A stretch of 64,000 nucleotides of DNA. It comes from Candidatus Versatilivorator sp. (GTDB lineage Bacteria > Acidobacteriota > Terriglobia > Versatilivoradales > Versatilivoraceae). Of this stretch, positions 1-64,000 are shown piece after piece. The notes beneath the pieces were generated by a model. The model saw nothing but the letters and a program-made list of their open reading frames with translations. It was not told the DNA's origin and ran no database searches. Location: NCBI GenBank assembly GCA_965207735.1, contig OZ242296.1, positions 1,664,001-1,728,000 of the forward strand, in the 5' to 3' direction. The translations under genes were made by a program, and so were the position numbers. Position 1 is the stretch's first letter; every line of letters starts with the position of its first letter.

Positions 1-9181: not shown

Positions 9182-9517
9182 TCATCTCCCTTTTCGAGCG
9201 GCCTTGAGTGCGGCTGCAATCTTTGCAACTGTGCGCCTTTCATCTGGTGTCATGTCGGCTTTCGCAGTTTTCGCATAGGCGAGCAGTGCGTAGACTGGCA
9301 TGGTTTCGTCCAGATAATAGTAGATCACCCGCGCGCCCCCGCGCTGGCCCCGTCCTAAAGCCGCGAAGCGCAACTTACGGACGCCGCCCGTGCCCGGAAT
9401 TTCGTCGCCTGCCAGAGGATTTTCCGCGAGGAAGGCGATCAGTTCCCGCTTTTCATCTTCACTGAACAGCTTGTCAGCCTGACGAGAGAATGTCGGCGTC
9501 TCAGCCACTGTCTGCAT
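9182..9517 (-). CDS. higB: HigB/RelE-family toxin
   Basis: VAETPTF...NPLAGDEIPGTGGVRKLRF...RGGARVIYYY...LLAYAK; toxin-first order with higA. Confidence 0.85.
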   Translation of the reverse strand: MQTVAETPTFSRQADKLFSEDEKRELIAFLAENPLAGDEIPGTGGVRKLRFAALGRGQRGGARVIYYYLDETMPVYALLAYAKTAKADMTPDERRTVAKIAAALKAARKGR

Positions 9518-9525
9518 TTATTAGC

Positions 9526-9544
9526 ATCATACCCCAATGGGGTA
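9526..9544 (-). promoter_or_regulatory. higBA operator palindrome and -10 box (likely leaderless transcript)
   Basis: TACCCCA-A-TGGGGTA (9530-9544) overlaps a minus-strand TATGAT (9526-9531), which lies 8 nt before the higB ATG. Confidence 0.55.
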
Positions 9545-9704
9545 GTCCAGGAAAGCCCCCATATGGACCGTTGCATTCACGCTTGCCGCGCATCGACCTC
9601 TTGGATGGAGCCAGGGTAGCCTCCAACTCTCTTAAGAAACCAACCGCAGACGACATATGGACTAACGACATTTGTGGGGAAACCTCATCTAGACTATAGA
9701 AACA

Positions 9705-9947
9705 GCGGAACTCGAGAAAGTTGGTGAGAATCAGATTCGGAAAGGTGGAGCGATAGCGCTTGAGCTGTTCGGAATGCTCGATCAGGTCCAGCCGCTCTTC
9801 GGTCGGTTTCTTGGCCTCAACGTAGCCGACAATGCCGTCCTTGCCGTTCCAGAGACGGAAATCCGGGTTTCCACCCTCGGTGGGCTTGGGAAGTGTGGTG
9901 ACGTGTACGTGCGCCCTGCCGGTTTCTTTGGCTATGCCGCCCAGCAT
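9705..9947 (-). pseudogene. Fragment of the N-terminal nuclease domain of a type ISP/IIG restriction-modification enzyme
   Basis: VTTLPKPTEGGNPDFRLWNG..IVGYVEAKKP...SEQLKRYRSTFPNLILTNFLEFR (PD-ExK plus QxxRY). Similarity stops abruptly after FLEFR. Confidence 0.7.
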
Positions 9948-10051
9948 TTTCCTAACGCAACTGTGAGAGTCACACCGAGTACGGTGGCAACTGCTGTCAA
10001 CAGACCAACAGCCAGCTTTACGTCAATGGACTCGTCAAGCAGTACGTGCAT
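9932..10051 (-). pseudogene. DUF5615/PIN-like toxin stub (MHVLLDESI) fused to an unrelated hydrophobic fragment
   Basis: ATG 10051 overlaps the DUF433 end. MxxLLDE is the usual start of the DUF433 partner toxin. The frame continues as DVKLAVGLLTAVATVLGVTLTVALGKCWAA*. Confidence 0.6.
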
Positions 10052-10253
10052 TCGTGCTGAGGGCCTTTCGCGCCATCTCTATGACGGCGATCGCCCTGGC
10101 GCGCTCAACGGCAGGGAAATCGAGCAGGAATTGATCGAGGGTCTCACCAGTTTCCAGATAGTCAAAGAGGTTCTTAACAGGAACCCGAGTCCCAGTGAAA
10201 ACCGGCAAACCACCCTGAATCGCAGGATCTTTGTGAACAGCTTGCTCTTCCAT
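10035..10253 (-). CDS. DUF433-family antitoxin
   Basis: VHKDPAIQGGLPVFTGTRVPVKNLFDYLETGETLDQFLLDFP. Confidence 0.9.
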   Translation of the reverse strand: MEEQAVHKDPAIQGGLPVFTGTRVPVKNLFDYLETGETLDQFLLDFPAVERARAIAVIEMARKALSTNARTA

Positions 10254-10299
10254 CCTATTCCTCTCCTATTTCTGCTTTAAGGCATTGTCTCTGACTCAT

Positions 10300-10476
10300 T
10301 CATGAGCGGACACGGTGCCCCATCTCTCTATCGGATATCACACGGCCTTCTCGGGAATCCATAAGACCACGCTCCACCATACGTTCGAACGCAAGTTCAC
10401 GCAGGATTTCCTCATAGGTCGCATCATCCGGCTGCGAATCAGTGACTTCCTTCGTTTTCTCTTTCACTATCGCCAT
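10300..10476 (-). CDS. 58-aa putative antitoxin of a RelE/ParE module; toxin absent
   Basis: Below the ORF-track cutoff. Reads MAIVKEKTKEVTDSQPDDATYEEILRELAFERMVERGLMDSREGRVISDREMGHRVRS*. I recognise the PDDATYEEI...ERGL.D...GRVIS pattern from antitoxins that precede ParE/RelE toxins. Confidence 0.65.
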   Translation of the reverse strand: MAIVKEKTKEVTDSQPDDATYEEILRELAFERMVERGLMDSREGRVISDREMGHRVRS

Positions 10477-10553
10477 GGACTCTTTCCTTCACTTGAGGCA
10501 AACAGATTCTCAAACAACCGCTGAGCTTGGAACCCCTCCTGAACAACCCGGGC

Positions 10554-11786
10554 CTATTTCTTCCCGGCGGCTTCGGTAGCTGACTGGGGACGGCCGGAGA
10601 CGTCGCCACCGAGCCAGCGGTAGGGACGCGGATAGAGGGCCAGGGAGCGGTCCTCCAGCGGCAGCTTGACGGGTACGCTACCCAACTGGGCCGAGATCTT
10701 GCTGGCGATGGCCACTTCCAGGGCGTGGCGCTGGGTCTCGCCGGTGATACGGGGCGGAATCCCCTTGGCCACGGCGTCGATCAGGCAGCTGATGGGAGCC
10801 AGAACGTAATGCCGCTCCGACCCATGGTGGCCGATTCGATCCAATAAGGGCGACAGATCCTTGGACACCGAGTCCCAGGACCAGGGCCGGTAGCCGTGGT
10901 CCACTTCCTTGCGCGCACCCTTGGCGTCGAACCCCTTAAAGATCTGGGTCAGGGGCTCGCCATGGCGGTCCCATCTCACCAGCGCATCCTCCGTCCAGAC
11001 TTCCACCCCCCGATGGGGAGCCACCGCCTCTGCGCCGAAGACCTGGCACTCCAACCCGGAGGTCAGCCGGAAACGGCCGTTGATGCTCAGTCCATAGTCA
11101 GTGGCAGCGTCATCAAGCGCCTCGGGCGGGGTTCCCCAGGTGATGACTTCCTCCACCCGGGCCTGGGTGAAGTGCTCCAGAACCAGGATGCGGGCCGATC
11201 CGCCGGCCAGGATTTCGCCGCGGTAACTGTGAACCGCCACCCCCTGGCGCTTCCCCAGCTCTCCCGAGGCCAGTCGTCTGCCGGCCTCCTCCACCTCCCA
11301 ATTGGACCGTTCCAGGGCACCGCCGGCCAGCACCGTCCCGCGCTGCTTGCAGGTCTCGATCATGCGGTCGGCGTCGGACAACTTGGCGGCAAAGGGCCGG
11401 TCGGTCTGAACTCCCTTGACTCCCGCCTCGGCGCAGGCCACCACGCCGTCCGTCATGTATTTGGTAGGGGTGATGATGGCCGCCAGGTCGGGGACCACCT
11501 CTTTCAGCAGGGCGTCGGCGTCCCGGTAGAGAGCCTTCACTCCGAAGCGCTCCCCCACCACCTTGCGCCGCTCGGGATTCCATTCCGCGATAGCCACCAG
11601 ATCGGTCTGGGGGAGAGCCCGGTAAATCTCGGCGTATTGCTGGCCCAGGCGGCCGCAGCCGATGACGGCCACGCTCAGCCTGTCCTTTGACGCTGCGCCG
11701 GAAGCCCTGCGAGGATAGAGCCCGCCGGCCGCTACTGCTGCCGATACGGATTGAATGAGGAAATCCCTTCTGTTCACCGTGTTCAT
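10554..11786 (-). CDS. Tat-exported Gfo/Idh/MocA oxidoreductase
   Basis: NRRDFL Tat motif; VAVIGCGRLG Rossmann motif; TDRP in place of EKP. Paralog of 52839..54074. Confidence 0.9.
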   Translation of the reverse strand: MNTVNRRDFLIQSVSAAVAAGGLYPRRASGAASKDRLSVAVIGCGRLGQQYAEIYRALPQTDLVAIAEWNPERRKVVGERFGVKALYRDADALLKEVVPDLAAIITPTKYMTDGVVACAEAGVKGVQTDRPFAAKLSDADRMIETCKQRGTVLAGGALERSNWEVEEAGRRLASGELGKRQGVAVHSYRGEILAGGSARILVLEHFTQARVEEVITWGTPPEALDDAATDYGLSINGRFRLTSGLECQVFGAEAVAPHRGVEVWTEDALVRWDRHGEPLTQIFKGFDAKGARKEVDHGYRPWSWDSVSKDLSPLLDRIGHHGSERHYVLAPISCLIDAVAKGIPPRITGETQRHALEVAIASKISAQLGSVPVKLPLEDRSLALYPRPYRWLGGDVSGRPQSATEAAGKK

Positions 11787-11815
11787 GCTTTCCGCTCCTC
11801 CAGAGTTTCTGCCGG

Positions 11816-12079
11816 TTACCCGGGCTTGGATGGGTTCGACCCCGGCCCGTGAGTTCTCTTTGGGCCTAGGCCAGTCGTCAAGATATCTCCCCGAATCCTG
11901 ATCTTGTGTCGCAGGCTGCCGATCAGGTCGGCATGCTGCCGGTCATCATGCTGCCGGTCATAAGGAACAACGTGCGCGACCGGCTTGCCGTGCCTGGTGA
12001 CGATCAAGCCGTCAGCGTCAAGCTGGTCCAACAAGTCCAGGCACTGCTCCTTGAACTTTGCAGCTCCAATCGTTCGCAT
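11816..12079 (-). CDS. Phd/YefM-family antitoxin, orphan, with altered C-terminus
   Basis: MRTIGAAKFKEQCLDLLDQL...LIVTRHGKPVAHVVP; no toxin gene downstream; 15-bp tandem duplication at 11932-11961. Confidence 0.8.
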   Translation of the reverse strand: MRTIGAAKFKEQCLDLLDQLDADGLIVTRHGKPVAHVVPYDRQHDDRQHADLIGSLRHKIRIRGDILTTGLGPKRTHGPGSNPSKPG

Positions 12080-12358
12080 CTCACTTCTCCTTCCAGAGTG
12101 GACATAAGTATACGACTAGATTTCTTGCACCGAAACGACATTGACGGATGGGGCAAGGTATGCGAATTGCGATTGTAGATTGTTTGTAGAAAGAGAACCG
12201 AAACCGGGAGGCAAAAGTCTCCCGCCAGAAAGGGTTCATGATATCCTGCACATCCTTCAAAACCTCTGTGGACCGGGAAGCCGCGGTTGCAGCCACAACT
12301 GCAGATCGCTTGCCGCAGCCTGCTTGCTGAAGGTCCGCTCCGAGCAAGGAGATTCGCG

Positions 12359-14056
12359 ATGATCAGACGCCAATTCATGAAAACAGCCCTGGCTGCCGGT
12401 CTGACCTCGGCCGCCGTCCCGGCCGCATCGGGAGCAGGCCGGCCGGCCCCCGGAGCCAGCGGTCACGGAGGCAAGAAGAAGCCCCGAATCATGTTCTATA
12501 ACGACGCTCGCCATCCGGCCATCTACATGTACGAGCCTCCCATGGAGAAGGAGCAGTTCGAGGCCGCTGTGGACGAGGTGCTGGGAACCCCGGTCGACAC
12601 TTTGGTGTTCGGGTTGGGAGACGGGCGCACCGTTTTCCACAAGACCGAGGTCGGAGAGATCTGGGGAGATCCGGTCGAGAAGTGGCCTCACCTGATCTTC
12701 CGCCGCGCCCACCAGAACGCCAAGATGATGCTGGAATCGGGGCAGGATCCCTTGCGCATCGTGTGCAACCACGCCCGCGCCAACGGACTGATGCTCTATC
12801 CGTCTCTTTTGCTCAACCGGGGGCGGGGAGCGGACCGCCATCGGGACGTTCGCGCGGCCAATTTCACCTGGGAAAACCGGCACCTGGAAATTGGAGCCAG
12901 GGGCGACCTGGACGAAAGCTTTAACGGGTCGAGGCAACTGGACTTCAAACACCGGGAAGTGCAGGACGAGCGTTTCGCGCTCATCGAGGAAGTGCTGAAG
13001 AATTACCCCATTGACGGGTTCGAGTTGTGGTTCGGCCACCACTATTTCTTTCACCCCAAGGAAGTGGAAGCCGGCCTGGAAACCATGACCGCCTGGGTCA
13101 AGCGGGTCCATAAGGCCGTCAAGGCCAGCGGCAAGGATCGGGAGTTGGCGGTTCTGGTCCCCGCCAACATCGAGTGGGCCCGCTCGCTGGGGCTGGACCT
13201 GCCGGAGTGGATCCGCCAGGGCATCGTGGACGTGATCAACGGCCAGAACTACTATCAGAAGATCGACAACCTGGCGGACTTCCGGCCCCTGCTCGAGATT
13301 GCCAAGGGCACTTCCTGCCGCATTCACGCCGGCACCAACGCCATCCTCAACTCGGACCGCGTCAGCGGCGGCACCATCGAAATGATCCGCGGCGTGGCTT
13401 GCAACTACTGGGCCCAGGGAGTCGACGGCCTCTACCTCGGCCAGTGGTTTGCCGGCACCAACTGGCCCTACCAGGCCCCGTTCTACGAGCAGTTGAGAGA
13501 GGTTGCCTATCCCAAGCTCATGGCCCCCAAGGACAAGTTCTACATGGTCCCCACGGCCGATCAGACTCGAAGCAGGCCGCCGACGCAAACGGCTCCCCTC
13601 CCCGTCGAGCTGAAGGAAAACCGGCCCGTCAAATTCAAACTACCCATTGCCGACGACCTGCCTCGCTGGGACAAGCAGAAACGGGTCCATGAGGTGCTGC
13701 TGCGAATCCGTCTGGCCGACAGCACCGAACTCGATCAAGTGACCTTCAAGCTTAACGGAACCGAACTGCTCCAATCCCAGGCGCGCAAGATCAACCACCT
13801 CTATCGCATGCATGCACCCCGCTTCAGGGTCAACAACAGCTACTGGTACATCTACCGGCTGGACCGGGACCACTGGCCCAAGCAGGGCAAAAACACCATC
13901 GAGGTCACCCTCAACAAGCGGGACCCCGACATCACTCCACCGCTGCAACTTCGGGACATCGAGATAGAGACCCGGTACTTGATGGGCAGAAACTACTACC
14001 GCAGCAGCGAGGATACCGACCTCGGCCCCGCGACGATTTCGAGGCCGCGAGCCTAG
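12359..14056 (+). CDS. Tat-exported GHL10/DUF187-like TIM-barrel glycoside hydrolase-like protein
   Basis: ATG 12359 after AAGGAG; MIRRQFMK Tat motif; LDFKHREVQDERFALIEEVLKNYPIDGFEL, WIRQGIVD, GVDGLYL; C-terminal beta-sandwich. Confidence 0.8.
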   Translation: MIRRQFMKTALAAGLTSAAVPAASGAGRPAPGASGHGGKKKPRIMFYNDARHPAIYMYEPPMEKEQFEAAVDEVLGTPVDTLVFGLGDGRTVFHKTEVGEIWGDPVEKWPHLIFRRAHQNAKMMLESGQDPLRIVCNHARANGLMLYPSLLLNRGRGADRHRDVRAANFTWENRHLEIGARGDLDESFNGSRQLDFKHREVQDERFALIEEVLKNYPIDGFELWFGHHYFFHPKEVEAGLETMTAWVKRVHKAVKASGKDRELAVLVPANIEWARSLGLDLPEWIRQGIVDVINGQNYYQKIDNLADFRPLLEIAKGTSCRIHAGTNAILNSDRVSGGTIEMIRGVACNYWAQGVDGLYLGQWFAGTNWPYQAPFYEQLREVAYPKLMAPKDKFYMVPTADQTRSRPPTQTAPLPVELKENRPVKFKLPIADDLPRWDKQKRVHEVLLRIRLADSTELDQVTFKLNGTELLQSQARKINHLYRMHAPRFRVNNSYWYIYRLDRDHWPKQGKNTIEVTLNKRDPDITPPLQLRDIEIETRYLMGRNYYRSSEDTDLGPATISRPRA

Positions 14057-14075
14057 TCAACATTTCTCAAGAGGA

Positions 14076-14169
14076 ATCCACGAAGTGACACGATGGACCA
14101 GGAAGGGCCACTACGGGATCGGAGAAGGCTGAAGAGGGTTCCGCCAATGGTCGGGAAGGAACATGTCAA
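14076..14169. repeat. Diverged dispersed copy of the CCACGAAG-type intergenic repeat
   Basis: Aligns by eye with 23231-23322 (ATCCACGAAG..CACGA..GAAGGGCCAC..GGAGAAGGCT.AAGAGGG..GGTCGG.AAGG). Confidence 0.65.
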
Positions 14170-14246
14170 GAGATCTAGAGACCCGATGTGAGCTGCCTTT
14201 GGCGAGAAATCCAGGTGAGGGGAATTTAGCGAGAGGAGCAGACAGC

Positions 14247-16397
14247 ATGTGTGCGTTTGTAAAACGGGGGACAATCCTTTTCCTGCTGCTCTGCTGGAGC
14301 GGCGGTCCCGACCTTTGGGGGCAACCGCCCCCGGAAGTCCCCATGACCCAGATTCCCCAGATCGCCCGGTTCGCCCTAGACCGGCAGGTGGCCGACCGCT
14401 TCGCCGAACTGGCGGAGTTCTCCATTCGACTGCTCCAGTGGAAGGACACGGACCGTCCCTCCGTGATCAAGGCGCAACGATGGCTCAAGTCGGAAATCTA
14501 CAAACAGACCGCGCTGGGTGGCGGAGCCGACACTCCGACCCTGGTCGAGGCCAGCCGCATGGCCGGCGACGGCTACTGGTCGCTGCGTAGCCCCCAACTG
14601 GTCAGGATCCAGTTCGGGGACGACATCGAGGTGATCCAGAGGCCGCGGGAATTGCGCCTGCTGCAAGGAAAGCCCTTTCCGCTTCCGGTGGTCCTGAGAA
14701 ACGGTGCCGCGGCCCCTATGACGGTCAGCCTCAAGACGGCCGGCACGAAAGGAACGGCGATCCACGCGTTCCGACTGCAGCCCGGACAAGCGGCGGGCAC
14801 CTACATGACGTTGCACACGGACGTCGAATCGGAGGCAATGCCCAGCCTGGAAGCGCAAGCCAACGGCAGGACCAAGCCCATTCCGCTGGAGGTTTCGGCG
14901 GTCCCGCCCGGCCGGCTGAATGTGCGGGTGCTGGATGAGGAGGGCTCGGCGACGCCGGCCCGGATCTACCTCACCGGCTCCGACGGGCGGGCCTATTGGC
15001 CGTCAGGGGCGCAGGAACGGGTATCGAACGCCGACTACGGGCAGCCCTTCGGCGGGGACTATTACTTCTACAGCGGCGGCGAGTTCCAGGTCGATCTGCC
15101 TCCCGGGGAAGCCACCCTGGAGGTGGTGAAGGGTTTCGAATACCAACCGGTCTCCCGGAAAGTCTCCGTCGTGGCCGGCGGTTCCGGCACGGCCGAAGTC
15201 CGGCTGCAAAAGCCCTTCGACCTGCGCCGGCAGGGTTGGTTCTCCGGAGACACCCACATTCACCCCAACGTCTACGACGATCGTCTGATGCGGCCCGCCG
15301 ACGTCCTCCTCATCGCCAAGGCCGAAGACCTCAACCTCCCCCAGTTGCTGGTCTGCAACGACGTTTCCTCCCACATCAACGACCGGCAGTATTTCCAGGG
15401 GCGCCCCCATCGTCTCTCCGAGGAGAACACCATCCTCTACTGGAACCAGGAGATGAGGGCCGGGGACGTCAACAACCACGTGGGCTACCTGGGCTTGAAG
15501 TCGCTGGTTCAGCCGGCCTACGTGGGCTGGCCCAGGACTCTCTTCTCCTTCGACTATCCTCCCAACTACCAGATGGGTCTGGCGGCCAAGGCGCAGGGGG
15601 CGGTGGTCACCTACGTGCACCCCGGGTTGCCTTCCCAATACCCGGTGGATATCGCGCTGGGGGCCGCCGACACCATCGACGTGATGTGCCAGCGCAAAGA
15701 GGAAGTCAACACCGAACACTGGTATCAACTGCTCAACTGCGGATTTCAATGCCCCATCTCGGCGGGAACCGATGCCTTCCTGAACACCCCCTACCACCTG
15801 ATCGCGGGCGCCGGGCGGATCTACGTCCGGGCCGGTTCCCCCCTCACCTATGAGGGCTGGCTCAAGGCCTACCGCGAGGGGCGCAGCTTCGCCACCAACG
15901 GGCCGCTGCTGAAGTTCCGGGTCAATGGGAGAGAAGCGGGAGAGGAAATCCGTTGGAAGACCGGGAACCTCCCGTTGGAGATCGAGGCCGAGGCCTTCTC
16001 CCACGTTCCCATGACCCGCATGGACCTGATCGTCAACGGCCGGGTCGCAGCCAGTCAAGAGGCCGAAGAGGGCGGAAAACTCATTCGCCTGGACCGCGAA
16101 ATGGAGATCTCCGACAGCGCCTGGGTGGCGGTGCGGGTCTACGGTGGCCCCCACAAGCTGATCCCCAACGATACGTCTCTTTACGCTCACAGCAGTCCCG
16201 TGTATTGTTACCGGGGAGACAGGAAGATCGCTTTCAGGGAGTCGGCCGCCTTCTTCATCCGGCAAATCGACCAGCTCATCCACAGACTCGAGACCCAGGG
16301 GGTCTTCAGGGATTCGGCCGACAAAGAGGCCATGTTTCAACTGTTCCGAAAGGGACAGCAGGTATACCGAAAGATCGAGGCCGAGGCGGATCGGTGA
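14247..16397 (+). CDS. Secreted CehA/McbA-family (PHP-like) metallohydrolase
   Basis: Signal peptide; TPARIYLTGSDG, VKGFEY, GWFSGDTHIH, YVHP, WYQLLNCGF..PISAGTD, GRSFATNGPLL, AHSSPVY. Confidence 0.8.
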   Translation: MCAFVKRGTILFLLLCWSGGPDLWGQPPPEVPMTQIPQIARFALDRQVADRFAELAEFSIRLLQWKDTDRPSVIKAQRWLKSEIYKQTALGGGADTPTLVEASRMAGDGYWSLRSPQLVRIQFGDDIEVIQRPRELRLLQGKPFPLPVVLRNGAAAPMTVSLKTAGTKGTAIHAFRLQPGQAAGTYMTLHTDVESEAMPSLEAQANGRTKPIPLEVSAVPPGRLNVRVLDEEGSATPARIYLTGSDGRAYWPSGAQERVSNADYGQPFGGDYYFYSGGEFQVDLPPGEATLEVVKGFEYQPVSRKVSVVAGGSGTAEVRLQKPFDLRRQGWFSGDTHIHPNVYDDRLMRPADVLLIAKAEDLNLPQLLVCNDVSSHINDRQYFQGRPHRLSEENTILYWNQEMRAGDVNNHVGYLGLKSLVQPAYVGWPRTLFSFDYPPNYQMGLAAKAQGAVVTYVHPGLPSQYPVDIALGAADTIDVMCQRKEEVNTEHWYQLLNCGFQCPISAGTDAFLNTPYHLIAGAGRIYVRAGSPLTYEGWLKAYREGRSFATNGPLLKFRVNGREAGEEIRWKTGNLPLEIEAEAFSHVPMTRMDLIVNGRVAASQEAEEGGKLIRLDREMEISDSAWVAVRVYGGPHKLIPNDTSLYAHSSPVYCYRGDRKIAFRESAAFFIRQIDQLIHRLETQGVFRDSADKEAMFQLFRKGQQVYRKIEAEADR

Positions 16398-16446
16398 CCG
16401 CCCGGCGCCTGCGATCTGCAATCAATTACAAGTAAGGAGAAACAAG

Positions 16447-17679
16447 ATGATTCGACGTGAGTTCATGAAGTCGGCCGTAACCCTGGGAGCGGTTTCGGCA
16501 AGCGGCCTTTCGCTGGGTGCGGCGCCTGCTGCCCTGCCCAAGAAGAAGGGGAAGGCCAAATATCGGGGCGGCGTGTTGGGTCTGGGCTGGATGGGCGTGC
16601 TCTACGACATGGGCACACGCGACTACGAGAACATCGTGGGTTCCTACAAGGATCCCAAGTACGACCTGGAGAGCGCCAAGCGCCCCACCCCCGACTGGCT
16701 GGACGTCCACCGCAAGTTCCACCATCACGACCATCCCGGCCGGGAGGGACTGGTGTCCACCTACGCCGAAGCCATCTGGGACCGGCCCGAGGTGGAGCTG
16801 GTGGCCGGCGCCGACCGCGACGAGAAGCGCTTGGCCATGTTCGGCGAGCGCTACGGCATCGAGGCCCTCTACACCGACGCCCTGGAGATGTACGAGAAGG
16901 AGAACCTGGACATCCTGGCCATCGCCACCAACACCAAGGGCCGCTCCTTTCTGACGGTCAAGGCGGTGGAGGCCGGAGTGAAGGGGATCTTCGTGGACAA
17001 GCCCATGACCTTCACCCTGAAGGAGGCCGACGACATGGTCAACGCCTGCGCCAAGGCCGGCGTGCCCCTGGTGGGCGGGGCCACCACGACCTCCCATCCG
17101 TCGTTCGGCAAGGCCAAGGAACTGATTACCACCGGCGCCATCGGGGACGTTACCTCAATCGAAGCCCGCGTCCCGCTGTTGTCCCAACACCAGGACTGGT
17201 GCTACTTCGTGGACAGCGAGCTGGACTGGGTCAGCGGCATCGGCGACAAGCCCCGTCGGGAGCGCGGCAGCAGCGAGTTCATGGGACAGGGGATCATCGT
17301 GGCCAAGGACGGCACGGTGGTCCACATTCGGGATGGAGCCCCTACCGTCAAGATCTCGGGAAGCACGGGGGAGATCGTCTTCGACGGCAAGCGCTGGACC
17401 CTGTGGCAGGATGTGGACACCCTCTCGGGACGCAAGGGGCGGGTGGAGATGCCCTGGCCCGATCCCCAGTGGGGCAGCATGCGCACTCCCTGGTGCCTGG
17501 ACGACCTGATCGCCACCATGGAGGGCCGCATGAAGGAGCCCAAGAACTCGGGGCGCATCGTGAGGGCGGCTCTCGAGGCGGAATTGGCGATGAAGCAGTC
17601 CTCGGCCCGGGGCGGCGAGCGCATCCAGTTGCCGCTCAAGGACCGCAGCCTGGGGCTGACCTACGACTGGTTCCGTTAA
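16447..17679 (+). CDS. Tat-exported Gfo/Idh/MocA oxidoreductase with His-rich insert
   Basis: MIRREFMK; GVLGLGWMG; VDKPM; RBS AAGGAG. Confidence 0.88.
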   Translation: MIRREFMKSAVTLGAVSASGLSLGAAPAALPKKKGKAKYRGGVLGLGWMGVLYDMGTRDYENIVGSYKDPKYDLESAKRPTPDWLDVHRKFHHHDHPGREGLVSTYAEAIWDRPEVELVAGADRDEKRLAMFGERYGIEALYTDALEMYEKENLDILAIATNTKGRSFLTVKAVEAGVKGIFVDKPMTFTLKEADDMVNACAKAGVPLVGGATTTSHPSFGKAKELITTGAIGDVTSIEARVPLLSQHQDWCYFVDSELDWVSGIGDKPRRERGSSEFMGQGIIVAKDGTVVHIRDGAPTVKISGSTGEIVFDGKRWTLWQDVDTLSGRKGRVEMPWPDPQWGSMRTPWCLDDLIATMEGRMKEPKNSGRIVRAALEAELAMKQSSARGGERIQLPLKDRSLGLTYDWFR

Positions 17680-17829
17680 TCCTTCGTGGGGCGGGATCGA
17701 GCCGGCAGTCACCAAGGCAACAATCAGTCAAGCGGCCAACTCCCGGGGGGACTATCGCCTCCAGGGTAGTTGCAAGGATTCCCGTCACGGCCTCTGCTGG
17801 CCATCGACCGGGAACAAAGGAGGACAACC

Positions 17830-19062
17830 ATGATTCGACGCGACTTCATGAGGTCTGCCCTGACCCTGGGGGCTGCCTCCGGGGCCGGTCTCTCTCTGGG
17901 CGCGGCGACCGCTGTAGCGGCCAAGAAGACCTCCAAGCCAAAGTATCGGGCCGGCGTTGTCGGCCTGGGATGGACGGGGGTCCTCTACGACGTCGCCAAA
18001 CGGGACGGCTCACACCGCCAGGGCCCCTGGTGGGATCCGGCCTACAAGGTGGAGGACGCCAAGCGCATTACCCCCGAGGTGGACGTCCATCGCCAGTTTC
18101 ACCACCACGATCACCCGGGCAACGAGGGATTGCCCTCTTCCTACGCCGAGGCCCTGTGGGACCGCCCCGAGGTCGAGCTGGTGGCCGGGGCCGAGCGGGA
18201 TGTGAGCCGCCTGAAGATTTTCGGGGATCGCTACGGCATCGAGGCCCTCTATACCGACGCCCTGGAAATGTATGAAAAGGAAGCGCTGGATATCGTGGCC
18301 GTCTGCACCAACACCAAGGGTCGGGCCTTCCTGACGGTCAAGGCCGCCGAGGCCGGAGCCAAGGCCATCTTCACCGAGAAGCCCATGGCCTTCACCCTGG
18401 AGGAGGCGGACCGCATGGTAAAGGTCTGCGCCGACCGGGGCATTCCCCTTTGCTGCGGGGCCATCACCACCACTCATCCCTCTTTCGCCAAGGCCAAGGA
18501 ACTGGTGACCGGCGGCGCCATCGGCGAGGTGAGATCCATCGAAGCCAGAGGCCCCAGCGCCCAGCATCAGAACTGGTCCTACTTTCTGGACAGTCCGCCG
18601 GCCTGGGTGAGCGGCACGGCAGACACGGATCGCCGTCCCGGAGGCAGCACCGAGTTCGGCGGCCAGGGCATGCTGGTGGCGGAGAACGGACAGGTGGTCC
18701 ACTTCCGTAAGGGAGCCCCGGGGGTGCGAATCAGCGGGACCAAGGGCGAAATCCAGTTCAGCTTCCGCCCCGGCTGGCAATTGATGCAAGAAGTGGAGCC
18801 ACCCTCGGGCAGAAAGCAGATGGTGGAGATGCCTTGGCCGGAACCCCGGTTCATTCCTCCTTACGGGGCGGTTTACTGCCTGGACGACCTGATGAGCTGC
18901 CTGGCCGGGGAGATGGATGAACCCAAGAATTCCGGCCGGCGGGTGGCCACTGCCATCGAAGTCGAAATCGGCCTCAAACAGTCCTCTGCCCAGGGCGGCG
19001 CCCGGGTCTCCCTGCCCCTGCAGGATCGGTCCCTGGGCCTGCTTTACGACTGGTTCCGGTAG
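17830..19062 (+). CDS. Tat-exported Gfo/Idh/MocA oxidoreductase, tandem paralog
   Basis: ATG 17830 after AGGAGG; MIRRDFMR; GVVGLGWTG; TEKPM; shares the C-terminus DRSLGLxYDWFR with the upstream gene. Confidence 0.88.
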   Translation: MIRRDFMRSALTLGAASGAGLSLGAATAVAAKKTSKPKYRAGVVGLGWTGVLYDVAKRDGSHRQGPWWDPAYKVEDAKRITPEVDVHRQFHHHDHPGNEGLPSSYAEALWDRPEVELVAGAERDVSRLKIFGDRYGIEALYTDALEMYEKEALDIVAVCTNTKGRAFLTVKAAEAGAKAIFTEKPMAFTLEEADRMVKVCADRGIPLCCGAITTTHPSFAKAKELVTGGAIGEVRSIEARGPSAQHQNWSYFLDSPPAWVSGTADTDRRPGGSTEFGGQGMLVAENGQVVHFRKGAPGVRISGTKGEIQFSFRPGWQLMQEVEPPSGRKQMVEMPWPEPRFIPPYGAVYCLDDLMSCLAGEMDEPKNSGRRVATAIEVEIGLKQSSAQGGARVSLPLQDRSLGLLYDWFR

Positions 19063-19081
19063 AGAAAGGAAGGCCCCGTTC

Positions 19082-19762
19082 ATGACCTCGTCCATTCTGG
19101 AATTTGACAAGCTGAGAGTCGTCGACCTTTCCAAGCCGCTGGACCCCGCCACCGAGAAAAGGCGCTGCAAGCTGCATCGCCATCACACCTTCATCGGCGG
19201 GGTGGACGGATACCATGCCCATATCGACATCACCTCCCACCTGGGCACTCACCTGGAGTTTCCCTACCACTTCAGGGACGAGTGGAAGGACGGCATGAAG
19301 CTTCCGATCGAGCGCTTTCTGGGACGTGGCATCCTGCTGAACCTGGAAACCGCCCGCCCGCGGGAACTGATCCGGACCGAGGACCTGGAGATGGCCGACC
19401 GCGGCCGGGTGCGGCCGGGGGATACGGTTCTGCTGGACTCTCCCTTTCACAGCACCCCTTTCGTCCATTCTCCGGACGATCAGCGGCCCGACATGTCCGA
19501 AGAAGTCGGACACTGGTTCCTGGAAAAGAAGGTCAAGTGCGTGGGCTGGGGTGACGGCATCGCCATCGAGAACCACGTCCAGGGCTGCATCGCCTGCCAT
19601 GAGCTGCTGCTGGGGAATGACATTCTCCTGCTGGAGGTGGTTTGCAACATCGATCAGCTCAGGGAAGAAACCTTCATGATCACCTTCACCCCGTTGCCCA
19701 TTCACGGCCTGGACTCCTGTCCGGTGCGGGTGGTGGCGGTGGAGGGCATTCCAGGAGTCTAA
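19082..19762 (+). CDS. Cyclase family (kynurenine formamidase-like) metal-dependent hydrolase
   Basis: VVDLSKPL, SHLGTHLEFPYHF, VKCVGWG, HELLLGNDILLLE, PLPIHGLDSCPVRVVA. Confidence 0.88.
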   Translation: MTSSILEFDKLRVVDLSKPLDPATEKRRCKLHRHHTFIGGVDGYHAHIDITSHLGTHLEFPYHFRDEWKDGMKLPIERFLGRGILLNLETARPRELIRTEDLEMADRGRVRPGDTVLLDSPFHSTPFVHSPDDQRPDMSEEVGHWFLEKKVKCVGWGDGIAIENHVQGCIACHELLLGNDILLLEVVCNIDQLREETFMITFTPLPIHGLDSCPVRVVAVEGIPGV

Positions 19763-19823
19763 CCCCGCAAGCCGGCCCCACCGCGACCGAGTCGTCGAAT
19801 CCACCTGACGGAGGCAAATAGCC

Positions 19824-21515
19824 ATGCTGGGACTCCAGGCTCTGGACTGGGCCATTCTGATCGTCTACATCTGTATCGTGGCCTACCTGGGGCTCTTCCT
19901 GGGAGCCAGGAAGACCCGCTCCCTGGGTGATTTCTTCATCGCCGGGGGGAGCTGGGGAAAGCTGCCGGCCTTCCTCTTCAATTTCAGCTCGGCTCTGGCC
20001 GGGGCCGAAGCCGTGGTGGTCAGCGCCGCCGCCTACCGAAGCGGGCTTTCCGGCATCTGGCTGTGGTGGTCCCAATTGCTGGCCACCCCCATGTACTATC
20101 TCTTCTCCGTGGTCTACAAGCGGGCCCGCGTCTTCAACATGGCCGAATTCTTCGAGCTGCGCTTCGGTCCCGGCGTGGCCACCCTCTATTCGGTCCTGGG
20201 GCTGCTCATCTCGGTCAACTTCATCGGGATCTTCATCACCGGCGGAGGAAAGGTCCTGGCGGCCACCACCACTCTCTCGGTGGACTCGGCCGTGCTGATC
20301 TGCTGCACCCTGGTAGCCCTGTACGTGGCCACCGGCGGCGCCATGTCTTCCCTGCTCACCGATCTCTTCCAGGGCATCCTCTGCCTGGTAGTGCTGAGCT
20401 TCGGCCTGCTCCCCTTTCTCTGGAAGGCCGCCGGCGGCTACGAGGCCCTGGCGGCTCTGCCCGAGTCGACCTGGTCGCTGCAGTCGGTGGAGATCCCCTG
20501 GACCTATGTGATCGCCCTGCTATTTTCCGGCGCGGTGGGCTCTGTGGTGTCGCCCAACATCCTGACCTGGATCGCCATCGCCCGCGACGAGAGGACCGGC
20601 ACCCAGTGCGGTTGGGCTCACGTCTGGAAGCGGCTCATCACCATTCTCTTCGCCCTTTACGGGATTCTCTTCGCCATCTACTACCCCGGCCTGGAAGACC
20701 CGGAGCTGGCCTGGGGAACGCTGATGAAGTCGCTGCTGCCGGCCGGAGTGCTGGGACTGCTGGTAGCCAGCTTCGCTGCAGCCCTGATGTCTTCGGTGGA
20801 CACCTTCGCCACCACCACCTCGGGGCTGATGGTCGACTACCTCTACCGCAAGCGGCTCTTCCGCGACCGCTCGCCGCGCTTCTACATCACCCATGCCCGG
20901 ATCTGGGGGTTCATCGCCGTCTTTCTGGGGTACGTCACCACCCGATTTCTGGAAAATATCATTCAATACATCGAGTTGGGCTGGTCGCTGATTTCCTTCA
21001 TCTCGGTTCCTCTCTATTTCGGCCTGGTCTGGAGACGGGCCAATCGCCAAGCGCTCTGGGCCGGAGTGACGACCGGCGCCCTGCTGTTCCTTATCCTCAA
21101 AGTGTGGCTGCAAGCCTCTTTCGAATACACCGTCTTCATTCCCACGCTTTCCTGCGCCCTGGTGACCTGGCTGGTCAGCCTTCGGACACCTCCCGAAGAT
21201 GAAACCCTGCTCAACCGCTTTTATGCCATCCTCAGCACGCCGGTGGGCCAGGATGAGAAGCTGCTCGAGGCCGGCATTCAACTACCCGCCATGGCCGGGA
21301 CCGATGCCATCCCGCCGCCGGCGCCAGACCCGGAGAAGATCCATGCGCTTTACCGCTTCTACGCCCGGGACAAGATCTACGGCCCCTCCAGCGCCATCGA
21401 GTTGCGGCGGGAAGCAGGGCTTCAGTGGTTCTACAGGGGGTTCGTGTCCATCACGCTCTGGTGCCTGGGCCTGATCGGGGCGGCTTTGGCCTTCTCCTGG
21501 TGGATGCAGTCCTGA
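19824..21515 (+). CDS. Sodium:solute symporter (SSS) family transporter
   Basis: LDWAILIVY, DFFIAGG, EFFELRFG, TDLFQG, LLVASFAAALMSSVD; many transmembrane segments. Confidence 0.92.
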   Translation: MLGLQALDWAILIVYICIVAYLGLFLGARKTRSLGDFFIAGGSWGKLPAFLFNFSSALAGAEAVVVSAAAYRSGLSGIWLWWSQLLATPMYYLFSVVYKRARVFNMAEFFELRFGPGVATLYSVLGLLISVNFIGIFITGGGKVLAATTTLSVDSAVLICCTLVALYVATGGAMSSLLTDLFQGILCLVVLSFGLLPFLWKAAGGYEALAALPESTWSLQSVEIPWTYVIALLFSGAVGSVVSPNILTWIAIARDERTGTQCGWAHVWKRLITILFALYGILFAIYYPGLEDPELAWGTLMKSLLPAGVLGLLVASFAAALMSSVDTFATTTSGLMVDYLYRKRLFRDRSPRFYITHARIWGFIAVFLGYVTTRFLENIIQYIELGWSLISFISVPLYFGLVWRRANRQALWAGVTTGALLFLILKVWLQASFEYTVFIPTLSCALVTWLVSLRTPPEDETLLNRFYAILSTPVGQDEKLLEAGIQLPAMAGTDAIPPPAPDPEKIHALYRFYARDKIYGPSSAIELRREAGLQWFYRGFVSITLWCLGLIGAALAFSWWMQS

Positions 21516-21520
21516 CTTAC

Positions 21521-21728
21521 CTGAAACAAACGAAAAAAGACAAAAGAAAAAGAGTGATCCACGAAGGGGCACGAAGAACGACGAAGGGACACTAAGGCGT
21601 TGAGGCTGGCCGCGACGGGGTACCAAGTTCGCGAAGGGTTGATCGATTTCTGATTGTTTCACTCTATGCATGAACCGCACACCAGGGCGGGGGCCCGGCT
21701 TATCTGAAACAACCGAAAAAAGACAAAA
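21521..21728. repeat. ~183-bp direct-repeat unit plus the start of a second unit interrupted by the IS
   Basis: CTGAAACAA.CGAAAAAAGACAAAA starts at 21521 and at 21704. The second unit resumes at 23216, after the IS. Confidence 0.85.
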
Positions 21729-23215
21729 GAGCCTTTTGCAAAATTCGGAATCGGGCATGACATTGGGCTGGCAACAGTGATGTTCCGGCGGTGACTACCC
21801 AGCTGCAAAGACCCTTTTGAAGGAAAAAGCCCGAATCTGATGGCCGGATGGCCAGCGGTCGCCGGACGCAGGCACAGCTTACCCTCTCCCGGCCTTGAGG
21901 CGGGCGAACCTGCTGTGCGGTTGGGGGTGGCAACCCGGTCTTCAGAGCGTCAGGCGCATCAACTGATCCACCGTCAGGGCCAGAATGCCGAACATCAGGT
22001 GGCACCTCACCTTGTCGGGGCCGCGAACCCTCACCTGCCTCCCGCCAAACTCCTCCTTGAGCCGTCCGTTGACCCGCTCCACCGTCGAGCGTTCCCGGTA
22101 GCGCCGCGCCTCGGGAGTCACTTGGCCGATACAGCGCCGGGCCAGTGCCTCCCGCTTCCGCTCGGCTTTCAAGGTAGCTCTTCGGCGGGGGTTGACGTCA
22201 ATAATCGGCACATGCCCCAGCTTCTCACTGAAGGCCCGGATCTCCGGCGCATCGTAGGCGCTGTCCATCAAGTCGTAGAGACTCTCGACCCGCCTTGCCG
22301 TCAGCGTCGCCAGCGGAATGGCTGCCTGAGAGTCATGCACCGAGGCCGAGGTCAGCAGACAACTGACCGGAATCCCGCCGTCAATGGCGTCGAGGTGTAG
22401 CTTGTAGCCGGTCCAGCTCTCCTGATGCCCCTTGGCGTTGCGCTTGACGCCGATGTCGCAGGCCTTGGGCAACTCCTTCAACATTTCCTCCAGCGTCATC
22501 GACCCCTGCCGCTCCAGCCGGCTCAACCGCTTGGGCCGTCGCTCGCCCTTCGGCGGCCGGCCCCGCCGGCGTTTCCGCTTGGCCTCCGGCGCAGCCTTGG
22601 CCGCTGGCTTTTCCCGTCCCGCAATCGCCGTCGAGTCCCTCGACACATGCCCCGCCAAGTGGCCCTTCAGCGTCTCCTCCAGCAATGCCTCGTGCAAACG
22701 CCCCGGCAGGTCGCTCTCAGCGAATTCCGCAAAGGCCCGCGAGAAGGTCGACTCGCTCGGTACCTCCCACGCCCTCTCCCAGCCGCACAGCCGCCGCAGC
22801 CTCCCCTCACTCCTCAGCCGCTCCACCAATCCCCGCGTGGTCGCCACCTCCAGCATCGACTTCGCCAGATAGGCTCGCGCCAGCACTGCCCGATCCTCCA
22901 GCGGCCGGCCACGCCAGCCCCGACTGTAAGGCAGCAACTCCTCCACCCGCACCAACTCCAATACCTGCACCAGCCGCTGGTAACGCTCTCCCAGAGGCCC
23001 CAAAACTTCCTCCAGCAGGGGAAACAGCTCTCGTTGAAACCGGAACCAGTGTCGTGATAGGGTTTCCCTAAGGGGCAAGTTCCACCTCCGTTCATCATGT
23101 GGTTCAGACACCTTCATGATACAACAGACAGTGGTCTTGCCCCTCCTTCCACCTGCCCTCCTTGATCTTTCCCCACGTGAAAATTCCCGCTATCTGCGAA
23201 TTTTGCAAAAGGCTC
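21729..23215 (-). mobile_element. 1487-bp insertion sequence (IS5/IS1182-like DDE), copy 1
   Basis: 19-bp perfect terminal IR GAGCCTTTTGCAAAATTCG; 4-bp target duplication AAAA; same length as copy 2 and apparently the same sequence. Confidence 0.95.
21942..23117 (-). CDS. DDE transposase
   Basis: VPSESTFSRAF, SRDSTAI, GYKLHLD, SASVHDSQ, DSAYD, YRERSTVERVNGRLK. Confidence 0.95.
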   Translation of the reverse strand: MKVSEPHDERRWNLPLRETLSRHWFRFQRELFPLLEEVLGPLGERYQRLVQVLELVRVEELLPYSRGWRGRPLEDRAVLARAYLAKSMLEVATTRGLVERLRSEGRLRRLCGWERAWEVPSESTFSRAFAEFAESDLPGRLHEALLEETLKGHLAGHVSRDSTAIAGREKPAAKAAPEAKRKRRRGRPPKGERRPKRLSRLERQGSMTLEEMLKELPKACDIGVKRNAKGHQESWTGYKLHLDAIDGGIPVSCLLTSASVHDSQAAIPLATLTARRVESLYDLMDSAYDAPEIRAFSEKLGHVPIIDVNPRRRATLKAERKREALARRCIGQVTPEARRYRERSTVERVNGRLKEEFGGRQVRVRGPDKVRCHLMFGILALTVDQLMRLTL

Positions 23216-23322
23216 AAAAGAATAAGACTTATCCAGGAAGGGGCACGAAGAACGACGAAGGGCCACCAAGGCGCTGGAGAAGGCTCAAGAGGGATGGGGC
23301 GAAGGTCGGCAAGGGGGTCAAC
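23216..23322. repeat. Continuation of the IS-interrupted repeat unit
   Basis: ATCCAGGAAGGGGCACGAAGAACGACGAAGGGCCACCAAGGCG matches the units at 21521 and 23694; the distal part matches 14076-14169. Confidence 0.8.
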
Positions 23323-23428
23323 GGAGGACACAAGGGACAAAGAGGATTTGTCCGCGAAGAAGCAACAAGGACTGCGGCGGAGCCAGTGGGGGGCGCTTCC
23401 GATCCCATCGTGATTTACAGGGATGATT

Positions 23429-23581
23429 AACATCGATGCACAGGATTCACAGGATTCTTCAGGAAACGGCCAGCTTCTAATGCCGGGAATCCGCAAAGCC
23501 GCACCGGATCATCGCCCGAGTTGGCTTCTGGTGCAGGAAGCTCTCGTCCTGTTAATCCTGTTAATCCTGTGCATCGATGTT
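23429..23581. repeat. 153-bp inverted-repeat element (MITE-like) with 9-bp subunit arms
   Basis: AACATCGATGCACAGGATTCACAGGATT ... AATCCTGTTAATCCTGTGCATCGATGTT (28-bp arms, 1 mismatch). Confidence 0.85.
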
Positions 23582-23644
23582 CAATAGGTAGAAATCCATG
23601 CTAATCGAACAGGGTCCTTGTTCCCAACCGGCTGTGAAGATTCG

Positions 23645-23860
23645 TTGTTTCACTCTCGTATGATCCGCACGGCAGGGCGGGGGCCCGGCTTGTCTGAAAC
23701 AACCGAAAAAAGACAAAAGACTTATCCACGAAGGGGCACGAAGAACGACGAAGGGGCACTAAGGCGCTGAGGTTGGCCGCGACGGGGTACCAAGTTCGCG
23801 AAGGGATTGTCGAATTCCGATTGTTTGACTCTCGAATGATCCGCACGGCAGGGCGGGGGC
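23645..23860. repeat. Tail of one unit plus a near-full unit of the ~183-bp repeat
   Basis: TTGTTT.ACTCT...ATGA.CCGCAC..CAGGGCGGGGGC occurs twice; the unit from 23694 matches 21521-21703. Confidence 0.85.
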
Positions 23861-23884
23861 GACACTTGTTAGCAATTGATAATC

Positions 23885-24000
23885 CCCGGGCGAACGCCCG
23901 GGCTACCAATCGAGCCGCGGAGCGGCGGCAGCAGGTAGCCGTGGGCGTGAGCCCATGGAAAGGGGTAGCTCCACGTCGAGCCGCGAAGGCGGCGACAGCA
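23885..24000. repeat. REP/BIME-like cluster (two GTAG-hairpins in inverted orientation)
   Basis: CCCGGGCGAACGCCCGGG-CTAC ... GTAG-CCGTGGGCGTGAGCCCATGG, with AGCCGCG..GCGGCG spacer hairpins. Confidence 0.75.
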
Positions 24001-24037
24001 GTGGGCCGAAAGCGCGAGGCCCCGGAGGCCGGCTCTC

Positions 24038-24080
24038 CTGAAACAAAAGAAAAAAAGTGATCCACGAAGGGCCACCAAGC
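24038..24080. repeat. Partial head of the ~183-bp repeat unit
   Basis: CTGAAACAAAAGAAAAAAAGTGATCCACGAAGGGCCACCAAG. Confidence 0.7.
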
Positions 24081-24165
24081 GGGACGGCTCTGCCGCATCG
24101 CCACGGGCTGCGGCCCGGCAAGCCGGCGCGTGCACCCTTCAGGAGCAAGAGTGATGGGAGGACGA

Positions 24166-24378
24166 CCCACCCGGGAGCGCGGGCGTCCCGCCCGCATGCT
24201 ATCCCGTTGGGTGCCGCTCAGTTTCCCCGCGATGCGGCACCCGGCCACCCTGCCGGCGGGAACGGCATAGTCCCGGCCGAAGCAGAGTCCGGGCGTCTTT
24301 GCCAATCGAGCGGGCGGAGGAGATGGCCGAGGCTCTGCCAAGAATTGTGCGGGCGGGACGCCCGCGCTCCCGGGTGGG
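24166..24378. repeat. 213-bp element with 31-bp perfect inverted repeats (REPIN/MITE-like)
   Basis: CCCACCCGGGAGCGCGGGCGTCCCGCCCGCA at 24166-24196, and its exact reverse complement at 24348-24378. Confidence 0.9.
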
Positions 24379-24387
24379 ATTCATCCC

Positions 24388-25893
24388 ATGGCAACAATCG
24401 ACTGGTTGATCCTGGCGGCATACCTGGTGCTGATCATCTTCATGGGGGGCTGGTTTGCACGCCGCCAGACCAGCACCGAGGCCTTTTTCCTGGGAGGGCG
24501 CTCCGTCCCCTGGTGGGCGGTGGGCTTCTCCTTTTTCGGCTCCTCCATCAGCACCGGGACCTTTCTGGCCTTTCCGGGTCAGGGGTACGGGGGCGACTGG
24601 ATTCCCCACCTCTCCCACCTGATTTTCCCCGTCATTGCTGTTCTGGCCGCCTGCTGGGTGATTCCCTACTACCGGCAGAGAGTCCGCATGAGCGCCTATG
24701 AATTTCTGGAAGAGCGCTTCGGATACGGCACCCGCTGCTATGCCTCGTTGATCTACGTCATTTACCACCTTTTCCGCAATGGAATGATCCTGTTTTTAAT
24801 GGCCAAGGCGCTCAACGCCATGACGGGATGGGACGCGGTGGCCATTCTGATTGTGTGCGGTATCCTTGCCCTCCTCTACACCATGCTGGGAGGCCTGGAG
24901 GCGGTGATCTGGACCGACGTGCTGCAATCGGTCACCCTGTTCGGCGGGGGGCTGTTCTGTCTCTGGTTTCTGACCCTTGGCTCGGACGGAGGCGCCTTTC
25001 ACCTGTTCCAGGTCGCCGGGGAGGCCGACAAGTTCAAGCTGGTGGATTGGTCCCTGGACCTGTCCCACCCATCCATCGTGGTGATCGTTCTCTACGGACT
25101 CTTCCATCACGGCACCTATTACACCACCAGCCAGGACGTGGCCCAGCGCTACCTGGCCGCCTCCAGCACCCGCTCCTCTCAAAAGGCCCTCCTGTGCGGC
25201 GGGCTCAGCATCGTGACCACCTGGACCCTCTTCCTGCTGATCGGCTCTCTTCTATATGCCTACTATCAGATTCACCCCGGCCAGCTGCCGGCCGAAATCG
25301 CATCCAAGGAGACCCAGATCTTCCCCTTCTTCGTGATGAACACGATTCCCCCCGGAATCACCGGACTGATCCTGGCCGGCATGTGCGCGGCCGCCATGTC
25401 CAGCCTGGACACCACCATCAACAGCCTGGCCATGATCACCGTTCGGGACTTCTACCTTCACTTCCGTCCCCGAGCCAGCGACCACCGCCAGCTTATGCTG
25501 GGGCGGATCGCTTCCGGCTTTTGGGGTGTTCTGGGAATAGGCTCGGGGTTGTTGATGCTGGCCGGCGTGGAGAGGGCCTACTACTTCGGCGCCACCGTGA
25601 GCTCGTTCATCGGAGGAGGTATTCTGGGACTCTTCCTGCTGGGGATGTTCGTCCGGAGAGCCCATACCCGCGGCGTCTGGGTGGGGGTGATTACCGGAAT
25701 AGCGATTTCGGTTTGGGGGGGAGCGGACACAATCCTGGAGATGCTGGGCGCCTCGCCCGGGCTCATCGACAGCCTGCGCTTTCCCTGGCACCCCTGGATG
25801 ATCATGGGCCTGGGAAACATCGCCTCCTTCACCGTGGGCTGGCTGGCCAGCGTGGTGCTGCCCGACGGGAGGAGCGACAGCGCCAACTCATGA
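24388..25893 (+). CDS. Sodium:solute symporter (SSS) family transporter
   Basis: IDWLILAAY, FFLGGRSVPWWAVG, SAYEFLEERFG, GGLEAVIWTDVLQ, SQDVAQRYLA, AAMSSLD. Confidence 0.93.
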   Translation: MATIDWLILAAYLVLIIFMGGWFARRQTSTEAFFLGGRSVPWWAVGFSFFGSSISTGTFLAFPGQGYGGDWIPHLSHLIFPVIAVLAACWVIPYYRQRVRMSAYEFLEERFGYGTRCYASLIYVIYHLFRNGMILFLMAKALNAMTGWDAVAILIVCGILALLYTMLGGLEAVIWTDVLQSVTLFGGGLFCLWFLTLGSDGGAFHLFQVAGEADKFKLVDWSLDLSHPSIVVIVLYGLFHHGTYYTTSQDVAQRYLAASSTRSSQKALLCGGLSIVTTWTLFLLIGSLLYAYYQIHPGQLPAEIASKETQIFPFFVMNTIPPGITGLILAGMCAAAMSSLDTTINSLAMITVRDFYLHFRPRASDHRQLMLGRIASGFWGVLGIGSGLLMLAGVERAYYFGATVSSFIGGGILGLFLLGMFVRRAHTRGVWVGVITGIAISVWGGADTILEMLGASPGLIDSLRFPWHPWMIMGLGNIASFTVGWLASVVLPDGRSDSANS

Positions 25894-25921
25894 GGCAGTG
25901 CGGCGGACGACTTCAAATGAA

Positions 25922-26041
25922 AACCCCCAGGCGGAAGCCCGGGGGTTCGAGTAAGCCGCGAATGCGGCGGTAGCATTTAGCCGTGGGCGTAAGCCCATGG
26001 AAAGGTCGGCGTTGGAGTTGAGCCGCGAAGGCGGCGGCAGC
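25922..26041. repeat. Second REP/BIME-like cluster, between convergent genes
   Basis: AACCCCCAGGCGGAAGCCCGGGGGTT hairpin, then AGCCGCG..GCGGCGG..TTAGCCGTGGGCGTAAGCCCATGGAAAGG..GAGCCGCGAAGGCGGCG; homologous to 23913-24000. Confidence 0.75.
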
Positions 26042-26078
26042 GGAACTCCGACTCTCCGCCGACCTGCGGGACGGGCGC

Positions 26079-26501
26079 TTACGGATTGGTCGGCGCGGTG
26101 CAGACCAGGATTTCCATGGTTTCGTCGCCGGTGTTGTCCACGGCGTGCTCGCACCAGGCGGGAAGGTGGACAAACACCCCCGGCTTTACCGGCACCCTCC
26201 GGCCCGCCAGGATCATGTCGCCATTGCCCCGCAGGACCAGGTAGCACTCCTCGGTATAGTGACTGGCCGTCTCTGAGGTCACATGGGGCGGCAGATAGTA
26301 CATGGTCAACCCGAAGTTCTTGGAAGGGGCCTTGGGGTTGGTGGGATGCAGGACCCGCACCCCGATCCCTTCGCTGCCGGGGAACTTGAGCGGCAACCCG
26401 TCCTGAACCGTCACCACGTTTGGCTGCGCCGGTTCCGCCGGCTTGGGAATCGACGGTTCCTCACCACTTTGATAGCCCTTGTAATGGGTAATCTCTGCCA
26501 C
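26079..26501 (-). CDS. Cupin domain protein
   Basis: SHYTEECYLVLRGNG and VKPGVFVHLPAWCEHAVDNTG (the two cupin motifs). Confidence 0.88.
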   Translation of the reverse strand: MAEITHYKGYQSGEEPSIPKPAEPAQPNVVTVQDGLPLKFPGSEGIGVRVLHPTNPKAPSKNFGLTMYYLPPHVTSETASHYTEECYLVLRGNGDMILAGRRVPVKPGVFVHLPAWCEHAVDNTGDETMEILVCTAPTNP

Positions 26502-26571
26502 TTGAACACCTCGTTTCTATTCGGGGGTAACCCCGGAATGTCAGCTCTCCACCACCCGCCAGCCATTGTCA

Positions 26572-28260
26572 CTACGTCGTCCAGACCCGGTAGGGCCCGG
26601 TGTCCGGGTCCTGGCCGCGGGCGAAGTTCTTGCCGTCCAGGTATTTTACCTCCATCTCCACGTCCTTCAGGGCCAGATCGGGGATGATGTCGCCGTCGCG
26701 GTGCAGGAGCGTCACTTCCACCTTGTTTTTCCCCTGCATGGGCCAGTGGTCTCTGGGAAGCCGGTAGATGAACCAGTAGCCGAACACCCGGTAACGGGGA
26801 GCTCTCATCCGGTAGACCCGATTGATTTTTCTCAGGCTCGATTTGGGCAGCTTCTTGCCGTTGAAGCGGAATTCCAGTCGGTCGGTTTCGGTGGCTCCGG
26901 ACAGCCGGAATCGGAGCATGACCTCGTGGACCCGGCCCATCTTGTCCCAGCGGGGCAGGTCGTCCGAGACCGCCAGCTGGGTCTTTACGGGCTGGTTCAC
27001 TTTCAGCGGTCTGGGCAGGGGCATCTCCGGACCGGTGGCTCCTTGCTTGGTGGGCACATAGTAAAACTTATCCTTGGCGGTCATGATATCGGGGTGGCTC
27101 ATCTCCCGCAACTGTGCATAGAACTCAGCGCGGTAGGGATAGGCCGTGAACCACTGGGATAGATAGAGTCCATCGATGCCCTGGGCCCAATAGTTGCAGG
27201 CCACGGCTCGAATGAACTCGATAGTGCCGTTGTCCAGCCTGTCGGAGTGAACTTCGGGCTGGATGACGGCATGCACCCGGCAATCCCTGTTCTGGGCCGC
27301 TTCCACCATGGGACGAAAATCGGCCAGTTGATCCATCCTGTAGGAATAGCTCTCTCCAATCACAACTTCCACGATCCCCCGATCGATCCACTCCCGCACG
27401 TCCAGGCCCCGGGAGTTGGCCTCCTCCAGGCTGACCGGCACCCGAACCGCCAGCTCGCGGTTGGATCCGCTGGCCTTGAGGGCGTCATGAATCCGCTTGA
27501 CCCAGGCGGTCATGAGGTCTCGACCAGCATCTACCTCCTTGGGATGGAGGTAGTGGTAGTGACCGAAAAGCAACTCAAAGCCGTCCACCGGGTAGTTCTG
27601 CAGCACTTCCTGGATGAGAGCGAAGCGCTCGTCCCGAACTTCCTGGTGCTTGAAGTCCAACTTCCGCAACCCCGGAAAACTCTCATCCAGATCGCCCCTG
27701 GCTCCGATCTCCAAGTGCTGGTTTTCCCAGGTGAAATTAGCCGACCGAACGTCCCCCCGGCGGTCTTTCCCTCTCCCCCGATTGAGAAATAGGGAAGGAA
27801 AGATGGCCAGTCCCTTGGCCCGGGCCCGCTCGCACACGATACGCAGGGGATCCCCTCCGGAATCCAACATCATGCGGGCGTTCTGGTGGGCCCGGCGAAA
27901 GACCATGTGGGTCCACTCCTTCACCGGATCCCCCCAAAGCTCGCCGACCTTGGTATCGTGCAACACCGTCCGGCCATCTCCCAAACCGAACATCAAGGCA
28001 TCCACCGGAGTGCCCACCAAGTCGTCCACCGAGGCTTCGAACTCTTCCTTCAGCATGGGGGGCTCGTACATGTAGATGGACGAATGGCGGCTGTCGTCAT
28101 AGTACATGAGCCGCGGTTTCCTACCCGAACCGTGACCTCCGGGACCGGAAGCCGATGGCGCCAGGCTGGCGGCCCCGGCGGATACGGCGGCCACACTGAG
28201 TGGGGCATTGGAGACCAGGCCTGCGGTGAGTGCCGTCCTCACGAATTCGCGTCGCTTCAT
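26572..28260 (-). CDS. Tat-exported GHL10-like TIM-barrel protein (paralog)
   Basis: MKRREFVR; collinear with 12359..14056 (YMYEPPM.KE.FEA.VD, FRRAHQNA, YPVDGFEL). Confidence 0.82.
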   Translation of the reverse strand: MKRREFVRTALTAGLVSNAPLSVAAVSAGAASLAPSASGPGGHGSGRKPRLMYYDDSRHSSIYMYEPPMLKEEFEASVDDLVGTPVDALMFGLGDGRTVLHDTKVGELWGDPVKEWTHMVFRRAHQNARMMLDSGGDPLRIVCERARAKGLAIFPSLFLNRGRGKDRRGDVRSANFTWENQHLEIGARGDLDESFPGLRKLDFKHQEVRDERFALIQEVLQNYPVDGFELLFGHYHYLHPKEVDAGRDLMTAWVKRIHDALKASGSNRELAVRVPVSLEEANSRGLDVREWIDRGIVEVVIGESYSYRMDQLADFRPMVEAAQNRDCRVHAVIQPEVHSDRLDNGTIEFIRAVACNYWAQGIDGLYLSQWFTAYPYRAEFYAQLREMSHPDIMTAKDKFYYVPTKQGATGPEMPLPRPLKVNQPVKTQLAVSDDLPRWDKMGRVHEVMLRFRLSGATETDRLEFRFNGKKLPKSSLRKINRVYRMRAPRYRVFGYWFIYRLPRDHWPMQGKNKVEVTLLHRDGDIIPDLALKDVEMEVKYLDGKNFARGQDPDTGPYRVWTT

Positions 28261-28338
28261 TATTCAAGACTCCTTTCCAAAGATTGTCGAACTTTTCCGA
28301 ACCAGGTCAGGGACCACCCCGTTCCCGGCTCCTTCAGG

Positions 28339-30039
28339 CTAGGACATATGCACCACGTAGGAACCAGCGTCGGGATCCTGGCCGCCCTGGCCGCGGGCAA
28401 AGTTCTTTCCTCCCAGATACTTGATTTCCATTTCCACGTCCCTCAGGATCAGTTCGGGAACGATGTCGGCATCGCGCCGCAACAAAGTTGCCTCCACCTG
28501 GTTCGAGCCTCTCTCGGGCCAGTGTTCCCGGGGAAGACGCCACACGAACCAGTAGCTGTGCACCCGGAAGCGCGGGGCTCGCAAACTGTAGTACCGATTA
28601 ATCTTTCTCAAGCCGGAATCGGGCAGCTCCTTTCCGTTGAAGCGAAACCTCACTTGATCGGTCTCGGTGGAACTAATGAACCTCAAGCGGAGCAGCACCT
28701 CATGCACCCGTCCTGCCTTGTCCCAACGATCCAGATCGTCTGCGATCGGCAACGGCACCTGGACCGGCTGATTCATCTTCAGGGTGCGGGGCAGCGCCGG
28801 TTTCGGCTCGGAAGGATTGGGTTTGAAAACACTTTGGGTCGAGACGTAATAGTACTTGTCCCGGGGCGCCATCACGTCCGGATCGGCCACTTCCCGAAGC
28901 CGTTCATAGAAGCTGGGCTCGTAGGGCCAGGCGGCAAACCACTGAGCCAGGTAGATCCCGTCCACGCCTTGCTCCCAGCAGTTGCAGGCGACGGCCCGGG
29001 TGATCTCGATGGGGCCGTCCTTCAGCCGGTCGGAGTAGACTCCCAGGCCGATGGCTCCGTGAATGCGGCAGCTCGAGCCCTTGGCCGCCTGCACCAGGGG
29101 ACGGAAATCGGCCTGCTGATCCATGGCATGCTGATAGGTCTCGCCGATCAGGACGTCCACGATGCCCTGCCGGATCCACTCGCGCACGTCCAGGCCCAGG
29201 GCATGGGAAGTCTCGATGCTGGCCGGGACCCGGATGGCCAGCTCTCTTCCCTCCCCGCTGGCTTTGACGGCATCGTAGACCCGCTTGATCCAGGCCGTCA
29301 TCAGGGAGCGCCCCTGTTCCACCTCCCCGGGATGGAAGAAGAGCACCGCGGGGCTCTTGTAGTTCAACTGCAGCTCGAAGCCGTCCACCGGGTAGTTCCG
29401 CAGCACCTCGTCGATCACCGCAAAGCGTTCGTCGCGGACCTCCTGGTGCTTGAAATCGAGGTTGGTGCTTCCTGCCAGATCCTTCAAATCGCCCTTGGCC
29501 CCGATCTCCAGGTGCAGGTTCTCCCAGCGGAAGTTGGAACTGCGGACGTCCTCGTCCCGAGTTCCCCGCCGGCCCTGGTTCACCAGCAGGGTGGGATAGA
29601 TGGCCACTCCCTTGGCCTGCGCCCGCTCACAGATGATGCGGAGGGGGTCCCGGCCCGAGTCCAGCATCATGCGGGCATTCTGGTGGGCCCGCCGGAAGAT
29701 CAGGTGGGGCCATTTCTTCACCCGGTCCCCCAGCACCTCGCTGACCTTGGTGTCGTGGAACATGGTTCGCCCGTCGGCCAGCCCGTACATCAGGGCATCC
29801 ACGGGAGTTCCCACGATCTCGTCCACCGCCGCCTCGAACTCCTCCTTCTCCATGGGCGGCTCGTACATGTAGAGGGCCGGATGACGGCTGTCGTGGTAGA
29901 ACATGACCCGCGACCTTTTTTTGGCCCCGTGCTGTTTGGGCCCGGCAGCGGGCGGCGTCAGGCCCAGCGCCCGCGAGGGCGCCCCACCCGAGGCCAGCCC
30001 TGCCGCCAGGGCGGTGGTTACGAATTCACGTCGTTTCAT
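28339..30039 (-). CDS. Tat-exported GHL10-like TIM-barrel protein (paralog)
   Basis: ATG 30039 (MKRREFVTT) after AGGAG; same motifs as the neighbouring gene. Confidence 0.82.
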   Translation of the reverse strand: MKRREFVTTALAAGLASGGAPSRALGLTPPAAGPKQHGAKKRSRVMFYHDSRHPALYMYEPPMEKEEFEAAVDEIVGTPVDALMYGLADGRTMFHDTKVSEVLGDRVKKWPHLIFRRAHQNARMMLDSGRDPLRIICERAQAKGVAIYPTLLVNQGRRGTRDEDVRSSNFRWENLHLEIGAKGDLKDLAGSTNLDFKHQEVRDERFAVIDEVLRNYPVDGFELQLNYKSPAVLFFHPGEVEQGRSLMTAWIKRVYDAVKASGEGRELAIRVPASIETSHALGLDVREWIRQGIVDVLIGETYQHAMDQQADFRPLVQAAKGSSCRIHGAIGLGVYSDRLKDGPIEITRAVACNCWEQGVDGIYLAQWFAAWPYEPSFYERLREVADPDVMAPRDKYYYVSTQSVFKPNPSEPKPALPRTLKMNQPVQVPLPIADDLDRWDKAGRVHEVLLRLRFISSTETDQVRFRFNGKELPDSGLRKINRYYSLRAPRFRVHSYWFVWRLPREHWPERGSNQVEATLLRRDADIVPELILRDVEMEIKYLGGKNFARGQGGQDPDAGSYVVHMS

Positions 30040-30128
30040 TCCCCTGCTCCTTTCCCAAATGGATTCATCTCTTACCCCGCATCGGCCGCAACCGGGGCGC
30101 GATTGAGCCTGTCGGCCCACATCGACGT

Positions 30129-31151
30129 CTACGCCTCGATCGCCGCCATCATGGCATCGAAGGTCTTGCGGTCCAAACCGCGAGTGTGAAAATAATTCCG
30201 AGGGTGGCCGACCAGGTCGGCGAAGACCGCCAGTTGGTTCAGCGTCTCCTGCACCTCCTGGTGGGTGCATCCGATCTCGGCCGGACGAAAACGGGTGCGG
30301 CACGCCTCCAGCATTGCCTTGGTCCGATCGAACCCCCAGCCATAGAGATAGGCGTTGATCAACGAGCCCAGGGCTACCGCTTCCCCGTGCAGCAGTTCCC
30401 GGCCGTGGACCCACTCGAAGGTGATGCAGAAGGAGTGGTCCAGACTGTGACCCACCTTGAGCGAGTGCAGCTTCAGGTCGTATCGCTCCCGGTTGACCTC
30501 GGCCGCGACTCTGATGCCGGCTTCCCCGGGCTGGCCGCCTTCATCCAGACTCTGACAATATACCTGCACCCGGCTGTCAACCCAGTCCAGAAGCTCATCG
30601 GCCACCTCCTGGTCCCAGGCCGGAGCCTCCAGATTCTGGTCCAGCCACCACTTCCAGGCCCCGATCTGGGAAAGATAGCAGATGCACTCGGCCATGCCGG
30701 AACAATTCAAGTGGGCGGGAGCCTGGCGGATGACACCGTAGTCGAACAGCAGATACTCGGGGGCGATCGTCTCCATGAGCCACTCGAACCGTTCCCGACG
30801 CCTCAGCGCCAACGGCGACTGAAAGACGGCTCCGGTGGAGACGATGGTGGGAATCATGACCAGCGGCCATCCCTTTTTCCAGGCCAGGTATTTGCCCACA
30901 TCCAGCGCATTGCCGCCCCCGATCGCCAGCATCCGTTGCGCCTCGGGAAGCGCTGCCAGCATCTCATCCAGGATGGCTTCGCGCATGCCTCGCTGAAGCA
31001 CCACTTGCCGGGGGCGATGGACCAGCAGAGGCTCCACCAAGGCCATGGCCCTGGGGGAAGAAACCACCACCGCATCCTGAAACCGCGGAGCATGCCGGGA
31101 AATCAGATCCCACCCGTAGCGGGCATCCCATTGGCGGCTGTCCAGAACCAC
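30129..31151 (-). CDS. Dehydroquinate-synthase-like / glycerol(-1-phosphate) dehydrogenase-like NAD-dependent dehydrogenase
   Basis: AIGGGNALDVGKY, MIPTIVST, GHSLDH, LLHGEAVALG. Confidence 0.8.
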   Translation of the reverse strand: MVLDSRQWDARYGWDLISRHAPRFQDAVVVSSPRAMALVEPLLVHRPRQVVLQRGMREAILDEMLAALPEAQRMLAIGGGNALDVGKYLAWKKGWPLVMIPTIVSTGAVFQSPLALRRRERFEWLMETIAPEYLLFDYGVIRQAPAHLNCSGMAECICYLSQIGAWKWWLDQNLEAPAWDQEVADELLDWVDSRVQVYCQSLDEGGQPGEAGIRVAAEVNRERYDLKLHSLKVGHSLDHSFCITFEWVHGRELLHGEAVALGSLINAYLYGWGFDRTKAMLEACRTRFRPAEIGCTHQEVQETLNQLAVFADLVGHPRNYFHTRGLDRKTFDAMMAAIEA

Positions 31152-31250
31152 GCCGTCAACTCCTCTCTAGCCTCTCTTCCCTTGAAACCGCGCTTGGCCT
31201 ATGATGGACGCTCCAGCCGATCCGCGGCCGTTGCCCGGGAAGGAACAGAC

Positions 31251-32408
31251 ATGAAGATAACCGACATCAAGACCTTTTTCGTGGGGGTTCAGGGCAAAAA
31301 TCTGCTGATCGTCAAAGTCGAGACCGACCGGGGCATCCACGGCATCGGGCAGGGGGGCACCACCACCCGTGAGCAGGCCATGACCGGGGCCATCGAGCAC
31401 ATGCGCCACTTTCTGATCGGCCAGGACCCCCGCCGCATCGAGGACATCAACCAGGAGCTGTACCGGGGACAGTATTACGAAGGCGGAACCATCATTACCG
31501 CCGTCACCTCCGCCGTCGACATCGCCCTTTGGGACATCCTGGGAAAGCACCTGAACACACCCGTCTGGCAATTGCTGGGGGGAGCCACCCGCCAGCAGGT
31601 CACCTGCTACATCGACGGCCCGGCCGGGGCCGGCGACAGCTACGCCGATCAGGCCGAGGACCTGGTCGGCAAGGGCTGGAGGACCATCCGCTTCGCCCCC
31701 GAGACCGGAGACCCCGACTTCCGCCAGGACCGGGACAGTATCTTCGAACCCTGGGAGTCCATCGACTGGACGGCCGACCAGATCCGGCAGGCCCGCAAGC
31801 GTGTGGGGCCCAAGATCCGACTGGCCATCGACTACCACCACCGCCTCAACGTGGCCGAGGCGGCCGCCTTCTGCCAGCGCATCCGGGACGTGGATCTCAT
31901 GTTCCTGGAAGAGCCCATCCGGTCCGAGAGCCCGGATGCCTACGCCGCTCTCAGGGCCATGACGCCGATGCCCTTCGCCATCGGCGAGGAGTTTTCGGGG
32001 ATCTACCCCTTTGCTCCCTTCATCGAACGCGGGCTGGCCAACTACGTTCGCCTGGACGTCTGCAACGTGGGTGGTTTCACGGCCAGCCGCAAGGTAGCTG
32101 CCATGGCCGAGGCCCACTATCTCGACATCGTTCCCCACACGCCTCAGGGGTCGATCTGCCTGGCCGCGTCGGTGCATTTGTGCGCGGCCGTCCACAACTT
32201 CGCCATTCTGGAATACAACTGGCAGATGCCCCACCTTCCCCAGGACCTCTTCCCCCGGCAGCTTCAACTGCGGGGAGACGGCTTCCCGCTGCCACAGGGT
32301 CCCGGGCTGGGCATCGAGTTCGACGAAGAGGCCGCCCGCCGCTATCCCCCGCTGCCCTGGGAAGCTCCTCACTTCCGGCGCCGCGACGGCGCTTTCACCA
32401 ACTACTGA
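31251..32408 (+). CDS. Mandelate racemase/muconate lactonizing enzyme family (galactonate dehydratase-like)
   Basis: MKITDIKTF; SAVDIALWDILGK; AIDYHHR, FLEEPI, AIGEE metal ligands; PQGPGLGIEFDE. Confidence 0.9.
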   Translation: MKITDIKTFFVGVQGKNLLIVKVETDRGIHGIGQGGTTTREQAMTGAIEHMRHFLIGQDPRRIEDINQELYRGQYYEGGTIITAVTSAVDIALWDILGKHLNTPVWQLLGGATRQQVTCYIDGPAGAGDSYADQAEDLVGKGWRTIRFAPETGDPDFRQDRDSIFEPWESIDWTADQIRQARKRVGPKIRLAIDYHHRLNVAEAAAFCQRIRDVDLMFLEEPIRSESPDAYAALRAMTPMPFAIGEEFSGIYPFAPFIERGLANYVRLDVCNVGGFTASRKVAAMAEAHYLDIVPHTPQGSICLAASVHLCAAVHNFAILEYNWQMPHLPQDLFPRQLQLRGDGFPLPQGPGLGIEFDEEAARRYPPLPWEAPHFRRRDGAFTNY

Positions 32409-32483
32409 GGCCGGCACTGCAAAGTCGGCTCTCCCGGCGCCCTTCGTCCCCGGTCCCGCTGCTGTGCCGCGGAGGCATTCCGG

Positions 32484-33803
32484 CTATCTGGCCGACGCTT
32501 TGTCGTCCTTGACCGGTTTCCAGCGGATGGCGTAGAGGTCGGTCTTGTCCCGGACCGCATCCCAGGAGCGACCCACCGAAGAGGCGGCGATGGTCAGAAT
32601 GGTGTCGTCCTCCAGCACCAGGCTGGCGCTGTAGCTGCCGGTGAAGTTGGTGGAGTCCAGGTAGTAGACTTCATCCTCCCAGGTTCGGCCTTCATCCCGG
32701 CTGACCATAGCGCGGCTTCCCGGTGGCCCCGGACCGTAACGGGTATCGTGGACGACCACCGCGGTGCCGTCGCTCTGCACCGCCGGATAGCCGAAGGTTT
32801 GCCCGTAGACCGTGGTCAGCATGCGTGGCCGGGTCCAGGTGGCGCCGTCGTCGCCGGAGTTCACCAGGAAGACGTTCTTGAATCCGACGTTCTCCGGGGT
32901 GCTGGGGTAGGCTCCCATGTGCTCGACGATCGTCGCCGAGTCCTGGGGATGCTTGTCCCGCTGGTATCGCATGGTGGCCAGGATCTCTCCCGAGGGGAGC
33001 CGGGTTGCCGACCCCTCCGAACCCCAATCCCACATCAAGGTCGGCCCCTGCCAGGTGCGCCCCTTGTCCCGGGACCGAAACAGGAACAGACCGTGCTGCC
33101 TGGGCAGCCCGGTCTCGGGGTCGGCGTCACTTCGAACGTCGATGGTCCACAGCAGGGTATCGTCCTGCAGCCGGTCCAGCCCCCGATGGCAGTAGCGTTC
33201 ATCGTAGGGAGAGCCCGTGCCGGGCATCTTCAGGTCCAGGTCGATCCGGGCCGTCCTGTTCCAGGATAGGCCCTCGTCCTGGGAGGTCCACACCTCCGCC
33301 GGCGCCCGCTCGTCCTTTCCGGTGACCACCGCCACGCAGATGAAGGAACCGTCGCTCAAGACCTTCCAGCGGCCGGTCTGGTGGATCTCAAACCCGGCAG
33401 GGGCATTCACCTCCTGCTCCGACCAGGTAAGCCCGCCGTCGGAAGAGCTGGACAGCTTGTTGGCCTGGCGGACGTAGACGGTGCCGTCCGGCCCCTGGTC
33501 GACCGAGGTGCCGCCCTGGGGAGTCATGGGCTGGGCATGCGGCAGCAGAACCTTCTTGACCGGAACCCGGGTGAGCTTTCCCGCCCTTGCATGCAGAACG
33601 TAGTCCGACCGGTGCATGTTCTCCAAGGCTTGCTTGGAGGGCGGCGGCACCCCTCCCAGCTCGCGGGTCATCACCGTCGGATCGGTGATCACCTCCATGA
33701 GGGGCGGCTGCGCGTCCGACCCGGAGGGTCCGGGCGAGGAACAGGAAACCGCCATCCAACCCAGCCCTGCTAATCCGGCAAGTGTTCGGCAACTGATCTT
33801 CAC
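32484..33803 (-). CDS. Sialidase-like BNR/Asp-box lipoprotein
   Basis: Lipobox-like AVSC; five Asp-boxes (SSDGGLTW, SQDEGLSW, SRDKGRTW, SGDDGATW, SRDEGRTW). Confidence 0.82.
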   Translation of the reverse strand: MKISCRTLAGLAGLGWMAVSCSSPGPSGSDAQPPLMEVITDPTVMTRELGGVPPPSKQALENMHRSDYVLHARAGKLTRVPVKKVLLPHAQPMTPQGGTSVDQGPDGTVYVRQANKLSSSSDGGLTWSEQEVNAPAGFEIHQTGRWKVLSDGSFICVAVVTGKDERAPAEVWTSQDEGLSWNRTARIDLDLKMPGTGSPYDERYCHRGLDRLQDDTLLWTIDVRSDADPETGLPRQHGLFLFRSRDKGRTWQGPTLMWDWGSEGSATRLPSGEILATMRYQRDKHPQDSATIVEHMGAYPSTPENVGFKNVFLVNSGDDGATWTRPRMLTTVYGQTFGYPAVQSDGTAVVVHDTRYGPGPPGSRAMVSRDEGRTWEDEVYYLDSTNFTGSYSASLVLEDDTILTIAASSVGRSWDAVRDKTDLYAIRWKPVKDDKASAR

Positions 33804-33860
33804 CCCAATCCTCCTTCCGGGCTAAACGTTCCCGGCGGGCACTTCACCTGCGGGCGCCAG

Positions 33861-34607
33861 TCAGCGCCGTTCCGCCAGATCGTCCCCGACCGGAACAGCC
33901 CGGTAACGGTGTTCGATGGTTCGACCCAGCACAGGGTCGTGCAACCGGGCCAGAAAGGCGTCGCCGACGCCGTGGCCTGTTGCTTCGGGAAGCGAATGGT
34001 CGCGGATGGCCTGGGCCATCGAATCCAGAAAAGACACCGATCCGCAATAGAGAATGGAGGGCAGGACCAGCGACTGCACATCCTCCATGGCCAGCAGATA
34101 TTCCAGGTCCACCAGCGCCGAGGCCGGGCTGTCCTGAAGAGGAACCACCTGTCCTCCCACCGTCACATCGCTGGAGATTCGAAGCTGATCCCAATGGCCG
34201 CGCACCTCGCTGTAGGGCCAGGCGGTTTGGGCAATCGGATGGGGACACATCTGCTTGGGCTTGTCCTGAAACAGCGGGTCCAGCTCGCGGTCGCACTGGT
34301 CGCTCCCGGTCGTGATGAGAATCTCGTTCCCATCCTGAATGGCCACGATTTCGGCCTCGCCGCCGGTCAGCGGACCCTGGACCTCGAACTCCGATGCCTG
34401 GGTCAGCAGATAGCGTCCAATGTGAAAGATGGCCGGATTGGTCTTGGTGCCGGACTCGCCTCGAGCCAGCGCGGCGTCGAGTTCCTTGCGCATGCCGGCC
34501 ACGTCCCGGGACGAGAATCGGGCGCCGGCCACCGACCCGATGGGGATGATTTTCCTCTCGGTCCTGTCCTTGCGCTGCACCAGAATTTCCACGGGTTCAA
34601 TTCGCAT
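33861..34607 (-). CDS. DUF2848-family protein (FAH-like fold)
   Basis: TGGEAE, GSDQCDRELD, KPKQMCPHPIA, VRGHWDQL, LHDPVLGRTIEHRY. Confidence 0.75.
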   Translation of the reverse strand: MRIEPVEILVQRKDRTERKIIPIGSVAGARFSSRDVAGMRKELDAALARGESGTKTNPAIFHIGRYLLTQASEFEVQGPLTGGEAEIVAIQDGNEILITTGSDQCDRELDPLFQDKPKQMCPHPIAQTAWPYSEVRGHWDQLRISSDVTVGGQVVPLQDSPASALVDLEYLLAMEDVQSLVLPSILYCGSVSFLDSMAQAIRDHSLPEATGHGVGDAFLARLHDPVLGRTIEHRYRAVPVGDDLAERR

Positions 34608-34624
34608 GAGCCACTCCCTGTTGC

Positions 34625-34694
34625 CGGTTGAACATTGTGCGGGGATTTAAACACACTTGCCATCGGACAACAAACGGATTGTTCGGGACAGCGC
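34625..34694. repeat. Direct repeat, left copy
   Basis: 27-bp core CATTGTGCGGGGATTTAAACACACTTG (34633-34659) is identical to 37075-37101; similarity extends to about 70 bp. Confidence 0.9.
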
Positions 34695-34848
34695 CGGACC
34701 CCGTCTCCAGTTTTTCGCAAGACAAATTGCCCCATGCTTCGACAGCAATAGCCCGTGAGGGTTCGAACCTGAAAGAAGTTGCCGGAGAAGCCAACAGAAA
34801 GGCCTCCAAGGCATTCAGCCAATCCAAAGTGCAAGTTTTTATTTACAT

Positions 34849-36335
34849 GAGCCTTTTGCAAAATTCGGAATCGGGCATGACATTGGGCTGGCAACAGTGA
34901 TGTTCCGGCGGTGACTACCCAGCTGCAAAGACCCTTTTGAAGGAAAAAGCCCGAATCTGATGGCCGGATGGCCAGCGGTCGCCGGACGCAGGCACAGCTT
35001 ACCCTCTCCCGGCCTTGAGGCGGGCGAACCTGCTGTGCGGTTGGGGGTGGCAACCCGGTCTTCAGAGCGTCAGGCGCATCAACTGATCCACCGTCAGGGC
35101 CAGAATGCCGAACATCAGGTGGCACCTCACCTTGTCGGGGCCGCGAACCCTCACCTGCCTCCCGCCAAACTCCTCCTTGAGCCGTCCGTTGACCCGCTCC
35201 ACCGTCGAGCGTTCCCGGTAGCGCCGCGCCTCGGGAGTCACTTGGCCGATACAGCGCCGGGCCAGTGCCTCCCGCTTCCGCTCGGCTTTCAAGGTAGCTC
35301 TTCGGCGGGGGTTGACGTCAATAATCGGCACATGCCCCAGCTTCTCACTGAAGGCCCGGATCTCCGGCGCATCGTAGGCGCTGTCCATCAAGTCGTAGAG
35401 ACTCTCGACCCGCCTTGCCGTCAGCGTCGCCAGCGGAATGGCTGCCTGAGAGTCATGCACCGAGGCCGAGGTCAGCAGACAACTGACCGGAATCCCGCCG
35501 TCAATGGCGTCGAGGTGTAGCTTGTAGCCGGTCCAGCTCTCCTGATGCCCCTTGGCGTTGCGCTTGACGCCGATGTCGCAGGCCTTGGGCAACTCCTTCA
35601 ACATTTCCTCCAGCGTCATCGACCCCTGCCGCTCCAGCCGGCTCAACCGCTTGGGCCGTCGCTCGCCCTTCGGCGGCCGGCCCCGCCGGCGTTTCCGCTT
35701 GGCCTCCGGCGCAGCCTTGGCCGCTGGCTTTTCCCGTCCCGCAATCGCCGTCGAGTCCCTCGACACATGCCCCGCCAAGTGGCCCTTCAGCGTCTCCTCC
35801 AGCAATGCCTCGTGCAAACGCCCCGGCAGGTCGCTCTCAGCGAATTCCGCAAAGGCCCGCGAGAAGGTCGACTCGCTCGGTACCTCCCACGCCCTCTCCC
35901 AGCCGCACAGCCGCCGCAGCCTCCCCTCACTCCTCAGCCGCTCCACCAATCCCCGCGTGGTCGCCACCTCCAGCATCGACTTCGCCAGATAGGCTCGCGC
36001 CAGCACTGCCCGATCCTCCAGCGGCCGGCCACGCCAGCCCCGACTGTAAGGCAGCAACTCCTCCACCCGCACCAACTCCAATACCTGCACCAGCCGCTGG
36101 TAACGCTCTCCCAGAGGCCCCAAAACTTCCTCCAGCAGGGGAAACAGCTCTCGTTGAAACCGGAACCAGTGTCGTGATAGGGTTTCCCTAAGGGGCAAGT
36201 TCCACCTCCGTTCATCATGTGGTTCAGACACCTTCATGATACAACAGACAGTGGTCTTGCCCCTCCTTCCACCTGCCCTCCTTGATCTTTCCCCACGTGA
36301 AAATTCCCGCTATCTGCGAATTTTGCAAAAGGCTC
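34849..36335 (-). mobile_element. 1487-bp insertion sequence, copy 2
   Basis: Same 19-bp IRs as copy 1; 4-bp target duplication ACAT; offset exactly 13120 bp from copy 1. Confidence 0.95.
35062..36237 (-). CDS. DDE transposase (protein identical to copy 1)
   Basis: 391-aa translation is identical to 21942..23117. Confidence 0.95.
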   Translation of the reverse strand: MKVSEPHDERRWNLPLRETLSRHWFRFQRELFPLLEEVLGPLGERYQRLVQVLELVRVEELLPYSRGWRGRPLEDRAVLARAYLAKSMLEVATTRGLVERLRSEGRLRRLCGWERAWEVPSESTFSRAFAEFAESDLPGRLHEALLEETLKGHLAGHVSRDSTAIAGREKPAAKAAPEAKRKRRRGRPPKGERRPKRLSRLERQGSMTLEEMLKELPKACDIGVKRNAKGHQESWTGYKLHLDAIDGGIPVSCLLTSASVHDSQAAIPLATLTARRVESLYDLMDSAYDAPEIRAFSEKLGHVPIIDVNPRRRATLKAERKREALARRCIGQVTPEARRYRERSTVERVNGRLKEEFGGRQVRVRGPDKVRCHLMFGILALTVDQLMRLTL

Positions 36336-36357
36336 ACATGTATATCGAAACTCGGGT

Positions 36358-36756
36358 TTCTTCGACGTGGGGTTGGTGAACGAACTCGCCCATCGCGGCA
36401 CCCTGAAGCCCGGTTCGTTTGAATATGGTGCAGCCTTCGAGCACTTCATATTCATGGAGCTGCGCGCGTACTCGGGTTACAACGGTGGGCGTCCCTCCAT
36501 CGCCTACTGGCACACCTCCTCCGGCCTCGAAGTCGATTTCGTCCTGGGGGACGCGACCCTGGCCGTTGAGGTCAAATCGACTGAAAACCCCACCCGCGAC
36601 CACATGAAAGGACTGCGGGCCTGGAAGACCGAGCACAAGGACAGCCGCTGCCTCCTCGTCTGCCGTGCGCCCCGCCCAAGAAAGACCGAAGACGAGATCG
36701 AAATCATGCCTTGGCGATCATTCTTGAATCAGCTTTGGACTGGCGAGTTGTGCTGA
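36358..36756 (+). pseudogene. C-terminal DUF4143 part of an AAA_14 ATP-binding protein; ATPase domain missing
   Basis: FFDVGLVNEL...GAAFEHFIFMELRA...YWHTSSGLEVDFVL...AVEVKS. No P-loop upstream, even after removing the IS. Confidence 0.75.
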
Positions 36757-36871
36757 GGTGATCTTCAAGACGCCCTGTTCCCGGTGAAAATCAGCCATGC
36801 TTGCCGGCTGATGGGGCCTTCCGGTAACAGATCTACGAGATAGGGCGCGTTTTGAGGTTAGTGGTTACTGA

Positions 36872-37012
36872 TCACCGACGCTGGCGAGCTTTATTGTTGG
36901 CTTCGATTCGCTTGAAAAGGAAGGCGGCGAGCTATTGGGCCTCAGCCACTTGCTCAGGGGGCATCCTCGCCCTCACATAGTCCTTGGCTTTAGCGAAAGT
37001 CTTGTCTCCGGC
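36872..37012 (-). pseudogene. C-terminal remnant of a Sel1-repeat protein with an in-frame stop
   Basis: Reads AGDKTFAKAKDYVRARMPPEQVAEAQ*LAAFLFKRIE (TAG at 36932-36934). MxPEQxAEAQxLA is the usual Sel1 protein capping helix. Confidence 0.6.
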
Positions 37013-37066
37013 TATGTCTCTGAACAATCCTCGGTTGTCAGGCCGAACGATCCCATGCTTTCGATG

Positions 37067-37132
37067 CGGTTAATCATTGTGCGGGGATTTAAACACACTT
37101 GACATCGGCAAACGGATTGTGAGGGACGGCGC
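37067..37132. repeat. Direct repeat, right copy
   Basis: Matches 34625-34694 with a 4-bp indel and a few substitutions. Confidence 0.9.
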
Positions 37133-37146
37133 TTGCAGGAACGGAT

Positions 37147-37476
37147 TCACCGAACATCACTCGCGAGTCGCGCGCTCACCAGACGGTTGAGGCTCACGCC
37201 CTCTTCCACGGCCCGTGTGGCAAGGGCCCGGTGGGTTTCCGGCGGCACGCGCACCATGAACTTCCCGCTGTAGGCGCGGTCAGCGATTGGCTCAGGAGGT
37301 GCTTCCCCATTTTTTTTCATGTCAGCGAGACAGTCGCGCACAAGCCGCTGTATGCCGGCCAAAGCCATGTTGGGAGTAGATGCCAGCCAGCTTAGAGATG
37401 GGAACTCAGCGCATAGCCCCACATGCTGGTTGTCTTCGGCGGACCAAGTGATACGGTAGGTGTAATGGTCACTCAT
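37147..37476 (-). CDS. hicB: HicB antitoxin with C-terminal RHH domain
   Basis: YTYRITWSAED..HVGLCAEFPSLSWLA...YSGKFMVRVPPETHRALA..A.EEGVSLNRLV. Confidence 0.9.
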   Translation of the reverse strand: MSDHYTYRITWSAEDNQHVGLCAEFPSLSWLASTPNMALAGIQRLVRDCLADMKKNGEAPPEPIADRAYSGKFMVRVPPETHRALATRAVEEGVSLNRLVSARLASDVR

Positions 37477-37721
37477 TTCCTGTCCTCCAATTTCTCAATT
37501 GCCTTAATGACCTGGCGGACTTGATAGGGTTTAGCCATGCCCTTGGCGTTTTGGATGTTGACTCTGGGGTCGGCTGGCCACGGGGTCCGGTAGATCCTAT
37601 GGCTGGCGCCCTTTTGGCGCGGCTCCCCGAAGTATGCCTCACACACTTTGGCCAGATCCGTGAACCGAACACCTTTCGGGTTGTTGCGGAGCGCCTTGAG
37701 GATTGCCGCCGTGCTTGCCAT
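37473..37721 (-). CDS. hicA: HicA-family toxin
   Basis: NPKGVRFTDLAKVC..YFGEPRQKGASHRIYRTPW..DPRVNIQ..KGMAKPYQVRQV; ATGA overlap with hicB. Confidence 0.88.
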   Translation of the reverse strand: MASTAAILKALRNNPKGVRFTDLAKVCEAYFGEPRQKGASHRIYRTPWPADPRVNIQNAKGMAKPYQVRQVIKAIEKLEDRK

Positions 37722-37728
37722 GGGAATA

Positions 37729-37757
37729 ACATTATCAATATTGATACCAACTATCAA
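37729..37757 (-). promoter_or_regulatory. hicAB promoter with three TTGATA/TATCAA operator half-sites; probably leaderless
   Basis: TTGATA-17 nt-TAATGT, then 7 nt to the ATG at 37721. Perfect palindrome TATCAATATTGATA at 37733-37746. Confidence 0.6.
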
Positions 37758-38166
37758 GACTCCGAATCAAAGATGATTGCGACCGGTACCGTTTTTCTGC
37801 CGTCGAGTCTTCGATGACGACAGCGGCAAGAGGACTGGCAGTATTTTTGGAAAATCCGACCCCTTCCACCGGTCGAATCCACTTGACCCGTATTTCTCAC
37901 CAGGACGCTGAGCATAAGGACAAGAGTGCTTGTCTTTAACATCTTGCGGCGCTTTGTTTGGAGTCTTCAGGGTACAGACGGGGAAAGTAGGGGACGAGGC
38001 GGGGGAAAGCCCCCCACCGGCTCGACCGCGGGCTTCGCCCCTATCTTGCCGATTCCGCCTCAAGTGGGGAGTGATGGGAGCGTTGACGGCGACCATGCCA
38101 ATCTGACTCTTTGACTGGCTGGCGCCGTTTTGGAGAGGCGGTGTATTTCGGTAGGACGCTAAGTAA

Positions 38167-38233
38167 CCGCCGCTTACGCGGCTGCAAGCGGTAGAATTGC
38201 AGATGCCCCCGGGCTCACGCCGCGGGGGCATCT
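38167..38233. repeat. Degenerate REP-like hairpins
   Basis: CCGCCGCTTACGCGGCT is the reverse complement of the AGCCGCG..GCGGCGG motif seen in the other clusters; followed by AGATGCCCC..GGGGCATCT. Confidence 0.5.
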
Positions 38234-38259
38234 TGGGGATACGAGGAACAGAGAGGGAT

Positions 38260-38739
38260 CTATTTCTTCTCTTCCTCCCTGCTGTCCTTCCAGTCGCGCA
38301 TCAGAGCCCGGCAGGCCTCCTTGACGGCGTTTCCCAGCGACCGGGTCGAACCGCTCTTGATGGCATCGCCGTCCTCGCGAAAAACCACGTACTTGTTGTC
38401 TTTTCGCAAGAGATCCTTGCCGCCCTCGTGCTCCAGTATCACCACGTAGTCGGCGCGCTCCTCTTTCATGGTGACGATGCAATCGCCGCAGCGTTTGTGG
38501 AAGGTCTTGATGATTTCGGCGGTCTGAGGACGAGCGCCACCGCCGAACTTTCCTCCGAAGGCGCCGATCCCGTCACCGACGCTGGCGCCGCCCCCCCCGC
38601 CTTCCATCTCCCAGGACTGGCTCTCCTTGATAAAGACGCGGGGCTTGGCCTTCTTCCCCTTGCTCCACACCGGAACGGAGGCAACCAGCGCCAGCGAAGC
38701 GACAACCAGGATACTGCAAGCGATTCGGTACGTTCTCAT
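38260..38739 (-). CDS. Secreted hypothetical protein (Acidobacteria-type)
   Basis: Signal peptide; PRVFIKESQSWEM, GGARPQTAEIIKTF, ADYVVILEHEGGK, SGSTRSLGNAVKEAC. Confidence 0.75.
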   Translation of the reverse strand: MRTYRIACSILVVASLALVASVPVWSKGKKAKPRVFIKESQSWEMEGGGGGASVGDGIGAFGGKFGGGARPQTAEIIKTFHKRCGDCIVTMKEERADYVVILEHEGGKDLLRKDNKYVVFREDGDAIKSGSTRSLGNAVKEACRALMRDWKDSREEEKK

Positions 38740-38815
38740 GGGTTCCTCCTAATTCGCTTTGGCCCCCGATCGGGACCGGGCTTTCACGCCCCCATTTACG
38801 GAACAGTCAAGACCT

Positions 38816-40153
38816 CTAAACCAGGCTCTCGATCGGGACTCCGGTGGCATCTCCGATGGAATTGGCGATCTTGATGGGGCGCCCCACCGGTGTCATGTAG
38901 GTCTTCTCCCAATCGATGCCAAAGGCCTTGTAGAGCGTTGCATAAAGGTCGCCCACCGTGACCATTCCTTCGGCCACCTGGGCCCCTCGCTCGTCGCTGG
39001 CCCCGATGATCTGGCCGCCGCGTATGCCGCCGCCCCCCAGGGCCAGCGACCAGCAATGGGGCCAGTGGTCCCGGCCGTTGTTGGGATTGATGTGGGGCGT
39101 GCGTCCGAACTCGCCCATGACCAGCACCAGGGTGGAGGCCAGCAAACCCCTCTGCTCCAGGTCCTCCATCAAGGCCGCCAGCGCCTGGTCCAGGGGAGGA
39201 CAGAGCTTGTCGCGATGGCCCTGATTGTTATCGGAGTGCGAATCCCATTGGTTGTACTTGTAGCCGGCCGCCGTCACGAACCGGCATCCATGCTCGACCA
39301 GCCGCCGGGCCAGCAGCACACTCTGTCCGAAGCCGTGGCGGCCGTAGGCCTCCCGGGTCTTTTCGCTCTCCCGGGAGAGGTCGAAGGCCTTCTTGACTTC
39401 GGGAGAAAGGATCAGGCTGAGGGCCTGTTGGGTGAAGCTGTCCATCCTGGAGTATTCGGCCACCTCCTCCTTCTGACGGCAGAGGCGGTCCACGATCCGG
39501 AGCAGCGAGCGCCGGTCCTGAATGCGCTCCACCGAGATCCCCTTGGGCAGAGAGAGATCCGGAACCGCGAAGTCCTTGCGGTCGGGATCCGGAACCACCA
39601 TGGGAGCATATTTCGGACCGATGAAGGCCGACCCGAAATAGCGCTCGTAACCCTTCCAGTCGTCGTGCTCGCCATGGCGGACATAGGCGGGCATTCCGTT
39701 GCGCTGGCCCAGCTCCTTGGCCATGATCGATCCCAGGCTGGGGAACTGCATGGCGGGGTTGGGCCGATGTCCGGTGATGGCGTAGTGGGTGGCCTCGGGG
39801 TGGTCGATCTCCTCGGTGTGCATGGACCGAATGATGGACAGCTTGTCCATGTGCCGGGACACGCGGGGCAGCAGCTCCGACACCTGTATGCCGGCCACGT
39901 TGGTGGGAATGGCCTTGAACCCGCTGTTGGGCTTGGGATCCCAGGTATCGACCTGGCTCGGTCCGCCCTCCAGCCAAAGGAGAATGCAGGACTCGGCCTT
40001 TGCCTTCCCCGGCGGCCCCGCCTTGGCCATCAATTCCTTCAGAGCCAGGTACCGGCTCAGGTTGAAGCCAAGCAGGCTCAGCGAACCCACCCGCAGGAAA
40101 TCGCGCCGCCGAAGATTTTCCCCGGTGCACTGCAAGCAGCCTGACCACTTCAT
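38816..40153 (-). CDS. DUF1501 domain protein (Tat-exported)
   Basis: RRRDFLRVG; ILLWLEGGPSQVDTWDPKP, LLARRLVEHG, WDSH, GEFGRTP, GRDHW. Confidence 0.92.
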   Translation of the reverse strand: MKWSGCLQCTGENLRRRDFLRVGSLSLLGFNLSRYLALKELMAKAGPPGKAKAESCILLWLEGGPSQVDTWDPKPNSGFKAIPTNVAGIQVSELLPRVSRHMDKLSIIRSMHTEEIDHPEATHYAITGHRPNPAMQFPSLGSIMAKELGQRNGMPAYVRHGEHDDWKGYERYFGSAFIGPKYAPMVVPDPDRKDFAVPDLSLPKGISVERIQDRRSLLRIVDRLCRQKEEVAEYSRMDSFTQQALSLILSPEVKKAFDLSRESEKTREAYGRHGFGQSVLLARRLVEHGCRFVTAAGYKYNQWDSHSDNNQGHRDKLCPPLDQALAALMEDLEQRGLLASTLVLVMGEFGRTPHINPNNGRDHWPHCWSLALGGGGIRGGQIIGASDERGAQVAEGMVTVGDLYATLYKAFGIDWEKTYMTPVGRPIKIANSIGDATGVPIESLV

Positions 40154-40206
40154 GACATCGCTCCCGGCATGAACATCGGATTCCCTGTCAAGTATAAACC
40201 CGAATC

Positions 40207-42510
40207 TCAGTGAACGTAGGCGAATTCGCGAGAGCCGATCAGGGCCCAGACCAGGTCCTCCACCGCCTTTAGCCGCGAATCCTGGCTCTCGATCCAGCCT
40301 TCCAGCTCCCCGAGCTCTTCCGGGCTTGGAAACCGGGAAAGCGCCGCCAGATAGAACTCCTCGATGATTTCTGCATCGGAAGCCCCGGCGGCAAGCAAGC
40401 GACCGATCCGGCTTCCCTTCCCCGACAGCTTTTCGGTGTAGGTGGGGCCGGCCAAGAGATGGAGGGCCTGACCAAGGCTGGCTTCAACCTCCCGCTGGGG
40501 CACCATCTGCCGGTTGGGTCGGCCGTAGAGATCCAGAAAGCGAGAGGGGTACATGTCGCTGGAGACCAGGTTGATTGCCCGCGTCCCTTCAGGCTTGGTT
40601 CCAAATCGCTCCGGCACGCCGGTCACCTGGGAAATGGCGTCCAGCAGCACTTCGGCGTCCATAGGCCGGGGATGCGCCCGAGCGTAGTTGGTTCGATCCG
40701 TCCGGTTGCTGGCGTTGGGGAAACTGGACAGCTGATAGACCCCGGACCGAACGATTCTGCGCATCAATTGCCTCAGGTCGTAGCCGCCGTCCCTGAAGTC
40801 CTCGGCCAGCGCCGCCAGCAGGTCGGGATGGGTGGCGGGATTGGCCAGCTTGAAATCGTCCACCGGATCCACTATTCCTCGTCCGAAGAAATGGCCCCAG
40901 ATGCGGTTGACGATGGCCTCGGCAAACTCGGGCCGGTCGGGGGAGGTCATCCAATCCGCCAGGCTGGCCCGTGGATCCTCAAGCCCATTTCGTCCGGCGG
41001 TCTCTCCGCTGAGGAACGCCGGGCGAACCTTCGTCTTGTTGCGCGGGTGGATCAAGGGTCCGCCCTTTCCCAGCACACCGTGCCCTTCGGGGTCATCCAG
41101 TATGATGTTATAGGGCGCGGTGGCCGTATTGATGTCCCCCACCCGGGTCAACTGACCGTAGAAGGCGGTCATGCCCCAGAACTGGTTCTGACTCCAGGGC
41201 TCGTAGGGGTGGTTGTGGCACTGGGCGCAGTCCAACCGCCGGCCCAGAAAGACCCGCACCTGTTCTCCCATCATGTCCTGGGGAGAGGGCAGATCTCCTC
41301 CGATGAGATAGTAGTGCAGGGCCGGACCGCCGTAGCCCTGAGCCGCGATACGCTCGCGGGCCATCTGGTCGTAGGGCTTGTTGCGGGCAATCCCGTCCCG
41401 AATCCATTCCCAGTAGAGGCGGCTGTACTTGGTAAAGCCCTGCACCGACTTGCCGACCCGAAAGAGATCGGCAAACCTGAAGGTCCAATGGTCCAGAAAC
41501 TCGGGAGAATTCAGCAAGGTTTCGATCAGCCGGTCCCGCTTGTCGGGACGATCGCCGGCCAGGAATTCCCTCACTCTCTGCGGCGGGGGAAGAGTGCCGG
41601 TCAGATCCAGGCAAACTCGCCTCAGGAACTGCTGGTCGTCCGACGGCTCCGACGGCAGGATGTGCAACCGCCTCAGCTTGGCGAACGCCAGCCGATCGAT
41701 GAAGTTCCTTTGGAAAACCCGGGGATAGTCGGTCAGTGGCTGTCGAATCACCCCGATGACCACGGTTGCGGCCCGCCCCGCCGCCCGGATGACGACGGCA
41801 GTCTCGCCGTGCTGCCTGGCACGGACCAAGCCGCCCTCGCTGACCTCGGCCACCTCGGGGTCGCTGGACTCGAAGTTCACCTGATCGGTCACGTCTTCCC
41901 GAATCCCTCCGGCAAGAGTGGCCGTCACCAGAAGCTGCTGTTCCCCGCCCACCCCCATCACCGGTTGGCGGGGCGACACCTCCAGCTGTTGAATTTCCCT
42001 GCCTCGATGGTCTTCCTCCCTGCCGTAAGGGGCCCCCGCGCGGACCCATTCCACCAACGTGCGGTAGTCCGCCGAGTCGCGGCTCAGCCGCTCGCCTCCG
42101 CCGTGGGGCTCTTCCATGGTGGGCTTGGTCAGCAGCAGGCTGTTTTCCGGTTGCTTCAGGTCGATCCTGGACTGACGGGGCCCCAGCGGCTCCGGACTCA
42201 GCACCTGGTAGATGCCTCCCTGGACGATCCACTCGTGGTCGTCCCGGGGATAGAGCGCGTTGGCCGAAAGCTTGAACCCTCCGCGGCCCTTGACACTCCC
42301 GTGACATTCCTGGTTGTTGCATCCCCGCTTGGTAAGGATCCCGCCCACGTCGCGTGCGAAGCTGAAGGGCCGCGCACTACCGCCGGACTGGTCACCGCCG
42401 GCCTGCAGGGAACCAGCCTCGGCCCCCGCCAGGAGGATTCCTAGCGCCAAGGCGCAGAACCGATCCAGGCGAACCCGCTGCGCTTTTTCGGGAGCAACTC
42501 TTCTGAACAT
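40207..42510 (-). CDS. DUF1549/DUF1553 (PSCyt2/PSD1) protein with Ig-like domain and heme-type CxxCH motif
   Basis: GCNNQECHG, FLRRVCLDLTGTLP, FLGRRLDCAQCHNHP, VNRIWGHFFGRGIVDPVDD; TGATG overlap with the upstream gene. Confidence 0.9.
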   Translation of the reverse strand: MFRRVAPEKAQRVRLDRFCALALGILLAGAEAGSLQAGGDQSGGSARPFSFARDVGGILTKRGCNNQECHGSVKGRGGFKLSANALYPRDDHEWIVQGGIYQVLSPEPLGPRQSRIDLKQPENSLLLTKPTMEEPHGGGERLSRDSADYRTLVEWVRAGAPYGREEDHRGREIQQLEVSPRQPVMGVGGEQQLLVTATLAGGIREDVTDQVNFESSDPEVAEVSEGGLVRARQHGETAVVIRAAGRAATVVIGVIRQPLTDYPRVFQRNFIDRLAFAKLRRLHILPSEPSDDQQFLRRVCLDLTGTLPPPQRVREFLAGDRPDKRDRLIETLLNSPEFLDHWTFRFADLFRVGKSVQGFTKYSRLYWEWIRDGIARNKPYDQMARERIAAQGYGGPALHYYLIGGDLPSPQDMMGEQVRVFLGRRLDCAQCHNHPYEPWSQNQFWGMTAFYGQLTRVGDINTATAPYNIILDDPEGHGVLGKGGPLIHPRNKTKVRPAFLSGETAGRNGLEDPRASLADWMTSPDRPEFAEAIVNRIWGHFFGRGIVDPVDDFKLANPATHPDLLAALAEDFRDGGYDLRQLMRRIVRSGVYQLSSFPNASNRTDRTNYARAHPRPMDAEVLLDAISQVTGVPERFGTKPEGTRAINLVSSDMYPSRFLDLYGRPNRQMVPQREVEASLGQALHLLAGPTYTEKLSGKGSRIGRLLAAGASDAEIIEEFYLAALSRFPSPEELGELEGWIESQDSRLKAVEDLVWALIGSREFAYVH

Positions 42511-44393
42511 CAACTCTCCTCAGCCCCCCCGGTGGGACGAACCACCATGGTGGGGATTTCCTGGATCAACAAGCCCGGTCCGGGACCCTCGTCCGAAATC
42601 GGACGGGCCAGCAGCCGCAGCTTCACAGGAAACGACGTAGCGGGAGCGTCGGCGCCGGCCAGCAGAACGATGGTAACGCTTTCGCTCTGGGGGGAGAAGC
42701 GCACCCTCATCCGATCCTCCGGTACCGGGCCCTGGTAGGCCTTCACCTCGGTGCCCGGGAAGAACTCCACGCCCTCGGGAAGCCCCTCCAGCACAAGGGC
42801 GATGTCGCCCGAAAACCCCTCCTCCTGGTCGGTGGTCACCGTTATTTTGCTCGCCCGACCGGCCAGCAGGTTCAAGCGATCCGTGTCGGTCCGAACCTCC
42901 CCCACGTGAGGGATCTGCGGCCGCAGCAGCAGGCGATAGCGAAATCCGGCATTTCCGAAGCGGCGGGTCAGGTCGCTGACCACCAGCGAGTATTCCCCCG
43001 AACGCTCGAAGGTGTAAAGGGTCTTGGGCTCAACCGTCTTCAGGTAAAAGGTAAGTTGCCTGCCCAAGCGCTTGTAGACGTTGCTGAACAGTTCTCTTCC
43101 CTCTTCATCCAGAATGCCGAAACGGGGGTTGAACTGCGGAGGACCGACCTGCGGGGTCTCCACTTCGAAAGCCACCTGCTGGCCGCGTTCGGCTTTGACC
43201 GAATAGCGATCCACGTCACCGGGACGATCGATGGTTCCCTCGACCAGTCCTGGAATGGACACAACGAGAAGGTTCCCCTCTTTTTTCCCGTTCTCCTGTT
43301 CTTTCACCAGCGCAATCGAGGCCTGGCTGCCTCGATCATTGGCGCCGGGCTGCACGATTTCCCTGTGGCTGGAAGCGGCGCCGTTGGTCAATGAGCCGTC
43401 GGCGCCGGTCCCGTTCGAGCCCGCCGCCCTCGACCGGAGGAGGCCGAGCCGGTCGCCGTCAATGGTGCGGCGAAAGGCGCGCTCGTTCCAGGGGGAGGGC
43501 ACCCGGTTGCGACTGCTTCGATCCAGTTGGGCGAAAGTGGGAGCGCTGGAGTCGCTAATCCTCAGTTGATAGGAAAAGTGTGGGCTGCCGCCACCCAGAA
43601 ACGCCCCCACACCAACCAGGTAGCTCCCCTTCTTCAGGAACCGATATGTCAACCGGGGAAGCCGGCTTACGTGATAGGAGCTGGGGTCGTCGTTGTAGGC
43701 CAGCCGGGTGGTGCGTTCCTTGTCGAACCAACTGCCGGTTGGCTCGTAGAGGGTCAACTCCGGATCCAGGCCTACAACGTCGGGAGGCTTGCCCGGCGGC
43801 TTGCAGAAAACCTCGAAGCGCAGTTCCCGGCCTTCCGTTATCTCAAAGGCGTAGAAGTCTTCCTCGCCGTCCCGGACCACCCGGCCGTTGATCAACGCCG
43901 GAACGGGGACCTGCTGGGCCGTCGAGGGGGTCTGGTGAGGCTGGCTGGTCTCGTCCAGGACGACATCGGAATTCACCCGAAACTTCAGGGCATTGGAAAC
44001 TCCGCGTTGGGTAACCAGCCGGAAACGATGGACCCCGGCAAGGGCGGTGGGAGGGATCTCAAGCGTGACCCGAACCCCCAGGAGGACCGGTTTCTCGCTA
44101 TCTGCAGCCTCGGCAGGGCCGGACTCCTCCGAGGAAATCGGCCTAAGGTCCCGGACCCGACCCTGAAGCTGACCCTGCTCGAACCAGACCGCGCGGGCGC
44201 CCTCCAGCAGATGCCCCTGGATTTCCACTTCCAGTGTCGAGCCTGCCCGGGCTCCCAAGGGATGGACGGAGAGAATCGTGGGTTCGGTGGGGGGCGCCGG
44301 TTCCTGGGCCTGCAGCGGACCGGCCGAAAACGTAGCTGCCAGCAGCACCGCCGCCGATCCGGCGATCCTGCTCCTTGGCGAAAACACGTTCAT
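42510..44393 (-). CDS. Secreted protein with PPC (pre-peptidase C-terminal)-like repeats, typical partner of DUF1549/DUF1501 genes
   Basis: ILSVHPLGARAGSTLEVEIQG, RLVTQRGVSN, INGRV...EDFYAF, VEGTIDRPGDVDRY, YRLLLRPQIP. Confidence 0.8.
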   Translation of the reverse strand: MNVFSPRSRIAGSAAVLLAATFSAGPLQAQEPAPPTEPTILSVHPLGARAGSTLEVEIQGHLLEGARAVWFEQGQLQGRVRDLRPISSEESGPAEAADSEKPVLLGVRVTLEIPPTALAGVHRFRLVTQRGVSNALKFRVNSDVVLDETSQPHQTPSTAQQVPVPALINGRVVRDGEEDFYAFEITEGRELRFEVFCKPPGKPPDVVGLDPELTLYEPTGSWFDKERTTRLAYNDDPSSYHVSRLPRLTYRFLKKGSYLVGVGAFLGGGSPHFSYQLRISDSSAPTFAQLDRSSRNRVPSPWNERAFRRTIDGDRLGLLRSRAAGSNGTGADGSLTNGAASSHREIVQPGANDRGSQASIALVKEQENGKKEGNLLVVSIPGLVEGTIDRPGDVDRYSVKAERGQQVAFEVETPQVGPPQFNPRFGILDEEGRELFSNVYKRLGRQLTFYLKTVEPKTLYTFERSGEYSLVVSDLTRRFGNAGFRYRLLLRPQIPHVGEVRTDTDRLNLLAGRASKITVTTDQEEGFSGDIALVLEGLPEGVEFFPGTEVKAYQGPVPEDRMRVRFSPQSESVTIVLLAGADAPATSFPVKLRLLARPISDEGPGPGLLIQEIPTMVVRPTGGAEES

Positions 44394-44454
44394 TGCATTC
44401 GCGGCCGCGCGGGCCCGGGCCGACCTGAATCCAGTAAAGTCCAATCCCAGCAAA

Positions 44455-44484
44455 ACCATACCGCTCGGGCCTCGCCATTGTCAA
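44455..44484 (-). promoter_or_regulatory. Putative sigma70 promoter of the PPC-DUF1549-DUF1501 operon
   Basis: TTGACA-18 nt-TATGGT on the minus strand, about 60 nt upstream of ATG 44393. Confidence 0.55.
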
Positions 44485-44650
44485 TTTTCGGCTGGTCCGG
44501 GTTGGCCAGCTTGAGAATGAGGCCAATCTCCGTGCTTTTCCAGTTAGGTGGTTCGCTATCTGACAGGATCTCGGAATCTCTCCACACGAGTGCTTTCCGT
44601 TATGGCTCATTCCGAGCTTGGACAACACACTTAACCCCGGCTCCAATCTC

Positions 44651-44679
44651 TTGACTAAAGACGTCCAGACGTCCATGGT
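44651..44679 (+). promoter_or_regulatory. Putative methyltransferase promoter with two GACGTC sites in the spacer
   Basis: TTGACT-aaaGACGTCcaGACGTC (17 nt)-CATGGT, 10 nt before ATG 44690. Confidence 0.55.
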
Positions 44680-44689
44680 GCTGGTTGAG

Positions 44690-45907
44690 ATGACGGAGAG
44701 GCAACCCAGATACGCTCCCGGACGTGTGAGAGACGGAATTCTGCAGGTCATGTCGTTCACGTCCAAGGCTCTCTCCGTCAAGGAGATCGGAGAACGAGTG
44801 TCTGAGGTCGTGGGACCAACCAAGGAGTCTTCCGTTCGATCCTATCTCAGGCTGAATACTCCCAGGCTGTTCATACGAGAGGAACGGGGCGTTTACAAGC
44901 TGCAATCATCCATGGCATTGGGCATCCAGCGTGGACTGCCGCTGGCGGGAGAGTCCAGGGCGCCGCTATCGTTCGGACGGGCAAGACTTTATCACGGGGA
45001 CTGTTTCGACTGGCTTGGGCAACGGGAAGACAGCAGCATTCACGCCGTTGTGACCGATCCTCCCTATGGCCTTCATGAGTACACCCGGGAACAACAAGCC
45101 AAACTCCGGCAAGGCAAGGGAGGGGTGTGGCGCATTCCTCCTTCATTCGACGGCCATCTTCGATCCCCCGTTCCGAGATTTACGACGCTAACCAAGGAAC
45201 AACTCACCTATATCGGGAATTTTTTCTTCGTTTGGACCCGCCTTTTTCTTCCGAAATTGGTTCCGGGTGCTCATGTGGTCGTGGCCTCTAATCCGCTGGT
45301 GTCCTACCTGGTGTCAGCTGCGCTTGCGGAAGCTGGGCTGGAGCGGCGTGGAGAAATCGTGAGGTTAACCATGACCATGAGGGGTGGGGACCGTCCCAAG
45401 GCTGCTCACGACGAGTTTTCCGATGTCAGTGTGATGCCGCGTTCGATGTGGGAACCCTGGGTCGTGTACCGGAAACCCCTGGAGGGAAGAGTTCAGGACA
45501 ATCTGAGAAAATGGAAGACAGGCGGTTTTCGCCGGCCAAGCCACGAGAAGCCGTTCGGGGACGTGATCGCTTCGTCGCCAACCGGAACGAGCGAACGCAA
45601 GTTGGCGCCGCATCCGAGCCTCAAGCCTCAATCCTTTCTTCGGACTCTGGTAGGCGCTGTGTTGCCACTGAGAGAAGGCACTATTCTTGATCCGTTCGCA
45701 GGCTCAGGATCAACCTTGGCGGCCGCCGAAGCTGTCGGTCATACATGCATCGGCGTGGAAATGGACGATCTCTATTTCAGGATGGCTGCCGATGCCATTC
45801 CCAAGTTGGTTCGCTACTCCCCCAAACTAGGCGGCACGGCGGGTCACGTGGTAGAGTGCTCCGCACCACGAGGACCATGCCCCGAGGCAAACGGAGATGA
45901 AGGATGA
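44690..45907 (+). CDS. Orphan beta-class N6-A/N4-C DNA methyltransferase with N-terminal winged-HTH
   Basis: LYHGDC, VVTDPPYG, HPSLKPQ, ILDPFAGSGSTL, CIGVE (catalytic motif before SAM motif, beta order). N-terminal ~70 aa ALSVKEI..SSVRSYL..RGVYKL. Start could also be 44675. Confidence 0.9.
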   Translation: MTERQPRYAPGRVRDGILQVMSFTSKALSVKEIGERVSEVVGPTKESSVRSYLRLNTPRLFIREERGVYKLQSSMALGIQRGLPLAGESRAPLSFGRARLYHGDCFDWLGQREDSSIHAVVTDPPYGLHEYTREQQAKLRQGKGGVWRIPPSFDGHLRSPVPRFTTLTKEQLTYIGNFFFVWTRLFLPKLVPGAHVVVASNPLVSYLVSAALAEAGLERRGEIVRLTMTMRGGDRPKAAHDEFSDVSVMPRSMWEPWVVYRKPLEGRVQDNLRKWKTGGFRRPSHEKPFGDVIASSPTGTSERKLAPHPSLKPQSFLRTLVGAVLPLREGTILDPFAGSGSTLAAAEAVGHTCIGVEMDDLYFRMAADAIPKLVRYSPKLGGTAGHVVECSAPRGPCPEANGDEG

Positions 45908-46770
45908 CTTCCACCCGCTGGCATCATTTGGGGATTGTTGCTGCATTGGCAGTGACACTGATTGGTCTGTTCTCGACCGTCCACTCCCTCTCGGCTCAAG
46001 AGGAATTCGATGCCAACAGGGTGTGCAAGGAATTGCCGGAACACGAGCAGTTGACCGAGATCCTCAAGAGGGTCGTCAAGGATCCCTTGGGGAACGGCGG
46101 ACTGGGCAACGACCTGTGGGCTACCATCGTCAACCGGGACGGCGTGGTCTGCGCGGTCACGTTTTCCGGCGAAGACCGCGGCAGCCAGTGGCCGGGAAGC
46201 CGGGTGATCTCGGCTCGGAAAGCCACTACCGCCAATGCCTTCAGCCTTCCCAAGGGAGCCGGAGGAGCCCTGCCGGGCCTGGCGCTGTCGACGGCCAACC
46301 TCTATGCTGCCGTGCAGCCGGGAGGCAGTTTCTTCGGGCTCCAGTTCAGCCTCCCGGTCGATCCCCGGGTCGCCCATCGCGGCAACCCCAAGAACCATGG
46401 TGAGCCCAAGGACCCGATGGTTGGACGAAGAGTGGGGGGGATCGACGCCACCGGAGGGGGCCTGGGCCTCTATGACAGTCAGGGTGATCTCCTGGGCGCC
46501 CTGGGGGTAAGCGGCGACACCTCCTGCACCGATCACGTGGTGGCCTGGAAGGTGCGGGACGCCCTGGCTCTGGACCACGTACCGGTCGGCATCAGCCCGA
46601 CCGGAGACGACAACATCATCTTTGACATGAAGACCGATCCCGCCAGAGGCCTGGCGGTGAGCCAGGGAGGGTTCGGTCACCCCCATGATTGCGCGGGGTC
46701 GGAAGTCCGGGAAATCGCCCGGGAACTCCCTCAATCGCATCCGATCGGCGCCAACCCCAAGAACCCTTAG
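45904..46770 (+). CDS. Secreted GlcG/HbpS-like heme-binding protein
   Basis: Signal peptide; WATIVNRDG, SRVISARKATTANAFS, GGGLGLYD, LGALGVSGDTSCTDH. Confidence 0.8.
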   Translation: MTSTRWHHLGIVAALAVTLIGLFSTVHSLSAQEEFDANRVCKELPEHEQLTEILKRVVKDPLGNGGLGNDLWATIVNRDGVVCAVTFSGEDRGSQWPGSRVISARKATTANAFSLPKGAGGALPGLALSTANLYAAVQPGGSFFGLQFSLPVDPRVAHRGNPKNHGEPKDPMVGRRVGGIDATGGGLGLYDSQGDLLGALGVSGDTSCTDHVVAWKVRDALALDHVPVGISPTGDDNIIFDMKTDPARGLAVSQGGFGHPHDCAGSEVREIARELPQSHPIGANPKNP

Positions 46771-46813
46771 CAACAGCCGGCACGGTTTTTCATTACACCC
46801 TCTCCCAGTTTCA

Positions 46814-49087
46814 ATGCCGCGTCTTCCCCATTCCCTGATCACCCTGCTGGCCGCGGCCCTGCCCGTCACTGCCTCGCTGGAGGCCGCAGCCCAATCCGAC
46901 CCTGAAGGGAACGGTTCCCAAAGAACCCTCCAGGCCAAACGGGTGGCAGCGCCACCTACACTGGACGGCCGGGTCGACGAACCCCTGTGGCAGCCGATCG
47001 AGCCGGCTACCGAATTCATCCAAAGGAATCCGGAGGAAGGAGAACTTGCCAGCGAGAATACCGAGGTGCGGATCGCCTTCGACGATGAGAACCTCTACCT
47101 GGGCATCATCTGTTTCGATTCCCAACCCGAACAGATCGTGATCAACCAGAATCGGCGGGACGGGCTGAAAAACGACTCGGACTACGTCATCGTTCTGCTG
47201 GACACCTTCCACGACGGACAGAACGCCTTTATATTCGGCACCAGCCCCACCGGCATCGAGCACGACGCCCAGGTCTCCAAAGCGGGTCAGACCCGAGGAG
47301 GCGGGGGCGGCCCCTCGCGCGCCGGTGGCGGCGGAGGGGCTCAACGGGGAGGCTCCAGCGCGCTGAGCTTGAACTGGGACGGCGTCTGGGAGGTGAGGTC
47401 GCAGATTACGCAGCGCGGCTGGGAAAGCGAGATGGCCATTCCCTTCCGGACCTTGCGTTACAAGCCGGGCCCGGACCAGTCCTGGGGCCTCAACATCGAG
47501 CGCAACCTGAGGCGCCGCAACGAACTGTCCCACTGGTCCCCGGTTTCACGGGCCTTCCGCTTTATTCATGTCGACCTGGCCGGGACGCTGCAGGGGCTGG
47601 AAATCCGGAACCACCGCAGTCTCAAGCTCCTTCCCTACGTGCTGGGGGGATACAGTCAAGACTACACCCACCCCGGAGATCCATCGAAATTCGAAAGAAA
47701 CGTCGGACTGGATGTCAAGTACAGTCTCACTCCCAGCCTCACCCTGGACGGCACCGTCAATACCGATTTCGCCCAGGTTGAAGTCGACGAAGAGCAAGTC
47801 AACCTCACCCGCTTCGACCTCTTCTTCCCGGAAAAGCGCCCCTTCTTTCTGGAGAACTCGGGCTTCTTCGAATTCGGCACACCGCAGGAAGTGGAGATTT
47901 TCTTTTCCAGGCGTATCGGCATCGACCAGCACCAACACCAGGTTCCCATCGACGGAGGGGTGCGGTTGAGCGGCAAGGCCGGTCCCTACCAGATGGGTCT
48001 GCTCAACATGCAGACCCGCAAAGTCGACGGCGTGGTGCCTGCCGACAACTATTCGGTGGCGCGCTTCAGCCGGGAGCTTCCCAACCGCTCCTCTATCGGG
48101 GTCATCGGCGTCAACCGGCGTTCGACCTCCGCCCTCGAAGGCGACCGTCCTTACAATCGAACCTTCGGGGGCGATGCCAATTTCGGCCTGGGGCAATTCG
48201 CCAACTGGTACAACTACGCTGCCTTCACACAAACCCCGGGGCTCAAGAGCGGAAACCACGCCTATTCCTCCCTCCTGGAATACGACGATTCCACCCACGA
48301 GTTCAGGCTTGGCTACCTCGAAGTGGGTGGCCATTTCAATCCCGAGGTCGGTTTCGTTCCCAGGGTCGGTTACCGCAAGACCAACTACTTCTACCGATTC
48401 CACCACTATCCGAACGGCGGCCCGATACGCAGCTGGGAACCTCACGCCTCCAGAAGGGCCTGGTACTCGCTGGAAAACAATGACCTCGAATCCGACTTCC
48501 AGCACTACCACGTGGATTCCAAGTGGCAGAACGGCGCCCGGCTGGGTGTCGCCTGGAACCGAAACTTCGAGCGCCTGGACGAACCGCTGGAGGTGGTGCC
48601 CGGGGTCACCATTCCGGTGGGACGGTATGGCTACGACGAGATTATCGCCAACTATCGCACCGACCCCAGCACACCGCTCTTCCTCAGCGGCACCGCCGCG
48701 GCGGGCGGCTTCTACAACGGCAAAATCCGCGCCGTCAATCTGAACGGCGGCTACCGCCACAGCCACAGGCTTTCCTGGACGGCATCCTACCTTCGCAATA
48801 TGGTCAGTCTTCCGGTGGGAGACTTCGACGTGGACCTGGTGGGGCTGCGCTTCAACTGGTCCTTCACCCCCAAGAGCTTCCTGCAAACCTTCAGCCAGTA
48901 CAACAGCGTGTCCCAGACGCTAGGGCACAATATCCGCCTGGGACTCCTCTCGTCGGCCAGCACCGGTCTTTTCGTGGTCTACAACACCAACAATTCCACC
49001 ACGCCCCTGCTCGACGCCCATCGGCTTCCTCGCCGGACACTGACCCGAGCCCTGTTCGTCAAGTTCAACTATCTGTTCGACTACTGA
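46814..49087 (+). CDS. CBM9-like plus DUF5916 outer-membrane-type protein
   Basis: PTLDGRVDEPLW, TEVRIAFDDENLY, EMAIPFRTLRY, TVNTDFAQVEVD, RFDLFFPEKRPFFLE, FFSRRIG; aromatic C-terminus. Confidence 0.85.
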   Translation: MPRLPHSLITLLAAALPVTASLEAAAQSDPEGNGSQRTLQAKRVAAPPTLDGRVDEPLWQPIEPATEFIQRNPEEGELASENTEVRIAFDDENLYLGIICFDSQPEQIVINQNRRDGLKNDSDYVIVLLDTFHDGQNAFIFGTSPTGIEHDAQVSKAGQTRGGGGGPSRAGGGGGAQRGGSSALSLNWDGVWEVRSQITQRGWESEMAIPFRTLRYKPGPDQSWGLNIERNLRRRNELSHWSPVSRAFRFIHVDLAGTLQGLEIRNHRSLKLLPYVLGGYSQDYTHPGDPSKFERNVGLDVKYSLTPSLTLDGTVNTDFAQVEVDEEQVNLTRFDLFFPEKRPFFLENSGFFEFGTPQEVEIFFSRRIGIDQHQHQVPIDGGVRLSGKAGPYQMGLLNMQTRKVDGVVPADNYSVARFSRELPNRSSIGVIGVNRRSTSALEGDRPYNRTFGGDANFGLGQFANWYNYAAFTQTPGLKSGNHAYSSLLEYDDSTHEFRLGYLEVGGHFNPEVGFVPRVGYRKTNYFYRFHHYPNGGPIRSWEPHASRRAWYSLENNDLESDFQHYHVDSKWQNGARLGVAWNRNFERLDEPLEVVPGVTIPVGRYGYDEIIANYRTDPSTPLFLSGTAAAGGFYNGKIRAVNLNGGYRHSHRLSWTASYLRNMVSLPVGDFDVDLVGLRFNWSFTPKSFLQTFSQYNSVSQTLGHNIRLGLLSSASTGLFVVYNTNNSTTPLLDAHRLPRRTLTRALFVKFNYLFDY

Positions 49088-49096
49088 GAAACTTTC

Positions 49097-49543
49097 TCAA
49101 TCCGATTCCGGGGCCAGCTGCAACAGTTCCAGCCTCTCCCCATCCGGGCCGTAGAAGTAGCACCAGCGAACCCCATTGGCCATGGTCACCGGGGTGGAGG
49201 CGAATTCCACGCCCTTGTCGCGTAGGGACCGATAGGCCTGCTGGATGTCATCGACTTCAAAACAGATATGGCCGAATCCCATGTCATTGGCCTTGGAATC
49301 GGAGGGCATGGGACGGCTGGGAGGATTGAGGTACTGAAAGGTCTCGACCAGGGTATTGGAGCCTGGGACGGAGAAGAAGGTGGCGGCCACCCTGGTGTCG
49401 GCCAAACCCGCCCCGCGGCTGAATTCACTGTCTTCGATCGATACCTCGAGGGAAATTTCAAGTCCGAGAGTTTCCGTGTAGAACTGCTTGGTTCTGTTCA
49501 TGTCGGATACCACGATGTTGGTGTGGTGGAGACCTTTGATCAT
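49097..49543 (-). CDS. VOC/glyoxalase family protein
   Basis: LHHTNIVVSDM..FYTETLG, GFGHICFEVDDI, YFYGPDGERLEL. Confidence 0.9.
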   Translation of the reverse strand: MIKGLHHTNIVVSDMNRTKQFYTETLGLEISLEVSIEDSEFSRGAGLADTRVAATFFSVPGSNTLVETFQYLNPPSRPMPSDSKANDMGFGHICFEVDDIQQAYRSLRDKGVEFASTPVTMANGVRWCYFYGPDGERLELLQLAPESD

Positions 49544-49780
49544 GGTTGCGCTCCTGAGGAGAGATACACGGCAGCGCCGATTGCAAGCCAGGTCATGGGC
49601 TGCCTGGCCGGGTGCCGCCCGTTGAAATTGAGGACCGGCTCCGCCGCGGTTCCGGTGGTTCAGCCCCCTCCAACTCTATCGCTTTCACCGGCGGTTTGGA
49701 ACAGTGACATGACCAGGACAATCGCCGGCCGGCAATGGTGATATCATGCGGCCTGTCCTCGATCAGGAAAGGCCTGAACA

Positions 49781-51529
49781 ATGGCGTCCTCTTCCCGGTT
49801 GGATCCGATTCGATTCGAAGTCATCCGAAACGCCCTGATGGAAGCGACCGAGGAGATGTCGGTCTCGCTGCGCCGCAGCGCCTATTCCACCAACATCAAG
49901 ACCCGAAACGACTTCTCCTGCGCCCTTTTCGATTGCCGCCTGCGGGCCGTGGCCCAGGCCTTCAATCAACCCAACCATCTGGGCTCACTGGTTCACAGCG
50001 TGCCCAGCGTGGTGCGCGCCTACGGCCCCGACCGGCTCGGACCGGGAGACATGCTCATCGCCAATCATCCCTATCAGGGGGGAGTCCATCTCAACGACAT
50101 CACCTTCATTTCGCCCCTTTTCCACCGGGACCGTCTCTTTGGCTATGTCGCCAACCTGGCCCACCACGTGGATGTCGGGGGCGGAGCTCCGGCCAGTGTC
50201 GGGGCCTTCCAGGAGGTGTTTCAGGAGGGTGTCATTATCCCTCCGGTCAAAGTGGTGGAGAACGGGGAGCTGGTGGAGGATGTCTTTCGATTGGTCCTGG
50301 CTCAGATCCGCTCCAAGCACGAGACCGGCGGCGACTTTCGGGCCCAGGTGGCCGCAAACCACACCGGAACCCGTCGATTGACCGCACTGATCGAGCGGCT
50401 GGGACTGGAAACGATCACTGACTATATCGAAGAACTTCTCGAATACACCGAGCGGCGGACGCGAGCGGAAATGGCCAAGCTTCCCCAAGGTGAATTCAGC
50501 GCCGAGGGCGTGGTAGACAGCGACGGCTTCACCGACCGCCCGGTGCGCCTGGCCGCCAGAATCCAGTTCGAGGGGACCCGGGGGGTTCGATTCGATTTGA
50601 CCGGCTCCGACCCCCAGAGGCGGGCGCCGGTCAATTCCACCTACGCCCAGACCTATTCGGCCTGCGCCTACGTGCTGAAATCGCTGATCGACCCCGACCT
50701 GCCGGTCAACGACGGCTTCTACCGCCTGATGCGGATCGTGGCTCCGGCCGGCAGCGTGGTCCATTGCAGGCCGCCGGCCCCGGTGGTCGGGGGATGGGAA
50801 GTCCAGACCCGCCTGGTGGACGTGATGTTCAAGGCCCTGGCTCCCGCCCTTCCCGGGACCATGCCGGCGGGCACCAAGGCCATGCAGTGCCATGCCGGGT
50901 TTGGCGCCGTCCATCCCGTAAGCGGCGAGTACTACTGTTTCCTGGAAACCCTGGGCGGTGGCTATGGAGCCCGGGCTGCCAGGGATGGCCCGGATGCCGT
51001 ACAGACTCATGGTCAGAACACCGAAAACGCGCCCATAGAAGAGACCGAGTCCAACTACCCGGTACGCATTCTGCGCTACGAACTGGTCAACGATTCCGAG
51101 GGGGCCGGAACCTGCCGAGGAGGATTGGGTCTACGCCGGGACTACCTGTTCACCGACCACGAGGTCTCGTTCACCATTCTGGCGGATCGGGAACGCTGGG
51201 GCCCGCACGGCCTCTTCGGCGGATTCCCGGGCCGCAGGTCCAGCTACCTGCTCAACTCAGGAGACCAGGAGGTTGAAGTGGGATCCAAGCAGACGCTGCA
51301 GCTCAAGCCGGGCCAGATTGTCAGCTACCGCACCTGCGGCGGGGGGGGATACGGTCCGCCTCACCGCCGTTCACCCCAGGCTGTGATGCGGGACGTTCGG
51401 GAAGGCAAGGTCAGCGCGGAAAGAGCCCGGAGTGTCTACGGGGTTGCGGTCGACACCACCGCCTGGAGGGTGGACGAAGCCGAAACCGGCCGGCTGCGCC
51501 GAAAGGACGATCCGGGCGGTTCGGCGTAA
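49781..51529 (+). CDS. Hydantoinase B/oxoprolinase family protein
   Basis: DPIRFEVIRNAL..EEM..LRRSAYSTNIK..DFSCA, GGVHLND, AHHVDVGG, PIEETE..YPV, GGGGYG. Confidence 0.93.
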   Translation: MASSSRLDPIRFEVIRNALMEATEEMSVSLRRSAYSTNIKTRNDFSCALFDCRLRAVAQAFNQPNHLGSLVHSVPSVVRAYGPDRLGPGDMLIANHPYQGGVHLNDITFISPLFHRDRLFGYVANLAHHVDVGGGAPASVGAFQEVFQEGVIIPPVKVVENGELVEDVFRLVLAQIRSKHETGGDFRAQVAANHTGTRRLTALIERLGLETITDYIEELLEYTERRTRAEMAKLPQGEFSAEGVVDSDGFTDRPVRLAARIQFEGTRGVRFDLTGSDPQRRAPVNSTYAQTYSACAYVLKSLIDPDLPVNDGFYRLMRIVAPAGSVVHCRPPAPVVGGWEVQTRLVDVMFKALAPALPGTMPAGTKAMQCHAGFGAVHPVSGEYYCFLETLGGGYGARAARDGPDAVQTHGQNTENAPIEETESNYPVRILRYELVNDSEGAGTCRGGLGLRRDYLFTDHEVSFTILADRERWGPHGLFGGFPGRRSSYLLNSGDQEVEVGSKQTLQLKPGQIVSYRTCGGGGYGPPHRRSPQAVMRDVREGKVSAERARSVYGVAVDTTAWRVDEAETGRLRRKDDPGGSA

Positions 51530-51559
51530 GTTCCAACGAGTGATCACCGGAAGGTTCCC

Positions 51560-52711
51560 ATGGGCGACGCTGCCAGCAAGTCCAAACGACCTCAACCCAT
51601 CTCACGCATCAACTGGTCCGGCCTGCAGCAGGCAATGGATGCGGAAGGCCTGGAGGCCGTGGTGGCCGCATCTCCCGAGAACTTCTTCTACCTGTCCAAC
51701 TGCCTTCTTCTCTCTCAGCAGATCATACCGAGCCGCCTCTGCCTGACCATAGCCCCCAGAGAAAACTCCCCAACGGCCCTGGTCTGCTACTGCGAGGAAC
51801 GGCAGATGCGGCAGGATTCATGGATGACCGACATTCGCATCTACCTGGAATTCCAGGAGCATCCCATGAAGGCCCTGGCCGAGACCTTGAAGGAGATGGG
51901 ACTGGCCAAGGCAGATATCGGCATCGAAAGGCACTTCCTGACGGCCGCCGACGTCGACCGGCTTGGCGAAGAGCTGCCCCAGGCGCGGCTGCGGGGCGCC
52001 GATCGGCTTTTCGGCAGGGTGCGGGCCGTCAAGACACCCGCCGAGCTGGAGATCCTGACCCAGGCGGCTTCCCTGACCGAGGGAGCCATTCAGTCCTCCT
52101 TCCGGAAGGCCCGTCCGGGCCAGTCAGAGAAAGTCATGGCTGATGACCTGTCGGGCCGGGTCCTGCACGCCGGAGCCACCTCGCAATGGATCACGCTGGC
52201 GGTGGGAGCCAATACTGCCGTCAACCACCCCTTCCCCAGTTCCAAGCCGTTGAATCCGGGGGAGGTCCTTCGGGTGGATGTCGGCGGGACCTTTCAGGGT
52301 TATCAATCGGACGTGGCCCGCACCGCGGCCATCGGCGCCGTCACATCCGAGCAGGCCTCGGTGTATCGACGGCTCAGGGAAGCGCAGCGGCGGACCATCG
52401 ACACCGCCCGTCCCGGCGTCAGGGCCTGCGACCTCTATTTCACCTGCAGACGGGAACTGGAGCAGCGCGGTCTGTCCATGACCAGCCAGGCGGTCGGGCA
52501 CGGACTCGGCATCGGCATGCATGAGTTCCCGGTGCTGCACGGCCGCGAAACGGCCCGGATCCAACCCGGCATGGTGCTCAACGTGGAGCCGGCCGTGCTG
52601 GATTCGCAGGGATTCCTCTACCATCTCGAGGACCTCTTTGCGGTGACCGAAACCGGGCCCAGGATCCTGACCCGTCTGATGGACACCACCGATCTGTTTG
52701 TCATCCGCTGA
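51560..52711 (+). CDS. Xaa-Pro peptidase (M24B) family protein
   Basis: Creatinase-like N domain; RAVKTPAE, VDVG, YQSDVART, GHGLGIGMHE, VEP, LED. Confidence 0.9.
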   Translation: MGDAASKSKRPQPISRINWSGLQQAMDAEGLEAVVAASPENFFYLSNCLLLSQQIIPSRLCLTIAPRENSPTALVCYCEERQMRQDSWMTDIRIYLEFQEHPMKALAETLKEMGLAKADIGIERHFLTAADVDRLGEELPQARLRGADRLFGRVRAVKTPAELEILTQAASLTEGAIQSSFRKARPGQSEKVMADDLSGRVLHAGATSQWITLAVGANTAVNHPFPSSKPLNPGEVLRVDVGGTFQGYQSDVARTAAIGAVTSEQASVYRRLREAQRRTIDTARPGVRACDLYFTCRRELEQRGLSMTSQAVGHGLGIGMHEFPVLHGRETARIQPGMVLNVEPAVLDSQGFLYHLEDLFAVTETGPRILTRLMDTTDLFVIR

Positions 52712-52838
52712 CCCCGGTCCCGAGCGGAATGGCAGCCGGGTCTCACGACCTCCCGCCCGGAATGGCGAGGCCCCGACCAATCTGCTAAGATCACTTAGAC
52801 CACCGGCCTGCCGGCACCAACCCTAGGGGAGAAAATCC

Positions 52839-54074
52839 ATGGAAAGAAGACACTTCTTGCTGCAATCGGCCGCGCTGACCTTGGCGGCCACCGGACTGCG
52901 ATGCTCGGCCTCCCAGGGGCTGACGAGCCCCCGCCAGGCTGCCGGCCGCAAGGAGAAGCACCGGGTGGCCATTATCGGTTGCGGGCGGATGGGTCAGTAT
53001 TATGCGGACGTCTATCGCGCCATGCCCGACACCGAGCTGGTGGCCATCGCCGAGTGGAACCCGGAGCGGCGCAAGGTGGTCGGCGAGCGTTTCGGAGTCA
53101 AGGCGCTCTACAAGGATGCGCCCGCCATGCTGAAGGAGACGGTGCCTGACATCGCTGCCGTTATCACTCCCACCAAGTTCATGAAGGATGCGGTCATCGC
53201 CTGCGCCGAGGCTGGGGTCAAAGGGGTCTCCACCGACAAACCCATCGCGGCCCGCTTGTCGGACGCCGACGCCATGGTGGAGGCCTGCAAGCAGCGGGGC
53301 GTGGTTTTTGCCGGCGGCAACCTGCAGCGGGCCAAGTGGAACGTTCAGGAGGCCGGCCGCCAGTTGAACGGGGGGAAATGGGGCACTCTCCAGGGAGCTT
53401 CGATCCACGGTTTCGGCGGCGAGATCTCGGGCGGAGGGTGCCAGCATCTTTCCGTACTGCGGCTCTTTGCCAAGTCGGAAGTGCAGGAGGTGATTGCCTG
53501 GGGTACCCCTCTGGAAGCGCTGGCTCCGGAGAAGGACGACGCCGGGCTGATCATCAACGGTCTCTTCTACCTTGGTTCCGGCCTGGAGGCCACGGTATTC
53601 GGCCAAAAGACTCCCTACAGCGGCGTGGAAGCCTGGACCGAAGACTCCCTGGTCCGCTGGAACTGGAACGAGCCTCAGGCGTACAAGGGGGTGGATGCCA
53701 AGGGCGCCCGCCAGGAGGTGGACCCCCAATATGCTCCCAACCTCTGGCTGGACTACGTCAAGCAGACCAAGGGGACCATTCCCGGAACGGAAGAATCCCC
53801 CTGGTACGGGGTCGACTACCTGGTCACCTCCATTCGCTCCTTTCTGGATGCCGTCGACAAGGGACGGGAGCTGTTCATTTCGGGCCACGACCTGCGGCAG
53901 GCCCTGGAGATCGCCATTGCCTGCAAGCTGTCGGCCCAGCTCGGCAATCGTCCGGTCAAGCTGCCCCTGGAAGACCGAGCCCTGGCCCTCTACCCCAGAC
54001 CCTACCGCTGGCTGGGCGGAGACGTCACCAATCGCCCCCAGTCGGCCGAAGAGGCTGCCGGGCAGTTAAGCTGA
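52839..54074 (+). CDS. Tat-exported Gfo/Idh/MocA oxidoreductase
   Basis: ERRHFL; VAIIGCGRMG; TDKP; C-terminus YPRPYRWLGGD shared with 10554..11786. Confidence 0.9.
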   Translation: MERRHFLLQSAALTLAATGLRCSASQGLTSPRQAAGRKEKHRVAIIGCGRMGQYYADVYRAMPDTELVAIAEWNPERRKVVGERFGVKALYKDAPAMLKETVPDIAAVITPTKFMKDAVIACAEAGVKGVSTDKPIAARLSDADAMVEACKQRGVVFAGGNLQRAKWNVQEAGRQLNGGKWGTLQGASIHGFGGEISGGGCQHLSVLRLFAKSEVQEVIAWGTPLEALAPEKDDAGLIINGLFYLGSGLEATVFGQKTPYSGVEAWTEDSLVRWNWNEPQAYKGVDAKGARQEVDPQYAPNLWLDYVKQTKGTIPGTEESPWYGVDYLVTSIRSFLDAVDKGRELFISGHDLRQALEIAIACKLSAQLGNRPVKLPLEDRALALYPRPYRWLGGDVTNRPQSAEEAAGQLS

Positions 54075-54153
54075 AGCTGCCCCAAAATGAACCGGCGACT
54101 CCGGCCTGAAGGGCAGCAGCGCCGCCCAACCCCAACCCCGCGGAGGTGAGTTT

Positions 54154-55680
54154 CTGGAAGCACCATCTTTCGGAACGCTAAACACCCTGGTCCTGGTGGG
54201 TTACTTCGCGGTGGTGGTCGGTCTGGCCCTGAGTCTTTCCGGCAAGCAGAAGGACACCGGCACCTACTTCCTGGCCAACCGGCGCATGCCCTGGCTGGCG
54301 GTTTCCCTCAGCGTGGTCGCCAGTGTTCTGAGCGCCATCACCTACCTGGGTGCGCCGCAGGTGGCCTACGAGGAGAATGCCGCTCTGGTTGTGGGGCTGC
54401 CGGCTACCCTGCTGGCCGCGCCGCTGGTCATTCTGCTGTTTTTCCCCATCTACCGCAGGCTTCAGGTCACCAGCATCTACGAGTACGTGGGCTTGCGCTT
54501 CGGGAGCCGATCCCGCTACGCCGCTTCCTTCTTCTCGATTCTGCAGTTGCTGGGCTGGATGGGCATTGCCCTGTACGCGCCGGCCCTGGCGCTTTCGACG
54601 GTCACCGGCCTCGACCTCTGGAGCGCGATCATTGTCATGGGCCTGGTGGCCACCGCCTACACCACCTTGGGCGGGATGGCCGCAGTGATCTGGACCGACG
54701 TGGTGCAGTTCCTGGTTCTGGCCTTCGGGGCAGTCCTGATCACCTTGTCTCTGATCGAGCGCGTGCCCGGGGGGATGGACCGGATCATGGAAATGGCTTC
54801 CGCCCATGACAAGCTGCCGCTGCTGGATCTGACCTTCAGCTTCTCGGAAATCAACGGCCTGACAGTGGTGATCTGCTATTTCATCATCGCCTTCGGCCAG
54901 TACGGCACCAGCCAGGTGCCTGTCCAGCGGTTGCTCTCGATCAAGAACTTCAGAGGGATGGTCAAGGCACAGATTCTGGATCACCTTTTGGAAATCATCC
55001 TGCTGGCGCTTCTCTTCTTCATCGGGCTGGGCCTGTTCGCTTACTTCTCCCTGTTTCCGGAACGTCTGGCCGAAGGGATCAGCGGCGACAGAATTCTCCC
55101 GTTTTACATCATCCACGCCCTGCCGGCAGGAATTTCAGGCCTGATCATCGCCGCAGTCTTTGCCGCCGCCATGTCCACCGTCGACTCCGGCATTCACTCC
55201 ATGAGCACCATGATCCTGGTGGACTTCATCCAGCCGTTGAGAAAGAGAGCCCTGGATTCCCGCCAGGGTCTCCAGGTCGCCCGTGGACTGACGATCGGCC
55301 TGGGTCTGCTGGCCACTGCTTCCGGCCTGCTGGTCTCTCAGATCGAGGGAATCCTCAAGGCGATCAGCATGGTCGGCGGCTACGTGGCCTCACCGGTCAC
55401 CGCCCTGTTCCTCATGGGGATTCTGACGCGCAGGGGAAATTTCGGCGGTTGGCTGATCGCCACCTGCCTGGTCACCATTCCCACGCAGGTCTACATCCAG
55501 AACTATTCGGACACCCACTGGATATTTTACGGGCCCCTCGGGATGGTCATCTGCCTGGCGGTCTCCTACCCTTTCAGCCTGATTTATGCCAGGGTGCGGC
55601 GCCTCCCACCCGCCGACCGGGAATACACCCTGTGGCGCCGCAAGACGCCCGGTGAAGCGTCCCTGTTGCAAAATCCTTGA
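54154..55680 (+). CDS. Sodium:solute symporter, probably starting at CTG 54154
   Basis: YFLANRRMPW, SIYEYVGLRFG, GGMAAVIWTDVVQ, AAMSTVDSG. The frame extends upstream of 54196 as EAPSFGTLNTLVL, with GGAGGTG before the CTG. Confidence 0.9.
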   Translation: MEAPSFGTLNTLVLVGYFAVVVGLALSLSGKQKDTGTYFLANRRMPWLAVSLSVVASVLSAITYLGAPQVAYEENAALVVGLPATLLAAPLVILLFFPIYRRLQVTSIYEYVGLRFGSRSRYAASFFSILQLLGWMGIALYAPALALSTVTGLDLWSAIIVMGLVATAYTTLGGMAAVIWTDVVQFLVLAFGAVLITLSLIERVPGGMDRIMEMASAHDKLPLLDLTFSFSEINGLTVVICYFIIAFGQYGTSQVPVQRLLSIKNFRGMVKAQILDHLLEIILLALLFFIGLGLFAYFSLFPERLAEGISGDRILPFYIIHALPAGISGLIIAAVFAAAMSTVDSGIHSMSTMILVDFIQPLRKRALDSRQGLQVARGLTIGLGLLATASGLLVSQIEGILKAISMVGGYVASPVTALFLMGILTRRGNFGGWLIATCLVTIPTQVYIQNYSDTHWIFYGPLGMVICLAVSYPFSLIYARVRRLPPADREYTLWRRKTPGEASLLQNP

Positions 55681-55724
55681 GGAGCCAAGCGACTCCGTCC
55701 CAGCTTGGCCTGGAGGAGGACCCA

Positions 55725-57335
55725 GTGCAAACCAGAAGAGATTTCCTCAGAACCTCGACCGCCTCCCTGGGCCTGGTAGGCGCCCAGGGCCTGAACCCAT
55801 CCCGCGCCGCCCCGGCGCAGGGTCCCCGCGGCAGCGGAAAGCGGCCCCGCCTGATCTACAACAACGACGGCGACGACAGTTACTCCCCCCTGGCCACCAC
55901 CCCCGAGGGGTTTCTGGCGCAGCGGATGAAGACCCTGCCGGGCACCCACGTCGACAGCCTCTACTACTGCGGATTCGTGACCAGGCCCCACTGGGAAACT
56001 TCATATCCCATGGGGCCGGAAAAGGATCCCATCCGGGTCACCGTGGATTTTGCCCGGCAGCACGGCCTGGAGTGCGTCTTCTCCTTCCGCATGAACGACA
56101 TCCACGACGCCTTCATCGCGGGACGGCTTAACCCTTTCAAGCGTCGACACCCTCGGTTTCTGCTGGCAAGCTTTTCCGATTCAGACTCCTTTCAGCCCTT
56201 CCTGCGCTGGAATCGGAAGGAGGGCGAACACCCCCTGACGCCGACCCGGCAGGCCTTCGGGGTCCGCTCCTCGGAGTGGTTCAGCTGGTCGGCGCTGGAC
56301 TACGCCCGCCCCGAGGTGCGCCAACGGTTTCTGCAAGCGATCGAAGAAGCCTGCCGGCGCTACGACCTGGACGGCGTGGAACTGGACTGGTGCCGCCACC
56401 CCTTCTTCTTCCAACCTGGAACCGAACGCCAGAACGCCCCCCTCCTGACCGACTTCGTGCGGACGGTTCGCCGCCGCCTGCGGGACATTTCGAGGCAGAA
56501 GGGCAAGGCCATCCAACTGGCCATGCGCGTGGCCGACACGCCCGAACTCTCGCTGAACAACGGGGTGGACGCCGCTTCCTGGATCGAGGAAGGCCTGGTG
56601 GACCTGCTGGTTGCCGGGGCCGGCTATGTCCCCTTCACCACCCCGGTCGAGACCTGGATCGAACTGGGCCATGCCGCGGGCATCCCGGTCTATCCCTGCC
56701 TGAGCGGCTCGACCAGAGCCTTCCAGGATATTCGCGCGGCTCGGGCCGCGGCCCAGCGCTTCTGGTCGGCAGGGGCCGACGGCCTTTACTGGTTCAATCT
56801 CTTTGTGATGTCAGGCATTCGCGGCGGCAGAGGCACTGCCGAGGTCCACGACCCCCACCAGCAGCAGATCGCCGAGGAGACGGGAGAGGCCGCCGTGCTC
56901 TCGCGTCTCGACAAGCTCTATACCGTCGATCGCACCCAGGAAGCCGGCTACATTGCCCACATCTGCCCTCCGGCGCCGCTGCCGGTGACCTTCTCGACTG
57001 CCTCGGGCTCCCAGGAGAAACGGATCCCCATCCCTGTCGGCGACGACTTGAAGGAAAATCCTGCCTCCGGCTCCCGTCCGGCGACGGAATTGAGGATTGC
57101 CTGGTCGACGCCGGTCCGGCCGGAACAGGCAAGCTTTGAGCTCAACGGGGTTCGGCTTGCCGCTGGTGACGGTGTTCGACGGCCAGGTTCCGGCGGCACG
57201 GCCTGGATGGATTGGAAGCTGCCCGCCGGCCGGGTCCGCCGGGGTACCAACGAACTTGCCGTGAAAGTCCACCCCAACTGCCCGGCCGGCTTGACGCTGG
57301 AGGAGGTGCACCTGGCGCTCACCTATCCAGAGTGA
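55725..57335 (+). CDS. Tat-exported GHL10-like TIM-barrel glycoside hydrolase-like protein
   Basis: GTG after GGAGGAGG; TRRDFL; LIYNNDGDD, SFRMNDIHD, LDYARPEVR, YDLDGVELDWCRH, GADGLYWFN. Confidence 0.82.
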   Translation: MQTRRDFLRTSTASLGLVGAQGLNPSRAAPAQGPRGSGKRPRLIYNNDGDDSYSPLATTPEGFLAQRMKTLPGTHVDSLYYCGFVTRPHWETSYPMGPEKDPIRVTVDFARQHGLECVFSFRMNDIHDAFIAGRLNPFKRRHPRFLLASFSDSDSFQPFLRWNRKEGEHPLTPTRQAFGVRSSEWFSWSALDYARPEVRQRFLQAIEEACRRYDLDGVELDWCRHPFFFQPGTERQNAPLLTDFVRTVRRRLRDISRQKGKAIQLAMRVADTPELSLNNGVDAASWIEEGLVDLLVAGAGYVPFTTPVETWIELGHAAGIPVYPCLSGSTRAFQDIRAARAAAQRFWSAGADGLYWFNLFVMSGIRGGRGTAEVHDPHQQQIAEETGEAAVLSRLDKLYTVDRTQEAGYIAHICPPAPLPVTFSTASGSQEKRIPIPVGDDLKENPASGSRPATELRIAWSTPVRPEQASFELNGVRLAAGDGVRRPGSGGTAWMDWKLPAGRVRRGTNELAVKVHPNCPAGLTLEEVHLALTYPE

Positions 57336-57363
57336 AGAGTGGAGAGTGGAGAGTGGAGAGTGA
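57329..57363. repeat. Heptamer tandem repeat (AGAGTGR)x5 overlapping the stop codon
   Basis: AGAGTGA AGAGTGG AGAGTGG AGAGTGG AGAGTGA. Confidence 0.85.
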
Positions 57364-57496
57364 ATGAACTCGATGGGTTGAGCACCAAATCGATCTGGGC
57401 ACGGAAGTTCGGGAAGTGCGAACGGACCAAAGGGGAGCTTGCCTGGTGCCGGAACTTTCTCCTGTGAATGATCCTCCCGGCAGTCCCGAGGCAAGG

Positions 57497-59053
57497 CTAA
57501 ACCTGCTCCGCCGGCGCGGCCCGCGTCCAGTAGTCCCGATCCAGATTGCGATACTGAATGGCCTCCGAGATATGGGGAGGCTGAATGACCTCGGACTGAT
57601 CCAGATCGGCAACGGTGCGGGCCACCTTGAGGATCCGATCGTAGGCGCGGGCGCTGAAGCCCATTCGGGTCATGGCTCGTTCCAGATGTCGCTGCCCCTC
57701 TGCTCCAATATCGCAGAAACGGCGAATCAGGCGCGGCGTCATCTGGGCGTTGCAGTAGATCCCGGCGCCGGCGAAGCGCCGCTGTTGAATTTCCCGGATC
57801 CGGGTGACCCGTCCCCGGATGTCTTTCGAGGGCTCCCCCATCGCCTTGGCCGACAGTTCGGCGTAGGCAACCGGGGGAACATCGATGTGGATGTCTATGC
57901 GGTCGAGCAACGGCCCTGAGATCCGGGCCAGGTAACGCTGGATCAGGCTCGGGGTGCAGGCGCAGGCCCGGCCGGGATCGTTGTAGAAGCCGCAGGGACA
58001 GGGGTTCATGGCCCCCACCAAGGTGAAGCGGGAAGGGAAAGTCAGCGAAACGGCCGCCCGAGCGATGGTCACCTCTCCGTCCTCCAGCGGCTGGCGCATC
58101 ACTTCCAGGACGTTGCGGGCGAACTCGGGAAGTTCGTCCAGGAACAGGACGCCGTTGTGGGCCAGACTGACCTCTCCCGGCTTCGGCAGCGCGCCCCCTC
58201 CAATCAACCCGGCATCGGAGATGGTATGGTGAGGAGCCCGAAAGGGGCGCTGGCTGATCAGCCCGGCGCCGCTTGCCAAGACCCCGCCGACGGAGTGGAT
58301 CTTGGTGGTTTCGATGGCCTCTTCAAAACTGGGCGGCGGAAGGATGGTGGGGATGCGCTTGGCCAGCATGGTCTTTCCGGAACCGGGAGGACCGATCATG
58401 ATGAGGTTGTGCCCGCCGGCAGTCGCCACCTCCAAGGCCCGCTTGGCGGTGAGCTGTCCCTTCACGTCCCGATAGTCCAGCGGGGATTGGGGCGCCGCCG
58501 CCAGTAGGCGGCGGGCATCCACCTCGCTGGGCTGAAACTCGCGGGCGCCGTTGACCAGGTCCACCACCTCCGTCAGGTTTTTCAGACCGTAGACCGAGAG
58601 GCCGCCGACAACCGCGGCTTCACGGGCGTTTTCCGCCGGCAGGACCAGGTGGCTAATCCCTTTCTGCCGGGCGGCCACGGCAATGGGAAGAGCTCCTCGA
58701 ACCGGACGCAATCCTCCGTCCAGGGAAAGCTCCCCCAGAAAAAGCCAGTCTCCGAGATCCAGACTCTGCAGAGTTCCCACCGTTCCCAGGATGCCCAGGG
58801 CCATGGGAAGGTCGAAAGCCGATCCTTCCTTCTTGACGTCGGCCGGCGCCAGGTTCACGGTAATGTTCCGAAAGGGATAGTCGAGTCCGCAGTTCTTGAC
58901 GGCCGAACGGATCCGCTCCTTGCTTTCCTTGACCGCGGCATCCGGCAGTCCTACCGTCAGGAAGTTGGCTTTCCCGGGGGAAACATCCACCTCCACCTCG
59001 ACCACGTAGGCATCGATCCCGAAAACGGCTGCACTCAGCGTTTTGAACAGCAT
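57497..59053 (-). CDS. comM: YifB/ComM family Mg-chelatase-like AAA+ ATPase
   Basis: [89 protein letters not shown]. Confidence 0.93.
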
Positions 59054-59359
59054 CCTCACCTCCAGCGATCGCCGGCGACATTGGGTGGCCGGCGCCGGGA
59101 CGCGCCTGCGCAATCCGACGCATTGGCAAGACTTGCGTGGGAAGAGTGCAGCCCGGCTTGAATTGTGAGGGAGGTTGGAACCAGGGAGAGTCAACGGATA
59201 GGGGACCTACCCGCGTCCGTCCGCTGAGACTCCGGATTATAGGCGATGTACCGAGGGCAGGCAACGGCCTCGCGAAACAGGCACTGGTCCGCTGGTCGAA
59301 ATGCCCGACGGCCCGCGGCCGAAGATGGCCCTATAATCGGGGAAAGACTGCCTGTTCAA

Positions 59360-59368
59360 TGCTATACT
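59360..59368 (+). promoter_or_regulatory. Putative extended -10 promoter (TGcTATACT)
   Basis: Lies 35 nt upstream of ATG 59404; a TATAAT also lies at 59332-59337. Confidence 0.4.
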
Positions 59369-59403
59369 TCGATAGCAAACTTCAAAAAAGGAAACACCCA
59401 GCC

Positions 59404-60519
59404 ATGACTCATCCATCCCTCAGGATCGGGCTTCCGGTTCTGCTGATTGTCGCGCTCCTACCCGGACTGGCGGGGACCGCCGAAGCCGCGCCGCCTCTGA
59501 CGGCGGAGCAGGTCACCACCATCGTGACCGCCTCCAAGTTCGGAATCACGGTCGAGCGGGCGGTGGAGATGATTCGCGAGCGCGGGATCGGATTCACGGT
59601 CACCGACGCCTTTCTGAAGCGACTGGAAGCCCAGGAGGCCGACGCGGCCATTGTGAATGTCGTGAAAGAGTTGGGAGGAAAGCACAAGACGACCGTCCAG
59701 CCTGCCGCGGCCCCCGGCGTCATCCCCGCAGAACCCAACGGCGCCGAGAAGGCGCCCCCACCGCCGCCCGATGTGGATCTCCTGCCGCTCGGGACCGCGC
59801 CCACGGCCGAGAACTGGCCTCAATTCCTGGAGTCGGTCAGAAACAGGGTGCTGAGATACGCCCACACCTTGCCGGAGTTTGTCTGCAATCAGGGTACCCG
59901 GTCATACCAGGCGTTCGGCCGGAGAGGCTGGACCCAGAGGGAGATCTATGAGGTCGAGGTGAGCTACTTCGACCACTCACCCCATTACAAGCAGATCAGC
60001 AAGTATCCTCTTTTCCGCGACGTGGGGGAATTCGGGCCCGTATTGACCGGACTCTTCGTGCCTCGGTCCAAGGCCACCTTCAAACTGCAGGGCCTGGAGA
60101 AAAAGCATGGACGAAACACGGCCAGAGTGTCCTTTCAGGTGCCCCGTGAAACTTCCCAGCGCCCCATTCAAGTCAAGGACGAGGGAATGGTTCCCTTTGG
60201 CTATCGCGGGCGTTTCTGGGTGGATCTCGACACCCACCGGGTAGTCCGGCTGGAGTCCAAATCCACCGACATGCCCCGGAAAGCCCCGATCACCGACGAG
60301 GAACTGGTGCTCCGCTACAAGGAAGTGATGTTGGTGGACAAGCTGGTCTGGCTGCCCGCCGAGCTGCATGTCATCGTCAAGACAGACGCCATGGGCGACG
60401 GCGGGCTGAGCACCGGCGCGCTGAACGCCGGCGGGACCCCCAATTTCCAAACCTCCGACAAGACCTCGCTGCGTTGGGTCAGCTTCTTCAGGAACTATCG
60501 CCCCTTCGAATCGGAATGA
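59404..60519 (+). CDS. Secreted hypothetical protein (Acidobacteria-type outer-envelope beta-rich protein)
   Basis: Signal peptide; Pro-rich linker; YAHTLPEFVCNQ, GEFG..L..LF.P.S.ATF, GRFWVD..T.RVVRL, WLP. Confidence 0.7.
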   Translation: MTHPSLRIGLPVLLIVALLPGLAGTAEAAPPLTAEQVTTIVTASKFGITVERAVEMIRERGIGFTVTDAFLKRLEAQEADAAIVNVVKELGGKHKTTVQPAAAPGVIPAEPNGAEKAPPPPPDVDLLPLGTAPTAENWPQFLESVRNRVLRYAHTLPEFVCNQGTRSYQAFGRRGWTQREIYEVEVSYFDHSPHYKQISKYPLFRDVGEFGPVLTGLFVPRSKATFKLQGLEKKHGRNTARVSFQVPRETSQRPIQVKDEGMVPFGYRGRFWVDLDTHRVVRLESKSTDMPRKAPITDEELVLRYKEVMLVDKLVWLPAELHVIVKTDAMGDGGLSTGALNAGGTPNFQTSDKTSLRWVSFFRNYRPFESE

Positions 60520-60552
60520 GCCCCGAATCCGGTAGAAACGTCGTGAACCGGG

Positions 60553-63500
60553 TCAAAAGACGAAGCGGATCCCGAAGCGTGCCGAGACCGGATCCAGGAA
60601 TCGGTCATGCTTGAGGAAGCGCGGGTCCCGGGTCGCGCCCTGCGAAACCGCGATCGCCTGGTAGTCGTAGCCGTCCAGGACTTGCGAAACGGGATCGCCC
60701 GGTTGCCACAGGGGAAGGGACTGGCGGTAGAGGCTCCGAAAGGTCCGCAAGGGCGTCTTTTGATTGAACAGGTTGATGACGTTGAAGTTGATCTCAAGCG
60801 ACCGGGTTTCATCCGAAAAGGGGTGGAAACGCTGGACCAGGGAGAGGTCAGTCTGAGTCCAGGCCGGATTTCTGCCGTCGCTGCCCCGGTTGTCCACCAT
60901 GACGTCCACGTGTTCCAGATCGACTGTCCGGCTGATCGGCGCTCCGCTCATGGCTCGGAAGAATCCTCCGATCTCCATGTCCCACGGCGTGATATAGGTC
61001 CAATGGGCCTTGAGCTGATGGGTTCTGTCGGTGCCCAACGGTCCGTCGATCAGGTTGCCCTTGGAGTCGTAGTTGAGGAACCAGAGATCGAAATCGCGAT
61101 TGACGTTGGGACTGAGACGTCCGTTCTCGTCCGAGCTGCCCAGGCCCGAATAGAGGCCGTGAAGCCTGGAGTTCACGTAGGCGACGTCCGCAAGCCAATT
61201 GTGGCGGAATGCCTTTCGCAAGCGGAATTCGAAGGCGTTGTAAGTCCTCTTGGGTCTGGGTGTGGCCGGAAGGCCGACTTCAACAAACCGGTCGACCGAG
61301 AGGCTCCGTCCCGGGTTGGTGATGTAGTAGGCTTCGCCGGCCGGGGTCTGGCGGCCGACATCCTCGATCGCCTGGTCAAGGTTCTTGCGCGTGTAACGGA
61401 ACGAAACCACATGGTCCGGGGCGGCTTCGTACTCGAATCCGGCCACGGTCCCCGTCATTCGCATGGGCTTGAGATCGGGGTCCAGATCCTCGAACGAGGG
61501 GATACGCCAATTCCTCGTCTCGACGTAGGTTCCCGGATAATTTCCTTGACCCGACAGCCCGCCGATGCGAGTCCAATCGAGCGTACCGTCGTCCATCAGG
61601 TAGTAGTGGCTCAACCACTTGAACCCGCCGAACGATCCCTGGGCCATTTCAAGCTTCATGGCGTCGTAGAACCATCCCCAACTGCCGAACAGCTTCAGTT
61701 TGGCGTTGCCCAGAACGTCATAGGCCAAGCCGGCCCGAGGGGCGACCTTGTCAGGGAAGTTCCACCTGAACACCGCTCCGGAAAATTCCGGAAGATCGCT
61801 GAAGGACGGAATCTCCTCGCGCTCGAAGCGCAGCCCGAGATTTAGGGTGAGTGCACCGCCAATGGTCCAAGCATCCTGAACGAAAAGGGAATGCCGGTGG
61901 GTGCCGGCGTTGGCCACTACGCCGAACGGCATCCGCACTTCGTAGTAGCCGCAGGGATCGTAGACATCGCCGTTGGGCCCGGTGCAGGTGCTGGTGCGAA
62001 CAGTCCCGTCCACCATGTTGTAGGGTCGGGTGTAGTTGTAGAGGACATAGTCGAACTTGTAGGCATCGTTGATATCGTGTGCGAGCCCGTTGAACTGCCA
62101 GCCAAACCGCAGGTTGTGTTGCCCGCCCGCCCGGGTCACATAGCTCCCGCTCAGAGATAGGGTGCTCTTCTTCTGAAAATCCTGAGACGTGTTGAAGCTT
62201 GCACCATGTCCGATGGTGGAAAAACCACGGGGGCGGTACAAGGCGTCATCCGGCGAGTATCCGATCAGTCCCGGCGACTCGGGGAACCGGTGACGCACCT
62301 GATCCGGGCCGAGCAATTGTTCGGTCTGAATGGCATTTAGTCCCCACCGGGCGTCCACCGCCAGGAATGGGCTGAAGCTGATCATGGCGGCTCCCGTGAG
62401 GGTGTAGCCGGGGTATTCGAAGCCCTCTTCGGCCCATTCGAAAGCTGGGTTGGAAGTCCCGTCGAGATGGGGCAGCCCGCCCTTCCAGTGCAACCGGTCG
62501 GTCACCGCCGATGCCATCAACCTGACTTTCTCGACGGGTTGGAAATCGATCTTGACCGGAATGCTGCGAAACCGCTCCTTGCGCTGAAATTGCCCGGCTT
62601 CTCCCGAGGTAAAGGTGACCGAGCGCGTCCGATTCCGGAGTTCCGACAGGAATCCTCCGAAGAACCAGGCCCGGTCTCGCCAGAGAGGACCGCCCAGAGT
62701 GAAGCCGAATTCGTGAGTCAGGTCGCCGTCTTCCGGATCGAAGACATATTCGGCCAGGTCCACCGACTGAGTGGGATCGAGCCTCAGGCGCTTGCTCGGC
62801 CTGCCTGTCAGCGCGCTTCCGCTGCCGTACCAGAGGAGACTGCCGTGAAATTCATTGGAACCGCTCCGAGTTCGAGCACTGAGTACACCCCCCATGGCGC
62901 CCCCGAATTCCGCTTCGTATCCGGCGGTCTTCAACTGGAACTCCTCCACGGTTTCGACACGCAGCTTCTGGTTGTTCAGCCCGTTGTACATGCTGGTGGT
63001 ATCGACGCCGTCCACGTAAAAGACGTTCTCGGCTCCAGAGGAACCGTCGACCGAGATCCCATGGACACCCTGTCCTCTATAGGTCACGTTTCCCGACAGG
63101 GCTTCGATGTTGACGCTCGGCGCGAAGCGGGCGTAGTCGGTGAAGTCTCGCCCACCGGCAGCGTTGGTCAGCCCCTCACCCGTGTAGACCGAGGCTGCCT
63201 CACTCTTGAAGGTATCGATTGCGGCCCCGCCTGCCTCCACCACGATGGTGCTTTCCACGCGGCCGACCTCAAGGGCCATCTCAACGGAGAAACTGCGACC
63301 GACCTGGACGACGACCTCTTCCTTCACCGCGGTCTGGAATCCCGGGCAACGGGCGACTATGGTGTAGGTCCCGGGGGAAAGACTGTTGTTGATGATCAGG
63401 CCCTGACTATTGGAAACGCTGAAGACCGGCCGGATCAATGTCGAACCTCTGAACTCGACTTCGGCTCCGGGGATGAGGCCGCCGCTGGGGTCGGTGAGGA

Positions 63501-63600
63501 TGACGCGGAGTCCCCCGACCTGCTGCTGCCCGACCATGGGAACCCCCATGGCGGTCAGGCAGATCACGACGCCGGCGACGATCCAACGCCTGTTGCACAT
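60553..63600 (-). CDS. Oar-like TonB-dependent receptor with carboxypeptidase-regulatory-like N domain
   Basis: TDPSGGLIPGA, ENVFYVDGVD, VEEFQLKTAGYEAEFGGAMGGV, RSGSNEFHGS, LFVQDAW, APRAGLAYD, RFGIRFVF terminus. Confidence 0.92.
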   Translation of the reverse strand: MCNRRWIVAGVVICLTAMGVPMVGQQQVGGLRVILTDPSGGLIPGAEVEFRGSTLIRPVFSVSNSQGLIINNSLSPGTYTIVARCPGFQTAVKEEVVVQVGRSFSVEMALEVGRVESTIVVEAGGAAIDTFKSEAASVYTGEGLTNAAGGRDFTDYARFAPSVNIEALSGNVTYRGQGVHGISVDGSSGAENVFYVDGVDTTSMYNGLNNQKLRVETVEEFQLKTAGYEAEFGGAMGGVLSARTRSGSNEFHGSLLWYGSGSALTGRPSKRLRLDPTQSVDLAEYVFDPEDGDLTHEFGFTLGGPLWRDRAWFFGGFLSELRNRTRSVTFTSGEAGQFQRKERFRSIPVKIDFQPVEKVRLMASAVTDRLHWKGGLPHLDGTSNPAFEWAEEGFEYPGYTLTGAAMISFSPFLAVDARWGLNAIQTEQLLGPDQVRHRFPESPGLIGYSPDDALYRPRGFSTIGHGASFNTSQDFQKKSTLSLSGSYVTRAGGQHNLRFGWQFNGLAHDINDAYKFDYVLYNYTRPYNMVDGTVRTSTCTGPNGDVYDPCGYYEVRMPFGVVANAGTHRHSLFVQDAWTIGGALTLNLGLRFEREEIPSFSDLPEFSGAVFRWNFPDKVAPRAGLAYDVLGNAKLKLFGSWGWFYDAMKLEMAQGSFGGFKWLSHYYLMDDGTLDWTRIGGLSGQGNYPGTYVETRNWRIPSFEDLDPDLKPMRMTGTVAGFEYEAAPDHVVSFRYTRKNLDQAIEDVGRQTPAGEAYYITNPGRSLSVDRFVEVGLPATPRPKRTYNAFEFRLRKAFRHNWLADVAYVNSRLHGLYSGLGSSDENGRLSPNVNRDFDLWFLNYDSKGNLIDGPLGTDRTHQLKAHWTYITPWDMEIGGFFRAMSGAPISRTVDLEHVDVMVDNRGSDGRNPAWTQTDLSLVQRFHPFSDETRSLEINFNVINLFNQKTPLRTFRSLYRQSLPLWQPGDPVSQVLDGYDYQAIAVSQGATRDPRFLKHDRFLDPVSARFGIRFVF

Positions 63601-63622
63601 GCAGACTCCGCGATCCGTCGTT

Positions 63623-64000
63623 CTAGGCGAAACAGGACCGGGCGACTTGCACGGCCTCTTCCACGTCTTGGCGGGAGATATCCAGGTGGGTGACGGCACG
63701 CAAGCGGTATGGACCAGGCTGGCTGACTCGCACACCCTGCTCCAGCAGTCGGCCAAGCACTGCCGACGCCGGCTCCGACACTTCGAACATCACGATGTTG
63801 GTTTCAACCTCGTCCGGGTCCACGGTAACACCGGGAATTTCCGCCAGTCCCTCGGCCAGGACCCTGGCGTTGGCGTGGTCTTCGGCCAGACGCTCGATGT
63901 GGTTCTCCAGGGCGTAGAGCGCCCCGGCGGCAATGATTCCGGCCTGCCGCATGGCCCCTCCCAGGCGCTGCTTCCACACCCAGGCTTCCTCGATCAGCTC
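63623..64000 (-). CDS. ltaE: Low-specificity L-threonine aldolase, 3' part (runs off the window)
   Basis: ARVWKQRLGGAMRQAGIIAAG, RLAEDHANARVLAEGL, VETNIV, LRAVTHLD. Confidence 0.88.
   Translation of the reverse strand, partial: ELIEEAWVWKQRLGGAMRQAGIIAAGALYALENHIERLAEDHANARVLAEGLAEIPGVTVDPDEVETNIVMFEVSEPASAVLGRLLEQGVRVSQPGPYRLRAVTHLDISRQDVEEAVQVARSCFA

Follow-up and report, generated by a model that had tools for sequence, protein, structure and literature searches.

How an incoming restriction–modification (R-M) system expresses its methylase first and then lowers that expression is a long-standing question. Four solutions to this timing problem are described in PMC12707154: C proteins, fused repressors, promoter methylation and antisense RNA. 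The question is raised by one locus in the window, the 64,000-nt stretch of DNA analysed here, in which an orphan methyltransferase carries an N-terminal winged helix-turn-helix (wHTH) and has two GACGTC sites in its promoter. What do these sites do, and what reads them? Our overall reading, which we consider evenly balanced, is that the enzyme is the surviving methylase of a Type II R-M pair, that its wHTH likely represses its own promoter via the GACGTC boxes, and that these boxes are probably its methylation sites. The locus contained the following features.

44651–44656, + strand: -35 hexamer TTGACT of the predicted methyltransferase promoter; TTGAC or TTGCC is kept at the same offset in homologs
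44660–44665, + strand: GACGTC box 1, conserved in homologs; predicted to be one half of the operator and likely a site of methylation
44668–44673, + strand: GACGTC box 2, 8 bp after box 1
44674–44679, + strand: -10 hexamer CATGGT, which keeps A2 and T6
44690–45907, + strand: wHTH-fused beta-class amino-methyltransferase (P0001), 405 aa; homologs begin at the same Met
44717–44902, + strand: winged-helix domain (residues 10–71), predicted with three helices and a two-strand wing (AF2 pLDDT 81)
45038–45790, + strand: N6/N4 methyltransferase domain (PF01555) with DPPY and DPFAGSGS intact
45819–45830, + strand: C run with an extra base, deletion junction (45825/45826) and out-of-frame TAG
45831–45907, + strand: read-through tail over former intergenic DNA, ending in an ATGA overlap; incidental
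45904–46770, + strand: HbpS-like gene (haem-binding family), a native downstream neighbour outside the system

The promoter was arranged in the order TTGACT, aaa, box 1, ca, box 2, CATGGT and 10 nt to the ATG at 44690, with both boxes inside the 17-nt spacer. The two tandem, spacer-filling sites claimed in the initial annotation were confirmed at 44660 and 44668. That annotation had also called the promoter canonical, which held for the 17-nt spacing but not for the -10: CATGGT matched the consensus at three of six positions and was weaker than the CATAAT of close relatives. Because of this -10, the promoter was not called by the consensus scanner in the window. Upstream in-frame starts (TTG 44618, TTG 44651, ATG 44675) were rejected, as all lie in the promoter and homology begins at 44690. 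The annotated start of P0106 lies inside its promoter, making its first residues translated boxes, and other database entries of about 400 aa may be similarly extended. On the − strand of the window, a promoter-like TTGACA-18-TATGGT (44455–44484; 10 of 12 matches) was a candidate promoter of a divergent PPC-domain gene. GACGTC was not enriched in the window (25 sites versus 20.1 expected). The genome contained 1378 sites and a single pair spaced by 8 bp, the promoter pair, where 0.36 were expected; one such pair per genome is not improbable in itself. The case therefore rests on the position of the pair, for which the chance per 40-nt upstream window is ~2e-6, and on its conservation.

The protein was a beta-class amino-methyltransferase with an additional N-terminal wHTH, as had been recognized from the sequence at the outset. 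DPPY (residues 123–126) preceded DPFAGSGS (334–341), and motif IV lay before the target-recognition region and this region before motif I, the order characteristic of beta-class amino (m6A/m4C) DNA methyltransferases. PF01555 scored above its cut-off, with further matches to CcrM, RsrI and MboIIA. The best PADLOC model was PDLC03215 (1e-100, 331 positions), followed at a distance by a second model (2e-22). The family was large and close-knit among its best members: the 120 best of 8000 scored homologs were 73–96% identical, and the target-recognition region was conserved throughout the family. The fold of residues 10–71 was predicted with AF2 from an alignment of 50 family members. The model resembled the winged helices of Rok, Fur, Z-alpha and IclR (best Foldseek E 0.002; Z up to 9.6), a predicted common fold that says nothing on function. 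HARE-HTH (PF05066) gave weak matches in 23 of the 50 members at E ≤ 1 (best 6.8e-5) and none in P0001.

The absence of an adjacent restriction gene, also claimed initially, was confirmed and extended. A convergent gene for a nuclease of ~200 aa was matched in full length at 51 of 80 homolog loci and as fragments at 17, with no match at 12. This nuclease had an invariant PD...ExK motif and no convincing family match in PADLOC, Pfam or NCBIfam; its predicted structure (pLDDT 92) was closest to NaeI (Z 9.5, rmsd 3.7, 142 aligned), then to SwaI, BglI and EcoRV. The window locus was syntenic with L018 and L006, both of which retain the nuclease gene; 847 and 837 bp of these loci, respectively, were missing from the window at 45825/45826, and by this comparison the nuclease gene was lost through a deletion of ~850 bp. 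Neither partner nuclease family was found by tblastn or profile searches in the 100% complete, one-contig genome; tblastn did match the relatives' loci, and the profile searches were run without a positive control genome. A Type II R-M pair has a linked endonuclease, which the window copy lacks. By sequence comparison, we regard the family as R-M and the window copy as its orphan; to lose the nuclease and keep the methylase is an ordinary, well-known fate.

At the deletion, one extra C in the run at 45819–45823 puts the TAG at 45828–45830 out of frame and adds about 25 residues to the C-terminus. The read-through to the ATGA overlap noticed initially is therefore real and due to this base. Translational coupling through the ATGA was rejected, since the overlap is absent in L016 and L017 and is a product of the extra base. 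Contigs from runs X1 and X2 matched 44600–46000 with 0 differences (one sample, possibly the source of the window and not independent), and a contig in run X3 was without the extra C.

The methylase tree broadly matched the trees of both flanks, which argues for vertical inheritance of the cassette in this genus. Among 13 same-genus genomes, the cassette was full-length in eight, frameshifted in one (G001) and truncated in one (G005). Of the eight loci from the closest relatives that have a full methylase, two retained an intact nuclease, four had fragments of it and two had lost it. L016, the sister of the window copy (support 100), shares the nuclease loss, and dN/dS between the two methylases was 0.13; selection therefore likely continued after the loss. 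On the branch of the window copy itself there were about eight amino-acid and 19 silent changes. The copy departed from the consensus at seven of 237 conserved columns (median, three), and L186F, R299G and K358M arose on its own branch. With these changes, the weak -10 and the frameshifted end, the window copy may be decaying. Judged from the sequences, the orphan has likely remained under purifying selection and is probably still active as a methylase, at a lower level given the weakened -10. A dispersed repeat of 70–180 bp, present in many copies in the genome, lay just upstream of the promoter at L016:4758–4935 and L018:4831–4944, and not in the window. Elsewhere in the window, two adjacent small ORFs (37147–37757, − strand; 94 and 109 aa) had the appearance of a HicA/HicB-type toxin–antitoxin pair, and a 391-aa ORF (35062–36237, − strand) that of an insertion-sequence transposase.

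Paired GACGTC upstream of homologs had been set beforehand as a check, and the family passed it. We compared 80 genome loci (L016–L095), whose titles span Acidobacteriota, Chloroflexota, Planctomycetota, Verrucomicrobiota, Nitrospirota, Pseudomonadota, Desulfobacterota and others. The N-terminus and sufficient upstream DNA were present at 76, leaving out L039, L059 and L095 (no N-terminal match) and L087 (contig end). An exact pair preceded 72 of these 76 full-length homologs, and the remaining four had one perfect box and one box with one or two mismatches (AACGTY in L046, L048 and L066; GACGAT in L060). The -35 and -10 were conserved as well, the latter often TATAAT-like. The start codon mostly followed the -10 by 7–11 nt, which predicts an mRNA with little or no leader. 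The boxes were always separated by 2 nt, mostly a flexible YR step (of 94 tabulated pairs, 71 had CA, TG or TA and 15 had CC). By alignment, the boxes hardly change across more than ten phyla, whereas the 2-nt spacer does. L090 had three boxes in 8-bp register, and an extra single GACGTC lay upstream of the pair in L096 (22 bp), L104 (54 bp) and L105 (102 bp).

The boxes went with the wHTH and not with the methylase as such. Among genomes drawn evenly, the pair preceded 8/8 methylases with and 0/14 without a wHTH in Acidobacteriota, 7/7 and 0/7 in Planctomycetota, and 24/24 and 0/6 in Chloroflexota. The wHTH-bearing counts of the latter two phyla include the centre genome, and the Chloroflexota counts cover 30 of 48 matches, the other 18 all being without an N-terminal match. 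Pooled, the pair was present at 39/39 wHTH-bearing and 0/27 wHTH-less loci examined, a contrast that rests on few independent events because the two kinds of methylase mostly form separate clades. In L099, L100, L101 and L202, the wHTH was encoded by a separate small ORF and the pair lay before that ORF. The L202 methylase was sister to those of the wHTH-less L201 and L203 (support 100) and lay well outside the main wHTH clade, and L202 appears to be a second association of wHTH and boxes with a methylase. In its wHTH-less relative L203, a single GACGTC with TAAGAT behind it stood 77 nt upstream of the methylase match, possibly a decayed pair. Inside the wHTH clade, L059 had lost the wHTH in frame and its box 2 read GATGTC. 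L156, an orphan with wHTH, is a counter-example with only one box. L105 additionally contained a second, free-standing wHTH gene (L105:2093–2299, − strand), divergent from the wHTH-methylase and with a single GACGTC just upstream.

In a proteobacterial subgroup (L096, L104, L105, L107–L109), box 1 overlapped the -35 (TTGACG) and lay outside the spacer, a shift of about 7 bp in the register of the boxes versus the -35. A fixed box-to-box spacing with a shifting promoter register would be expected for a cooperative repressor and not for reading by RNA polymerase. Since the boxes follow the separate wHTH gene and shift relative to the -35, the wHTH is the likely reader. The paired-box layout is how a widespread R-M pair normally arranges its control region, and no orphan peculiarity. 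The family is common: among 400 genomes drawn per phylum, wHTH-bearing copies occurred in 8 of Acidobacteriota, 6 of Planctomycetota and at least 23 of Chloroflexota (centre genomes excluded). In Pseudomonadota the count was one of 400 genomes, with two further weak matches (E 0.003–0.007). Across 21 plasmid records, viral contigs and the 400 Pseudomonadota genomes, the wHTH was met only with this methylase family. A reverse scan of viral contigs for TTGAC-N3-5-pair gave 13 loci, two of which precede a wHTH-methylase; the motif alone is therefore not diagnostic in a large collection.

Other regulators accompanied the wHTH-less relatives. An XRE/C-protein-like HTH was fused N-terminally in L127, with a similar match at L200, and L102, whose methylase is wHTH-less, had a separate XRE/C-protein-like controller (L102:4165–4386) before its nuclease. 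These were the only relatives with XRE-type controllers, and the L102 controller as a query gave no match at the window locus or in L016–L095. The methylase family thus seems to swap regulators.

GACGTC is quite probably the target of the enzyme, judged from family relationships. M.AatII makes Gm6ACGTC, as given in PMC3287169, where the M.AatII plasmid has 3750 bp and the Dam plasmid 3592 bp. With the primer differences of the same source and 837 bp for dam, these sizes yield 331 aa for M.AatII, the length of PDLC03215. This model carries no enzyme name and is the first MTase_II accession in PADLOC. PDLC03399, a nuclease model, is not the first REase_II accession, so alphabetical order supports the methylase assignment alone. 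The match of PDLC03215 to M.AatII rests on profile length and accession order, and 50–60% identity does not fix specificity.

Further support came from the nucleases. AatII and ZraI share the target GACGTC, and ZraI is a blunt cutter, like NaeI, SwaI and EcoRV among the closest folds of the 200-aa nuclease. In L105–L110, the same wHTH-methylase and pair stood beside a different nuclease, which in L105 matched PDLC03399 (345 positions, 1e-89), the length of R.AatII, which we take to be 345 aa. SacI-family tags were found on six of the 120 listed homologs of the L105 nuclease. Among 13 metagenome loci with a PDLC03399-type nuclease, wHTH and pair were present in all five that include the methylase 5′ end. 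In the tree, the L105-type methylases fell at two separate points within the group that accompanies the 200-aa nuclease, at 70–82% identity; a single methylase specificity therefore probably covers both nucleases. A SacI/AatII-like nuclease and an unrelated one of a blunt-cutter fold would mirror AatII and ZraI. The AatII-like specificity suggested in the initial annotation gains indirect support from the 331-position profile and from the AatII-like nuclease swapped in by relatives. No match named M.AatII or R.AatII was among the best 120 listed homologs of either the L102 or the L105 query, and the terminal peptides derived from the M.AatII primers were not found in the proteins from the homolog searches. 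Blow et al. 2016 list one validated m6A GACGTC enzyme, M.Lsp6406III. GACGTC was not notably avoided in the genome (ratio 0.89, rank 25 of 64) or in the flanks of 51 intact-nuclease loci (ratio 0.83, rank 24), and site avoidance is uninformative as a specificity test. CAGCTG was strongly avoided in the genome (727 seen versus 1902 expected, ratio 0.38) and in pooled homolog-locus flanks (0.44 and 0.34). The intact system was also present on small mobilizable plasmids (about 2–5 kb) of Klebsiella, Citrobacter and Raoultella (L096, H4–H17), its nuclease annotated as a hypothetical protein; the plasmid-type cassette was found in no E. coli genome at blastn sensitivity.

The anatomy of the locus, its deletion, the conserved state of the boxes and the way they accompany the wHTH are observed. 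The following mechanism is proposed. In a naive host, the boxes would be unmethylated and the near-leaderless promoter would allow methylase to be made at once. As methylase accumulates, the genome and the boxes would become Gm6ACGTC. Two wHTH domains would then bind the methylated boxes cooperatively at their 8-bp spacing, cover the spacer and shut the methylase gene, so that output would follow the methylation state. Repression of the methylase promoter by the wHTH, acting at the paired boxes, is very probable. If the boxes are the target, they are methylated in an established host and the repressor must therefore tolerate m6A; with an intact nuclease, they must be methylated or permanently shielded. 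A preference of the wHTH for methylated boxes is the least supported step, which we infer at about an even call or slightly better. Such a preference would give clean feedback, with the promoter open in a naive host and shut once protection is complete, and it would explain why the operator equals the target. Known m6A-reading winged-helix domains use ApT geometry (PMC11037411), which is absent from Gm6ACGTC; a different m6A readout would therefore be needed. The complete proposal, a portable repressor of ~70 aa reading N6-methyladenine on two tandem copies of its methylase's target, is tentative and falls somewhat short of an even call.

The wHTH might instead be blind to methylation. GACGTC would still be the target, and the domain would bind the boxes equally with or without m6A and report only the amount of protein, following the logic of SsoII and Ecl18kI, perhaps with unmethylated sites in the genome titrating the fused enzyme, in the manner of EcoRII. 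All co-occurrence evidence fits such autorepression equally well, and catalysis-insensitive repression by a fused HTH is known (PMC12707154). It leaves unexplained, however, why the operator consists of two copies of exactly the predicted target and hardly varies across more than ten phyla, and a wHTH encoded by its own gene cannot be titrated through the catalytic domain; we consider it unlikely, though a serious candidate. It is improbable that GACGTC is the operator of the wHTH only and that a different sequence is methylated and cut. The missing avoidance of GACGTC and the usual 200-aa nuclease without a convincing PADLOC, Pfam or NCBIfam family would suit this idea, but the sole strong profile has the length of M.AatII, near-identical methylases protect against a second, AatII-like nuclease, and the target-recognition region is conserved across the family.

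The initial annotation had left open whether the HTH or RNA polymerase reads the methylated sites. Reading by the polymerase, as in CfrBI and AhdI, would leave the wHTH another role, such as aiding the enzyme's DNA binding. Box 2 abuts the -10 in most promoters, and in AhdI and CfrBI a methylated -10 or -35 reduces transcription (PMC2275141 and PMC12707154); such reading could also add to repression by the wHTH. It is nevertheless disfavoured, and as the main explanation highly improbable, as same-family wHTH-less methylases have no boxes (0/27), the spacing between boxes is fixed while their promoter register shifts by ~7 bp versus the -35, and the boxes accompany a free-standing wHTH gene, tracking the wHTH and not the methylase. 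Finally, the family mechanism may be real and the window copy a silent relic with a dead promoter and a decaying protein. The change from CATAAT to CATGGT, the frameshifted end, the substitutions at conserved columns and the frameshifted and truncated same-genus copies are in keeping with such decay. The excess of silent changes and the dN/dS of 0.13, together with intact motifs and boxes and the retained A2 and T6 of the -10, speak against it and make it scarcely probable.

Should the preferred reading, repression by a wHTH that prefers the methylated boxes, be true, the family would contain a bacterial transcription factor that controls the very enzyme which makes its operator. This would be a feedback switch dedicated to sensing m6A in a context other than GATC, either fused to the methylase or free-standing, in more than ten phyla. 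As a new m6A reader, the wHTH could also be of use as a small component of synthetic epigenetic switches. The compact layout would allow methylation-dependent repression to be studied with a 70-residue protein and a short oligonucleotide. In addition, the common nuclease of the family, annotated as hypothetical, may be a ZraI-like blunt cutter. No description of the promoter layout or of the family was found in the literature searched, REBASE and most subscription papers being outside its coverage.

M.AatII is controlled by a C protein. The methylase of the AatII system is very probably of the same family as the window enzyme (PDLC03215, 1e-100), and the boxes equal the AatII site (PMC3287169). 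Some relatives of the window methylase pair with an AatII-like nuclease. M.AatII (331 aa by the sizes in PMC3287169), in contrast, is too short for this wHTH. The usual partner of the wHTH-methylase is the 200-aa NaeI/EcoRV-fold nuclease, unrelated to the AatII-like one, and the window copy is an orphan.

In SsoII-type systems, the operator differs from the methylation site, unlike here, where the operator would be two copies of the predicted target. SsoII, Ecl18kI, EcoRII and MspI likewise carry an N-terminal DNA-binding domain on the methylase and have an operator over their own promoter, and EcoRII represses only after its substrate sites are methylated (PMC12707154 and PMC3874152). The wHTH-methylase shares with them the fused N-terminal DNA-binding domain; its operator-like pair overlaps its own promoter, is conserved and tracks the wHTH. 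Its catalytic domain is not m5C: SsoII-type enzymes are m5C methylases with an HTH, whereas the present family combines an amino-methylase with a winged helix that is sometimes a separate gene. It works like the SsoII/EcoRII type and is not a member of it.

CfrBI, AhdI and LlaDII have their own recognition site in the methylase promoter and use it for negative feedback (PMC12707154 and PMC2275141). In the accounts of CfrBI and AhdI, this is one site read by RNA polymerase; here there are two sites with a fixed 8-bp spacing that track a DNA-binding domain. The winged-helix fold is shared with the wH domain of DpnI, with wH-fusion Type IV nucleases and with HARE-HTH, and sensing of adenine methylation by a wH domain has precedent (PMC11037411); DpnI itself was not among the 50 listed fold matches of the wHTH domain. 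The readers covered in PMC11037411 bind fully methylated ApT in Gm6ATC and steer nucleases, and none is described there as a transcription repressor. The present family appears to join a fused repressor and promoter methylation in one 14-bp element and one small domain, as a member of neither class.
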